Shown here: piece by piece, positions 1 to 64,000 of the stretch
Numbering within the stretch: position 1 is the stretch's first letter
How the letters are laid out: the number at the start of each line of letters is the position of its first letter
From: Octopus vulgaris
Taxonomy: Eukaryota
NCBI GenBank assembly: GCA_951406725.2
Contig: OX597834.1
Location: 24,366,001 to 24,430,000 of the forward strand
Length of the DNA stretch: 64,000 nt
Direction: 5' to 3'
Notes under the pieces: model-generated
Database searches by the model: none
What the model was told of the DNA's origin: nothing
What the model saw: the letters and a program-made list of their open reading frames with translations, nothing else
Position numbers and translations under genes: made by a program

Positions 1-139
1 ATTTCCAGTGACATTCTTGACTTTTCTCTCAACACTGAGGAAGGTGCATCTGTGTTGCGGCGCCGTGTTGGTAATTGGCGGGAAGGAGAACTGGAGATAA
101 TGTTGAAATGTATATACAGCTACCTTCCGTTTTTATATC
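1..139 (+). CDS. SHPRH: SHPRH exon A (gene begins upstream of window)
   Basis: Frame 1 ISSDILDF...RRRVGNWREGELEIMLKCIYSYLPFLY resembles SHPRH 'RGLWAISETERSMKAILSF'; donor GTAAGT at 140, phase 1, joins the next exon in frame. Confidence 0.8.
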
Positions 140-589
140 GTAAGTGGAAGATTTGTATTCTTTTAATCTTGTTGCTTAGCATCATGTTAGGCTTAATCAA
201 GCTGACCTGTGGTTAAAGATGTTCCAGATGTGATCATCCTGTCTTTTTATCGGACATAATGTATCTAGAACTACATTATCCAATGTATCTTTGTTTTTGT
301 TTTTTTATTTTTGTAGGGTGAGATTTGCAGGGGATTTGGCTGCTATTTTTAACAGGTTGGACAGCTGCATTGAAGCTCACCCCCACCTTTTTGGCTCATA
401 TTTTGTTGTTGTTTAGCCTCCAGGTCATACTTGTCTGAGCAAACCTATGATCAAAGATGTTTCTATGATTATTTTGTTTGACCCTTCCTCTACAGCAGAA
501 GGTACTCAAGAAGGCCTGTCCTCCACAGCAAAAGGGTTAAGGCCACTCCTCCTGGTGAAGAAGATTGGCCTGCAAGAGTTGTGTGCTAA

Positions 590-803
590 TGCCATGTAAA
601 GAGCTCCTGTGCTGGTGCCACATTAAAAGCACCTTGCACACACTATAAAGTGGTTGGTGTTAGGAAGGGCATCCAGCTATAGAAACTAAACCAAATCAGA
701 ATGGAACTTGGTGCAGCTCTCCAACTTGTCAGCTCTCATCAAACCATCAAACCCATGCCAGCTTGGAAAATGGATGTTAAAGGATGATGATGATGATGAT
801 GAT
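590..803 (+). mobile_element. RTE LINE 3'-tail fragment ending in (GAT)n
   Basis: Similar to the RTE tail at 26255-26464 (ggttggtgttaggaagggcatccagc...atggatgttaaa(gat)n). Confidence 0.7.
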
Positions 804-1129
804 AACAACAACAGGCTTTGAACAGTATAGTTCCCATCTACTGTAATCATTCACAAGGTATTGGTCAGCCCAGGTCTATTGTAAAAGACATGTGTCCAAG
901 ATGCCATCCTGTACAACTGCATCTGAAATCACTTGATTGCAAGCAAGCAAGCAACCAATCAACCAACCAGCCACTCTTGTTTGAATCACAGTTATGAATA
1001 ATACACTGAATTCTTTGCTTACGCCATAAATTGTATTTTTAAGAATCCATGGTGTGTGAAGATTCCTTTTGCAGTGAGCCAGCACACCATAGCACACTTG
1101 TCTGAAAAACTACTGACTTACAGAGACAT

Positions 1130-1687
1130 GTGACTTCTTATCAAAAAGTATCAGGATTCTTGCTATGGTAACAGAGCTAAAGTATGTAGAGTGAAGCTGC
1201 TTAACGTAAATTGACCTTAAACTCTGTTACACATGCACCCTAAGTTATAATGTTCTTGTTCTCCTCTGTTGTTTGTAGCAGTGCTTAAAAGTGAAGTGTG
1301 TAGAGTGTGGTTGCCTCAAAAAAAAAAAAAATCAAACAAACAAAAAACAAAAAGAAAACAAAACAAAGATCAGGTTTCAGCTGTGCAGGATCGCCTTGAT
1401 TGTATCAAGAAAAAGGAAAACTTTTTGAAAATGGTGATTAAAGGTGAGGAATCATGAGTTTATGGCTGCTATGGTCTCAAAACCAAGGTTTGAAAGGAAC
1501 AAGATTTCAAGATATTGAGGAATTCTAAGAAAATGCAATGAGGCAGCTGCTTGCTATCTCCTAAAAGGAGTTCCAGGAATGCATCCATCAATGGAAACTA
1601 TTTTGAAGGTATTGAGCGCTGAATTGATATGTGCTGTAGTTTTGCTTTTATAACACCAGTCTTGAACTTTTTGGTCAGACCTCTTAA
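1130..1687 (+). mobile_element. degraded, internally deleted mariner element
   Basis: Remnant 'FLKMVIKGEES*VYG' resembles ITGDESWVY; 'RFQDIEE...AMRQLLAI' and 'YFEG' also present; degenerate ends tcaaaaagtatcagg and cttgaactttttggtcagacctctta. Confidence 0.55.
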
Positions 1688-1870
1688 CTAAAATTCTGCA
1701 AACCATTTCTCTCCATTGTTTTTACAAAGCAACTCTTCCATCTCACTTGTGTAATAATACTAATAATATATTGTTGTTTATTAACTTGGTTTTGGTTCAT
1801 CTTTGATACCAGTTGAAAGAAATCCTTACTTTACTCTAAGCTTGACTTTGTTTAATTTCTTTGTCATTAG

Positions 1871-1944
1871 ACAGTAATCCAGACCTAGACCAACAAGCTG
1901 GTCTTCATTTGAAGTTATTTGAAGTTTACCGCAAAGAATTTCCT
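1871..1944 (+). CDS. SHPRH: SHPRH exon B
   Basis: ttgtcattag acceptor, GTAAGT donor; (H)SNPDLDQQAGLHLKLFEVYRKEFP resembles SHPRH 'EGSTSMDLFEAWKKEYK'; phases fit. Confidence 0.85.
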
Positions 1945-2037
1945 GTAAGTATTTTTCTGTAAGGTGAAAGTTTGAAATTTTAAAAAAGTTAGTAAAATAT
2001 ATAAAAAAGAAATCTGTCAATAGGAACAGGAATTAAT

Positions 2038-2225
2038 ACACGTAAAAAGCACCCACTACACTCACGGAGTGGTTGGCGTTAGGAAGGGCATCCAGCCGTA
2101 GAAACACTGCCAGATCTGACTGGGCCTGACGAAGCCTTCCAGCTTCACAGACTCCAGTTGAACCATCCAACCCATGCTAGCATGGAAAGCGGACGCTAAA
2201 TGATGATGATGATGATGATGATGAT
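2038..2225 (+). mobile_element. well-preserved RTE 3'-tail fragment with (GAT)n
   Basis: Closely similar to 26279-26464. Confidence 0.8.
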
Positions 2226-2643
2226 ATTGTTGTTTATTGATACCAATATATAATGTGTTTACAAGTCATTTTGCTTGATTAAACAATCCATAGAGATGTT
2301 TCTTTATATGCTACAAAAATGCACCTACATTGCAACTACTATACTCCAACCATAAGATGAACCAAAAAATATATATAAGGCTTAGAAAAACCATAAATAA
2401 GCTTCACATTCTGATGCAGGCTACTGAGTCAAAACTTTGAGATCACTGTGTTAGAAATTAATAATTATTAAAAATAATAATAATGATAAAAACTGGTAAC
2501 TTCTAAGGTTCTCAGTGATAACTCCAGTATCCTTAGGTGCTCCACTATCCTAAAATAAAGAGACTTCAGTTGTTATAGTCACTTCATCCTTAACCCTTTT
2601 GTTTTCTTATTTTAATATCTGAAATGTTTTGTGTTTTTTACAG

Positions 2644-2784
2644 TTGATGAGTAAATTGGTATTTTGGCTGCGAGATCAAGTACGGGTATATGATGAATTA
2701 AATATGTGTATCACAAGGATGAGACTACCATACCTGGGAGAGAAAGCAACCAATTATTCCATTAATGTGGTTTATCAATACGAA
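2644..2784 (+). CDS. SHPRH: SHPRH exon C
   Basis: ttttttacag / GTGAGC; LMSKLVFWLRDQVRVYDELNMCITRMRL... resembles 'LLHEYWMALRNRVSAVDELAMATERLR'. Confidence 0.9.
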
Positions 2785-2989
2785 GTGAGCCTCTTCTAGT
2801 TTCATATGCACTAATAATTAACAGTTATTAATTTATTGAACAAGTTTTAATATTTTCTTTAATATACAATTACTTTGTTGATCCTACTGTTTAAGCCTCA
2901 GTTGGTCCTGATCCAGTAGACTTATCATCGAGGGGGTTTCCATCTGTGACCTCACCATCATTTTCTGAGATTTAGCTTGTTTAATACTA

Positions 2990-3150
2990 GGTGCAGATGT
3001 AGTTGTGTGATTAAGAAGCTTGCTTCCCAACCACATGGTTTCAGGTTCAGTTCCACTGCATGCCATGCTGGGTAAGTATCTTGTGAGTGGATTTGGTGGT
3101 AGATGGAAATTGAAAGAAGCTTGTTGTGTGTATGTGTGTGTGCATATATA
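2990..3150 (+). mobile_element. tRNA-derived SINE family A, degenerate 5' part
   Basis: Similar to 19444-19610. Confidence 0.6.
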
Positions 3151-3766
3151 TATATATCATCATCATCATCATATATATATATATTTATATATACATATAC
3201 ATACTTTATTAAAGCTGTAAATCAAAACTGTCCAATGAATGGGAACATGAAACTCTGAGTAGCAGTTTTTTGTGATATTTTTGTAGCTTTAATAATAAAA
3301 CAACATATTACTCTACTTCCAGTATTTGAGCACTATTTTTTCCAACCTTGTTTCACATTTATGTGCTTATTCTGGTATATATGTATACACACACACACAC
3401 ACATACATATATATATGTATATATATATATATATCATCATCATCATCGATGATGATGATGATGATATAGTTAATCATATATGTCCTTTGAAAACAAGGCA
3501 TACTGGATTTCAGATAAGTGCTCTTGGCATGAGAAATGTCTAAAACCTTAAAAAGATATTTAGAGATTCAATGAGGGCGATTATATGCCAGTAAAGGTAG
3601 GAAAAGTTATATCTTAAAAGCACAATAGAGATAAGTACATAATATAAACAAATATAAACAATATTGTATTAGTAAATAAATAAAGTACAGTTGTGATCAT
3701 AAAAATTTTTCTTAAGATAGTCTGATGTCTTTCAACTTATTTCATTTATTTTCCTTCTTTTCGCAG

Positions 3767-3868
3767 TTGAAAGAAAGAGAAACAAGGCTGAGGTATGAAA
3801 AGATATCAGCCGACAATGATTTAAAGAAGAGACTTGGACAACTGTTTTACTTGCAAAATTTAGCCAAG
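3767..3868 (+). CDS. SHPRH: SHPRH exon D
   Basis: ttttcgcag / GTGTGT; ...DLKKRLGQLFYLQNLAK matches 'QLQKKLGQLLYLTNLEK'. Confidence 0.92.
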
Positions 3869-4370
3869 GTGTGTGTTTTACACTTCATTTTTACATCATG
3901 TAGACAGGACGTTTATTTTTGTATTGTGTTTTGTAGAGCAGAACAACTGGTCTGTGAAGAGATTTGAAGATTTTTTTTGTTCTTTGCTTCTTTTATTTAC
4001 TAGGCCTGGAAGAAAGGGCTATGCCATTGGTCTTTTCAGACTCTCCATGATTGGAAAAATTGATGCTGTTAACCCTTTAGCATTTAAAACCAGCCATATT
4101 AGGCCCTAATAATAATAAGAATAATAATAACAATAACAATAACAACAACAACCGCCACCGCCACCACCACCTTTTTAATGATATGGCTTTTGTCAAGAAA
4201 GAATTCCACCAAGGGTCACTAAATTAAAGTAGCAGTCAAATACTGTGGTTGATCAATTGATTAAGAAGCCTCTTTGCCCATATTTCTGGTCTTGTGCTTC
4301 TGATAGGAACAATTATTTTATTTTATTATTAATGTTTAATTAATTCTTTGTTAACGATTGTTTATTTCAG

Positions 4371-4439
4371 GATGCTAATCCATCTGAAGATTCTCCTCCA
4401 ACTCAATGTTTGATTTGTCTGGAGGTCCTGAAAGATAAG
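4371..4439 (+). CDS. SHPRH: SHPRH exon E (first half of RING finger)
   Basis: tttatttcag / GTAAGG; DANPSEDSPPTQCLICLEVLKDK supplies the first CxxC of the C3HC4 RING. Confidence 0.9.
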
Positions 4440-4769
4440 GTAAGGACAAATAACAAAATTGTCTGAGTGTTGCCATTTATGTAAATCTGTTTACCATTTC
4501 TCATTATCTCATCATCGGCATCATCAACAGCAGCATTTTATATCTGCTTTTGCATGTTGATATGGGTTTGATAATTTTTATGAGCCAGTTTTTCATGGTC
4601 ACATCTCCTTCCTGCGCCTATCTTCCTACATGAGTCAGTAACCTCTTACAGCATGGACAGACATAATTTACCTATTCTAAAATCAGGATATATGTTGTAA
4701 ACATGATATCTGAAACCATATTTGATACTGTCTTTTAAGATCCCTATTATTCATAATTTTATAAACACT

Positions 4770-5596
4770 CAGTACACTCTGTATAGGGGTTGGCATTATG
4801 AAAGACATCCAGCCATAGAAACCATTCCAAAACAGACAATTGGAGCCTGGATAGTTTTCCAGTCAGCCAATTCCTGTCAAAAAATTATCCAACCCATGCC
4901 TTGGAGAATGGACATCAAAAGATGAGGATTTTTGTATCTGACACCATTTTACAATATTTGATAACTTGTAATGAATTTGAAACCATTTTTGTTAATGAGA
5001 TTCATTATTATCATCATTATCATCTTTTAATGTCCATGTTCCATGCAAGAATGGGTTGGACAGTTTGATAGGATCTGATAAATTCAAGGACTGCATCTTG
5101 CTGCAGTGTCTGTTTTGGCATGGTTTCTATAGCTTGATGCCCTTTGCCAACCAGTCCACAGTCTATACTGGGGGCCTTTTGCATACCGCCAAAAGCAGTG
5201 AGGTTGCTATGTAGCTGGCAATACATCAAACCCAGAGGGGCACCTTTACAAAGGAGATGGTAGATTAAAGTATGAGAGCAGGGTCTGAGCAGGTTTCTTT
5301 CTGTAGAGGAACTACCTGACTATTCTCTCTCCCCACCCTCTCCATATATTTGTATGTGTTTTTCTCTTTGTCTTGACAAGTTGTAAACAAATATTGCCAT
5401 CATGCAAGCAATGGCCTTTGTTTCCAATCTTCTGTGAAAACATGCTCAGCCTTGGGGAATTGATCATCTTGCATTAAAACAGGTCAGGTTTGGGGAGAGA
5501 AAGAGCATCCGGCTGAAGAAAATGTACCCCAATGAATCCTGTCTGACCCATGCAGGTATGGAAAAGAGGATATTAAATGATGATGGTGATGATGAT
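4770..5596. mobile_element. cluster of degenerate RTE/SINE 3' tails (4770-4927 +, 5005-5190 -, ~5360-5596 +)
   Basis: Each shows the gcatccagc...acccatgc...atgga...(gat)n tail motif. Confidence 0.55.
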
Positions 5597-5617
5597 TTTT
5601 TTCCCTTCTTTTTCCAG

Positions 5618-5797
5618 TGGGCTGTTTTGATTTGTGGCCATTTCTACTGCATTTCCTGTATCTATATCATCATTAAACGGTCTCAAGGCTACTTGAAATG
5701 TCCAACATGTCGTCAAAGCACACACTTTGACGATATCAATTATGTATCGATGGAGAAATCTGGAGTGTTGGATGATGATGATGGTGTCTCGATGAAG
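5618..5797 (+). CDS. SHPRH: SHPRH exon F (rest of RING finger)
   Basis: tttttccag / GTATTC; WAVLICGHFYCISC...KCPTCRQ matches 'WAVLTCGHCFCNEC...KCAICRQ'. Confidence 0.95.
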
Positions 5798-5821
5798 GTA
5801 TTCATTTTATAGTTATAATAA

Positions 5822-6260
5822 TCCTTTCTACCAGAGAGTTTGTGGGAGGGAGTAAGTTGATTACATTGATCCCCAGTGCTCAACTGGTACTTATTTTATT
5901 GATCCTGAAAGGAGGAAAGGCAAAGTCAACCAAGGTGGCATTTGAACTCAAAACATTGAAGTTGGATAAAATACCATTAAGCATTTTGCCTGGTGTGCTT
6001 ATGGTTATGCCACCTCGCCACCTAAATAATAATAACAATAAAAATAATCCTTTCTACTAAAGGCACAAGGCCTGAAATTTGGGGGTAGAGGACTAGTCGA
6101 TTACATTAACCCAGTGTTGCAGTGGTACTTAATTTATCAACCCTGAAAGGATGAAACAAAATTGATCTCAGTGGAATTTGAACTCAGAACGTAGCGGCAG
6201 ACAAAATACCACTAAGCATTTCGCCCAGTATGCGGATGATTCTGCCAGCTCGCTGCCTTA
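5822..6260 (-). mobile_element. two tandem SINE family B copies
   Basis: Reverse complement of ggcgagctggcagaa...cctttcatcctttc...gataaa...gtacc. Confidence 0.7.
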
Positions 6261-6378
6261 ATAATAATAATAGCAGCAGTAATAATAATAATCAGTAGTA
6301 CTTCTAATTCTACATGTTTAAATTTCTTATTTTAAGCAAATCACTTAATGATCATTTGTAATTTTGAAATCAGTACTA

Positions 6379-7541
6379 TTAGGTTGTCAAGAAAGTTCTT
6401 GTGGTTTTTATCCGTTAAATTCAGATGCACATATCTCGGCTGAAACAAAACTTTATTAATTGAAATAAACACCATCAGAATCAACAAACTTTTGCCAACA
6501 CAAAGCAAGTTTATTTATGCCAGTAGCGTAAAAATCCTGCGTTCTGGTGGCAATGAAGTTGTTAAAGGCATGTTTGGCATTGTCTTGGTTTTTGAAGCAT
6601 TTCTCATGCAGGAAGTTGTCAAGATGCTTGAAAAAGTGGTAGTTGGTAGGCGAGAGGTCTGGTGAGTATGGCGGATGAGGCAGAGTTTCATAGCCCAATT
6701 CATTCAACTTCTGCAAGGTCAGTGGAGAAGAATTGGTCCTTTTCTATTGACCAATGCTGGCTGTTGGAGTTTCTTATGCATTTCATCCATTTGCTGACAG
6801 TACTTCTCTGCCATAATGGTTTTGCCTGGATCCAAAACTTTGGCTTCGGGAAGTGCTGTGGAGCTTCATTGGCATCCAACTACTGAGCTGAGTGTCGCCG
6901 GTTGTCGTAAAGAATCCACTTTTCATCGCAAATCACAATCTGGTTGAGAAATGGGTTGTTGCATAAAAGAAGGGAAGATGTCACTTCAAAATGCGTTTTT
7001 TGGGGGTTGTCATTCAATTCATGTGGCACCCATTTCTCAAGTAGTTTTGTTTTTCCAATCTCTTTCAAGTGGTTGGAAATTGTTGTATACAATACATCTA
7101 ATTCAGAAGCAAGCTCTCAAACAGTTGTGTGTGGATTGGCTTCCACTAAGGCTCATAGTTGATCGTTGTCAACATCCGATGGTTGACCACTAAGCTTATC
7201 ATCTTCAAGATTCTTGTCACCACTACGAAAGTTCTTGAACCACCATTGTGCTGTACGTTCATTAGTGGTTCCTGGGCCAAATGCATTGTTGATGTCACTT
7301 TTTGGCCTAGCTTGAATTGGAATAAGAAAATTGTGCAAATTTGCTTTTTGTCCATTTTGTATTCAACGTTCCAGAAAAAATGGCCTAATTATTCAAAAAG
7401 AAAAAGAGTAACACGATTAGATAAGAGCGAAAAATGGGCTTTAAAATGATATATAAAGTCAAAGTAATTTAATGAAAATTTGAAAACAGCATAATTTATA
7501 ACCAAAATAAAAATTCTGCAAGAACTTTCTTGACAACCTAA
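6379..7541 (-). mobile_element. mariner DNA transposon, Hsmar1-like (cecropia type), decayed transposase
   Basis: Perfect 23-bp TIRs TTAGGTTGTCAAGAAAGTTCTTG with flanking TA duplication; fragments MDKKQICTIFLFQFKLG, INNAFGPGTTNERTAQWWFKNF, WVPHEL, CDEKWILYDN, HPPYSPDLSPTNYHFF; frameshifts present. Confidence 0.95.
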
Positions 7542-7816
7542 TATAACTGGGAATACATACATAGACTTGGGAACACACACACACAGAGTCAATCAGTGTG
7601 TTTGTGTGTGTATATACGTATGATATGCATATGTGTATGTAGTATATATATATAGTAAAAAAAGAAATTATATTATATAGTTTCTTTTTTTTAATCTATA
7701 ATTGATCCTTTCATCCAATTGTCTGTCTATCTCTCTCTTTCTATCTCATATATATATATGTATGTGTATATATAAGTATGTAAATATATATCTATATATA
7801 TATCTATTTCTTTCAG

Positions 7817-7909
7817 GGTAGTTACTCAACCAAAGTGACTGCTATTGTGCATTGTCTTTTAAAGATTCGACAAAAGGATCCATTTGCTAAATCCCTTGTG
7901 TTTTCTACA
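7817..7909 (+). CDS. SHPRH: SHPRH exon G (start of helicase C-terminal domain)
   Basis: tctttcag / GTAAGA; GSYSTKVTAIVHCLLKIRQKDPFAKSLVFST matches 'GSHSTKVEAVVRTLMKIQLRDPGAKALVFST'. Confidence 0.95.
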
Positions 7910-7952
7910 GTAAGATATTTAAAATATATTGTGTGTTTGTATATATATGTGT

Positions 7953-8162
7953 GTGTGACCTCGTGTGTACCGTTGGTGATTTTTTTCCTCTGTCTTCCCT
8001 TCTCGGGATCTTTCCTTCTCCTATGTTTCCAACGAAGAGCACCGCTCGAAACGTTAAACCCTCCTTCTTCCCTTCTTTCCTGAGCGTCCAATAATACTAT
8101 ATTTGTTCCATGTCCTCGCGTTGTTGTGTTTTTTTGTGTTTTCTTGTTTGGATTAACTATAT
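7953..8162 (+). mobile_element. Penelope-like terminal repeat fragment with mutated hammerhead (8025-8059)
   Basis: Homologous (reverse complement) to 33486-33692; gttt-CCAACGA-a-gagc acc gctc-GAAA-cgtt-aaac. Confidence 0.65.
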
Positions 8163-8420
8163 CATCATCATCATCATCATCATCATCGTTTAACGTCCGT
8201 TTTCCGCGCTAGCACGGGTTGGACGGTTCGACCGGGGTCTGGGAAGCCAGGGGCCGCTCCAGGCTCCAGTCTGATTCTGGCAGAGTTTCTACGGCTGGAT
8301 GCCCTTCCTAACGCCAACCACTCCGTGAGTGGATTGGGTGCTTTTTACGTGCCACCTGCACAGGGGCCGGGGGGTCCGGCATCGGTCACGATCGGTTCGA
8401 GCTTTTAACGTGCCAGGGAC
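8163..8420 (-). mobile_element. RTE-type 3' tail with (GAT)n, antisense to SHPRH
   Basis: (CAT)n followed by the reverse complement of the RTE tail seen at 2038-2225 and 26255-26464. Confidence 0.85.
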
Positions 8421-8924
8421 ACGGGGGCAACGGGATGCGGGGTAGAGTTGAGTTGGGGGGGGGGGTCCAGCTGAGAAAGGTTTCACCAGTGAAAAGAGAG
8501 GGAGAGATAGTAAAGGGGTGCAGGTAATATAGGGGAGCACCAGTGGGGAAGGAGGAACGATGGCAGGAAGGGTTGGTGAAGGTTCGTAAGAAATATAAAC
8601 GTAGGATGTGTATATATATATATGGGTAGGTGTGGGGAAGGTTGGGTGGGTAAGGAGGAACGATGGCAGGAAGGGTTGGTGCAGGTTCGTAAGAAATAAA
8701 AACGTAGGATATTACGAGGCATGGAGGGGACTGGAAGGAGATAGTAGGATTGAGGCAGTGTCAGATTCAAAACAGGAGGAAGCGTAAGATCAGAGGGCGG
8801 TTGATGAGCTGAGACGCTAGCAGCTTGTCTTTTCTCAGTGAAAGCATATGAGGAGAGGGGTAGGAAGGGGTGGTGGGGGAGGAGGAGGGAGTATCCGGTG
8901 TAGATGGTGAGAACAGTGTTCACC

Positions 8925-9258
8925 GGTATTGGTGGTATTGGCGGTGGGGGGGTGGTATTGGTGGTGGGGGTGGTATTGGTGGTGGTGGGGGTGGTATTGG
9001 TGGTGGTGGTATTGGTGGTGGGGGTGGTATTGGTGGTGGGGGTGGTGGTGGTGGTGGTGGTGGTGGTGGTGGGGGTGGGTGGGGGTGGTATTGGTGGTAT
9101 TGGTGGTGGGGGTGGGGGTGGTATTGGTGGTGGGGGTGGTATTGGTGGTGGGGGTGGTATTGGTGGTGGGGGTGGTATTGGTGGTGGGGGTGGTATTGGT
9201 GGTGGGGGTGGTATTGGTGGTGGGGGTGGTATTGGTGGTGGGGGTGGGAGGGCGGGCG
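8925..9258. repeat. G-rich minisatellite, mainly 18-bp GGTGGTATTGGTGGTGGG
   Basis: Directly visible; source of the poly-Pro/Gly/Trp ORFs. Confidence 0.95.
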
Positions 9259-9715
9259 CACCGCGCAATGGGAGAAGATGAGATTTTTAGGCGGCAGAAA
9301 GAAAGACAGGATTTGAGATGGAATGCTTTGCGATCGTGTGCATAAGTTTCTATGAGTGGAAGTTGGGAAAAGATGGGTTAGAGAATTTAGCGACAGAAAG
9401 AAAGACCAAATTTGAGACGAGATGTTTTTGCGAAGTTTTTGTAAATGAAAGTTTATATGCTTCAGCTAGCATTTGAGACGAAAGACAACGATAACGCCAA
9501 TATATGGGGAAACAATAATAATAAGAAGGCTTGATGGTGATGATGATACTTGCAAAAAAACAATGAAAAGAAGGAACAGGACTTAGCTGATATTTTTCAT
9601 CCTGCGTATTGGCTAAGCCTGTGGAAGCGAGTGAAGGCGAGATATATATACAGAGAGAGAGAGAGACAGTGATAACAGAGGGAGAAACCGACACCACATA
9701 GCGAGAGAGAGAGAG

Positions 9716-9750
<35 letters not shown>

Positions 9751-10214
9751 GTGATAACAGAGGGACAAAACGACACCGCGCAATGGGAGAAGATGAGATT
9801 TTTAGGCGGCAGAAAGAAAGACAGGATTTGAGATGGAATGCTTTGCGATCGTGTGCATAAGTTTCTATGAGTGGAAGTTGGGAAAAGATGGGTTAGAGAA
9901 TTTAGCGACAGAAAGAAAGACCAAATTTGAGACGAGATGTTTTTGCGAAGTTTTTGTAAATGAAAGTTTATATGCTTCAGCTAGCATTTGAGACGAAAGA
10001 CAACGATAACGCCAATATATGGGGAAACAATAATAATAAGAAGGCTTGATGGTGATGATGATACTTGCAAAAAAACAATGAAAAGAAGGAACAGGACTTA
10101 GCTGATATTTTTCATCCTGCGTATTGGCTAAGCCTGTGGAAGCGAGTGAAGGCGAGATATATATACAGAGAGAGAGAGAGACAGTGATAACAGAGGGAGA
10201 AACCGACACCACAT

Positions 10215-10251
<37 letters not shown>

Positions 10252-10715
10252 GTGATAACAGAGGGACAAAACGACACCGCGCAATGGGAGAAGATGAGAT
10301 TTTTAGGCGGCAGAAAGAAAGACAGGATTTGAGATGGAATGCTTTGCGATCGTGTGCATAAGTTTCTATGAGTGGAAGTTGGGAAAAGATGGGTTAGAGA
10401 ATTTAGCGACAGAAAGAAAGACCAAATTTGAGACGAGATGTTTTTGCGAAGTTTTTGTAAATGAAAGTTTATATGCTTCAGCTAGCATTTGAGACGAAAG
10501 ACAACGATAACGCCAATATATGGGGAAACAATAATAATAAGAAGGCTTGATGGTGATGATGATACTTGCAAAAAACAATGAAAAAGAAGGAACAGGACTT
10601 AGCTGATATTTTTCATCCTGCGTATTGGCTAAGCCTGTGGAAGCGAGTGAAGGCGAGATATATATACAGAGAGAGAGAGAGACAGTGATAACAGAGGCAG
10701 AAACCGACACCACAT

Positions 10716-10768
<53 letters not shown>

Positions 10769-11231
10769 GTGATAACAGAGGGACAAAACGACACCGCGCA
10801 ATGGGAGAAGATGAGATTTTTAGGCGGCAGAAAGAAAGACAGGATTTGAGATGGAATGCTTTGCGATCGTGTGCATAAGTTTCTATGAGTGGAAGTTGGG
10901 AAAAGATGGGTTAGAGAATTTAGCGACAGAAAGAAAGACCAAATTTGAGACGAGATGTTTTTGCGAAGTTTTTGTAAATGAAAGTTTATATGCTTCAGCT
11001 AGCATTTGAGACGAAAGACAACGATAACGCCAATATATGGGGAAACAATAATAATAAGAAGGCTTGATGGTGATGATGATACTTGCAAAAAACAATGAAA
11101 AGAAGGAACAGGACTTAGCTGATATTTTTCATCCTGCGTATTGGCTAAGCCTGTGGAAGCGAGTGAAGGCGAGATATATATACAGAGAGAGAGAGAGACA
11201 GTGATAACAGAGGGAGAAACCGACACCACAT

Positions 11232-11268
<37 letters not shown>

Positions 11269-11730
11269 GTGATAACAGAGGGACAAAACGACACCGCGCA
11301 ATGTGAGAAGATGAGATTTTTAGGCGGCAGAAAGAAAGACAGGATTTGAGATGGAATGCTTTGCGATCGTGTGCATAAGTTTCTATGAGTGGAAGTTGGG
11401 AAAAGATGGGTTAGAGAATTTAGCGACAGAAAGAAAGACCAAATTTGAGACGAGATGTTTTTGCGAAGTTTTTGTAAATGAAAGTTTATATGCTTCAGCT
11501 AGCATTTGAGACGAAAGACAACGATAACGCCAATATATGGGGAAACAATAATAATAAGAAGGCTTGATGGTGATGATGATACTTGCAAAAACAATGAAAA
11601 GAAGGAACAGGACTTAGCTGATATTTTTCATCCTGCGTATTGGCTAAGCCTGTGGAAGCGAGTGAAGGCGAGATATATATACAGAGAGAGAGAGAGACAG
11701 TGATAACAGAGGGAGAAACCGACACCACAT

Positions 11731-11783
<53 letters not shown>

Positions 11784-12246
11784 GTGATAACAGAGGGACA
11801 AAACGACACCGCGCAATGGGAGAAGATGAGATTTTTAGGCGGCAGAAAGAAAGACAGGATTTGAGATGGAATGCTTTGCGATCGTGTGCATAAGTTTCTA
11901 TGAGTGGAAGTTGGGAAAAGATGGGTTAGAGAATTTAGCGACAGAAAGAAAGACCAAATTTGAGACGAGATGTTTTTGCGAAGTTTTTGTAAATGAAAGT
12001 TTATATGCTTCAGCTAGCATTTGAGACGAAAGACAACGATAACGCCAATATATGGGGAAACAATAATAATAAGAAGGCTTGATGGTGATGATGATACTTG
12101 CAAAAAACAATGAAAAGAAGGAACAGGACTTAGCTGATATTTTTCATCCTGCGTATTGGCTAAGCCTGTGGAAGCGAGTGAAGGCGAGATATATATACAG
12201 AGAGAGAGAGAGACAGTGATAACAGAGGGAGAAACCGACACCACAT

Positions 12247-12295
<49 letters not shown>

Positions 12296-12774
12296 GTGAT
12301 AACAGAGGGACAAAACGACACCGCGCAATGGGAGAAGATGAGATTTTTAGGCGGCAGAAAGAAAGACAGGATTTGAGATGGAATGCTTTGCGATCGTGTG
12401 CATAAGTTTCTATGAGTGGAAGTTGGGAAAAGATGGGTTAGAGAATTTAGCGACAGAAAGAAAGACCAAATTTGAGACGAGATGTTTTTGCGAAGTTTTT
12501 GTAAATGAAAGTTTATATGCTTCAGCTAGCATTTGAGACGAAAGACAACGATAACGCCAATATATGGGGAAACAATAATAATAAGAAGGCTTGATGGTGA
12601 TGATGATACTTGCAAAAAACAATGAAAAGAAGGAACAGGACTTAGCTGATATTTTTCATCCTGCGTATTGGCTAAGCCTGTGGAAGCGAGTGAAGGCGAG
12701 ATATATATACAGAGAGAGAGAGAGACAGTGATAACAGAGGGAGAAACCGACACCACATAGCGAGAGAGAGAGAG

Positions 12775-12811
<37 letters not shown>

Positions 12812-13275
12812 GTGATAACAGAGGGACAAAACGACACCGCGCAATGGGAGAAGATGAGATTTTTAGGCGGCAGAAAGAAAGACAGGATTTGAGATGGAAT
12901 GCTTTGCGATCGTGTGCATAAGTTTCTATGAGTGGAAGTTGGGAAAAGATGGGTTAGAGAATTTAGCGACAGAAAGAAAGACCAAATTTGAGACGAGATG
13001 TTTTTGCGAAGTTTTTGTAAATGAAAGTTTATATGCTTCAGCTAGCATTTGAGACGAAAGACAACGATAACGCCAATATATGGGGAAACAATAATAATAA
13101 GAAGGCTTGATGGTGATGATGATACTTGCAAAAAAACAATGAAAAGAAGGAACAGGACTTAGCTGATATTTTTCATCCTGCGTATTGGCTAAGCCTGTGG
13201 AAGCGAGTGAAGGCGAGATATATATACAGAGAGAGAGAGAGACAGTGATAACAGAGGGAGAAACCGACACCACAT

Positions 13276-13314
<39 letters not shown>

Positions 13315-13778
13315 GTGATAACAGAGGGACAAAACGACACCGCGCAATGGGAGAAGATGAGATTTTTAGGCGGCAGAAAGAAAGACAGGATTTGAGATGG
13401 AATGCTTTGCGATCGTGTGCATAAGTTTCTATGAGTGGAAGTTGGGAAAAGATGGGTTAGAGAATTTAGCGACAGAAAGAAAGACCAAATTTGAGACGAG
13501 ATGTTTTTGCGAAGTTTTTGTAAATGAAAGTTTATATGCTTCAGCTAGCATTTGAGACGAAAGACAACGATAACGCCAATATATGGGGAAACAATAATAA
13601 TAAGAAGGCTTGATGGTGATGATGATACTTGCAAAAAAACAATGAAAAGAAGGAACAGGACTTAGCTGATATTTTTCATCCTGCGTATTGGCTAAGCCTG
13701 TGGAAGCGAGTGAAGGCGAGATATATATACAGAGAGAGAGAGAGACAGTGATAACAGAGGGAGAAACCGACACCACAT

Positions 13779-13817
<39 letters not shown>

Positions 13818-14279
13818 GTGATAATAGAGGGACAAAACGACACCGCGCAATGGGAGAAGATGAGATTTTTAGGCGGCAGAAAGAAAGACAGGATTTGAGA
13901 TGGAATGCTTTGCGATCGTGTGCATAAGTTTCTATGAGTGGAAGTTGGGAAAAGATGGGTTAGAGAATTTAGCGACAGAAAGAAAGACCAAATTTGAGAC
14001 GAGATGTTTTTGCGAAGTTTTTGTAAATGAAAGTTTATATGCTTCAGCTAGCATTTGAGACGAAAGACAACGATAACGCCAATATATGGGGAAACAATAA
14101 TAATAAGAAGGCTTGATGGTGATGATGATACTTGCAAAAACAATGAAAAGAAGGAACAGGACTTAGCTGATATTTTTCATCCTGCGTATTGGCTAAGCCT
14201 GTGGAAGCGAGTGAAGGCGAGATATATATACAGAGAGAGAGAGAGACAGTGATAACAGAGGGAGAAACCGACACCACAT

Positions 14280-14328
<49 letters not shown>

Positions 14329-14807
14329 GTGATAACAGAGGGACAAAACGACACCGCGCAATGGGAGAAGATGAGATTTTTAGGCGGCAGAAAGAAAGAC
14401 AGGATTTGAGATGGAATGCTTTGCGATCGTGTGCATAAGTTTCTATGAGTGGAAGTTGGGAAAAGATGGGTTAGAGAATTTAGCGACAGAAAGAAAGACC
14501 AAATTTGAGACGAGATGTTTTTGCGAAGTTTTTGTAAATGAAAGTTTATATGCTTCAGCTAGCATTTGAGACGAAAGACAACGATAACGCCAATATATGG
14601 GGAAACAATAATAATAAGAAGGCTTGATGGTGATGATGATACTTGCAAAAAACAATGAAAAGAAGGAACAGGACTTAGCTGATATTTTTCATCCTGCGTA
14701 TTGGCTAAGCCTGTGGAAGCGAGTGAAGGCGAGATATATATACAGAGAGAGAGAGAGACAGTGATAACAGAGGGAGAAACCGACACCACATAGCGAGAGA
14801 GAGAGAG

Positions 14808-14842
<35 letters not shown>

Positions 14843-15280
14843 GTGATAACAGAGGGACAAAACGACACCGCGCAATGGGAGAAGATGAGATTTTTAGGCG
14901 GCAGAAAGAAAGACAGGATTTGAGATGGAATGCTTTGCGATCGTGTGCATAAGTTTCTATGAGTGGAAGTTGGGAAAAGATGGGTTAGAGAATTTAGCGA
15001 CAGAAAGAAAGACCAAATTTGAGACGAGATGTTTTTGCGAAGTTTTTGTAAATGAAAGTTTATATGCTTCAGCTAGCATTTGAGACGAAAGACAACGATA
15101 ACGCCAATATATGGGGAAACAATAATAATAAGAAGGCTTGATGGTGATGATGATACTTGCAAAAAACAATGAAAAGAAGGAACAGGACTTAGCTGATATT
15201 TTTCATCCTGCGTATTGGCTAAGCCTGTGGAAGCGAGTGAAGGCGAGATATATATACAGAGAGAGAGAGAGACAGTGATA
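9259..15280. repeat. tandem array of ~500-517-bp units (11 full plus 1 partial)
   Basis: Units start caccgcgcaatg at about 9259, 9774, 10275, 10792, 11292, 11807, 12319, 12835, 13338, 13841, 14352 and 14866; they differ mainly in (GA)n and A-run length. Confidence 0.98.
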
Positions 15281-15293
15281 TATGTATTATATA

Positions 15294-15540
15294 TATTGGG
15301 TCATACCTTAAATAACGCATTTTTTTTTCAATTGCATGAACTAAAAGTTGGAGGGGGACAGAATAAACTACTTGCATCAACTTGCTATAAAAGCAGGTGG
15401 TAATTTTACCTTGTACTTATTCTTAGTGCAAGTTTTGAAGAGTGCAGTTCGATTTTAACAGTTATTGTTTCAAAACTATAATGGTAGTGACAAAGGAGCA
15501 TATTCAACATATTTTGCTTCGTGAGTCCAATAAAGGGTTA
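15294..15540 (+). mobile_element. 5' end of a second mariner element (TIR plus transposase N-terminus)
   Basis: Starts tattgggtcatacc after a TA tract; ATG at 15481 gives MVVTKEHIQHILLRESNKG, resembling mariner 'KEHIRHILLYEFNKG'. Confidence 0.6.
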
Positions 15541-15679
15541 AGGTGTTCACTCAGTCATTTTCCTGAAACTTTTATTAGCATCTTTTCCTTTTATGTTTGT
15601 TTATAACATTTTTTGTTTTTGTTTTTTTGTTTCAGTTTTTGAAAACTTTTAAATTATTCATTTTTTTGTTATATTTCAG

Positions 15680-15766
15680 TGGTCAAGTGTATTAGAGATA
15701 ATTGGTCAAGCATTGGCCATGAATGGCATTAGATATTCCACTTTATCTTCAGGGAAACAGTCCCAG
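15680..15766 (+). CDS. SHPRH: SHPRH exon H
   Basis: atatttcag / GTTTGT; WSSVLEIIGQALAMNGIRYSTLSSGKQSQ resembles 'WQDVLDIISKALTDNNMEFAQISRVKTFQ'. Confidence 0.9.
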
Positions 15767-16571
15767 GTTTGTATCAGTAATTCAAATAAGTCTTCTCCTT
15801 CATATTCACTGTTCAGTTAGTAATTAACACTGTACTAATTAAACCGACTGATAGAGAAGCTGGACTTCACTTCACATACAAAGGATGTACAAGAATAGTT
15901 AGCAGTAAGTGTACTTCAGAAATGGAATATTTCAACATTCCAGAAAACTTGCTAGAAGTAGTTGACAACTTCTGTTACTTAGATGTCCCAGGTGTCCAGC
16001 TGTGAAGATGGTAGCTGTGAATTATAGCTACTTTTTAAAATTTTTTATGGCTAGATTCCAACTTGGGCCACAGTAACAAAGTTCACCCACCAAACTTCTT
16101 AGTCCATCGTCAATGCCTCAAAATCCTGGATACACTCCAGGTCAGTGTCTGCAATCAAGATGTCGATGTAAGTGTGACAACATTTTCCTTTTCTTACATC
16201 ACAATGAAGTGGGTTCCATGAGACTAATTTGGATGCTTCCAGATCAGTTCCCTGGTAGCCAGCTCCATGTCAAACTGTCCAACCCTTGCCAGCATGGAAA
16301 GCAGATGTTAAACGATGATGACGATGATGGGCTTCTTTCAGTTTCCATCTATGAAATCCACTCACAAGGCTTTGGTTGGCCTGAGAAGACACTTGGCCAA
16401 GGACCGAACTTGAAACCATGTGGTTGCAAAGCAAACTTCTCACCACACAACCATGTGTTAGTTTTTTTTTTTTTTAATCTTTTTTTTGTTTGTGGTAAAG
16501 AAAAGAAAAAATCTCAAAGATGTCAATTAATAAAAATGTGTTAATTTGTTCTGTTTTTGTCTTTCTTTCAG

Positions 16572-16750
16572 AACAATCTGACAACTTTCAAAAATAATCC
16601 TGAAGTTACTGTTCTTCTGCTGCCAGTTCACACTGGCTGTAACGGGTTAAACTTAATTGAAGCCAAATATGTTATATTAACTGAGCCGATACTTAACCCA
16701 GCCCAGGAGTTGCAGGCTATTGGAAGAGTTCACAGAATCGGACAAACAAT
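16572..16750 (+). CDS. SHPRH: SHPRH exon I (helicase motifs V and VI)
   Basis: ctttctttcag / GTAAGT; LLLPVHTGCNGLNLIEAKYVILTEPILNPAQELQAIGRVHRIGQT. Confidence 0.97.
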
Positions 16751-17624
16751 GTAAGTTGACAAAGTAATTTCATAAACCAATAGTGTGTGTGTGTTGAGTG
16801 TAGGAGTTACTTGCCATGCTAAAAATAGTAGCCAAATCTCCTCATCACATCCTTTCATTCTAAAGATGAAGGCATTGTTTTGTAGAATTGGTAGATTAGC
16901 AGCCAAAGTGATATGTAACATTTCATTATGTACCTTTATTTTTTTACTTTTAAAACCTCCTCTGCCTCCCAGCCTCCTCCTCCCCTTACCCCTCCTGCTG
17001 CTCCCCCTCCTCTTGTTTTCCATGCCGGCTTGGGTTGGACAGTTTGACCGGAGCTGGCAAGCTGGAGAGTTGCACCAAGTTCTAGTTTGATTTGGCTTGG
17101 TTTCTACAACTGGATGCCCTTCCTAATGTCAACCACTTTACAGAGCATGCTGGGTGCTTTTACATGGTACTGGCATGAATGCTTTTTGCATGACACTGCC
17201 GCAGGATTCTCACAGACCAATCCTCTTCAGCAGGTGGAGTGTTCTTAACACTTCTGACTTTTACTTGGGGTTCAATTTTACCTTTCATCCTTCATCACCA
17301 TGAGACTCATAGGGCTGGTTCCCCAGTTTCCATAGCATATAAGTGAGCAAGATCACAACATTTCCCCTAAACGGGACGTTAGTCTCTTGCAAGGTTACTT
17401 ATTTACAGCTGAGTGGATTGGAACAATATGAAATGAAGTGGGTTTTCCTCAAGAACACAATGCATAGCCCAGTCTGGGAATTGAAACCATGCTTTACCTC
17501 CTTCCAAAATAGATAAAGTAAAATACTCAGACAATATCTCTAGCCACTAAATTTGGGGTTTTGTACCTGCACCAGAAATCTGTGGTTTGATATTTTTATT
17601 TTTTGTCTGTTTATATTTTTTTAG

Positions 17625-18171
17625 GGCAACAGAAGTGCACCGATTCCTGATTAAGGCCACTATCGAAGAACGTATGAGATTGATGCTAGCATCCGCAACA
17701 AATTACCTTGTTCCTTCAGACCGCAATGACACAATGTTAACTATAGGAGATTTATATCAACTGTTTCGAGATGTTTCGACAGAAGCTGTCTTGGAAGACA
17801 ATTCATCTTCAATTTCTGAGCCGCAGTTAGAATCAGATGATGTTGACAACACTGGTCAAAGTGCATTGTCTGATATGCAGCAGAGGTGTGCAGCAGCTGC
17901 TTTATCACGCATTACTGAGGAACAGAGAACTTTTACAAACTGGAATCAAAGCACTAGCGAATGTACGACGACATTACTTCAAGACTCTGTCACTAGTAAT
18001 GTTGGGGCCGAAAGTGGGTCCTCTAAGGTACCAACAGCTGGCCAGAATTTAAATATTGACACAACCTCAGACTCTCTTTCTTTAACTCATCCTTCAACTT
18101 CCATTCTACAATCACAGTCTCATTCTATGTCAGCAGATTCCTTACCAGGGACATCATTTTCACAGATATAG
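17625..18171 (+). CDS. SHPRH: SHPRH terminal coding exon
   Basis: ttttttttag acceptor, phase 2; ATEVHRFLIKATIEERM...LTIGDLYQLF matches the SHPRH C-terminus, followed by an S/T-rich extension to TAG at 18169-18171. Confidence 0.95.
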
Positions 18172-18560
18172 GGACCAATTACAGTTTTTTTTTTTTTTTG
18201 AAAAGAAAACTAAAACAAAAGATTATTCAGCCATTTATTCCTTCCATATCATGTGAATTATATTTTCGAAAACATTGTCGCTATTTTAACATTTCAGCCT
18301 ATTTATTCAATCAGTTGAAAATTTTACATCCAATTGAGACATGTCATTTTTAATGGTAGAATAATGGTCCTTGGGTGCCTTTGGTGGAGTTTGCAACCTT
18401 TTATTTCCTCCCCCTCCCGACCTAATCATAATTCCTTCCTTGCTCACATTTTTTATTTATATCTGTAGAAGCTGAGCTGCAGACGGTATGGCTGGTTGTC
18501 AGCCATTTTGAGTTTATAAGTCCAGAAGAGCCTGCACACCATGGGCACTGTTCATTCTCA

Positions 18561-18607
<47 letters not shown>

Positions 18608-18904
18608 CATACACACACATACATATATATATGTACATATCACATACTACATATCTGCATACACACATATATGTATGTATAAGTGTATATGTATGTAAAT
18701 ATATATATATATACATACACATGCGTGTATATATTTGTGTGTGTATTATATATATATATATATATAAAAAAACTGTTTATTGAAACCGGTTACTCAGATC
18801 AGGTTAATTTTACCTGTTTTGAATCAAATCTATTTAATCATGTAATTACCTGTTAAAATTTTTAATGTCAATGATATAAAACATTATTTGCACCAATTTG
18901 AGAC

Positions 18905-18910
18905 AATAAA
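18905..18910 (+). promoter_or_regulatory. candidate polyadenylation signal of SHPRH (alternative AATAAA at 19345-19350)
   Basis: AATAAA downstream of the stop codon; no transcript evidence. Confidence 0.3.
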
Positions 18911-19413
18911 AAAATCATCTGACCATCTAATGAGACAAAACTTGTATATCTATGAGTGATCTTTGATTTCATTGCAAAATACCATTCCTTTGAATTAACT
19001 ACCATGATTTGTTTGGCCGTTTACATCTATATTATTTTATGTTCTCATGATAATTAGTCAGTTATTGTACCAGGTGTGCTACCCTGGTTTGATATCAGAA
19101 ACTGGAAGATATAGTCTTAGAAATCAATTTACAAATTTACAGTTACAATTTTAATACAAATTGATTTGAGGCAGAAAAGAGGAATTACTATAGATATTAG
19201 TACAGCACTGACCTTTCCTGACACTGATTGTTCAGAATCTTTTGTAATTCATTCTAATTTGTGAGCAGGAACTTCAAATTTGTGCATCTGCTGGACTAGT
19301 TTACTTGTACCTTGCATAGACTATACATTACACAGTCCAGTATTAATAAACTTCTATCATTTGTACCTGTATTTCATTTAATTATTCATGTAAATTTAGT
19401 ATTTGTTTAATTT

Positions 19414-19613
19414 AAGGTAGCGAGCTGGCAGAATTATTAACATGCGCAGGAGTGGCTGTGTGGTAAGTAGCTTGCTTACCAACCACATGGTTCTGGGTTC
19501 AGTCCCACTGCATGGCACCTTGGGCAAGTGTCTTCTACTATAGCCTCGGGCTGACCAATGCCTTGTGAGTGGATTTAGTAGACGGAAACTGAAAGAAGCC
19601 CGTCGTATATATG

Positions 19614-19648
<35 letters not shown>

Positions 19649-20275
19649 ATGTTTGTCCCCCCAGCATTGCTTGACAACCGATGCTGGTGTGTTTACGTCG
19701 CCGTCACTTAGCGGTTTGGCAAAAGAACTGATAGAATAAGTACTAGGCTTACAAAGAATAAGTCCCGTGGTCGATTTGCTCGACTAAATGCGGTGCTCCA
19801 GCATGGCCGCAGTCAAATGGCTGAAACAAGTAAAAGAGAGAGTATATATATATATGTGTGTGTGTGTGTGTATGTTTGTGTGTCTGTGTTTGTCCCCCCA
19901 ACATCGCTTGACAACCGATGCTGGTGTGTTTACGTCGCCGTCACTTAGCGGTTCGGCAAAAGAGACTGATAGAATAAGTACTAGGCTTACAAAGAATAAG
20001 TCCCGTGGTCGATTTGCTTGACTAAATGTGGTGCTCCAGCATGGCCGCAGTCAAATGACTAAAACAAGTAAAAGAGTAAAGAGTATGCTGGGCAAAATGC
20101 TTAGTGGCATTTCGTCTGTCTTTACATTCCAAGTTCTAATTCTGCTAAGGTCGACTTTGTCTTTCAGCATTTCAGGGTTGATAAAATAAGTAACAGTCAA
20201 GCACTGGGATCAATGTTATTGATTTTTCCCACCCCACCAAACTTGCAGGTCTTGTGCCAAAATTTGAAACCAATA
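19414..20275 (+). mobile_element. nested SINEs: family A copy with duplicated 3' half (19444-20083) inserted in a family B copy
   Basis: Family B head gcgagctggcagaatt at ~19420 resumes as gctgggcaaaatgcttag at ~20087; family A has tRNA A/B-box-like head tggctgtgtggtaag...gggttcagtccc. Confidence 0.85.
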
Positions 20276-20614
20276 TTCGTTTAATTTAGAATGTGTTGAC
20301 CAAAGTGACCACTCCTGGTTTGGAAAAATCAGTAACCCAGAATAGCTTTGGAACCAAAGGTTCTGGAAAATCAATATTGTACTTATGCTTTTTTTTTAAT
20401 GTTATTTTACCTGAGAGAGAGATAGTAAAATTCAGGTGAAATAACTTTAGTTAGCAAATAGCTATGCATGTTACTCTATTCCAAAGGTTGTGATCATGCA
20501 AGGGCACCGCCTTTTACAGGGTTCTATCTTATATTTGATTAGGTCTTAAATGCCTGTCCATGTCAAACTTGAAAGATACATCGACAGAAAGAAAAGTAGA
20601 CAAGATAATGGATA

Positions 20615-21268
20615 GATTCATAGCATGTGACATCCCAGATGAGAGGCCTATCACCATGGGAAAGGAAAACTATTATACAGTTAGGCCTTTTACTATCCCC
20701 TCGGTCTAGGCTCGAGCTGGGAAGGGAAGCCTGAGACTTCTAGGTCATGCTTTAAGATCTCATTAAGGGCTGCATGGCGTAGAAGGCGGCCAGCACTATA
20801 ATGGCACGACAATGGATGGAGGCCGAAAGAATCCACAATGGATCCGCAGCGGCATTTGCGAGGCTCATAGATCTGGGGTCCAAGCCTAAAGGAAACCGAA
20901 ACGCGCAGACAGTCACTATGAAGCTAGACCGAGGCCTGACGGTACGACAATTTTCTCGTTCCGTGCCAACTTGGTGTGTTCAGCTACCAGCCCAGGGTCC
21001 GGTTGCTCGTCAGCCTGAGAAAGACTAATTGTCAAAGTACCGCTCGCTCTCTGATAGGTTTACGGTTGAGCCTGTGACAATGGAGAACTCCAGCGTTCTC
21101 GTCTCCTGTACCAAATCCCTGCTCACCGCCACTGGGGCAGATAGGCTACCAGCAAGTGCACGCCCCGTGTGTCAGAGTGACTGTCCCAGCGCATTTTCCA
21201 AGCCATCTTCTGCAGCAACATATTTTCCATTTTGTCTGCTGGAACCAAGAGGCGGTCTGACAAGCCTT
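20615..21268 (-). mobile_element. CRE-clade-like non-LTR retrotransposon fragment (CCHC knuckle plus restriction-like endonuclease)
   Basis: Minus strand translates to LRVSVSFRLG..EPRKCRCGSIVDSFGLHPLSCHYSAGRLLRHAALNEIL..GFPSQLEP, then DSKRPN...PLIWDVTC; abuts (TA)n at 21269. Confidence 0.8.
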
Positions 21269-21329
21269 TATATATATATATATATATATATATAGGTGAG
21301 AAAGTTGGTGTGTGAAAGCACGTGGTTGA

Positions 21330-21503
21330 ATATATAGAAAATAGTAAAAAGTGAAAAAACTACAGAAGGCTTGTTTTAAAAGGTTAAAAAATATATATTT
21401 GAGTCATTATGTTATAACATTCTTCCGACATAGTGACTCAATTATATATTTTTTAACCATTTAAAACAAGCCTTCTGTAGTTTTTTCACTTTTTACTATT
21501 TTC

Positions 21504-21510
<7 letters not shown>
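21330..21510. repeat. long inverted repeat (~84-bp arms) in (TA)n context
   Basis: atatatagaaaatagtaaaaagtgaaaaaactacagaaggcttg... pairs with ...caagccttctgtagttttttcactttttactattttctatatat. Confidence 0.9.
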
Positions 21511-21537
<27 letters not shown>

Positions 21538-21696
21538 CATTTCTCTGCTGTGAGGAAGAGATATTAAACACACAAATCCACTCACATATTCCCCCGAAAT
21601 ACACTGGTTTTCGTTGTTAAACAAACAAAATGAAAACAAAACAAAGTGAGGAGAAAAAATATCGCGCCATTGAAGTATGTTACTGATAGGTATAAT

Positions 21697-21920
21697 GGGC
21701 GAGCTGGCAGAAACGTTAGCACGCCGGGCGAAATGCTTAGCGGTATTTCGTCTGCCGTTACGTTGTGAGTTCAAATTCCGCCGGGGTCGACTTTGCCTTT
21801 CATCCTTTCGGGGTCGATAAATTAAGTACCAGTTACGCACTGGGGTCGATGTAATCGACTTAATATCCATGTCTGTCCCCTCTATGTTTAGCCCCTTGTG
21901 GGTAATAAAGAAATAGGTAT
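21697..21920 (+). mobile_element. SINE family B (tRNA-like head, Meta/MESC-like core), near full length
   Basis: ggcgagctggcagaaacgttagc...gagttcaaatt...cctttcatcctttcggggtcgataaattaagtaccag...aaagaaatagg. Confidence 0.85.
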
Positions 21921-24322
21921 ATTGATGATGATGATGATGGTGGTAGTGCTATGGGTACGAGTTAATGGAGGTGGTGGTGGCGGCGGTTGCGGTTATAGGG
22001 ATATTGGTTGAAGGAGGTGGCGATGGTGTCAGTTGGGATTTTCATTAAAGAAGGTAGAAGTGGTGGTGGTTGCACAACGTTATTTGTAGTTTGTTTTGTT
22101 ATTTTATATTGCCCATCACTTAACGCATGCGCCTTAGTGAATTCATTGTCGTCTGCTCAGTCAACGCTTAAATTTGTTGATGAAACATGGATTACAAAAA
22201 CACGATGTTAGCAAACAAGAGAAGGTTTAAGGTAAGTTGTTGTCATGGTTTTTAATTTGGTTAGTGTATAATTATTGCGGCTTTTTCCAACAATTTTTAA
22301 ATGACGGTCTGACAAGCAAATAGGAAGCAGTAATTGAAGTTCATGGTGAATATGCTCCGGAATAATCATTTAAAGATGTTTTTGTGACATGTTGTTATTG
22401 TTTATGTTGAAAAAAGCCGCAATATTTTCAAATGACCGTATTAAGATTTGTTAAAACTTTACCAACTTATTATAAATAACTCTTTTGTCGTAGCTTTTTA
22501 CGATTAAAATGAAACATTCTCCACGAATGGATAGGGTGAAAAAGAACTTTAGAATTTTGAAAGAAGTATTGGTAAAACATTAATGTCAGTCGTTTCAAAT
22601 GTTGAAAAGAATATTTCTGTTAATCGAAGAAAAGTGTAATGGGACGAAAAATATCTCATTTTCGCCTCTCTCTACGATAGCAACAGTTTGTTCTGAGTAA
22701 AACAGTTTATTTATGTTTCTCTTTGTGTTGTGTGATGAAAAACAGGATTAAATTTGTTGGAAATTATGCCTGCTACTCAAACCAGGTAAGTACTAATGCA
22801 TTCTTGTTATTTTTTCATTTTTATATTGTATCGAAGAATGATTTTATAGAGTGACAAAAGTATGAAAAATCGCAGAAAATAATGAAAAAACAACAAACTA
22901 AAACAATGAATAAATTTTGATTGTGAAAAGTACGATGAAAAAGGATTGGAAGGTTTAGAACATTCTCTTTAAATAATACGAATTGCAATTGTTGCAAAAA
23001 GGAGATTACAATAAAATAACTATAAATAAATAAAAAAAAAATGTCATAATTATACAAGTCTGCCTCCAACTTTGTTTCCCCAAAACTTTCAGAAAAATTG
23101 TTATCTTTTTTACTGAAATTTTCTGCAAATGCCTCTCAGGTATAGATTACGATTATAACGGAATTCACTGTGGTGAAAAGAAATTGTTGGCTGTACACAC
23201 ATACATAGATACACGTTACATAACTTTTATCAACATTTCATGTCTCATTCTTTGTGTGCGCGCCTCCCAATTAATTTTTTTATTAACATTAAATTCCGAC
23301 ACGATCGTAATCAACATTACCTGTAAGGTATTTCTAGTGAGTTTCATTTCAAGTGTAACAGTTTTTCCTTGAAGTTATGAGGAGTCAAAGCCTAGTGGGA
23401 GAAGGTACATTTGTGTGTGCTATACCGAGAAAAATATCATTTTAATGGTGATTGCCGTTCCAGAGTCACAATAATGGTGAGGGAGGGGGGGGGAGATAAT
23501 CGTTTTAAAACAAGGATTTTAATGTTTTCAAGAGCTTCTCCCTGTTGTTTTGAAATGTGCGGTAAAGAAAACTTGAAAAAATCCCGACTAAAACGAAGAA
23601 AATTGTGGGACACCTATTTCGAAAATCCGGCTTATGTTGGACAGCTACTCCGTAAGGTCCATATTTTATAATATAGACATTACGATTCTGAACCCCCCCC
23701 CTCGTCTTCTCGCTTCTTTCAACTTGAAAACTTTTAAAAACGTCACTTGCGCATGCGTAGATACATGCTAAGCAATTAGCAGACGATCCTTTATTAACAA
23801 CGAAATTTCCATGCTTTCTGAGATTCGCTAACACTACACTTGATTTTCTCCCCTCCATACACACACGGGCATGTATCTGTCTCATACATTGTTCGCTTTC
23901 CAGACATTTTTACATTACTGCATGTACTTTATATGCACTTTCTGACAAGTTGTGGTGCACCTGAGCACTGTATACAATAATTTCATTATTATATTATTTT
24001 AAAATACAGACATTACGATTCTGAAACATCCCCCCCACCTCGTCTTCTCGCTTCTTTCAACTTGAAAACTTTTAAGAACGTCACTTGCGCATGCGTAGAT
24101 ACATGCTAAGCAATTAGCAGACGATTCTTTATTAACAACGAAAAAATCTTTATTTTTAAAAAAATTATTTCGAAATTTAAGTCTAATTTCCACTACCACA
24201 ATCTTTTTTTAATTTTTGATTATTAAATTTTTTTTTTAATTACAAATTTAAAGTCAATTTTTGCTTTTATCTACATATATTTGCATGTCTGTGGGAATGA
24301 CTGACTGATTGCGAGACAGTGT

Positions 24323-25757
24323 GTGAGAGAGAATCATGATGTTGTAGGAGAGAAATGTGTCCACATGGATGATGGTTCTCTTGCACTAAATGAGGCTGCA
24401 AAGAGAGAGGTTTGGAGACGCTACTATGAAAGGTTGCTGAACAAAGAAAATGAATGGGAGAAAGAGAGTCTGCCGATTGTCGACCCAACAGAGGGACCAG
24501 CTATCCGAGTTGAGAGTAACTTGGTAGATAAAACAATTAAAAGTATGATGACAGGGAAAGCCCCCGGCCCATCAGGAATTACTGCAGAGATGCTCAAAAT
24601 ATCTGGCAGTGTCGGCTATAGCCTGGTTACCCGTATAATTAACCAGGTGATACACGGAGTCATACCCAATGACTGGTGTAGCAGCACTGTAGTTAACTGC
24701 TACAAAGGAAAAGGTGACGCTTTAGATACAAATAATTACAGAGGTATCAAGCTCTTTGATCAGGTAATGATCACGGAGAGGGTCATAGCCCAACTAATTA
24801 GGGAGACAGTCAGTTTGGATGAGATGCAGTTTGGTTTCGTGCCAGGGAAAAGTACCACTGATGCTATATTTCTGGTGAGACAGCTGCAGGAGAAATACCT
24901 AGCCAAAGATAAGCCCCTGTACCTGGCTTTCGTTGACATGGAGAAAGCCTTTGACAGGGTCCCCCGATCCCTTATCTGGTGGTCAATGAGGAAACTAGGG
25001 ATAGATGAATGGTTAGTGAGAGCTGTGCAAACCATATACAGGGACGCTGTCAGTAAGTTGAGGGTTGGCAACGAGTACAGTGAAGAATTCCGGGTAGAAG
25101 TAGGGGTCCACCAAGATTCAGTCCTCAGCCCCCTCCTATTTATCATAGTCCTCCAGGCAATAATGGAGGAATTCAAGACAGGATGCCCCTGGGAGCTCCT
25201 CTATGCTGACGACCTTGCTCTAATTGCTGAGTCACTCACAGAACTAGAGAAGTTTCAAGTGTGGAAACAAGGATTAGAATCGACGGGTCTTAGAGTCAAC
25301 CTAGCTAAAACCAAAGTCCTAATAAGTAGGAAGGCAGGCAAACCGCAAATCCCTTCAGGCAGATGGCTCGATCTGTAGAAAAGGCGTAGGTAGAAACTCT
25401 ATAAGATATACCCAGTGTAAGCTATGGACACATAAGAGGTGCAGCAATATCAAAGGAAGGCTAACTGGGAGGATAGTTTTCGTATGTGGTAGATGCTCGG
25501 GAGCTATAAATAACACTGAAAATGTGCAGAGAACAACTTCCGCCACATTCCAGGGAGAAAAACTAGAAGTAGTTGATAGTTTCCGTTACCTAGGTGACCA
25601 AGTCAGTAGCGAGGGAGGGTGCACTGAAAGTGTAGCTGCTAGAATAAGAATAGCTTGGGCTAAGTTCAGAGAACTCTTACCTCTGCTGGTGACAAAGGGC
25701 CTCTCGCTCAGAGTAAAAGGTAAACTGTACGACACATGTGTACGAACAGCCATGCTG
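24323..25757 (+). mobile_element. RTE-clade LINE reverse transcriptase, 5'-truncated and frameshifted
   Basis: KAPGPSG, NYRGIKL, QFGFVPGKSTTDAIF, FVDMEKAFD, GVHQDSVLSP, LYADD, FRYLG; frameshift near 25367; ORF cut after RTAML. Confidence 0.95.
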
Positions 25758-25779
25758 TGTAATTAAAATACATATCAAA

Positions 25780-26464
25780 ATCAGTTCGATGACTGGCATC
25801 CGTGCCAGCGGGGTGCAAAAAGCACCATATGAGTGTGATCGTTGACAGAGCGGCTACTCGAGTATGATCGTTACCAGCGTCGCCTTACTGGCACTTATGC
25901 CTGTGCTAGTAGGGTGCCAAGAGCACCATCCGAGCGTGATCGTTGCCAGAACAGCCAACTGGCTTCCGTACCCGTGGCACGTAAAAGAGCACCATTCGAG
26001 CGTTATCGTTACCAACGTCGCTTTATTGGCACGTGTAAAAAGATTCGAGCGAGGTCATTGCCAGTACCTATTTCTTTATTACCCACAAGGGGCTAAACAT
26101 AGAGGGGACAAACAAGGACAGACATAGGTATTAAGTCGATTACATCGACCCCAGTGCGTAACTGGTACTTATTTTATCGACCCCGAAAGGATGAAAGGCA
26201 AAGTCGACCTCGGCGGAATTTGAACTCACAACGTAACGACAGACGAAATACCGCCTGACTGGTCCCCGTGCCGGTGGCACGTAAAAGGCACCCACTACAC
26301 TCTCGGAGTGGTTGGCGTTAGGAAGGGCATCCAGCTGTAGAAACTCTGCCAGATCAAGATTAGAGCCTGGTGCAGCCATCTGGTTCGCCAGCCCTCAGTC
26401 AAAATCATCCAACCCATGCTAGCATGGAAAGCGGACGTTAAATGACGACGATGATGATGATGAT
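25780..26464 (+). mobile_element. RTE 3' UTR with short internal repeats and (GAT)n tail, interrupted by a family B SINE (26069-26253, -)
   Basis: Repeated gcaccat..gag(c/t)gt.atcgtt units; tail ends aaagcggacgttaaatgacgacgatgatgat. Confidence 0.8.
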
Positions 26465-26782
26465 GTGCATATATTAATTCAATATATGTATATGTGTACG
26501 TATGCTTATGGGTGTTGCAAATATTCAGACCATCTCACCTGTTTGGTGATACCTTCTGCCATCCCACTGTCACTTGAGGGTGATATTCTTTTCTTTCTTT
26601 TAATCTTTCTTGTTTCAGTCATTAGACTGTGGCCATGCTGGGGCACCACCTTGAGAATTTTAAAGTCGAATTAAGTTTATCTATCAATCTCTTTTGTCGA
26701 ACTGCTAAGTTACGGGGATGTAAACACCAGCACCAGTTGCCAAGTGTTGGGGGACAAACACAGGCACAAAAACACACATACG

Positions 26783-26844
<62 letters not shown>

Positions 26845-27481
26845 CACACATATATATACACACCCATAAGTGTACTCACCTAGATACATAAACACATCAA
26901 TGTGTATATTTAAATTAGACGTACAATTATTCATGTGCATCCGTGCATCCATACGACCTCAGTCCGAGACATGGAGACGTGCACAAGGTTGTCGTCCGTG
27001 CAACCACACACACGCACGCACACACGCACACACATACTCACACACACATGCACACACACACGCACACACACACATTAACCTCTTTATATATGTATGTACT
27101 AATGTATACATTCACATATACACCCAAAAGCATACATACACATATACATATATAGATTAATATATGCACATTGAAGCTATAATGTGAATTTACTTAGTTA
27201 TTGAAGCTATAAAGTGAGTTTCTAAAAATATAATTTGTTGCGAGATCCTTTTTATCTTGTCGTTAATTTAACATATATTGTAAAGTCACCAAACTGTATT
27301 GCATTAAACTTTATAGCAATCTCTAAAGATATACAGGGAGATAACTTTATCTACACTGATAGAGTTACCTCCCTTCTCTACTCATTCATCGTTATTTTAT
27401 CTTTTATTAACGTGTTATTTTCTAGAACATTTCTCTTTTACTCCAATTTAGTATATATTCACCTTCTACCTCTCTATATTC

Positions 27482-27532
<51 letters not shown>

Positions 27533-27832
27533 GCTATCAGTATAAGTTATGACATGGATATGAATCAAAAGTATTGGAACCATCAATCATCATAGTTTAT
27601 CTGCACCCACTATTCAGCAGTTTGGGTCAATATAAAGACCTTCACCTGGGAACAAAAAAACAAAAACAGCCTGGGGTGGGTGGGGGTGTTAGCAAGTGCA
27701 TGGAAAACGAATATGAAAAAAAATGCGCGCTGACGACCCTGGGGTAGAAGGTGGGGTAAGAGAGGGGATTTTCGGAAAATTCACAAGATCCCATTTTTCC
27801 GTCATAACTTCAGGTAAAATGTATATATAATC

Positions 27833-28222
27833 ACTTTTACTCTTTTACTTGTTTCAGTCATTTGACTGCGGCCATGCTGGAACACCGCCTCTAGTCGAGC
27901 AAATCGACTCCGGGACTTATTCTTTGTAAGCCTAATACTTATTCTATCGGTCTCTTTTGCCGAACTGCTAATGCGACGGGGATTTATACACACCGACATC
28001 GGTTGTCAAGAAATGCTAGGGGGACAAACACAGACACACACATAAATATACATATATACGACGGGCTTCTTTCAGTTTCCGTCTACCAAATCCACTCACA
28101 AGGCTTTGGTCGGCCCAAGGCTATAGTAGAAGACACTTGCCTAAGGTGCCACGGAGTGGGACTGAACCCGGAACCATGTGGTTGGTAAACAAGCTACTTA
28201 TCCCACAGCCACTCCTGCGCCT
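27833..28222 (-). mobile_element. SINE family A, full length
   Basis: Reverse complement of the 19444-20083 type, from ggcgcaggagtggctgtg to (gtaaaaga)n. Confidence 0.9.
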
Positions 28223-28777
28223 GTATATTGATTTTTTTTTTTTACGGAATCCCACGGAATCCTCCCCCCAAACCCCAAAAGTTTCATTTTGTTGACAAGT
28301 GTTATTTAAATAAACTGGAACAATGTTATTCCTGATAAAATGAAAAGATGTCGAATGTAAAAGACATATTAATCAACTTAAAAAAAGGTTTACGAAAAAA
28401 AAAAAACAGTCACGAAAATGAAATCCACATGGAAGTATTGTACGACACATTTGAGGTGCCAACACCCAAACAATTTGAAACTACACATTCTAGCACCAGT
28501 AGACAGAAAAGAACGGAAACACTGGAATAGAACCCTAAGCGTAAAAGATAATAAAACTCTGAGCAGAGTTTGAGATATTGTGGCATGTAACTAAAAGGAA
28601 CTGACACATTACTATAAAATAAAGAACTCTCAGCAGGCCAGAGTAAGCAGTTCACTGTGATCCGTTGGCAGAGAACGTTTAGCTTTGCGTAATAGTAATA
28701 GTAATGCGTCGTGTGAATACTTTCTTTCCCCTTGTTTCGTTAAATTATTTACCCAACATCTGGATATAAGATATACC

Positions 28778-29189
28778 TATTTCTTTATTACCCACAAGGG
28801 GCTAAACATAGAAGGGAAAAACAAGGACAGACATAAGTATTAAGTCGATTACATCGATCCCAGTGCGTAACTGGTACTTAATTTATCGACCCCGAAAAGA
28901 TGAAAGGCAAAGTCGACCTCGGCGGAATTTGAACTCAGAACGCAGTGGCGGATGAAATACCGATTTCTTTATTACCCACAAGGGGCTAAACACAGAGGAG
29001 ACAAACAAGGACAGATAGACGGATTAAGTCGATTATATCGACCCCAGAGCATAACTGGTACTTAATTTATCGACCCCGAAAGGATGAAAGGCAAAGTCGA
29101 CCTCGGCGGAATTTGAACTCAGAACGTAACGGCAGACGAAATACGGCTACGCATTTCGCCCGGCGTGCTAACGTTTCGGCCAGTTCGCC
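28778..29189 (-). mobile_element. SINE family B with tandemly duplicated 3' body and 15-bp TSD
   Basis: GATATAAGATATACC at 28763-28777 and 29190-29204. Confidence 0.9.
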
Positions 29190-29543
29190 GATATAAGATA
29201 TACCGATGCAGTTTTTTTAAGGGTCTGTAATATCCTTTGAGATTTAACTTGTAACGTTTTATGTTAATTTTCTTTGCATTCAGTGAAGTGGAGTTGTACG
29301 TTAATTCAGACGCGAACTACACACACAGCAATAAAATTACGTTATGTCTTCAAAAATGGAAGAAGATTTTGGATGTCCTCCCAGATACACTGTAACTGAA
29401 AAAAAGTCGTAATGGTCGCAGTTGAAATCCGTTTGATAAGCGGTCTGATCGATCCCACCTGACAAGGTATAAAACAACAACAGCAATAAGAACTACCTCA
29501 ATCACCATCACCACCACCACCACCACAACAACAACAACTGCTG

Positions 29544-29588
<45 letters not shown>

Positions 29589-29886
29589 TAACAACAAAGT
29601 TGTGAAAGGACGCGGTGTTGAAGAATGAAATGTGAGAAAATTTTGGGCCGGACTGGTTTGTAGAATTTAGAGGAATGGTGGGAATGGAAGTGGAAAGGTG
29701 GGGAAGAAGAGGAGTAATGGACGATTGTAGCAGTTGAAGATGAATACGACGACGAAGGCGTCGAAGACGATAATAGTTGTGGTCATGATGATGATGATGT
29801 TGCTGCTGATATTGATGTTTATGGTGATGGAAATGTACTTGATGACAGTGGTGGTGGTTGCGATGTACATCTCTCTCTCTCTCTCC

Positions 29887-30213
29887 ATGTATGTATGTAT
29901 GTATGTATGTATGTATGTATGTATGTATGTATGTATGTATGTATGTATGTATGTATGACTGTAAGTATGTATGCATGTATGTATGTATGTATGTATGTAT
30001 GCATGTATGACTGTAAGTATGTATGTATGTATGTATGACTGTAAGTATGTATGTATGTATGTATGACTGTAAGTATGTATGTATGTATGTATGTATGTAT
30101 GTATGTATGTATGTATGAATGTAAGTATGTATGTATGTATGTATGAATGTAAGTATGTATGTATGTATGAATGTAAGTATGCATGCATGCATGAATGAAT
30201 GTATGTATGCATG
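29887..30213. repeat. (TATG)n microsatellite with higher-order variants
   Basis: Directly visible. Confidence 0.95.
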
Positions 30214-30384
30214 TCATTATTCAGTTTTATTTGAAGATTTCTCGCCAGTAGAGAAAGAGCCGGTTTCTAACCTAGATACAAGGCTCCTTCATTGGAATTT
30301 CAACATCAGCAACAGGGTATTATTGTTTGTATGCATGTATGTATGCATGTATGCATGCATGTATGTATGCATGTATGTACGTAT

Positions 30385-30940
30385 GTTATGTCAGGTCACT
30401 TTCGAGTGCTACTGGTAACATGTAACCCAGTACAACCTGTTGCATGGTCGGGTCGTCGGCGACTAAACCGGCAACACCACCAAGCTTGCTTGGTGAGGAG
30501 GGTGTTTATTGGACACCCTGCGGGATGAAAAACAAAGCCCGTCAAAGGGCGGAGGAACTCTTGAGAGTCAACGGCCATCCAATAAATGTCTTAAAGCTGT
30601 ATCATGCACGGGGACATAGAAATAATCGGACTGAATACCCGATCGCGCGGTTAAACCATTGGGAGTGAAGGACTCCTAGCCTTTGTTAGGGCATCCTTCT
30701 AGGAGAAAGTAACTCAGGTAACTGGGATAACTCCTGACATAAAACCTGCGGCTCAGTGGTTACCGATGATGTTGACTTATTCTTCTTTTCGGATTATGGC
30801 TGCTGTTGCTTTGTGAGTGGGATTGACTCAGTGCACAGCCTTTCCTCACTTTAAAAAAAATCTTCTTGCACAGGCATTGCACGATAACAACATTGATTAA
30901 GCTTCGTGCAATGGCCATACTCGATAACGAGGGGACAGCC
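30385..30940 (+). mobile_element. non-autonomous retroelement-like insert inside (TATG)n, possibly RTE 5'UTR-derived
   Basis: GC-richer 550-bp block flanked on both sides by (TATG)n; family assignment is inference. Confidence 0.4.
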
Positions 30941-32056
30941 TGTATGTATGTATGTATGTATGTATGTATGTATGTATGTATGTATGTATGTATGTATTCT
31001 CATGCATATAGTTACATATCTAGACACGCTTATATATATCTAAATGACATACAACTGCAAAGTTTTTTAGATTTTTACATTTCCAGTGATGGATTGGATC
31101 TGTAGTCTTCGAAGTAGCTTTCTCTTTTCTGGTTTTGAGTTGCCCAACTTGTAATCCGGATAGAGTAACTGCAGATGCACATAGAGTACATACATATGTA
31201 TGTATGTGGCGGTGGTGGTGGCGATAGAAGTGATCGATCAAACTTATGATCAAGGTCATTCTAGCCGTGGCATTCCTGACTGACGTTCACCTCAGACAAC
31301 ATTCAATGGTTCTTTTGTTTTAAAGAAGGTAGTGATGTCATTGCAGAGACATTTAGTTGCTATTTTTAGTAAGTTACGACAGCGCTGTGTTAAAGTTAGT
31401 AATAGTGGACGGGGAAGTGAGACTAACGATGGGGATTATGATGATGTTGATGGTGGTGGGAGTTGTAGTGGTGGTGGTGGTGGTGGTGATGATGATCATG
31501 GGATGATGATAGTGATGAAGGTGATCACGATGTTGATGATATTGATGATGTCGATGGTGGTAGTGCTTTGGCGTGGGCGGGTGTGATGATATGGGGTTGT
31601 GTGGTTGTAGTGATGGTGAAGCTGTATGGGTGAAGTTGCGTTTGAGGATGACGGCGGTGGCAGTGGTGCTCATCGTAGAGGGAGTGGTAGTGGTGGAGGC
31701 TGTAGGGATGGTGTTGAGGACTGCAGGGAAGATAGAAGTGTACTTGACGATGACGGTGAAGGTGACGGCGGTGTTGGAGGTGGCGACAGAGGTGTGGTTG
31801 CTGTTTATAGAAGGGACCATCTGAAAAAATAGGGCGATGTTGCAATCATCAAAGATGCCAAAATACAGAAAGGTTTTTATATTCTGTAGAATGGAAACAT
31901 CTGATGGAAAGGGAAGTTCTTTGTTGTGAGAGGAATTTCATGCGAGGAATTAGAAGACAGGAAAATGAATAAATTCTCTGGAATCTGTTGGCGCTACGCG
32001 CTCGCGCGCACTCACACACATACTCAGAAGACGTATGGTCGCACACACGTACATCC

Positions 32057-32439
32057 AACATAAACCAATAAATAGAAATAAATTAATTAATATAATATAT
32101 AAAATTCAAAATTGAAATTATTTAAAGTTAAAATTTTAAAAATATTTAAATAATTAATTTATATTTATAAATTTATATATATATATTATTATTATTTAAA
32201 AAAAGATAAATATAACTAGCAAAAAGAATTAAAAGTTTAATATAAGATAAAGAGTAAAACCACAACGATCGTTTCATGCCCATAATCTAATTCGAATAAG
32301 AATAATTTAAATTCAATTAATAATCAAAAATATTTAAGCAATATTTTTTTATTTTACTCTTTATCTTATATTAAACTTTAAGTTCTTTTTGATAGTTATA
32401 TTTAAAAAAATAATAATATATATATATAATAATATATAT

Positions 32440-32483
<44 letters not shown>

Positions 32484-32750
32484 TTATAAGTATAAATTAA
32501 TTATTTAAATATTTTTTAAATTTTAACTTTAAATTTAAATAATTTCAATTTTGAATTTTATATTTTGTATATTTTATATATTATATTAATTAATATATTT
32601 CTATTTATTGGCTTATGTTTTTCACTGTTTGATTTGCCTAATAGTGGTTTTATCTCTAATTTAATATAAATATATATATTTATACTATAAAATTAGATTT
32701 AATCCTAAATCTAATTTTTCCCTGTAAGTTTGGATTTACTCCCTAATATT
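32057..32750 (+). mobile_element. AT-rich Penelope-like terminus with large inverted duplication
   Basis: 32057-32259 is an inverted copy of 32352-32619; 32620-32750 is homologous to 45502-45630; ends ctccctaata before (TA)n. Confidence 0.6.
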
Positions 32751-32752
32751 AT

Positions 32753-32785
<33 letters not shown>

Positions 32786-33126
32786 AGCAATAAGAAAATG
32801 GAGGGGATCAATAGGTGGTAGAATGAGGTATTTTCGCCTCTTGACTGAAACAGCTGTAAGATATTTTCCTAATTTATATTCCTGTATGTTATATTTTAAT
32901 AATTACTGGTATCTTTATATATATTAATATATTTTATATGTAAAGCATAATATGTTATATATGTATGTATATTCTTGTAATTGTTATTTTAGTAAATAGA
33001 TAAATAAATTGACATAATATAATGTCCAAAAGTTGATGAATCACCTATTGATCCCCACCATTTTCTTATTGCTCTATAAATTAATGGTAAAATATCTCTT
33101 TAGCCTCACCCATTTATTACACTCGG

Positions 33127-33169
<43 letters not shown>

Positions 33170-33174
<5 letters not shown>

Positions 33175-33465
33175 CTGAAGTTGTCTGTGTATGGCAGGTT
33201 TAGTAGCCTTCAACTAACACTATCTCCTCCTCGGACCATGTTAACACCAAAAATTATTTACATCAAAAAGGTGCATTTTTTCTATGAAAATCCCTATTTT
33301 TTACGATTTTTTGACTGCTGTGTCGCCATTTTTCGGTGTATTTCAACCAGAAAAATGTTCACTTAAAGAGAATAACAAGCTACATAATGCAAATTTTTTA
33401 CTTTTCAAAAATTCCAAATCTAAATGATCGAAACAAACCCGAGCAACACCGGGAGATACTGCTAG
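33170..33465 (+). mobile_element. non-autonomous Helitron-type element
   Basis: 3' hairpin cccgagcaacaccggg followed by ...ctgCTAG|T; ends shared with 54805-55173. Confidence 0.7.
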
Positions 33466-33485
33466 TATATATATATATATATATA

Positions 33486-33692
33486 AAGTTAACCCAAACA
33501 TGAAAACACAAAGAGAAAACACAACACGAGGACGTGGAACAAGTATAGTGTTATTGGACTCTCAGAAAAGGAAAGGAAGAAAGAGGATTTAATGTTTCGA
33601 GCGGAGCTCTTCGTCAGAAACATAGGAAAAGGAAGGATCCAAGGAAGGGAAGACGGAGGAAAAAAATCGCCAATGATACACACGCGGTCACA
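33486..33692 (-). mobile_element. Penelope-like terminal repeat next to (TA)n
   Basis: Homologous to 7953-8162; contains a hammerhead motif. Confidence 0.7.
33588..33620 (-). ncRNA. minimal type I hammerhead ribozyme motif
   Basis: RNA: uuu-CUGACGA-a-gagc ucc gcuc-GAAA-c-AUU-aaa; core intact, stem III palindrome broken by one change. Confidence 0.6.
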
Positions 33693-33936
33693 TATTGAAA
33701 GACAGGAAGGGAATGGCCGAAGAAAAAAGTTCTTTCAAAGACAGGAGAGTGCAAGAGAAGGAGGTATGTGTGTGCATGTGTGGCTATATATATAGCAGCG
33801 ACTTCATCTAAGAATATCATAAGAAGGAATATTATTCCGAAATATCATATCAGACTATGGATGACTAAATTACAACAGGTATATAGCCTATTGTCTGAAT
33901 TATAGTGCATTGTTGTACCATTCAAAACTTTTTAGT

Positions 33937-33981
<45 letters not shown>

Positions 33982-34078
33982 CGGGAAGCTTTATGAAAAT
34001 AGACAAAAGACGAAGGCAGGTGGAAAACAAAGAAACAATTGTATTAGTATGGCGCTCAGGAAATATAAATAAAACAAG

Positions 34079-34116
34079 TCTTTAACGTTTCGAGCCTACG
34101 CTCTTCAACAGAAAGA
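34079..34116 (-). ncRNA. minimal hammerhead variant (CUGUUGA core) in a TA-flanked element (~33980-34290)
   Basis: ucuuu-CUGUUGA-a-gagc guag gcuc-GAAA-c-GUU-aaaga; 5-bp stem I, palindromic AACGUU stem III. Confidence 0.6.
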
Positions 34117-34349
34117 TACACAGAGAGAAAAAAAACACAGAAAGAAGGAGAGAAAAAAATGCGTGCAGTAACTAACGAATCAACATGGCGATCTGATTTC
34201 GGCCAGAAGTCAAAGATCAAACATGAGACGCGAGAGCGAAATAAGGGGAGATAATAGGGTTGATAACAGGGTTGAATGACCACCTATTAGTGCGTAGGAG
34301 GGGTCTGGACGTGTGTATGTATAGGGTTGGTGTATGTATTAGTATGTAT

Positions 34350-34384
<35 letters not shown>

Positions 34385-34596
34385 AGAGAGTATTAGATTA
34401 AGCAGAAAATGGTGAAAAGAGTTTTGATCAACAAAGAAATTGACTGCCATCGGTTATTATTTTTTTCATACACACATATATACACACACATGTAATGCAT
34501 ATATATATATAAAATTAATTAAGGGTAGAAATCAATATTTATCAATTAAAACCAGTGGTCTAGCATATTAAAAAAGAATCCGAAGATTAAATATTT

Positions 34597-34771
34597 ATAT
34601 ATACCAATTAAGGACTGAACACGAAAAGTGGACAGTCAACATGCTAGATATAGACGTCAAATCGCCATTCTCCACAAAAGATTTGAGAACATAATCTTTT
34701 GTGGAGAATGGCGATTTGACGTCTATATCTAGCATGTTGACTGTCCACTTTTTCGTGTTCAGTCCTTAATT

Positions 34772-34780
<9 letters not shown>
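34597..34780. repeat. near-perfect hairpin, ~87-bp arms, 9-nt loop
   Basis: ataccaattaaggactgaacacgaaaagtggacag...caaaagatt / aatcttttg...gtccttaattggtat; one indel seen. Confidence 0.95.
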
Positions 34781-34811
<31 letters not shown>

Positions 34812-35475
34812 TTGACCTGAACGACCGCCATGCCCTCACCAATTTGCAATTGTAATCTGAAACACTGTGTGACAGATATTCAATTGCAACTTTTGTTGAC
34901 GCAAAGCATAAAGCATTAGAAAACAAATTTATTACAGCCAAACTAATACAATGCAGATATATGTATAAATGTATCTTTGAGCAAATGGTGTCGATAAATA
35001 CTTGGCACTGAAAGGGGAATCAGTTTCTTTAAGATTTCGTAAAGAAAAAAAAAAACAGAAACAAAATGTTTCCAAACAAGTTTTTTCAAAATCTAATCTT
35101 TTGTTGTCAAGGAAAAGAAATAAGACAATGTAGCCTTTCTCAGACAGACGATTTTCTTATGTATGTATGTATGTATAAATTCATACATACATATATATAT
35201 ACATACATAATGTTCACACACACACACAAGCATATAATCAATCAGATTATATACCGTCACCCACTGTCACCGTTTCACCATTGTCCTGCTAATAATACGC
35301 ACCCTTTATTCCTGTCAGTATTGTGTTGTTAATAAAGCTAGTTCCTACACCAACCATTGTTTTGTTAATCAAGTACTTATTACTAAAGAAGACATTGTTA
35401 TGCTAATGATGGGGACTACAAGGGACAGGTTTCAGAACCTAATCGGGGGAGTATTGGGTACATTATATATATATA

Positions 35476-35661
35476 GGCGCAGGTATAGCTGTGTGGTAAG
35501 AAGCTTGTTTCCCAACCATATGGTTCCAGGTTCAGTCCCGCTGCGTGGCACCTTGGGCAAGCGCCTTCTACAGCCTCGGTCTGACCAAAGTCTTGTGAGT
35601 GGAAGGAAACTGAAAGAAGTCCGTCGTATATATACATACACATGCACACATACCCACCCAC

Positions 35662-35721
<60 letters not shown>

Positions 35722-35785
35722 TTATGTGTGTGTCTGTGTTCGTGCCCCCTCATCGTTTGACTACCGATGTTGGTGTATTTACAAC
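35476..35785 (+). mobile_element. SINE family A, 3'-truncated
   Basis: ggcgcaggtatagctgtgtggtaag...accttgggcaag. Confidence 0.8.
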
Positions 35786-35794
35786 CAATATCCG

Positions 35795-36275
35795 TACTAG
35801 AAAGTAAGAAGTACCAGATGTTGTGGGACTTTAACATTCAGACTGACAGAGTAATAGAAGCTAGAAGGCCTGAGTTAGTAGAAGTAGATAAAGAGAATAG
35901 AAAGCGCCAGTTAATTGACGTTACTGTCCCAAATGAAAAAAATTAATATGAGAAATATAGAAAAAATAGCAAAGGACTTAGCTATTGATTTACAGAGACT
36001 ATGGAAAGTGCAGGTAAAATATATCCGAGTAGTTATAGGTGCATTGGGAGCTATCTCTAAAGATCTGAACAGATGGATAGCGAAATAGGGTTAAAACCCA
36101 GTTTAGTACACCTGCAGAAAACAGTGTTATTAGGGACAGCTAGGATACTTAGAAGGGTTCTTGGCATCTAAGGCAACTTGTTGTAGCCCGATATTAGGAT
36201 TCTTTTCTTTTCCAACAGTCTAATCTGTTGAGCGTATATGAATAATATTAATAATAATAATAATAACAATAATAA
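35795..36275 (+). mobile_element. R4/Dong-like non-LTR retrotransposon 3' end (RLE domain) with (TAA)n tail
   Basis: LWDFNIQTDRVIEARRPELVEVDK..LIDVTVP...VVIGALG...LQKTVLLGTARILRRVLGI*, followed by (TAA)n. Confidence 0.85.
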
Positions 36276-37277
36276 TATTAATAGTTGTAGTTGTAGTAGC
36301 AGCAGTAGTAGTAGTAGCAGTTGTAGTAGTAGTAGTAGCAGCAGTAGTAGTACTTGTAGTCGTAGCTGCAGCAGCAGGAATTTTTGCTGTAGTAGTAGTA
36401 GTAGTAGTAGTCGTAGTAAATGAGGTATTGGTGGTTTTGGCCGGTTCTTGTTTCGTAATTTTTCAAAATATGCAATGGCAGCTATGTCTTTTGGCTGAGA
36501 GTGAGAGAAAGAGAAAGAAAAAGAGAGATGGGGGAGAGAGAGATGGGAGAGAGAGATTTTCCTGATATTCTATAGTAACAAAATATTGACAATATTTTCG
36601 CAGCTGTTCGGAAAATAGAAAACAATATTTTGTCCATAAATTCAATAAATTTTCAATATCGATATTGATTCTTTCCACTGCTCCACTGCATTAATTGACA
36701 GTATTTCTCCTCTAGAATACACCAAATTAATAGTTCCACTGAGCTGCTGCTTTACATTTTCAAACCCATTCTTTATTTTTTCGTAACGTCTAAGACCACA
36801 AAACCTGGCATCGCAGCTTTTCATCGAAAACGAAATACACATTATTTTTTCTATGAATCGTATTGGTTGTATCTTGTGAAGATCATTGTGCCAACAATAA
36901 AAGCATACGCACTGGTTCTGTTCCACTTCTTCATTTTTCATTTATAAATTGGTTAATCATTTAACAAACCAACTAATCAATTGTTTGGTTAATCGTTCAA
37001 TCAATCAGTCAATCAACTAGGTTTATCAAACCTTTTGTCATTATCTCGACCTTATCAATGACATAAACCACCCCCTACTCCACGTCTGCTTTAAGTCTGT
37101 TTGTTTCTTTATGAAGTCGCGAACTACGGAAGGCTTTTGTCACACCTAGCTGCTTGATTGATTGCTCGAACAATTTAGGCAAATAATTGATTAGTTAATT
37201 GGTTAAATAGTTTACCACTTTACAAAAAATAGGAAAGACGGGAAATAGAACCAGCGCGTGTGTTTATTATCGGTATA

Positions 37278-37664
37278 CTGGAAGCACTCCGTCGGTTACG
37301 ACGATGAGGGTTCCGGTTGATCCGAATCAACGGAACAGCCTGCTTGTGAAATTAACGTGTAAGTGGCTAAGCACTCCACAGACACGTGCACCCTTAACGT
37401 AGTTCTCGGGGATATTCAGCGTGACACAGAGAGTGACAAGGCCGGCCCCTTGAAATACAGGTACAACAGAAACAGGAAGTAAGAGTGAGAGAAAGTTGTG
37501 GTGAAAGAGTACAGCAGGGATCACCACCACCCCCTGCCGGAGCCTCGTGGAGCTTTTAGATGTTTTCGCCCAATAAACACTCACAACGCCCGGTCTGGGA
37601 ATCGAAACCGCGATCCTATGACCGTGAGTCCGCTGCCCTAACCACTGGGCCATTGCGCCTCCAC
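37278..37664 (-). mobile_element. tRNA-derived SINE family C with 10-bp TSD, inserted in a degenerate foldback element (~36860-37740)
   Basis: Head ggaggcgcaatggcccagtggttagggc...ggtttcgattccc; TATCGGTATA at 37268-37277 and 37665-37674; relatives at 41410-41500 and 51675-51902. Confidence 0.9.
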
Positions 37665-37786
37665 TATCGGTATAATGCCCTCTCGAAATAAAACAAAATA
37701 TTTTTCAACACACGGGTTTTCATCAAGAATTTCGCAAAAACAAGTACAAAAATAAAATATTGAACCTGGAAGCAAGCTTCTTACTA

Positions 37787-37843
<57 letters not shown>

Positions 37844-38029
37844 AGACTGTGTTTGTGTGAATGTATAGGTTACATTGCACGAGAAACTGTGTATGTTGGT
37901 ATTAGTTGATTATTTTTCTATAACTCTAGGTAAACAATTTCCCTTAATTCAGAAATAAAGACTTCAAGTTCAAATCCAGTCTGGTACTAGTGAGTGCATT
38001 TCCAAGAATAAAATGCTTCTTTATCACCG

Positions 38030-38560
38030 AGGATCTCTCCTGGTGAAAGCTCATCCTTAGCAAACTATGACCACGTCCAGAAGACTAGCCCCTTGTCTGC
38101 AGAGCAAAAGGGTATTTCATTCTCCAACAGCTGTTGGCATTCAACAAGGCCCAGTTAGGTTCACAATGGAGAACTGTTTCCACATTTGGGATGATGTTGC
38201 TAAAAATGAAGTCAGATATTCAGAATCACATTTAAAGAAGAGCCAATCAGCTGATTGTCATTAACTCACTAACGAACGCATTCCAACTTTTAACACACAG
38301 ACTTACTCTTCTCTCTGTATATCTGTCTATAACTAGAGAAATGGCCTCTGTTCCCCAGATATGGTTGAATTGATACCTCTTAGGTATCTTAATACACTCA
38401 TCTCTCGTCACTCACGGTGCATCCAAACCCTTCGCCTCCTGCACTAATCATCATGCCCAGTCTTTCCTCCCCAGAATATCCCCCCTCTGGAATCTTCCTC
38501 CTGTTTATGTCTTTCCTGCAGGCATTGACCATAAATGGCATCAAGGTCATCAGTCTTGGA
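38030..38560 (+). mobile_element. degenerate CR1/Jockey-group LINE 3' fragment
   Basis: Remnants resembling 'KAQVR..ME.C.HIW' and 'SFLPR...LWN.LP..VFP'. Confidence 0.5.
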
Positions 38561-38966
38561 CAAAATGCCTTGTGATAACTGTTCCTGTTTTTAATGTTCT
38601 AAGTTCAAACTCCACCGATGTTATTTTTGTATTTCATCGTTCTGAGAGGTCAATAAAATATAACTAATACAGATGAGTTGATTAGTTGGAGTCATAGAGT
38701 GTCTTGTGATATTTGATCTTCTTCCTAACATTTTGAGTGCCCAGACAGGTGTGGTAAACTTACCTGTATGCAGTCGACAAAATGGCGCCTTGTAAACACA
38801 AAACCCCCACACACCCGCACAAATGCAATGGGAAACCACTTTTGTGTTCTTCCACGAAACTTTTCCCACGACAAGTACAAATTGTATGTAAAAGAAATCA
38901 TGAGGTGTGTGAAATATCGTTCGCACTTGGATGGTGCTGAAAGAAAGAATTTGTTGTTAATGTGGT

Positions 38967-39190
38967 GAGCACGCCGGGCGAAATGCTTAGCCGTATTTCG
39001 TCTGCCGTTACGTTCTGAGTTCAAATTCCGCCGAGGTCGACTTTTCCTTTCATCCTTTCGGGGTCGATAAATTAAGTACCAGTTACGTGCTGGGGGTCGA
39101 TGTAATCGACTTAATCCGTTTGTCTATCCTTGTTTGTCCTCTCTGTGTTTAGTCCCTTGTGGGTAGTAAATAAATAGGTATTTCGTCTGT
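38967..39190 (+). mobile_element. SINE family B
   Basis: Closely similar to 21720-21920. Confidence 0.85.
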
Positions 39191-39730
39191 CTCTTTTGAT
39201 TCTTACGCGTCGCAAGAATGATCGTAAATTGTGGCTAGAGATAAAGTTGCCTGTCTTAATTCCTTTTATCCCAGTCTTCCATACTGTCTCTTTCGCTATT
39301 GCTACAACCGTGAGAAAACAATTCTTACTTTCGTTCGTTAAAACTCCTGGTGGGTCAATTTTTATAATTGACTCAGTCGACAGATCTACTCTTCCTTCGC
39401 CGGACACCAGGTGTTCAGCATAAGCCCACATTATCTCCGGATCTTGGACAGGTCGGCGACTGACGCTTACCATGTCTTGCGAGCATATCCCAAACGGGCA
39501 AGGCACCTCTGTAGCATTGCCAGGTTAAGGACTTTTGGAAGTTGTCCAATGTTCTCAACCCGAATGTACGGTAAAACAGGCTGTCCAGTTGAATAAACCC
39601 GAGACCTAGAGTCGCCCCCAGACCATTGTCGCATTCAGACTCTACCAATCCACTATATAAAATCCGTGTGGAACCCCCACCGCTGGCGTTCAAGTCTTTT
39701 ATCCTAGTCTTCCATACTACCTCTTTCGCT
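39190..39730 (-). mobile_element. Tx1/L1-like ORF2 C-terminal fragment
   Basis: LDNFQKSLTWQCYRGALPVWDMLARHG..PTCPR and LTVVAIAKETVWK; frameshifted. Confidence 0.75.
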
Positions 39731-40009
39731 ATTTAAATTATTTTAATGGTAAATCGAAGTAAGCAAAAGTTAATAATAGTGTCTCTTTCTCTCTGTATGT
39801 ATGTATGTATATATATATATATATAAATAAATAAATAATCAAAATAAGTAACAGGATTACTGTTACTTAGTAGTATTAGTGCAATTCGACATTGCACTAA
39901 TGCCTGACGTCCTGTTATTTTGATTTTATTCACCTTACTTCGAGCTGTGTGGACAATACCGGATTGACTTGGTGCCTCAACTTAAGTAGCTAATTCAACT
40001 GAATCTTAA

Positions 40010-40026
40010 TTATATATATGTATATG

Positions 40027-40069
<43 letters not shown>

Positions 40070-40146
40070 GTATGTATGTATGTATGTGTATGTATGTATA
40101 TATATATATATATATATGTATGTGTATGTATGTATGTGTATGTATG

Positions 40147-40177
<31 letters not shown>

Positions 40178-40236
40178 GTATATATATGTATATATATATG
40201 TATATATATATGTATATATATATGTATATATATATG

Positions 40237-40303
<67 letters not shown>

Positions 40304-40361
40304 TTATGTATGTATGTGCGTGTGTGTGTGGTATATGAGTGGGTGGGCGTAAGTATACATT

Positions 40362-40395
<34 letters not shown>
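40010..40395. repeat. compound (TA)/(TATG)/(CA) microsatellite
   Basis: Directly visible. Confidence 0.95.
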
Positions 40396-40396
<1 letters not shown>

Positions 40397-42371
40397 GTGT
40401 ATGGGATTCCATTATTTTTCTTTGCTGTCAATGTTCTGAAGATCTCAACATTGAAGTCACTAAGCCCGCACCACTGCACCTCACCACCCACCCCGCCTCG
40501 CCGTGGAAACTCATACATAACAATAATTAAACATAAAAAAAGCATAACTCACATACATACTTATGTGTGTATGTATGTATGTATGTGTGCGTGTGTAATA
40601 CAAATTGGTGAACAACACTGAAGTCAGTATGTTAATTATGATACAAAAGAGTTGAGTTGTGGTTTTATTGCCATTGTTGACTTCTTTCAGTATACAAAAC
40701 CAAGAGTTCCAGGTTCGTATTCAACACGCTATTGTTCATTGTTTACATAATTTAGTTTTTTTTTCCCACCCCTTTCTTTAGGGGACAGGGGTTGAGAGGG
40801 AAGGGCTCTCTTACGTTTTCTAAAATCTTTCTATGCCCTCAATTTCTTTGCTTTTTTGTTTTGATTAGTTTCAAACAAGTTCCTTTTACGTTAACTCCTG
40901 GCTATTGTTTCTATGTATGTATGTATACAAATATATATGTATGTATATGTATATATAGATATGTATATATATATGTATATACATGTATGTATGTATGTAT
41001 ACAAATATATATGTATATATAATATGTATATATATATGTGTATATATATATGTATATACATATATGTATGTATGTACGAACGTATGTATGTATGTATGTA
41101 TGTGTGTGTGCGTGTTTGTATACGAAAGAGTGGAAGGAGAAATAGACAAACATGAGCACTAAACTATTCCAGTATTTTTTGTTTTACAAAATTACAAAGA
41201 ACTTGGCCCTATTCTCACGGCTTTTGTATGTCAACCCGTTTGGCAACCTTTTACGATGCTCCAGAGGTACTATACAAAGGGGTGAGGGTATATATTTCTT
41301 TACTGCCCACAAGGAGCTAAACATAAAGGGGACAAACTGGCACTTTATTTATCGACCCCGAAAGGATGAAAGGCAAAGTCGACCTCCGGCGGAATGAAAT
41401 TTATATTATCGCTCAATAAACATTCCCAGTCTGGGAATCGAAACCGCAATCCCACGACAGCGAGTCCGCTGCTCGAACCACTGGGCCATTCACCCCTCCA
41501 TAAAGGGGTGAGGGTATAGTCTGGTGATTGTAGACTGTTCTTTTACCTTCAGTATCTTACAGCCATATCTCTCACAGTGAAGGGGCGTACCTATGAGGTT
41601 GTAAAAAAAAATGGATGAATCTTTAAAAAACTTTTATCATCCTGTCAACGTAAACAAGCATTTATCTTTTACTCGTTTCAGTAACTGGACTGCGGCCATG
41701 CTGGGGCAACGCTTTGAATGGTTTAATTGAACAAATCGATCCAAGAACTTATTTTGTTTTTAAAGTCTGCTAGTTATTTTTAAAGTCTGTAGTCTTCTTC
41801 GTCGGACAGCTAATGTACTGGGAGGCAAAGAAACCAACACCGGTTGTCTAGCGGTGGTGGGGGATAAACTCAAAAACGCACACACACACACACACACACA
41901 TATGTATACATACAAGGCGCATTCTAGAAGGTTTGAGGCTATTTTAGGAGAGGCAATCATAACTGCCCTAGATAATTGTAATTTTAGTATATCATTACCA
42001 CACATTTAATAAGCTGACGCGCCAACTTTTTTTCTAAATTCCAGATTGAAGCAGACGGATGTATCAACCACTTGATGCATCATAACTCATGTTTTTGTTA
42101 CAGTTTTTGAAAACTTTGCGGAGGCCTCTGAGCAAGTAACGCCAAGCTTTTGGGAAAATAATAAATAATAAATAAATAAATAATAAACTAATAAACACGC
42201 TACATACCTTCCTTCCAAGCACTGCTGTAAACAGCGGAAGAGAATTAGAACGCTAAACCTTAGTACGCACGTATAGCAGAATTCAAGGTCAATCTATACC
42301 AAGCGGCTTCACTTTACGTGTTGTAGTTTCGTTACTATGGCAACAGTCCGGAGAATTACTGATCAGACCAC

Positions 42372-42425
<54 letters not shown>

Positions 42426-43712
42426 TTATTCATCCTCTCATTCACACGACTTTTCAACTGTGAGCAGTTTCTTTCCCATTCTCACATTGATATATACTAC
42501 TTAACTACTCTTTTGAGTGATTCTGCAAACCCGGTTTATAGAGTCTTCAATCGATACGTGATCCAAGAACAGGGATATCCCAGAAACAGCTGTCAGTGAC
42601 TATCTCTACTATCTCTACCAGTTTTGTATTATTTTACTATTTTTAGATTGAATTAAATGAATCCCATAGTCGTGTCTTGATTAATTGTCTGCCACTATTT
42701 TATATATATATATATATATATATATGGTGACCCCCTTCGGTCAGACACTGACCATGGGATTGCACCTAGAGAGTTACCCTCTGAGGCACAAGTCTGGGCA
42801 AGGTTGTTTTTTTTTTCTTATGGAAGACCAGCAGTCACCCATGCATACCGGCCTTCCCTCTCCACGTCACCGATGTTGTCCAAGGGAAAGGCAAGGGCCG
42901 ATACAGCTTGGCACCTGTGACGTCGCAACTCATTTCTACAGCTGAGTGAACTGGAGTAACGTGAAATAAATAAATATGTATATATATATATATATTCGCC
43001 ATGTTGGACCGTTGCATTCTACAAGTTTTTTCATTCTCTCTCTCTGCTTATTTTTCTCCTTTCTGTTGAAGAGCGTAGAATAAGTACTTAAAAAGCTTTA
43101 AAAAATTCTAGGCTCCATTTGCTCGACTTCAAGGGGGTGCCTCAGCATGGCCGCAATCCAGATTTTTGTTGTTTTTGCTTTTTGATTTGCCTATGTATGT
43201 ATGTGTGTATGAACATTGATATGAATCTATGTATACATATGTGCGTATGTCTACATATGCCGATGTGTATACTGATGTGTGCGTGGTGTATGTGTGTGTG
43301 TGTGTGTATATATATGTTAGGTCGACGTTTTTCACTTAAAAAAATAAAAAAAATCTCAACGGTTTATGTGCACTTTTAACACTTGTTTGTACTAGGACCA
43401 ATGATGATATGATGCTGATATACACATTTATACATATATCTATACATAAACACACACATACACACATATACAGCCACACATGCATACATTCATACATATA
43501 TACATATATTTATGTATATATGTATGCATGCATATAGAATGTTTACGTTTATTGTCAAGCGCATGTTTGTATAATAAACATGGATATGTTTATCACTTTT
43601 ATTTAAAACCACATTCAATCACACATGCATATGCATGTGTGTGTCTGTGCGCGTCCGTGTTTGTATGTATGTATGTATGTATGTATGTATGTATGTATGT
43701 ATGTATGTATGT

Positions 43713-44128
43713 ATACTCTTTACTCTTTACTCTTTTACTTGTTTCAGTCATTTGACTGCGGCCATGCTGGAGCACCACCTTTAGTCGAGCAAATCGACCC
43801 CAGGACTTATTCTTTGTAAGCCTAGTACTTATTCTATCGGTCTCTTTTGCCGAACCGCTAAGTGACGGGGACGTAAACACACCAGCATCAATTGTCAAGT
43901 GATGGTGGGGGGGGGGGACAAACACAGACACACAAACATACACACACACACACATACATACATATATATATACATATATACGACGGGCTTCTTTCAGTTT
44001 CCATCTATCAAATCCACTCACAAGGCTTTGGTTGGCCCGAGGCTCTAGTAGAAGACACTTGCCCAAGGCGCCACGTAGTGGGACTGAACCCGGAACCATG
44101 TGGTTGATAAGCAAGCTACTTACCACAC
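43713..44128 (-). mobile_element. SINE family A, near full length
   Basis: Same family as 27833-28222. Confidence 0.9.
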
Positions 44129-45429
44129 TGTGTATATATATGTATGTATATAAAAGATGTGTTGTTTATGTGTTGATATGCATACACGTATGTATGTATG
44201 TGTATGCCTTTCATGTATTTTGTACTCATTTGTCTCTTTCGTTCAACCCACAACTCCCCGTCAATCCCAAGATTCCTCTCTACGCCCTCCAGCGTCACTC
44301 TTACCACAATGCACCCCTTTCATTGCCCACCACTCTGCTCCCTGCTATGAACCAATCTGTATTTATTTACACACACATACACACACAAACTCACACAAAG
44401 ACACGCATGCATGCACACACACAGCCACGCACACACAGACACAGACACACACACACACAGACACACACACACACAGACACACACACAGACGCACACGTTC
44501 CCAAAGTTCTATTTTTGTTCATTATCAATATATTACCCATCCTGGTATTGCAGTCAGATAGAACAGATAAATAATAAACAAAGTAAAAATAAACAACAAA
44601 TAAACAATAAAAAACAAAACCCACGTAAAACTAGACCCGCAGTTCCTGGGGTGCAGAAAATGGACTCTGTTCAAAGATTTAAAAGGCTGTAGTGTAGAAT
44701 GTACAATATAATTATCTAATTATATTCATCTTTCAAAAGACTGAAGGCGCGTGCCTCGTAGTTAGAACATTGCATGATCGTGGTTTCAAATCAGTGTATT
44801 CTGTTCTTGTTAAAAAGACTTCATATCACGTCGCTCCAGTTCACATACATACACACTGATAAACACAAACACTCGGCGTGAGCTATTATATACTTTTATA
44901 CAGTGGGTGAGAGAGCGCGGTAAATATATATTGAGAGAGGAAACGTGTATCATGAAAAAAAGCGGAAAACGGAAGAGATAGACAGACAGACAGACAGATT
45001 TTTCGGCTGTTGTCACAAATTTTGAGATTTCAAAGTTAAGTGAAAATTTTCAAATTTGGTTTATTGATGATATACTTCATGACGCTAAGTCCGAGTTCGT
45101 CATTCATCTATACTACAAAAATTTTAGAAAAATTTTACAAAAGTTTAAGGTTTGATCATTTTTACCCAGTCAGAAAACAGGATTTGTGCGTAATTGCTGT
45201 GATAAAACGGAAGTAAACATTAGAAGTTTTAAACCAAATAACAGCAATGCGAGAGAGATAACGCACGCGTACACACATACAAACTCAAAGTTTTACAGAC
45301 AAAGAGAGAGAGAGAGAGAGAGAGGGGGAGAGAGAGAGAGAGAAAAAGAAAGTGTGAAGTAATTAATAGAGATAGATACATTCGTAGTTATGTAGTATAT
45401 ACATATATATATATATGATATATATATAT

Positions 45430-45624
45430 AATATGAATTAGAGATAAAACCACTATTAGGCAACTCAAACAGTGATAGACATAAGCCAATACATAAATAA
45501 ATCTATCACTGTTTGAGTTGCCTAATAGTGGTTTTATCTCTAATTCATATTTTATATATTTATACTGTGAAATTTGATTTAATCCTAAATCTAATTTTTT
45601 CCTGTAAGTTTGGAGCCATACTCC

Positions 45625-45630
<6 letters not shown>
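45430..45630 (+). mobile_element. Penelope-like terminus with perfect 50-bp-arm hairpin (45430-45551), flanked by (TA)n
   Basis: aatatgaattagagataaaaccactattaggcaactcaaacagtgataga and its reverse complement; homologous to 32620-32750. Confidence 0.75.
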
Positions 45631-45677
<47 letters not shown>

Positions 45678-45824
45678 CATTTTATTTATTAGGGAATAAA
45701 CATTCCGGCATCACAGGGGTTCAAATTATTCTCAATGAGTAAATATATATGTTATTTAGAGATAGCAGTCCCATCATCACACCATATAAAAGAATTTTAA
45801 TTTAATACTTTCTACTCTTTACTA

Positions 45825-45918
45825 AAACACGTGTTTCTTGAGGTTCTTTTACGGTTCCTTAAGCACGCAGTGTTTTACAGGAACATTTAAAATGTAACCC
45901 CAATCATCAGGCCTCTAA
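45825..45918 (-). ncRNA. hammerhead-like motif with extended stem II, stem I poorly paired
   Basis: CUGAUGA-uugggguu...aaccucaa-GAAA-cacgug-UU; palindromic ACACGUGU. Confidence 0.45.
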
Positions 45919-46107
45919 ATAGATTTATCATGGTTCGATACCAAATACTATATTTTAATTTTAACAGATAAGTATGTGTATGTGTAAATAGATTCACCGG
46001 ACCTTACTGTGCAAGCCATAATTTAATTCAAATAAGATTAATAAAAATGTATAAGCAAGAGGTACATGCTGGATTGGCCTCGTGTTTATATGTTTAATCT
46101 AGGCGTA

Positions 46108-46176
46108 CCTGTTGAAGAAGACTTCGCCTAGCAAATTATTTTATTTGATAAAATAAGTCAGAAACCATGGTCCAGG
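46108..46176 (+). ncRNA. hammerhead ribozyme motif (UUGAAGA core variant)
   Basis: ccug-UUGAAGA-a-gacuu...aaguc-a-GAAA-ccaugg-UC-cagg; stem I ccug/cagg, palindromic ACCAUGGU, GUC triplet. Confidence 0.6.
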
Positions 46177-46538
46177 AAATAGATGGTAAATGTTTTTATT
46201 TTTCATTCCTTCGAGAATTTATCCCTAATTGATGGTTTTGGACTTTATCTGTTCTTTCTAGCGTAAGGGATTCCTATGATGGAAACTTCTTAATGTGTTT
46301 AAATGTACACTGTATTTAATATGAATATTATATGGGGAACATTTGTGTATGTATTACTATTTGCTTCAATTGTAATTTTAAAAAATACATGCTTATTATG
46401 GACCTCCAGTAACGCATCCTCTATGATATACAATAACCGGCTGGAGCGAAGTGTTCATAACCGGATTACAGCTTTTGCGCAGTGTGTATATTCTAATAAT
46501 ATAAGAATTTGTTGTGAAAATATTTTTGTAAGGGTAGG

Positions 46539-46768
46539 GCGGCGAACTTGCAGAATCGTTAGTACGACGGGCGAAATGCCTAGCGGTATTTCGTCTGCCG
46601 TTACGTTCTGAGTTCAATTTCCACCGAGGTCAACTTTGCCTTTCATCCTCTCGGGGTCGATTAAATAAGTACCAGTTACGTATTGAGGTCGATGTAATCG
46701 ACTTAATCTCTTTGTCTATCCTTGTTTGTCCTCTCTATGTTTAGCCCCCTGTGGGCAATAAAGAAATA
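46539..46768 (+). mobile_element. SINE family B with ~15-bp TSD, inside a degenerate foldback element (~46480-47235)
   Basis: AATATTTTTGTAAGG at 46519-46533 and 46769-46783. Confidence 0.85.
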
Positions 46769-47989
46769 AATATTTTTGTAAGGTTAGTGAGAGGAATTTC
46801 GGAAAATTCACACGAGTTACTTTTGTTTCCTCATAACTTTTAGAAAATGGGTTATTTTTTCCTGAAATTTTCCACAATTACCTTTCACAGTGCTTATTAT
46901 TATTAAATAGGAACTTAATATGGAAAAAATGGTGGGATAGCAGACATACAGTCTAACACTTTACATATGTCTACAAAATGAAACTTGAAAGTTCGAAAAA
47001 ATTTGTGATGTATCTGTGTGTGCTCGCTATTTTTCTTTTCACATGAAATTTGAATATAATCGTAATTCACACACTATGGAAGATATTTAAAAAAATTCTC
47101 ATTTAAAAATACCCATTTTTTCGAAAGTTATGAGGAAACAAAGCTGTTACGTGAAAATTTTCTGAAGCTCCTCTCCCCACTGCCCTGAAAAAATATTTTT
47201 CACGTCAAATTCCGACATAATTGGAACCTACACCATCAATAATAATGGCATAATTATTTAGCCAACGTCCCTTAGAAAAATCGATAATGATCAGAGAATT
47301 AGAACATCATTCACTGAAGCAACGTGAAATTTTGGTTCGCTAAATTATTCTGATTAAGTCATCGATTAATTTTGATTTAATGAAATTCGATCAGCGCCTT
47401 TACCCCTCGTCCCCAGATTGACATTTTATTCTCAACAATTTGTGGTCTTATGCCAACAGCAGAAATAATTGTTTCAAATTTTAGCACAAAGCCAGCAATT
47501 TTAGGGAAGGGTTAGGGTTAGTCGATTATATCGACCCAGCACTTGAATGGTACTTACCTTATTGATCTATCGATCCCCCAAGAACGAAAGGTGATGTTGG
47601 CCTCGGCGGTATTGGGACTCAACGTAAAGAGCCGAAAGAAATGCCACTAAGCGTTTTACTCGGCTAGTTGTTTTAAATTTTGGCAGAAGACCATAAATTT
47701 TCGAAGAGGATAATGGTCAGTCGATTCCGTTGAACCCCAAACTCGTCTGGTACTGTATTTTATTGATCTCAAAAAGATAAAAGTCGAAGTTGACCTTGGT
47801 GCTATTTGAACCCAAAATGTATAGATCCGGAAAAAATACCACAAAGCATTTTTCGACGCTCCAAAGATATTTTCCACCCACGGTTCTTTGAAGTTGATGA
47901 GGAATTCTAAGCATAATCACACATTTTTGGAAGAGGAGTGTAAGCATTCCACCACCCTCTGGTAATAATAATAATAATAATAATAATTT

Positions 47990-48322
47990 TTGTCACAAGG
48001 GCAGCTTGGGGGAGGGGATTAAGTCATTTACATCGACCCCAGTTTTTCACTGCTACTTAATTTATCAAGCCCAAAATTTGAACTCAGAACGTAGTGACGA
48101 GCGAGATACCGCTAAGCATTCCGTCCAGCGTGCTAACGATTCTGCCAGTTCGCCGCCTTATTAATAATAATAATCCTTTCTACACAAGGCCCGAATGCTT
48201 TGGGGGAGGAGACTAGTCGATTACATCGACCTCAGTGTTTCTCTGGTATTTAATTTATCGACCTCGAAAGGATGAAAGGCAAAGTCGACCCCGGCGGAAT
48301 TTGAACTCAGAACATAGCGGCA
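47990..48322 (-). mobile_element. two partial family B SINEs
   Basis: gtcgattacatcgacc...cgaaaggatgaaaggcaaagtcgac. Confidence 0.75.
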
Positions 48323-48725
48323 GTTGCAGTAAACGTTTGCTAAGAGGTCGCCGAATAAGTCTGGCATGTAAGTGTAAAGCTCGTAGGGCAGATAATCCAA
48401 AACAGACGATTTACCCCTCGTGCAGCTAGCCTTTGCTTCCCGTATTTCAAAAGCTGTTATCGGCCCTTCGCAGCGCTCCGCCTCTGTCGCCGAGAGCTAC
48501 AGCAGTCCCTCGAGGTAGGACATTAAACCCATCCTGCGATCCGGCTCACCGCAGTTTACGAACAGTTGAGCGAAGCGCCCCTGAAAAGCCTCAAACATCT
48601 GTCTCGGATCAGTTATCATTTGCCCGTCGTGATCCGGCAATGGTCGGATCGTGGATTTATTGCCAAGCCGTGCCTCTGCTACTTGGGCCCATAGAACGGC
48701 TTTCGCCCCTTCGCGTCTGACGATA
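48322..48725 (-). mobile_element. Tx1/L1-like ORF2 fragment (tether to start of RT)
   Basis: GQMITDPRQMFEAFQGRFAQLF...CEGPITA...GLDYLPYELY; contains stops and frameshifts. Confidence 0.7.
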
Positions 48726-48970
48726 ACTAAAATAATGAAATAGATGATGATAATGATGAAAAAGATGATGATGATGATGATGATGATCATGACGACGACG
48801 ACGACGACGATGGATATGAGGTTGATGATTAATAATAGTAAAATCTGTCAATGGTAAAGCTCTAAAAATAACTTAGAGTCCTCTTCTGTCCAACAATTAT
48901 CCTTCCCCTGAAATCTACGTCTTGTAACAATAAGACCTTTATACATAAATACGTATGTACACACATACAA

Positions 48971-49028
<58 letters not shown>

Positions 49029-50792
49029 AAGTATGTGTGTATGTATGTATATGTATATCTATGTGTATGTATATATATGCGTGTATGTGTGTATATACAA
49101 TTTATGTATATGATTATTTTTCTATTGCCTTATGTTTATTATTGTTTCACTTCTTACAACTGATAATTATTTATAACCCTAGTATTTAACTATTTATATA
49201 GTCAATTATTTTTACGCTATAACGATAATTCATATTTGGAAATCATTTAGCTACTAACAATGTTTATACAATATTTAGGAATAAAAATATTTTTTAGTGT
49301 ATTTACCTGTATTATAACTATAATAATGTATTCTAAACAATATTTAATCAATGCATATTAATATTGCTTTTCTATATACTTAACTTTTATATGCTTTAAT
49401 CTATCCTAATCTTCAATACTAGATTATATTAATGTTATCCTACATTATAACCTATTGTCTATTTACTTATATATTTGATCCTTTAATCTTTACTTTAATA
49501 TTTTTTTTTATATCAAACTCAATATTTTGTAAACTCTGTCTCTATAAATATACGAATTTCCTCTCTTTGTACCAAAACTAATAATTATTTCTTGAAATCT
49601 TGATGGATCTTCCTTTTCATCTTAGAAGACCTTTTCATTGATTTATGCTGATTTTATTCTCATTGCTTTCCACACTTTCTATGAATTAAAAAAAATATCT
49701 ACTTATACCTTAAAATTTTTAAAAAATTAACATTGTTCATGTTTTCTTGATATCAGTTCCTATATTTCGTAAATATTGTTTCTAAACACTTTTTATTTAG
49801 TTTTAGTTCATAATAATTAAAATAATAATAATAATTTTTAGAACATATTCTTCGTGGTAAGACGATTGGCGTCTGTTTCTATTATATTAGGAAGCCACAT
49901 GGTGGTTCTTCTTATGTATGTATGTATGTATGTATGCATGCATGCATGTATGTATGTATGTATGTATGCATGCATGCATGTATGTATGTATGTATGCATG
50001 CATGCATGCATGTATACGATGGGCTTATTTCAGCTTCCGTCTGCCAAATCCACTCACGAGGCTTTGATTGGGTCGGCCCGGGGCTGTAGAAGACACTTGC
50101 TCAAGTGGGACTGAACTCGAAGCCATGTGGTTGGGAAACAAGCTTCTTATTAACAAGGCAATGCCTGCTTCTCTCTACTTCATCCACTTTTACTGACATC
50201 AAACTAGAGATAAACTAAATATTTATCTAATTGCACAAATGCGTTTATCTGTTCTAATTTAAGGACGTGCTTCTCTATTCAACTGACCCAATTAATTTGG
50301 CAGTTCACCATTAATTAACCTTTTCAGTTTTTGGCATCAAATTCTTTCTTTTTATTCTTCGTTTTCTTGTTTGCTTATTCCACTTCTTGTCCATCCCTAA
50401 AAAAAGAAAAAAAAGAAAAAAACGAATATATAAAAATTTGTTGGAATTTATATCGCAGATGGAAAAGAATTGATTACGAATTAATCAACTATCTCCTTCT
50501 TCATCATCCTCATCGTTTTCTTCTCTATATTCGTCATCATAAGCTCCATCCTCTCCAACAAACATTTCCATTTATAAATTCTACACCCAATAATTATATC
50601 TAAATTTAGGGATGAGCAATACCATAAGGAATCTCTTACAATGCTCTACCATTTGGCTTCATTTATTTATCAACCAAGAAAGGATAAAAGTGCATACGTG
50701 GTTTACATGAACTCAAGGAACACAGAACCGGAGAAAATACAGGCAAAGTATTCTACCAGGAGCTCGAACAATTCTATCAATTCGACTCTTCA

Positions 50793-50847
<55 letters not shown>

Positions 50848-50934
50848 AGAGTTTACGAAAAAAACAAAAGACGAAGACAGGTGGTGTACAAAACAAACAG
50901 ATGTATTAGTATAACGCTCAGGAATAGAAAACGT

Positions 50935-50970
50935 CTTTTACGTTTCGAGCCTACGCTTTTCTACAGAAAG
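50935..50970 (-). ncRNA. minimal hammerhead variant (CUGUAGA core) in a TA-flanked element (50843-51032)
   Basis: cuuu-CUGUAGA-a-aagc guag gcuc-GAAA-c-GUA-aaag; same family as 33980-34190. Confidence 0.55.
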
Positions 50971-51334
50971 GGACACAGAAAAAACAAGGAGAGAAAAAAT
51001 GTGTATAGTGGATAACGATCTATCATGGCGTCTTGTGTGTGTGTGTGTGTGTGTGCGCGCGCGCGCGTGTGTGTGTGAGTGTGTATGTGTGTGTGTGTGT
51101 GTGTGTTGCAAACAACTTGGGGATGCAAGTGCTACCAGTTGAAAGCTCCGCATACAGGATCCTAGCAAGATTCTGGGATCATCATGAGAGAATATGCGCT
51201 GTTTCGGACCCTACCTCTCGACAGTATTATTGCACATCGTCTCTCCCCACTGAAATGAGGTCCCGCTCGCTAGATCAACTGGTTATCATGTTTCGCTCAA
51301 TATTCTTTTAGCCATTGCTCATCATCTCTTTTTA

Positions 51335-51368
<34 letters not shown>

Positions 51369-51602
51369 ATATATATATTAAGAAAATATATATAGGGTAG
51401 AGAAATTTTCTACCAGTGGCTAGCATGCATAAAATAGTTAATAGACAACATATTTTTCATATAAAATTAGTGTAGATTTATACACGAAAGAGATGACCAT
51501 AACAGGACACCTTACATGCTAAAAGGAACAGTCAAAGTCCAAACCACGCTTAAGAGTAATTTCGAAGGGGATGAAAAATAAAAACATTTTCAATAGTTAC
51601 CA

Positions 51603-51668
51603 CTTGTACCTAGGTTTCGAACATTAATGAACAAATAAGATTTGTTATCCGTGTTCTTCATCAGCAAG
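51603..51668 (-). ncRNA. hammerhead ribozyme with fully canonical core
   Basis: cuug-CUGAUGA-a-gaaca...uguuc-GAAA-ccuagg-UA-caag; stem I cuug/caag, stem II 5 bp plus aacaaau/auuuguu extension, palindromic ACCUAGGU, GUA triplet; lies in element ~51390-51670 related to 34510-34680. Confidence 0.75.
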
Positions 51669-51674
51669 GGCACT

Positions 51675-51902
51675 AAAAGTTAACGGGGAGATTCAGTGTG
51701 ACAAGGCTGGCCCTTTGAAATACAGGTACAGCAGAAACAAGAAGAAAGAGTGGGAGAAAGTTGTGGTGAAAGAGTACAAGAGGGTTCACCACTCCACTGC
51801 CGGAGCCTCGTGGAGCTTTAGGTGTTTTCGCTCAAACTCCCACAACGCCCGGTCTGGGAATCGAAACCGCGAGTCCTAATCACTGGACCATTACGCCTCC
51901 AC
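51675..51902 (-). mobile_element. SINE family C, partial
   Basis: Similar to 37400-37664. Confidence 0.8.
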
Positions 51903-51925
51903 TAATATAAATATATATATATATA

Positions 51926-51958
<33 letters not shown>

Positions 51959-52369
51959 GACACACACGAGCAAACGCCCCCCTCCGTCCATGGAGGTGCT
52001 GAGTTGTCAAACATTTAAACCAAATTTTCTCAAAACAACTTGTCCGACCGTCCCTTAGGCTTCCCTTTGAGAAACACTGAGTTAACCTAAATTTGAGATA
52101 CCGTGCATTTTTCTCGCGTACGCGTAGTATCAATTGCAACAGCTGATGTACTTGCGCGTACAAATGCACGTTCCCACGGCTTTATCGATCGCATTCTCAC
52201 CTGAAATTGATTTTTGTAATTTTTTCAAGACTTATACACGCCCTGATACCGTCGGTATCTATATATCAAATTTGAGCGCAATCGGATGGAGGATGCCCGA
52301 GATCCTAAAAGAAACACACACAGACAGACAGAACGGATTTTATATAATATATATATATATGTATTTGTC

Positions 52370-52797
52370 ATTTGTTTCACTTTTGTTCCCCTATCATCGC
52401 TTGACAACCGATGTTGGTATATTTGCGTCCCCGTAACTTAGCGGTTCGGTAACCCCCCCCCCCCCATAGAATAAGTACTTAGGCTTACAAAGAATAAGTT
52501 CTGGGGTCGATTTCTTCGATTAAAACCCTTTAAACCGGTGCTACAGTATGGCCAAATGACTGAAATACGTAAACGAATAAAAGAATATATATTTTCTTTT
52601 ATTCTTTTACTTTTTCAGTCATTTGATTGCAGCCATGCTGGAGCACCACCTGTAGTCGAACAAATTGACCCCAGGATTTATTCTTTGTAAGCCTGGTACT
52701 TATTTTTTCGTTTTTTTGCCGAACCGCTAGGTGACGGGGACGTAAACACACCAACGTCGGTTGTCGAGTGATGATTGGGGACAAACACAGGCCAGAT

Positions 52798-52850
<53 letters not shown>

Positions 52851-53013
52851 GACGGGCTTCTTTTAGATTCCGTCTACCACATTCACTCACAAGGCTTAGG
52901 TCGGCCCGAAGCTATAGTAGAAGACTCTTGCCCAAGGTGTCTTGCCGTGGGACTGAACCCAGATCCATGTAGTTGGGAAGTAAGCTTCTTACCATACAGC
53001 TACTCCTGCACCT
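52370..53013. mobile_element. tail-to-tail family A SINEs (52370-52585 +, 52595-53013 -)
   Basis: Similar to 27833-28222. Confidence 0.8.
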
Positions 53014-53805
53014 GTTGGACATATCTATCTATCTATTCAGACATACATAAAGATATATGCATATATATACACGCGTGTGTATGTGTGGGTGTGTTTATAT
53101 AGGCATATGTATACACACGCATGCATATAATATATATAACACACAGACACGCTACTCATACCATATATAAAGTGAGAAAGTGTTGGCTGAAATAATGTCG
53201 CCTTTGAAGTGATGTAAATATACATAAAACTACTACCTTTCACAACAGCAGTCTCTTGCCATCTTCTCTCACCCAAACCTCTGCACAGCCCCCTCGACGT
53301 TGTCAAACATACATCTCTCCCCTAAATAAAAGCAACAAAAAAACCCCAACAAAATTAATAAAAATAAATTGAGATCTAATTATAGTCCGCCAAGAATGTT
53401 TATTCGGTTGGCAATTATCGCCATTTTTGTCCCTTCTTTCACTTAGACGTATTTTTAATCTGATAAACAAGAACAGCAACAACAAATATCTCTTTTCACA
53501 CACACGCGCACACACACACACACACGAGGTTCTGGGTGACAAGAATTAACCGAGATCAAAATCATGAAGGAATACAAAAGGTTCTCTGTGAGTCGGGATT
53601 CTTCAGAATGTCTCATCTATGACGTGTTACAGCAGATTTTTAAAAATCTTGAACGAACATACATACATAAGTAGACACACACATATATACATGCATACAT
53701 ACACATACGTACACACATTTATACACGCACACATACATAAATACACACACATACATACACACATATACATAAATACACACACATACATACACACATACAT
53801 ACAAT

Positions 53806-53838
<33 letters not shown>

Positions 53839-54804
53839 CACATACATATAGATTTATATTTAGCACATGTTAGATTTGTTGATTTTAGGTTTTGCGGTGT
53901 TTGTTAGATTTCTTTTTTTTGCTTTTGTTATTACTTTCTACATCAAATGCTACACATAGGAACAAGGATCCAGTGAAGAAGAAGAAGAAAGGCACGTGAG
54001 AACAGGATTTAGTAACTTTTATTTATTTGTTGGATTTTTTTCTCTTTTGCATATTTTCTGTATTTTTAGATTCTTCGTTGACAGATAAAGATGTTCTGAA
54101 GTTAAAAAAAAGGAAAAAATTTGAAAAGCGAGGAAAAAAAATGCCAACAAAAAACTCCACCAGAAAAGAAAAAAGCAACCCCAAAATAACTAACAAAAAC
54201 TCACTATAAAACCACTTCATCCCCCATAGCTGATCGCAGAAGTCCTCTACAGTTTCATTCTCAAGAAAGATGTTTAGATGATATTCTAGAGAGACAGATG
54301 TTACCGCGCCGGACAAAAAGCTTAGCGTCATTCCATCCGTCTTTACATTCTAAGTTCAAATTCTGCCTAGGTTGACTTTGCCTCACATCCTTTCAGGGTC
54401 GATAAAATAAATACCAGCTGAGCACTGGAGTCGATGTAATCGATTTTCCTCCGCTTTTGAAATTGCTGGCCTTGTGCCAAAACTTGAAACCATTGTAAAG
54501 AGAGATGGAGAGAACAAATTGCATGATGACTGAACTATGATCGCCTCGGTTTCAATTCTCAGAAAAAGTACTGTTTTTCCCTCCCCCCCAAAGAATCCCG
54601 CTAATTCTTTTATTCGTTTCCTGGTTTCATTCATTGAACTGTGTTTCCGCTGTGCAACATATTCTAGAATGATAAAAGATAAAGTCATTCCGGGTGGATT
54701 TGAACTCAGAGTGTAAAGAAATAACGAAATAAATACCACAGTGAACTTCGTTCGCGGATCTATCGATTCTGCGAATCCACAGGTCCTTTCCACTTATATA
54801 CTAA

Positions 54805-55173
54805 CTAGCAGTATCGCCCGGTGTTGCTCGGGTTTGTAAGGGAAATAACTATAAAGCATTTTTAGATAGTTATAGCCAAAATAGGAAAAAAATGGTAAAT
54901 TTTTTTTTGAGAGTTAAAAATGTGGAGTTGCGTCCCCTAGACAGTCTGTGGTTTGTGTTTCTGATTCTCGACCCCATGTCGAATTTATCGATTTTTTTCA
55001 GAACTGGGGGAACTTTTCAAAATTTTCGCTGCGTTAGTTTTGAATTATGACATTGGGCTATGTGTGTGTCAAGTTTCATCAGAATCGGTTGAAAGCCGTG
55101 GTCAGAGTGAGGGTACAACCAAACAGACACACAGAAACACACACAGACAAACTGCCGTTTATATAGAGAGAGA
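54805..55173 (-). mobile_element. non-autonomous Helitron
   Basis: Minus strand reads A|TCTCTC...cccgagcaacaccggg hairpin...CTAG|T; canonical Helitron ends, no TSD. Confidence 0.8.
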
Positions 55174-57039
55174 TACATTGTGTAGTTGATTTCGTTCATG
55201 CAACAACTGGTATATCGAGTCTTCGAAGTCGATGCGAGACTTGTGAAGTAACGCTAAAAATTATGAAGTTCATCGCTTTAGAAAGAATATGAGCGGTGTT
55301 ATTTTATTTCCAAGCAGAAACAGAACCCTGATATATGAATTAGTTCTGAAATACTATTTACTGCTACGTCACAAGGTTACCTGTAATTATATATTGAATT
55401 GTGACAATACAATATATCATTTTGGTATGTGGTTTCAGTGATTTTTGATGTTGAAACAGATTTTGCTGCATCTTGCGAGGGTCATTATACCAACAATAAA
55501 CACACACTGGTTGTATTTCAATTCAGTATTCGTTATGTGGTTATTTAACCAATGGATTAATCGATTGTTTGCTTAATCATTCGATTGATCAATCATTCAG
55601 TTATGTTTGTCCAACTCCTTTTGCGACCTCACCAACGACATATTCTCTCTGCTCCAATAGTGACCTTCCCGAGGTACAATAATATTTCATGTGTTTTTCT
55701 TTTATAAAAAAAAACCCCAACTCATTTAAGGCTACTATAGTAGTTGCCATTTTGAAAGACAAAGGTGCTCAGTTACAAAGAATTGGATTTAATGAAACCA
55801 ATTTATAAATGGCAGCCTGAATTTAAATTATACCACCTTATTGCATGACTTTAAATTGCACGAAATTAGAGAAATCAGAACCCATCTTATTTCGATTTAA
55901 AAAAACCCAAAAAAAACGATCGGCCAAATAAGTTTGTAAAAGAATTTAAACTTGTGCATGCAGCTCATTAAATGTAAATAAAATGAATAAAATAAAACAC
56001 TGTGGAATTTAAATTAATTTATTGAATAAATTAGATAAAAACATTTATTAAAATTTTATCCCGTGGACAAAGGTAGATATGTGAACAAAATTTGACACAA
56101 CTGTCCATACTAATATAAGGAGTTCGAAATTTAGTAGAGTGTTATTGATTTTTTTTAAGGGGAGGGGTATAGTCTACAGGGTGAACCACGCAGTTGACAT
56201 TTTATTTATATTACGTTATCATTATCATTCATTTGGTTCATCAGGTACGGGTGTATTCATCGTTATTTTATTCAATTTTAGAATAATTGAAGCAGGTCTT
56301 TGACAATTCCGGAGCGTATTGAACTTATTTTGTGCGCGACTTTTGGCCCAACCGACCATAATACCTGACTGCTATTTTATATTATTGCTTCCAGAAAGCT
56401 AAATGACAAAGCTAACCTCGGCAGGATATGAACTCAATCCGTAACATGAGATATCTCAATACTGCGACACATTCTTGATTCTCAACTAATTCCACCACTG
56501 CTTTTGTCTGCCGTTCTACAAATCCAGCGCATCACTCCACGCTGCTATCATTGATTTCTAACTTTTGTACGGTGTCATAATACTGTTTATTATTGGTTAT
56601 AATCGATTTAATAAATTCTAGTATTTGATTTATACTTCGTTATTTCTTCAGTTATAAAAAGAGGGAAGATAAAGTTTATTTCCGACTAAAATTCCTATAC
56701 AGTATTGAAAAAAAGGTTTATAGCTAAAAACTAAAAGCGTTTCGTCTGGTGGATCTCCATTATCGATAACCACGGATCAATATTAAAATATTGATTTCTT
56801 ACATCGACCTCAAGGCCACACATATTTTGTGAGGTGGGGGGTAAGAATCGATTATATCGTTATCAGTAATCGATTAATGCCTCATTTTATCGAACCCTTC
56901 TCTTCTCCATCCTGAAATGAGGAAAAGAAAAATTTTACTTCGGTAGATTTGAACCCAAACCGTAAAAAACTGAAATTTAATACTAGCTGGCATTTCACTT
57001 TGAAACTAAAAGTTATACCAATCTAACAAATAGTAATAT

Positions 57040-57255
57040 ATTGGTTTCAAATTTTGGCCTATGGTTAGCAATTTTCGGGGAAGGGGGAAAGTCGGTTACA
57101 TCGACTCCAGGATTCAGCTGGTACTTATGTTATCGACCCCGAAAGGATGAAAGACAAAGTCGATCTCGGTGGAATTCAAACTCAGAACGCAAGGACGGGC
57201 GAAATGCCGCTAAGCATTTTGCCTGGTGTGCTAACGATTCTGCCAGCTCGCGCCC
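57040..57255 (-). mobile_element. SINE family B
   Basis: Head and core motif as in other copies. Confidence 0.75.
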
Positions 57256-58579
57256 TAATGACTAGTAATATATTAAAATATTGAGAATGCGAAGTAAACT
57301 CTCTCACGTATAAGGACATTCCCCCACTAAAGTTAAGTTAAAAGTCTGAAAAATTATTTATGATAAATAACATTTATCTAAATCTGAATATTTTTGTTTA
57401 CTATTAGACATTATTGTAATAAGATTAAAGAAATTAGTTTATCTTACTGTGAAGTCGACTTTGCACACTATCCTTTGTGTATGTGGTCAATAAAATGAAG
57501 TATCAGTCGGATACAGAGGGTATTCTTTGCTCGCAAATATAGAGTCTTATGTCGTGCATTAAACAAAATGCTTAGTGACATTTTGTTCGTCTTTAAGTAT
57601 CAGTTACTCATAGGGGTCGATGTAATCGACTTTCTCCTCTCCCCGAAATCACTGACCTTGTGCCAAAATTAGAAACCATTATTATTATTATCATTATTAT
57701 CATTATTAAGGGTTATAAAACCGAGAAGTGTTTATTGCAGAGAGGTGGGAAAAGCAAATAAGGACTAAAATATCGGTTGGTCATAACAGGAAGTTTATAG
57801 TTGGATGTCTTTGGTAATACCAATTCCAGATAGAAACTTTATCAGTATAGAATATTCCAGTATAAACACTATAATGTTAGGGGTGCCAGAAAAAAAATGG
57901 AAACAGACAAAATAATTAGAATATACAACAAGATTTGGCAACACTGCTATAAATTCCTTTGAAGAAATACATCAGAAAGTAATTGTCAGCGGATATTAAT
58001 ACCAGAGCGTCGAACTGTACCGATGTTTCTGTTATTCTTCATAAAACAAGAAAAATTAAAATAATTCTTAATTACAAATTTTGGTAATTTGTACGTTCTC
58101 TCCTAGTCTTTTTGCTTTCCAAAACAATAATTCCATATAACAAGTAGGGAATTAAAGGTACAGGTGTGTGTGTGTATGTGTGTGGGGAGAGAGAGAGAGA
58201 GACCATGTATATGCGCGTGTGTTTAAGAAGATAAATCAGTTTGGAGACCGAAAACTGAAGTATATTTTCCCATTTATATTTGTCGATAACCAAACAGTCC
58301 AACATGGATTTCTTGCATAAAACACAAGAACACAGAATTTGGTGAAGGGTTTAGTGGCTTTTACAGATCTCCTACTTCTTGCCTGGTACTTTGTTTAAAT
58401 ATATTGCCAGAGATTTTAGCGAAGGGTTCAGTAATTTATACAGACCCCATCCAATCAATTACTTTTCTGGTTCTTAGTTTGTCAGTCAAGAAAATATGGT
58501 TGCAGTTGCAGTTTTCTCTATTCCACCGCACCATTTATTCCTCCTCTTGTTGTTGGTATTATAAAATACATGTAATTCT

Positions 58580-59086
58580 TCAATTGAAATCCAAATGGTG
58601 CTGGACATAAAAAATAAATGAAAGCAACATGAGCAAGATGAGAAAACAGACTAGAAATGGAACAAAATGATTCTTTCTCTTTCTGGTAGCAGACCGAAGA
58701 TCACTGTCCGAGAAATTGATATAAGTTGGGAAATGATCAACAAGAATGGAATTCACACCAACACCGACTGTTACTGGCGAAACAGTATCAATTTCGGTTA
58801 CGGATAAAATCTCAGAGGAGGAATTATCTGGCAGAATTGATAATAGTTTTACCTTTCCAGCTAGACCAAGTGTAATCAATTGGTTGTCGTAAGTCTTCCG
58901 AATGAATGAAACCTTATCAGCAGAAGTGTCAATGAAACAAGGTTCTGTTCGCTCAAATGTTTGTTTCGGTCGTAGAAAGTCCCGGAATTTTGTTGTTTGC
59001 TTCGGTTGTAGAAAGCTACGGCATTTTGATGTTTGTATCGCTGTTGTGAATATCAGAACAGAAAACAGGTTCAGAAATGTTATCAT
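58580..59086 (-). CDS. putative orphan single-pass membrane protein, 168 aa
   Basis: ATG-initiated with an in-frame upstream stop; hydrophobic N-terminus, C-terminal hydrophobic stretch, non-repetitive; AATAAA about 40 nt after the stop; no homology recognised. Confidence 0.45.
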   Translation of the reverse strand: MITFLNLFSVLIFTTAIQTSKCRSFLQPKQTTKFRDFLRPKQTFERTEPCFIDTSADKVSFIRKTYDNQLITLGLAGKVKLLSILPDNSSSEILSVTEIDTVSPVTVGVGVNSILVDHFPTYINFSDSDLRSATRKRKNHFVPFLVCFLILLMLLSFIFYVQHHLDFN

Positions 59087-60451
59087 GTCGGAAGAGTGGC
59101 TAATTTTTTTGATATTTTCTTCCGGTTCTCGTTTCGCTCTTCAAGCAGTTATCCCTTCTTGAAAGAAAAATCAAAGTTTTCTTGCTTCCTGCGTGCGCAT
59201 ATAAGTATGCATCCGCCCACATACAATTACACAAATATAGAATATGATATAAATGGGATCTTTATTATGATAAAAAATGACCTTACATAGAGAGGGACAT
59301 TATAAGACAAAGAAGAACAAAAGATGTTACATGAGTTCGTATGAATATCGTTTTAAAAATTTACTAAAAAATATTTTATACATCGATTAATTTCCTTTAA
59401 AGTAGAACTTTTTTTTAATTAAAAAGAAACAAAGAAAGGAAACGAATAAAAGTTTAAAAGATCGAACCCGGCAGCCTATAAGGCCCAGCAACTATCTTTT
59501 CCTTTCATCAATGATTAAGCTGGATTACTAACACCCTCCTTTCTCATCACATCCTTCCATCGTTTCTCATATTCTTTCGGTGGCAGGGTCCTCCTCTCCA
59601 ACCCCATCTTGCTCTTCAGATGCTATCTGAAGTAAGACAGCAAACCGGGGCTAGAGATAAAGGACCCTTTAACAGAACCTTCCATTCTCGTCCTCCAAAC
59701 ACACTCTTTCAGCACTGCAACCGTACAGTAAAAACATGCCTTACCTTCCTTTGTGAGTCCAGTTGGCGGTATCATCTTTATTATAGATTCAGCTAGAATA
59801 TGATATAAATACAATACGCTCACCGATAAATAGATAATTACATCAAAAAATAAATAGATGAAACTAGGCAATATGACATTTGTTCATCTGAGCAGGAGTG
59901 CACAATGTGTCCGTAGACAGTCTATAACCTAAGTAAACGAAAAGGATATATATTTATCTTTCACTTGTTTTAGTCATTCGACTGCAGCCATGCTGGGGCA
60001 CTGTTTTGATGTATTTAGTCGAACAAATTGACGCCAGTACATACTTTATAAGTCTGGTATTTGTATCTAGTTTGCAAGATTCTTGATGTGAATTCGTGTG
60101 TTGAAAGAAATACTATTGAACCTTGGGAGGGGCATTATGCACTGGTTCGGTCCTTTATTGTTATTGTTAGTGAATAGGTTAGTTTCTCTGTTAACCAATT
60201 TATCGATCAGCCGTTTTTTACTCGTTTTTCAAACTGGTCAAACAGTTAATCGTTCAAATGTTCAGTATTGTTCGTGTTGTCATTTCTGTTTTTGTCAAAT
60301 AATTGCCTCATCGCATTGTTGCAATCTCTTCAGTGACGCGTCTCTCCACTTCCATTTCTCTTGAATTTATGTTCCAGCGTTGGGATTCGTCCGAGATCTG
60401 TCTGAGATGAGTATGTGAGTATGTGTATGCCTGCATAAGCGGGTGCATCCT

Positions 60452-60485
<34 letters not shown>

Positions 60486-61158
60486 TGTTTAAATACTATG
60501 TCATTTTTCATATACATAAGATAGCGGTTTTGGTTTTCTCTTTTTCTTCTCAAACTTGGCAGAATGATTTGTGACCCTTGCTCTACGTAGTAGTCTTCAA
60601 GTTTCTTCTTAATCTTGGGGGATTTGGATGACACAGCACCAATATACCCTTGTTCAGATAACCTGTCCATGTCGCCCTTCCGCAGTGAGCTTAAAAAAGA
60701 TGGTGCTGTTTGGGTCATTGGATATGACATTATCCATATAGGCGATCAACCACATCAAACCTTTTTCCTGTTGGTCCGGCTATGTTTCTTAGTGGTAAGG
60801 AGCCCTGGTCATGTATAAGTGGGTAGGTGTAGCTGTGTGTGTGTAGGTGTGTTTCCATGTGTGCGTATGACAGAGAGGGAATGTGTGTGTGTAGGGTGTG
60901 TGTGTGTGTTTCTCTCTCTCTTTGCCTTTCTTTATATATTCGTGTGTGTGTGTGTGTGAAGCTTCTGTGTGCGTGTGCGCGTGTGAGTGTGTGTGTGAGA
61001 AGAAGTGAGAGGGGCAGGTGGAGTGTGTGTGGGTGTGTTGGTGTAGCCAAGCATGTAGGTTTTTGTGTACGCACACATGAGCATGTGTGCAGACGGATGC
61101 GTGTGTGTTTTACGTGTGTACGAGTGTACGTGGAAGTGTATATATATGCGTATGAGTG

Positions 61159-61205
<47 letters not shown>

Positions 61206-62083
61206 TGCATACATATATGTGTGCGTATGTGTGTGTGTACTTATGAATGAGAGTATTGCAAGGGCATGTGTGTGTGTGTGGATGTGCGTACGTGCGTGTG
61301 TGTGTGTGGATGTGCATACGTGCGTGCGTGTGTGTGCGGGATGTGTGTATGTGCGTGCGTGTGTGTGCGGGATGTGTGTATGTGCGTGCGTGTGTGTGCG
61401 CGGGTGTGTGATGGGGTGTGAGGGGCGACACGACAAGTGTGTGAGTGCGTTGGTGCTGTTATTTGACGACCTAATAGCTTGACACTCGGTGCAAGGAGAG
61501 AGTTTGACCTTTCGAACATAGTTCTTCCTCGGAAAGGAGAAAAGGAAAAGTCCAAAGACAGAGAAGAAATCACCACACATGTAGTTACATTACTGAAGTG
61601 ACCGGAAATAGAAAGAGATAGAGAAAGTGGGTTTGGAGGGACAGGAGAGTGTGAAAATAGTATGTTTGCCTGTGTGTGGTAGTCTCTGTGTGTAATTGGT
61701 TAGTATGTGTGCATGTGTAGGTGGTAGCAACTCTGTGTGTATGTGTTTGTGTGAGTCATCTGCGTGTGTGTGTGTGTGTGTGGTAAGATCTGTATGCATG
61801 TGTGTTAGTGTTTGTTTGTGTCGCTTCACAAGCGAGTCGATAGCAGATCATGGCGACGGGATTTTAGTGAGCCCGTTGTCTGCTAGAAGATGGTAGGAGT
61901 TTGCTCCTCTGTTTGCAATATATACCGGGTGCAGATTGCACCGATAACCAGCTGGTGAAGGCTCTGCCTGGGGTTAAACGGTAGTAACGTCGAACAGCCA
62001 ATAGATGTTGCCATAAACATTATTTCTCAGAATAGTTACTATTTTCATCTCTTATTGAGATTTTCTTACTAGCTACTTTGCTT

Positions 62084-62085
<2 letters not shown>

Positions 62086-62159
<74 letters not shown>

Positions 62160-62441
62160 TGTATGTATGTATGTATGTATGTATGTACGTACATACATAT
62201 ACATATATATTTACTCTTGACTCTTTTACTCTTTTACTTGTTTCAGTCATTTGACTGCGGCCATGCTGGAGCACCACCTTTACTCGAGCAACTCGACCCC
62301 GGGACTTATTCTTTGTAAGCCCAGTACTTATTCTATCGGTCTCTTTTGCCGAACCGCTAGGTGACGCATATATATATATATATATACATACATACATACA
62401 TACATATATATATATATATGTATATATACATACATACATAC

Positions 62442-62472
<31 letters not shown>

Positions 62473-62507
62473 CATACATACATATATATATATATATGTA
62501 TATATAC

Positions 62508-62552
<45 letters not shown>

Positions 62553-62604
62553 CATATATATATGTATATATACATACATATATATATATATATATTATAT
62601 ATAC

Positions 62605-62647
<43 letters not shown>

Positions 62648-62798
62648 CATACATATATATATATGTATATATACATACATACATATATATATATGTATAT
62701 ATACATACATACATACATATATATATATATACATACATACATACATATATGTATGTATATATACATACATACATACATACATACATACATACATAGAC

Positions 62799-62845
<47 letters not shown>

Positions 62846-62919
62846 TATATATACATACATACATATATGTATATATGTATATATATATATACATACATAT
62901 ACATATATATATATGTATG

Positions 62920-62952
<33 letters not shown>

Positions 62953-63129
62953 ATATATGTATATATATACACATACATATACATACATATATATATGTAT
63001 GTATATATATACATACACACACATATATATATATATGTATGTATATATACATATATGTATGTATATATATATATGTATGTATATATACATATATGTATGT
63101 ATATATACATATATGTGTATATATATATG

Positions 63130-63195
<66 letters not shown>

Positions 63196-63274
63196 CACAC
63201 ACACAATATTAAATCGCTGTGTGAGAAGTAACAAACGGTCGCTGATGTGTGTGTGTATGTCTGTATGGAGGCGT

Positions 63275-63315
<41 letters not shown>
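62086..63315. repeat. compound (TA)/(TACA) microsatellite surrounding a family A SINE 3' part (62210-62367, -)
   Basis: Directly visible. Confidence 0.9.
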
Positions 63316-63318
<3 letters not shown>

Positions 63319-63829
63319 TCATCAATAGATCGATAGAAGGAGAGACTTCTTGATTGGATAGTCGTCCAACCTTCCCGACTCTATTTTCTTATCTTCTGAA
63401 ATCCCTGACCACATCCCTTCTTCTTAACACCCTGTCTTTGTTTCTCTCTGTCTCTCTGTCTCTCTCTCTCACTCTCTCCCCTTACACCTACCTCGCTCTC
63501 CTTATCTAACCATTCTTAGTCTATTGGATTGGTAATTCCTTTGGTGTGCGATTGGAATATTGTCAAATTGGTCAACGTTTGTGCGTTTGTGTGTATGTGT
63601 GTGTATGCGTGTGGGGTGTGTGCGTGGCGTGTGTGTGTGTGAGTGTCTGTAAGAGAGAGTAGGTGTTAGGAGGGAAGAAGCAGTGAGAGATGATGGGAGG
63701 AAGGAAGGGGAAGGGAACGCGGAAGGAAGAAAGGGCGGAATTAAGGGACAAATGGGAGCAGCACTGGAGTGTGAACGTGAAGCGTTCCGTTCATTGATTC
63801 TGTTCTTTGACAATGAAAGAAATCGAGGG

Positions 63830-63830
63830 C

Positions 63831-63888
<58 letters not shown>

Positions 63889-63918
63889 ACGGAGTGAGAG
63901 ACAGAGGGAGAGAGAGAT
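63830..63918. repeat. (GA)n microsatellite
   Basis: Directly visible. Confidence 0.95.
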
Positions 63919-64000
63919 GTAGGGTTGGGGTGGAATGCAGCAAAGAATAATTAATGTTCCGTCACTAATGAATCTAGTTGAACGAAAGAACGAATTTGAC

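Follow-up and report, generated by a model that had tools for sequence, protein, structure and literature searches.

A tandem-array retroelement in an Octopus vulgaris intron probably combines parts of one RTE LINE with the 5' monomers of another

Results

A 7.1-kb block in an intron of a putative SHPRH gene

The window, i.e. the whole stretch of 64,000 nucleotides analysed here (Octopus vulgaris, contig OX597834.1, positions 24,366,001 to 24,430,000), contains a gene whose exons carry RING and SNF2 Helicase_C domains (Pfam). A block of 7.1 kb at 8163..15280 lies antisense to this gene, in a phase-0 intron between the exons 7817-7909 and 15680-15766. A first-pass annotation had placed the block in a SHPRH intron. 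The intron and the RING/SNF2 Helicase_C exons stand, and the gene is likely SHPRH, a name given by the weak best PDB match of one 36-aa exon (4qn1, E 0.1). Public contigs over both flanks were swamped by repeats and none bridged an element junction. The features are as follows.

7817..7909, plus strand: host exon preceding the insertion, from a SNF2 helicase gene with a RING domain (Pfam; likely SHPRH)
8158..8162, no strand: TATAT, left-hand copy of what may be a 5-bp target duplication (sequence)
8161..8187, minus strand: (GAT)n microsatellite 3' tail, 9 repeats (RTE-A LINE copies end likewise)
8188..8444, minus strand: RTE-A LINE 3' end, last ~13 ORF codons and 3' UTR (95.7-96.9% to four RTE-A copies)
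8443..8444, minus strand: ORF-deletion junction between LINE 5' UTR and 3' end, 2-bp TA microhomology (pattern at 74 loci)
8443..8608, minus strand: second piece of RTE-A 5' UTR, ending at the deletion junction (87.5-89.8% to RTE-A, gaps counted)
8611..8637, minus strand: short (TA)n and remnant of an older deletion junction (older copies L121, L133, L144, L155)
8638..8930, minus strand: first piece of RTE-A 5' UTR, tether-like, the former "unique spacer" (93.4-94.1% to four LINE copies)
8931..9247, minus strand: C-rich VNTR (motif present one to several times in the RTE-A 5' UTR)
9246..9264, minus strand: hinge motif, predicted swap point (four-way comparison of RTE-A, RTE-B and a third monomer type)
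9259..15279, minus strand: 11.8 tandem units from the 621-bp RTE-B 5' monomer, predicted promoter array (452/473 columns)
9606..9607, minus strand: site of a 114-bp deletion, present in every unit (alignment to the RTE-B monomer)
9621..9632, minus strand: 12-bp window of clustered 5' ends, unit positions 363-374, present in every unit, predicted start (12/61 ends)
15279..15283, no strand: TATAT, right copy; 5' truncation at unit position ~415 (sequence)
15680..15766, plus strand: host exon following the insertion

The block is real, and the parts first described for it were recovered from the letters. Twelve unit starts fall within 9259-14866 at a spacing of 500-517 bp, giving 11 full units plus 416 bp, in agreement with the ~11.8 near-identical units reported before; the units differ in the length of a (GA)n stretch, in an A-run and by three single-base changes, and are otherwise identical. 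The 18-bp G-rich VNTR (8931-9247, 17.3 copies) was likewise recovered, as were the internal duplication, now measured as 65 bp (8543-8607 and 8646-8710, 95%), and the likeness of the left flank to a sister element near 33486 (85% to 33483-33692). At the end of the element (ATC)x9 occupies 8161-8187. The LINE 3' part is present, its boundary lying at 8444 and not at 8420. The suspected short duplication is visible as TATAT on both sides (8158-8162 and 15279-15283), where it is indistinguishable from the TA-repeat context. The spacer is not unique: exact 30-mers from it occur at 80 loci, and its sequence is that of a LINE 5' UTR.

Spacer, VNTR and tail match a single LINE family, RTE-A

A search with the generic reverse transcriptase profile PF00078 gave 30 loci, none of which bore the element tail at its 3' end, and the partner LINE was then found through the spacer. 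The homologue of the 8638-8930 spacer continues into an endonuclease ORF at four loci, with 30 further RTE-A hits. All 80 spacer 30-mer loci were inspected: 75 join the spacer to an RTE-A tail, four to the endonuclease ORF and one to neither. Judged from these alignments, spacer, VNTR and tail derive from one LINE, RTE-A, by internal deletion, the 5' UTR being joined to the 3' end across a 3.3-kb ORF deletion. The 3' end of the element is 94.5-97% identical to RTE-A versus 80-81% to three copies of a second family, RTE-B. Five of the RTE-A copies (94.5-95.7%) have open frames of 1095-1117 aa, and frames of at least 1079 aa were found in 34 of the best 150 RTE-A matches. The ORF is broken in each of the four copies nearest in the 5' UTR; the intact copies belong to a slightly more distant subfamily (5' UTR 73-86%).

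The partner LINE has a single ORF with endonuclease and reverse transcriptase domains and a microsatellite tail. Both LINEs are placed in the RTE clade by this single-ORF APE and RT layout and by motifs which we take to mark the clade, an assignment made from layout and motifs and not from a tree. The VNTR, which spans 31-950 bp (median 287, 52 copies), corresponds in sequence to an expanded motif of the RTE-A 5' UTR. Older copies, among them L121, L133, L144 and L155, join UTR to tail at the point 8611..8637, and we infer that the 65-bp internal duplication arose by fusion of two deletion derivatives. The tail at 8188..8444 is the predicted recognition site for the LINE protein.

The unit array matches the 5' monomer of RTE-B

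RTE-B, 72% identical to RTE-A in protein, carries tandem 5' monomers. The ~510-bp unit aligns as this monomer minus 114 bp, with 452 of 473 aligned columns identical, and the missing 114 bp held the RTE-B TATA box and apparent start region. The TATA-bearing monomer was met only in RTE-B loci (19 records, 17 distinct), and the TATA-less unit was never met ahead of an endonuclease ORF among the fetched loci. A joint of unit and hinge was found at 102 loci, of which 100 were inspected; one carries an RTE-B ORF, two are tail-less, and the others are non-coding, each with the RTE tail. The RTE-A monomers are thus replaced in the element by RTE-B-derived units, and the swap falls within a hinge of ~30 bp common to RTE-A and RTE-B, whose motif is also found in a third monomer type in a four-way comparison.

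A young, dispersed family whose arrays are copied linearly

The first-pass annotation had proposed one young, non-coding retroelement with an RTE 3' tail, and this is borne out by dispersed copies with variable 5' truncation and long arrays. The deletion junction of the block is common to 74 loci, and substitutions number a median of 2 per ~740 bp in 57 copies (none in the window copy). The order of parts and the variable 5' truncation recur in the family, as anticipated; target-site duplications, also anticipated, could not be resolved outside microsatellites in 63 copies, a non-simple repeat of at least 7 bp being present at the ends of six, each time in a microsatellite context. At least one end borders on TA repeats in 51 of the 63 copies, versus 5% at random window positions (one-sided test). 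Unit and spacer do occur without the tail, which had been named beforehand as evidence against a single element; these occurrences lie in the parent LINEs, so they explain the origin of the parts and do not refute a single element.

Copies contain 0 to ~40 units (median 3). When the longest arrays were walked, no unique 5' head was met: two of them, of about 26 and 39 units, run out into flanking DNA, and the others stop where the assembly has a gap or at the edge of the locus. Three unit variants are intermixed as a mosaic in one long array, and array-wide private variants also occur. With arrays of up to about 20 kb, it is possible that the element seeds a satellite; nearly all arrays inspected remain attached to it, free-standing ones being rare so far.

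A copy at C1:200.37 Mb shares with the window copy a private 10-bp spacer deletion and the order of A-run lengths 7,7,6,6,5 in five of five units (shuffle p 0.007), the A7 variant being restricted to these two loci (6 matches). Since a private unit order is repeated on another chromosome, arrays are copied from a linear template. Two single-base changes (units 3 and 5) and a deletion of 1 bp set the window copy apart from the C1 copy, which lacks them; the window copy may therefore be its sister and not its parent.

Clustered 5' ends and a likely promoter role of the array

Of the 61 5' ends counted in the young subfamily, 12 are concentrated in a single 12-bp window of the unit, where 1.4 are expected (scan null 0/100,000); the other 49 lie outside. 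This count was made without L082 (duplicate scaffold copy), L063 (gap-ended) and L247 (tail-less array), and four ends (L066, L125, L138, L141) needed manual correction, which moved one of them out of the cluster. A hairpin and a CCAAT motif lie immediately 3' of the cluster, whose upstream edge is sharp, with no ends at unit positions 375-389. An older subfamily with units of ~380 bp has none of 43 ends at the same motif (Fisher p 0.001), four edge-cut loci, one gap-ended, one unparsed and the intermediate-type L144 and L155 being left aside. Ends cluster in both parent LINEs as well: 9 of 30 RTE-A loci end within ~50 bp (read by eye), and 4 of 29 RTE-B loci within 10 bp, right after the TATA box. 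An extra G, as expected from a copied cap, was present at none of the 12 clustered junctions. The unit array likely serves as the promoter of the element. TATA box and RTE-B start region are lost from the unit, so this role would not simply be inherited.

An Rfam scan of 7800-10300 (E 5) found no ribozyme or RNA family above threshold in unit, spacer or tail and returned a sub-threshold mir-27 match alone, although unusual ribozymes can escape Rfam. We rejected an HDV-like ribozyme at the hairpin, since its cut would be at unit position 360, and the 12 ends lie at 363-374.

Discussion

We consider it probable that the block is a recent non-coding derivative of RTE-A, consisting of its 5' UTR and 3' end with an RTE-B monomer array in front, likely transcribed from the array and likely copied in trans by the RTE-A protein. 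The provenance of the parts, their junctions, the dispersal and recent age of the family, its TA-repeat targets and the linear copying of the array are demonstrated by the data; the course of events that follows is deduced. The RTE-B array would have reached an RTE-A deletion derivative through the common hinge, either by recombination there or by a switch of template. The monomer would have dropped its TATA segment, with transcription in the youngest subfamily starting within each unit, at position ~374. The RTE-A protein would bind the 3' tail and carry out reverse transcription at TA repeats until it halted prematurely or reached the 5' end of the RNA. Arrays may lengthen at the DNA level or through template switching, which would offset the loss of units, as proposed for mouse L1. 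The window copy would be the source, or a sister, of the C1 copy.

The array might instead be cargo, with RNA starting upstream by host read-through or in a few long master arrays, and the cluster marking where the reverse transcriptase drops off, either just past the hairpin or at a splice branch point that precedes a CAG|G acceptor-like site by 13 nt. The missing TATA segment and the lack of a cap-derived G agree with this; the cluster, found in the young unit alone, lies 0-11 nt beyond a stem of ~11 bp that is more perfect in that unit, and a pyrimidine tract and CAG|G come after it. However, the hairpin is no more stable than its shuffles (z -0.12), and no cluster occurs at the entry side of the stem, where stalls of a reverse transcriptase are expected. 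The sharp upstream edge moreover fits an initiator-like pyrimidine-A motif, and monomer-phase clusters are present in both parent LINEs. We tend to doubt a cargo array, while granting it a substantial chance.

If a circular RNA of one unit had been reverse-transcribed by the rolling-circle route, as in a retrozyme, or if a local satellite had grown after insertion, this would account for the near identity of units within arrays, for array-wide private variants and for the two arrays of about 26 and 39 units. Such an origin is very unlikely for the array in general and is largely refuted for the window copy, whose unit-by-unit order is common to two chromosomes, which also counters a one-unit circle; the mosaic of three variants and the lack of a self-cleaving ribozyme match in the unit speak against it too. 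Post-insertion growth may nevertheless be the cause of the longest arrays. An SVA-like composite, in which unrelated host sequences were captured on an RTE tail, had been suggested by the overall layout (array, then VNTR, spacer and tail) and by a VNTR that is GC-rich and varies in length. Such a composite is hardly credible, since all the parts are accounted for by UTR sequence of the two RTE LINE families, SINE, hexamer and LTR parts were not found in the element, and secondary fusion of LINE copies is opposed by 30 RTE-A and 30 RTE-B loci.

Primate SVA, as described in the available portion of PMC4859970, shares with the octopus element the non-coding nature, the dependence on a LINE and a GC-rich VNTR of variable length (LINE-UTR-derived here), but the CCCTCT hexamer, the Alu-like domain, the SINE-R (HERV-K env/LTR) and the poly(A) are missing here. 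The analogy with SVA is therefore abandoned, as all parts derive from RTE LINEs (RTE-A body, RTE-B monomer), and rodent L1 with its 5' monomer array, also invoked at the outset, is the right precedent, the unit being the 5' monomer of a second LINE.

Mouse and rat LINE-1, in the available text of the sources, likewise have 5' monomers in tandem, followed by a tether that is not repeated; their daughters are shorter than the donors, and 5' UTR replacement and mosaic UTRs are ascribed to template switching (PMC5381506, PMC11602158, 10.1101/2022.08.06.500894). Their 5' ends cluster at one monomer phase, as in the young octopus subfamily and not in the older one (0/43). The octopus element differs in its putative RTE clade, in its invertebrate host and in being non-coding, and L1 has ORF1 and ORF2 whereas the partner here has a single ORF. 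Octopus units measure 510 bp and number a median of 3, up to ~40, whereas mouse LINE-1 averages 2.3-3.7 monomers. Moreover, the array donor is a LINE 72% identical in protein, the TATA segment is deleted and the promoter role is a predicted one.

Bipartite non-autonomous RTE elements (Bov-A, RTESINE1/2, WALLSI3, MAR4_MD), as far as the main text of PMC5786205 describes them, combine a LINE 5' UTR with the extreme 3' end, an internally deleted ORF and a microsatellite tail; they are presumed to be Pol II transcripts moved in trans, which we presume for the octopus element too. The latter shows the same traits: a part of the RTE-A 5' UTR (93-94%), a 3' end closed by (GAT)n, a deletion with 2-bp microhomology, and dispersed truncated copies. 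Bipartite elements usually, though not obligatorily, retain the 5' terminus of the LINE from which they derive (PMC5786205), whereas the octopus element carries in its place several kilobases of tandem array taken from another LINE family; "tandem" is a word that main text does not use. The octopus block is hence a variant of the bipartite non-autonomous RTE elements, new in its borrowed array. No non-autonomous RTE element with a 5' monomer array was found in searches of the openly available full-text literature.

In octopus itself, RTE-2_OV has an ORF of 1109 aa and was reported as expressed and possibly active (PMC9115989, available text), an ORF size similar to the 1095-1117 aa of RTE-A. 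Compared by description only, its 3' UTR is mostly microsatellite from the ORF end, versus ~240 bp of tail in RTE-A; neither a tandem 5' array nor a derivative of RTE-2_OV is described in that text ("tandem", no occurrences). Families of the RTE-A and RTE-B type may be held as unnamed consensus sequences in the octopus repeat library of PMC13282606, to judge from its accessible part. Satellite-like arrays are also spread inside mobile elements as internal repeats of Helitrons and MITEs, in the Ogre 3' UTR and in HeT-A (PMC9659126, in part); here, unlike in those cases, what reverse transcription spreads is an array of LINE 5' monomers.

A bolder view would make the ~30-bp plug the site at which RTE LINEs of this genome exchange whole promoter arrays, including onto non-coding parasites; the present one would have acquired the RTE-B array, shed its TATA box and start region, evolved a new start in each unit and now disperse arrays of up to 20 kb by retrotransposition, with the copy in the SHPRH intron as a living source. 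In this full form the view is speculative and, we think, unlikely.

How LINEs gain promoters, and how monomer arrays are kept up despite loss at each jump, are open questions that have been studied almost only in rodent L1. There is a precedent for each ingredient, which limits the surprise. Here, however, a single genome contains both the donor and the recipient LINE, the point of the swap, subfamilies of intermediate type and a pair of copies related either as donor and daughter or as sisters, so that the swap and the turnover of arrays can be followed nucleotide by nucleotide and are testable. Reverse transcription can carry multi-kilobase satellite-like arrays into gene introns, and the joint common to the copies is likely a route of promoter exchange among such elements.

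Anatomy of the element and its insertion site

The array, C-rich VNTR, duplicated spacer and (GAT)n tail recorded in the first-pass annotation are all present in the window copy:

9259-15279, minus strand: 11.8 near-identical tandem units
8931-9247, minus strand: C-rich VNTR with an 18-bp repeat
minus strand, toward the 3' end: spacer with a 65-bp duplication
minus strand, 3' end: tail with terminal (GAT)x9

The window units vary only in the length of (GA)n, in one A-run and at three single bases. The host gene, whose exons encode RING and SNF2 Helicase_C domains, carries the element antisense in a phase-0 intron; the best PDB match of one host exon is SHPRH (E 0.1). Its insertion point is the TA-rich end of a left-flank repeat. 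This sequence (7954-8162) is the terminal part of a repeat that is very abundant and has another copy at 33483-33692, the two being 85% identical. It has a hammerhead-like core, for which Rfam gave no match, and we take the repeat to be Penelope-type. A broken RTE LINE copy is also found on the plus strand (24305-25763 and 26261-26465), its older tail being 83% like that of the element.

Origin of the element's parts

The spacer, VNTR and tail all derive from one LINE, RTE-A, whose full-length copies measure about 4 kb from the hinge (a short motif between array and UTR) to the tail. The spacer, previously described as unique, matches the RTE-A 5' UTR (93-94% identity over its first piece), and at 4 loci the endonuclease reading frame continues from it; the tails are 95.7-96.9% identical. 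The VNTR repeat corresponds to an RTE-A UTR motif that is present there once to several times. At the element's junction the end of the 5' UTR is joined to the last ORF codons with 2-bp microhomology and a deletion of about 3.3 kb, the breakpoint lying earlier in older subfamilies than in the young one. The simplest account of the 65-bp duplication would be that such an older derivative fused with another across a short TA tract. Full-size RTE-A frames (1079 aa or more) were found in 34 of the best 150 matches, and copies with such frames have tails 94.5-95.7% like the element's. An independent bipartite derivative, in which an RTE 5' UTR is joined to the last ~45 ORF codons, was seen at a further locus (L121:2447-3400) and carries yet another 5' monomer type.

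RTE-A's own monomers (about 310-390 bp) are unlike the unit, which originates from a second LINE, RTE-B. A different ORF was present downstream of the unit-hinge junction in 1 of 100 inspected loci. The UTR of this locus, used as query, gave 40 matches, and each of the 30 that were fetched has tandem copies of a unit-related monomer upstream. The RTE-B and RTE-A proteins are 72% identical, and the RTE-B tail is only 80-81% like that of the element. Aligned with the 621-bp RTE-B monomer, the unit is identical in 452 of 473 columns. Missing from it are 114 bp that contain a TATA box together with the stretch in which 4 of 29 RTE-B copies start; no TATA-less unit stood ahead of an endonuclease frame among the fetched loci. 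Just upstream of the RTE-B ORF (L202/L256) lies a pyrimidine tract with a CAG|G acceptor-like site, and the RTE-B 5' UTR is possibly spliced. A cysteine-rich insert resembling PHD/C1 follows the RT domain in both the RTE-A and the RTE-B ORFs (L194, L314, L312; Pfam E 1e-4, short of the cut-off).

The hinge, roughly 30 bp at the array/UTR border, is common to the element, to RTE-A and RTE-B, and to a third monomer type; B-type sequence gives way to A-type sequence within it. In a related subfamily the older unit stands ahead of the third monomer type, another UTR and another tail, which means that more than one body has come to carry the array. A sister non-coding family (L203, L206, L212, L236; C1:75.33 Mb and others) has the order older ~380-bp unit, third monomer (TATC-rich, 0 to 3 or more copies), other RTE 5' UTR and 88% tail, a case of serial capture of 5' modules.

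Dispersal of a young family

The element is a member of a dispersed young family. All 40 scored spacer matches (best 40 of 701 candidates) were at 97-100%. An exact spacer 30-mer occurs at 80 loci, all inspected: 75 run from spacer to tail (the tail end being cut off in 2), 4 into the LINE ORF and 1 into neither. There are 74 loci with the subfamily's deletion junction and 102 with the unit-hinge junction; a 28-mer of the unit has 690 occurrences. Over tail and spacer, the median divergence of 57 copies from the column majority is 2 substitutions per about 740 bp, and the window copy has 0. Units per copy number a median of 3 and up to about 40, and no unique head was found in family copies. 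The variable truncation and target duplications anticipated for such a family were borne out in part: the same parts recur with variable 5' cuts, but none of 63 copies shows a long unique target duplication, and 51 of them have TA repeats beside one end or both. One insertion with identical flanks occurs on both a small scaffold (L082) and C13 (L083), likely an uncollapsed haplotype. Many copies of a different young LINE in the same genome, presumably CR1-like from its C-terminal motifs, share an identical 949-aa open frame.

5' ends and a candidate start site

In the young subfamily, 12 of 61 5' ends lie within unit positions 363-374, against 1.4 expected, and none at 375-389; in 100,000 uniform draws no window of 12 bp reached that number. 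The clustered copies carry 1 to 16 units; the window copy begins outside the cluster, at about position 415. Similar clustering in mouse L1 is read as internal initiation in the portion consulted of bioRxiv 10.1101/2022.08.06.500894, and the chances that the cluster marks a start site in the young unit are even or slightly better. Against it stand the loss of the TATA segment from the unit, the older unit, with 0 of 43 5' ends in the cluster, and the clustered junctions, none of which has a cap-derived G. Given the position of the cluster, immediately past a hairpin in the unit, enzyme release there, rather than initiation, could have produced it, but in stability the hairpin does not exceed shuffled sequences.

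Copying and growth of the array

A 5-A run is found in almost every unit of the family. The window copy has the A-run order 7,7,6,6,5,6,6,7,7,5,6,6, matched by 7,7,6,6,5 in a 6-unit copy at C1:200.37 Mb (shuffle p 0.007 for the match); their GA-runs correlate at 0.94. Since these two copies have in common the unit order, a 7-A variant present only in them and a private 10-bp spacer deletion, the array was copied from a linear template. It is possible that the window copy is the donor, but three small private differences also allow a common lost source of both. One long array combines three variants in a mosaic, which points to DNA-level or template-switch growth, as proposed for mouse L1 (bioRxiv 10.1101/2022.08.06.500894, in part). 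Two older-unit arrays, each with an assembly gap on one side, hold about 50 units, the first four inverted (C2:55.353-55.373 Mb; L248, L249), and about 34 units (C2:59.55-59.57 Mb; L208, L250). Six young units without VNTR, spacer or tail (L247, C1:27.30 Mb) form the sole free-standing array seen.

Relation to known systems

The SVA-like reading of the first-pass annotation was abandoned on comparison with the section consulted of PMC4859970: the element is not an SVA, its parts being traceable to RTE LINEs, spacer, VNTR and tail to RTE-A and the unit to RTE-B. A retrozyme was likewise rejected, given an Rfam scan without a ribozyme and a unit order common to two loci. In mammalian L1, both monomer arrays and 5' UTR replacement have been described; a survey of vertebrate L1 reports little such replacement outside mammals (PMC5381506). 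Among the papers listed by our full-text literature searches, none concerned a non-coding RTE element with another RTE family's array. The definition of bipartite non-autonomous RTE LINEs, as excerpted from PMC5786205, fits the element, which would function as a bipartite RTE derivative fronted by an array in the style of rodent L1.
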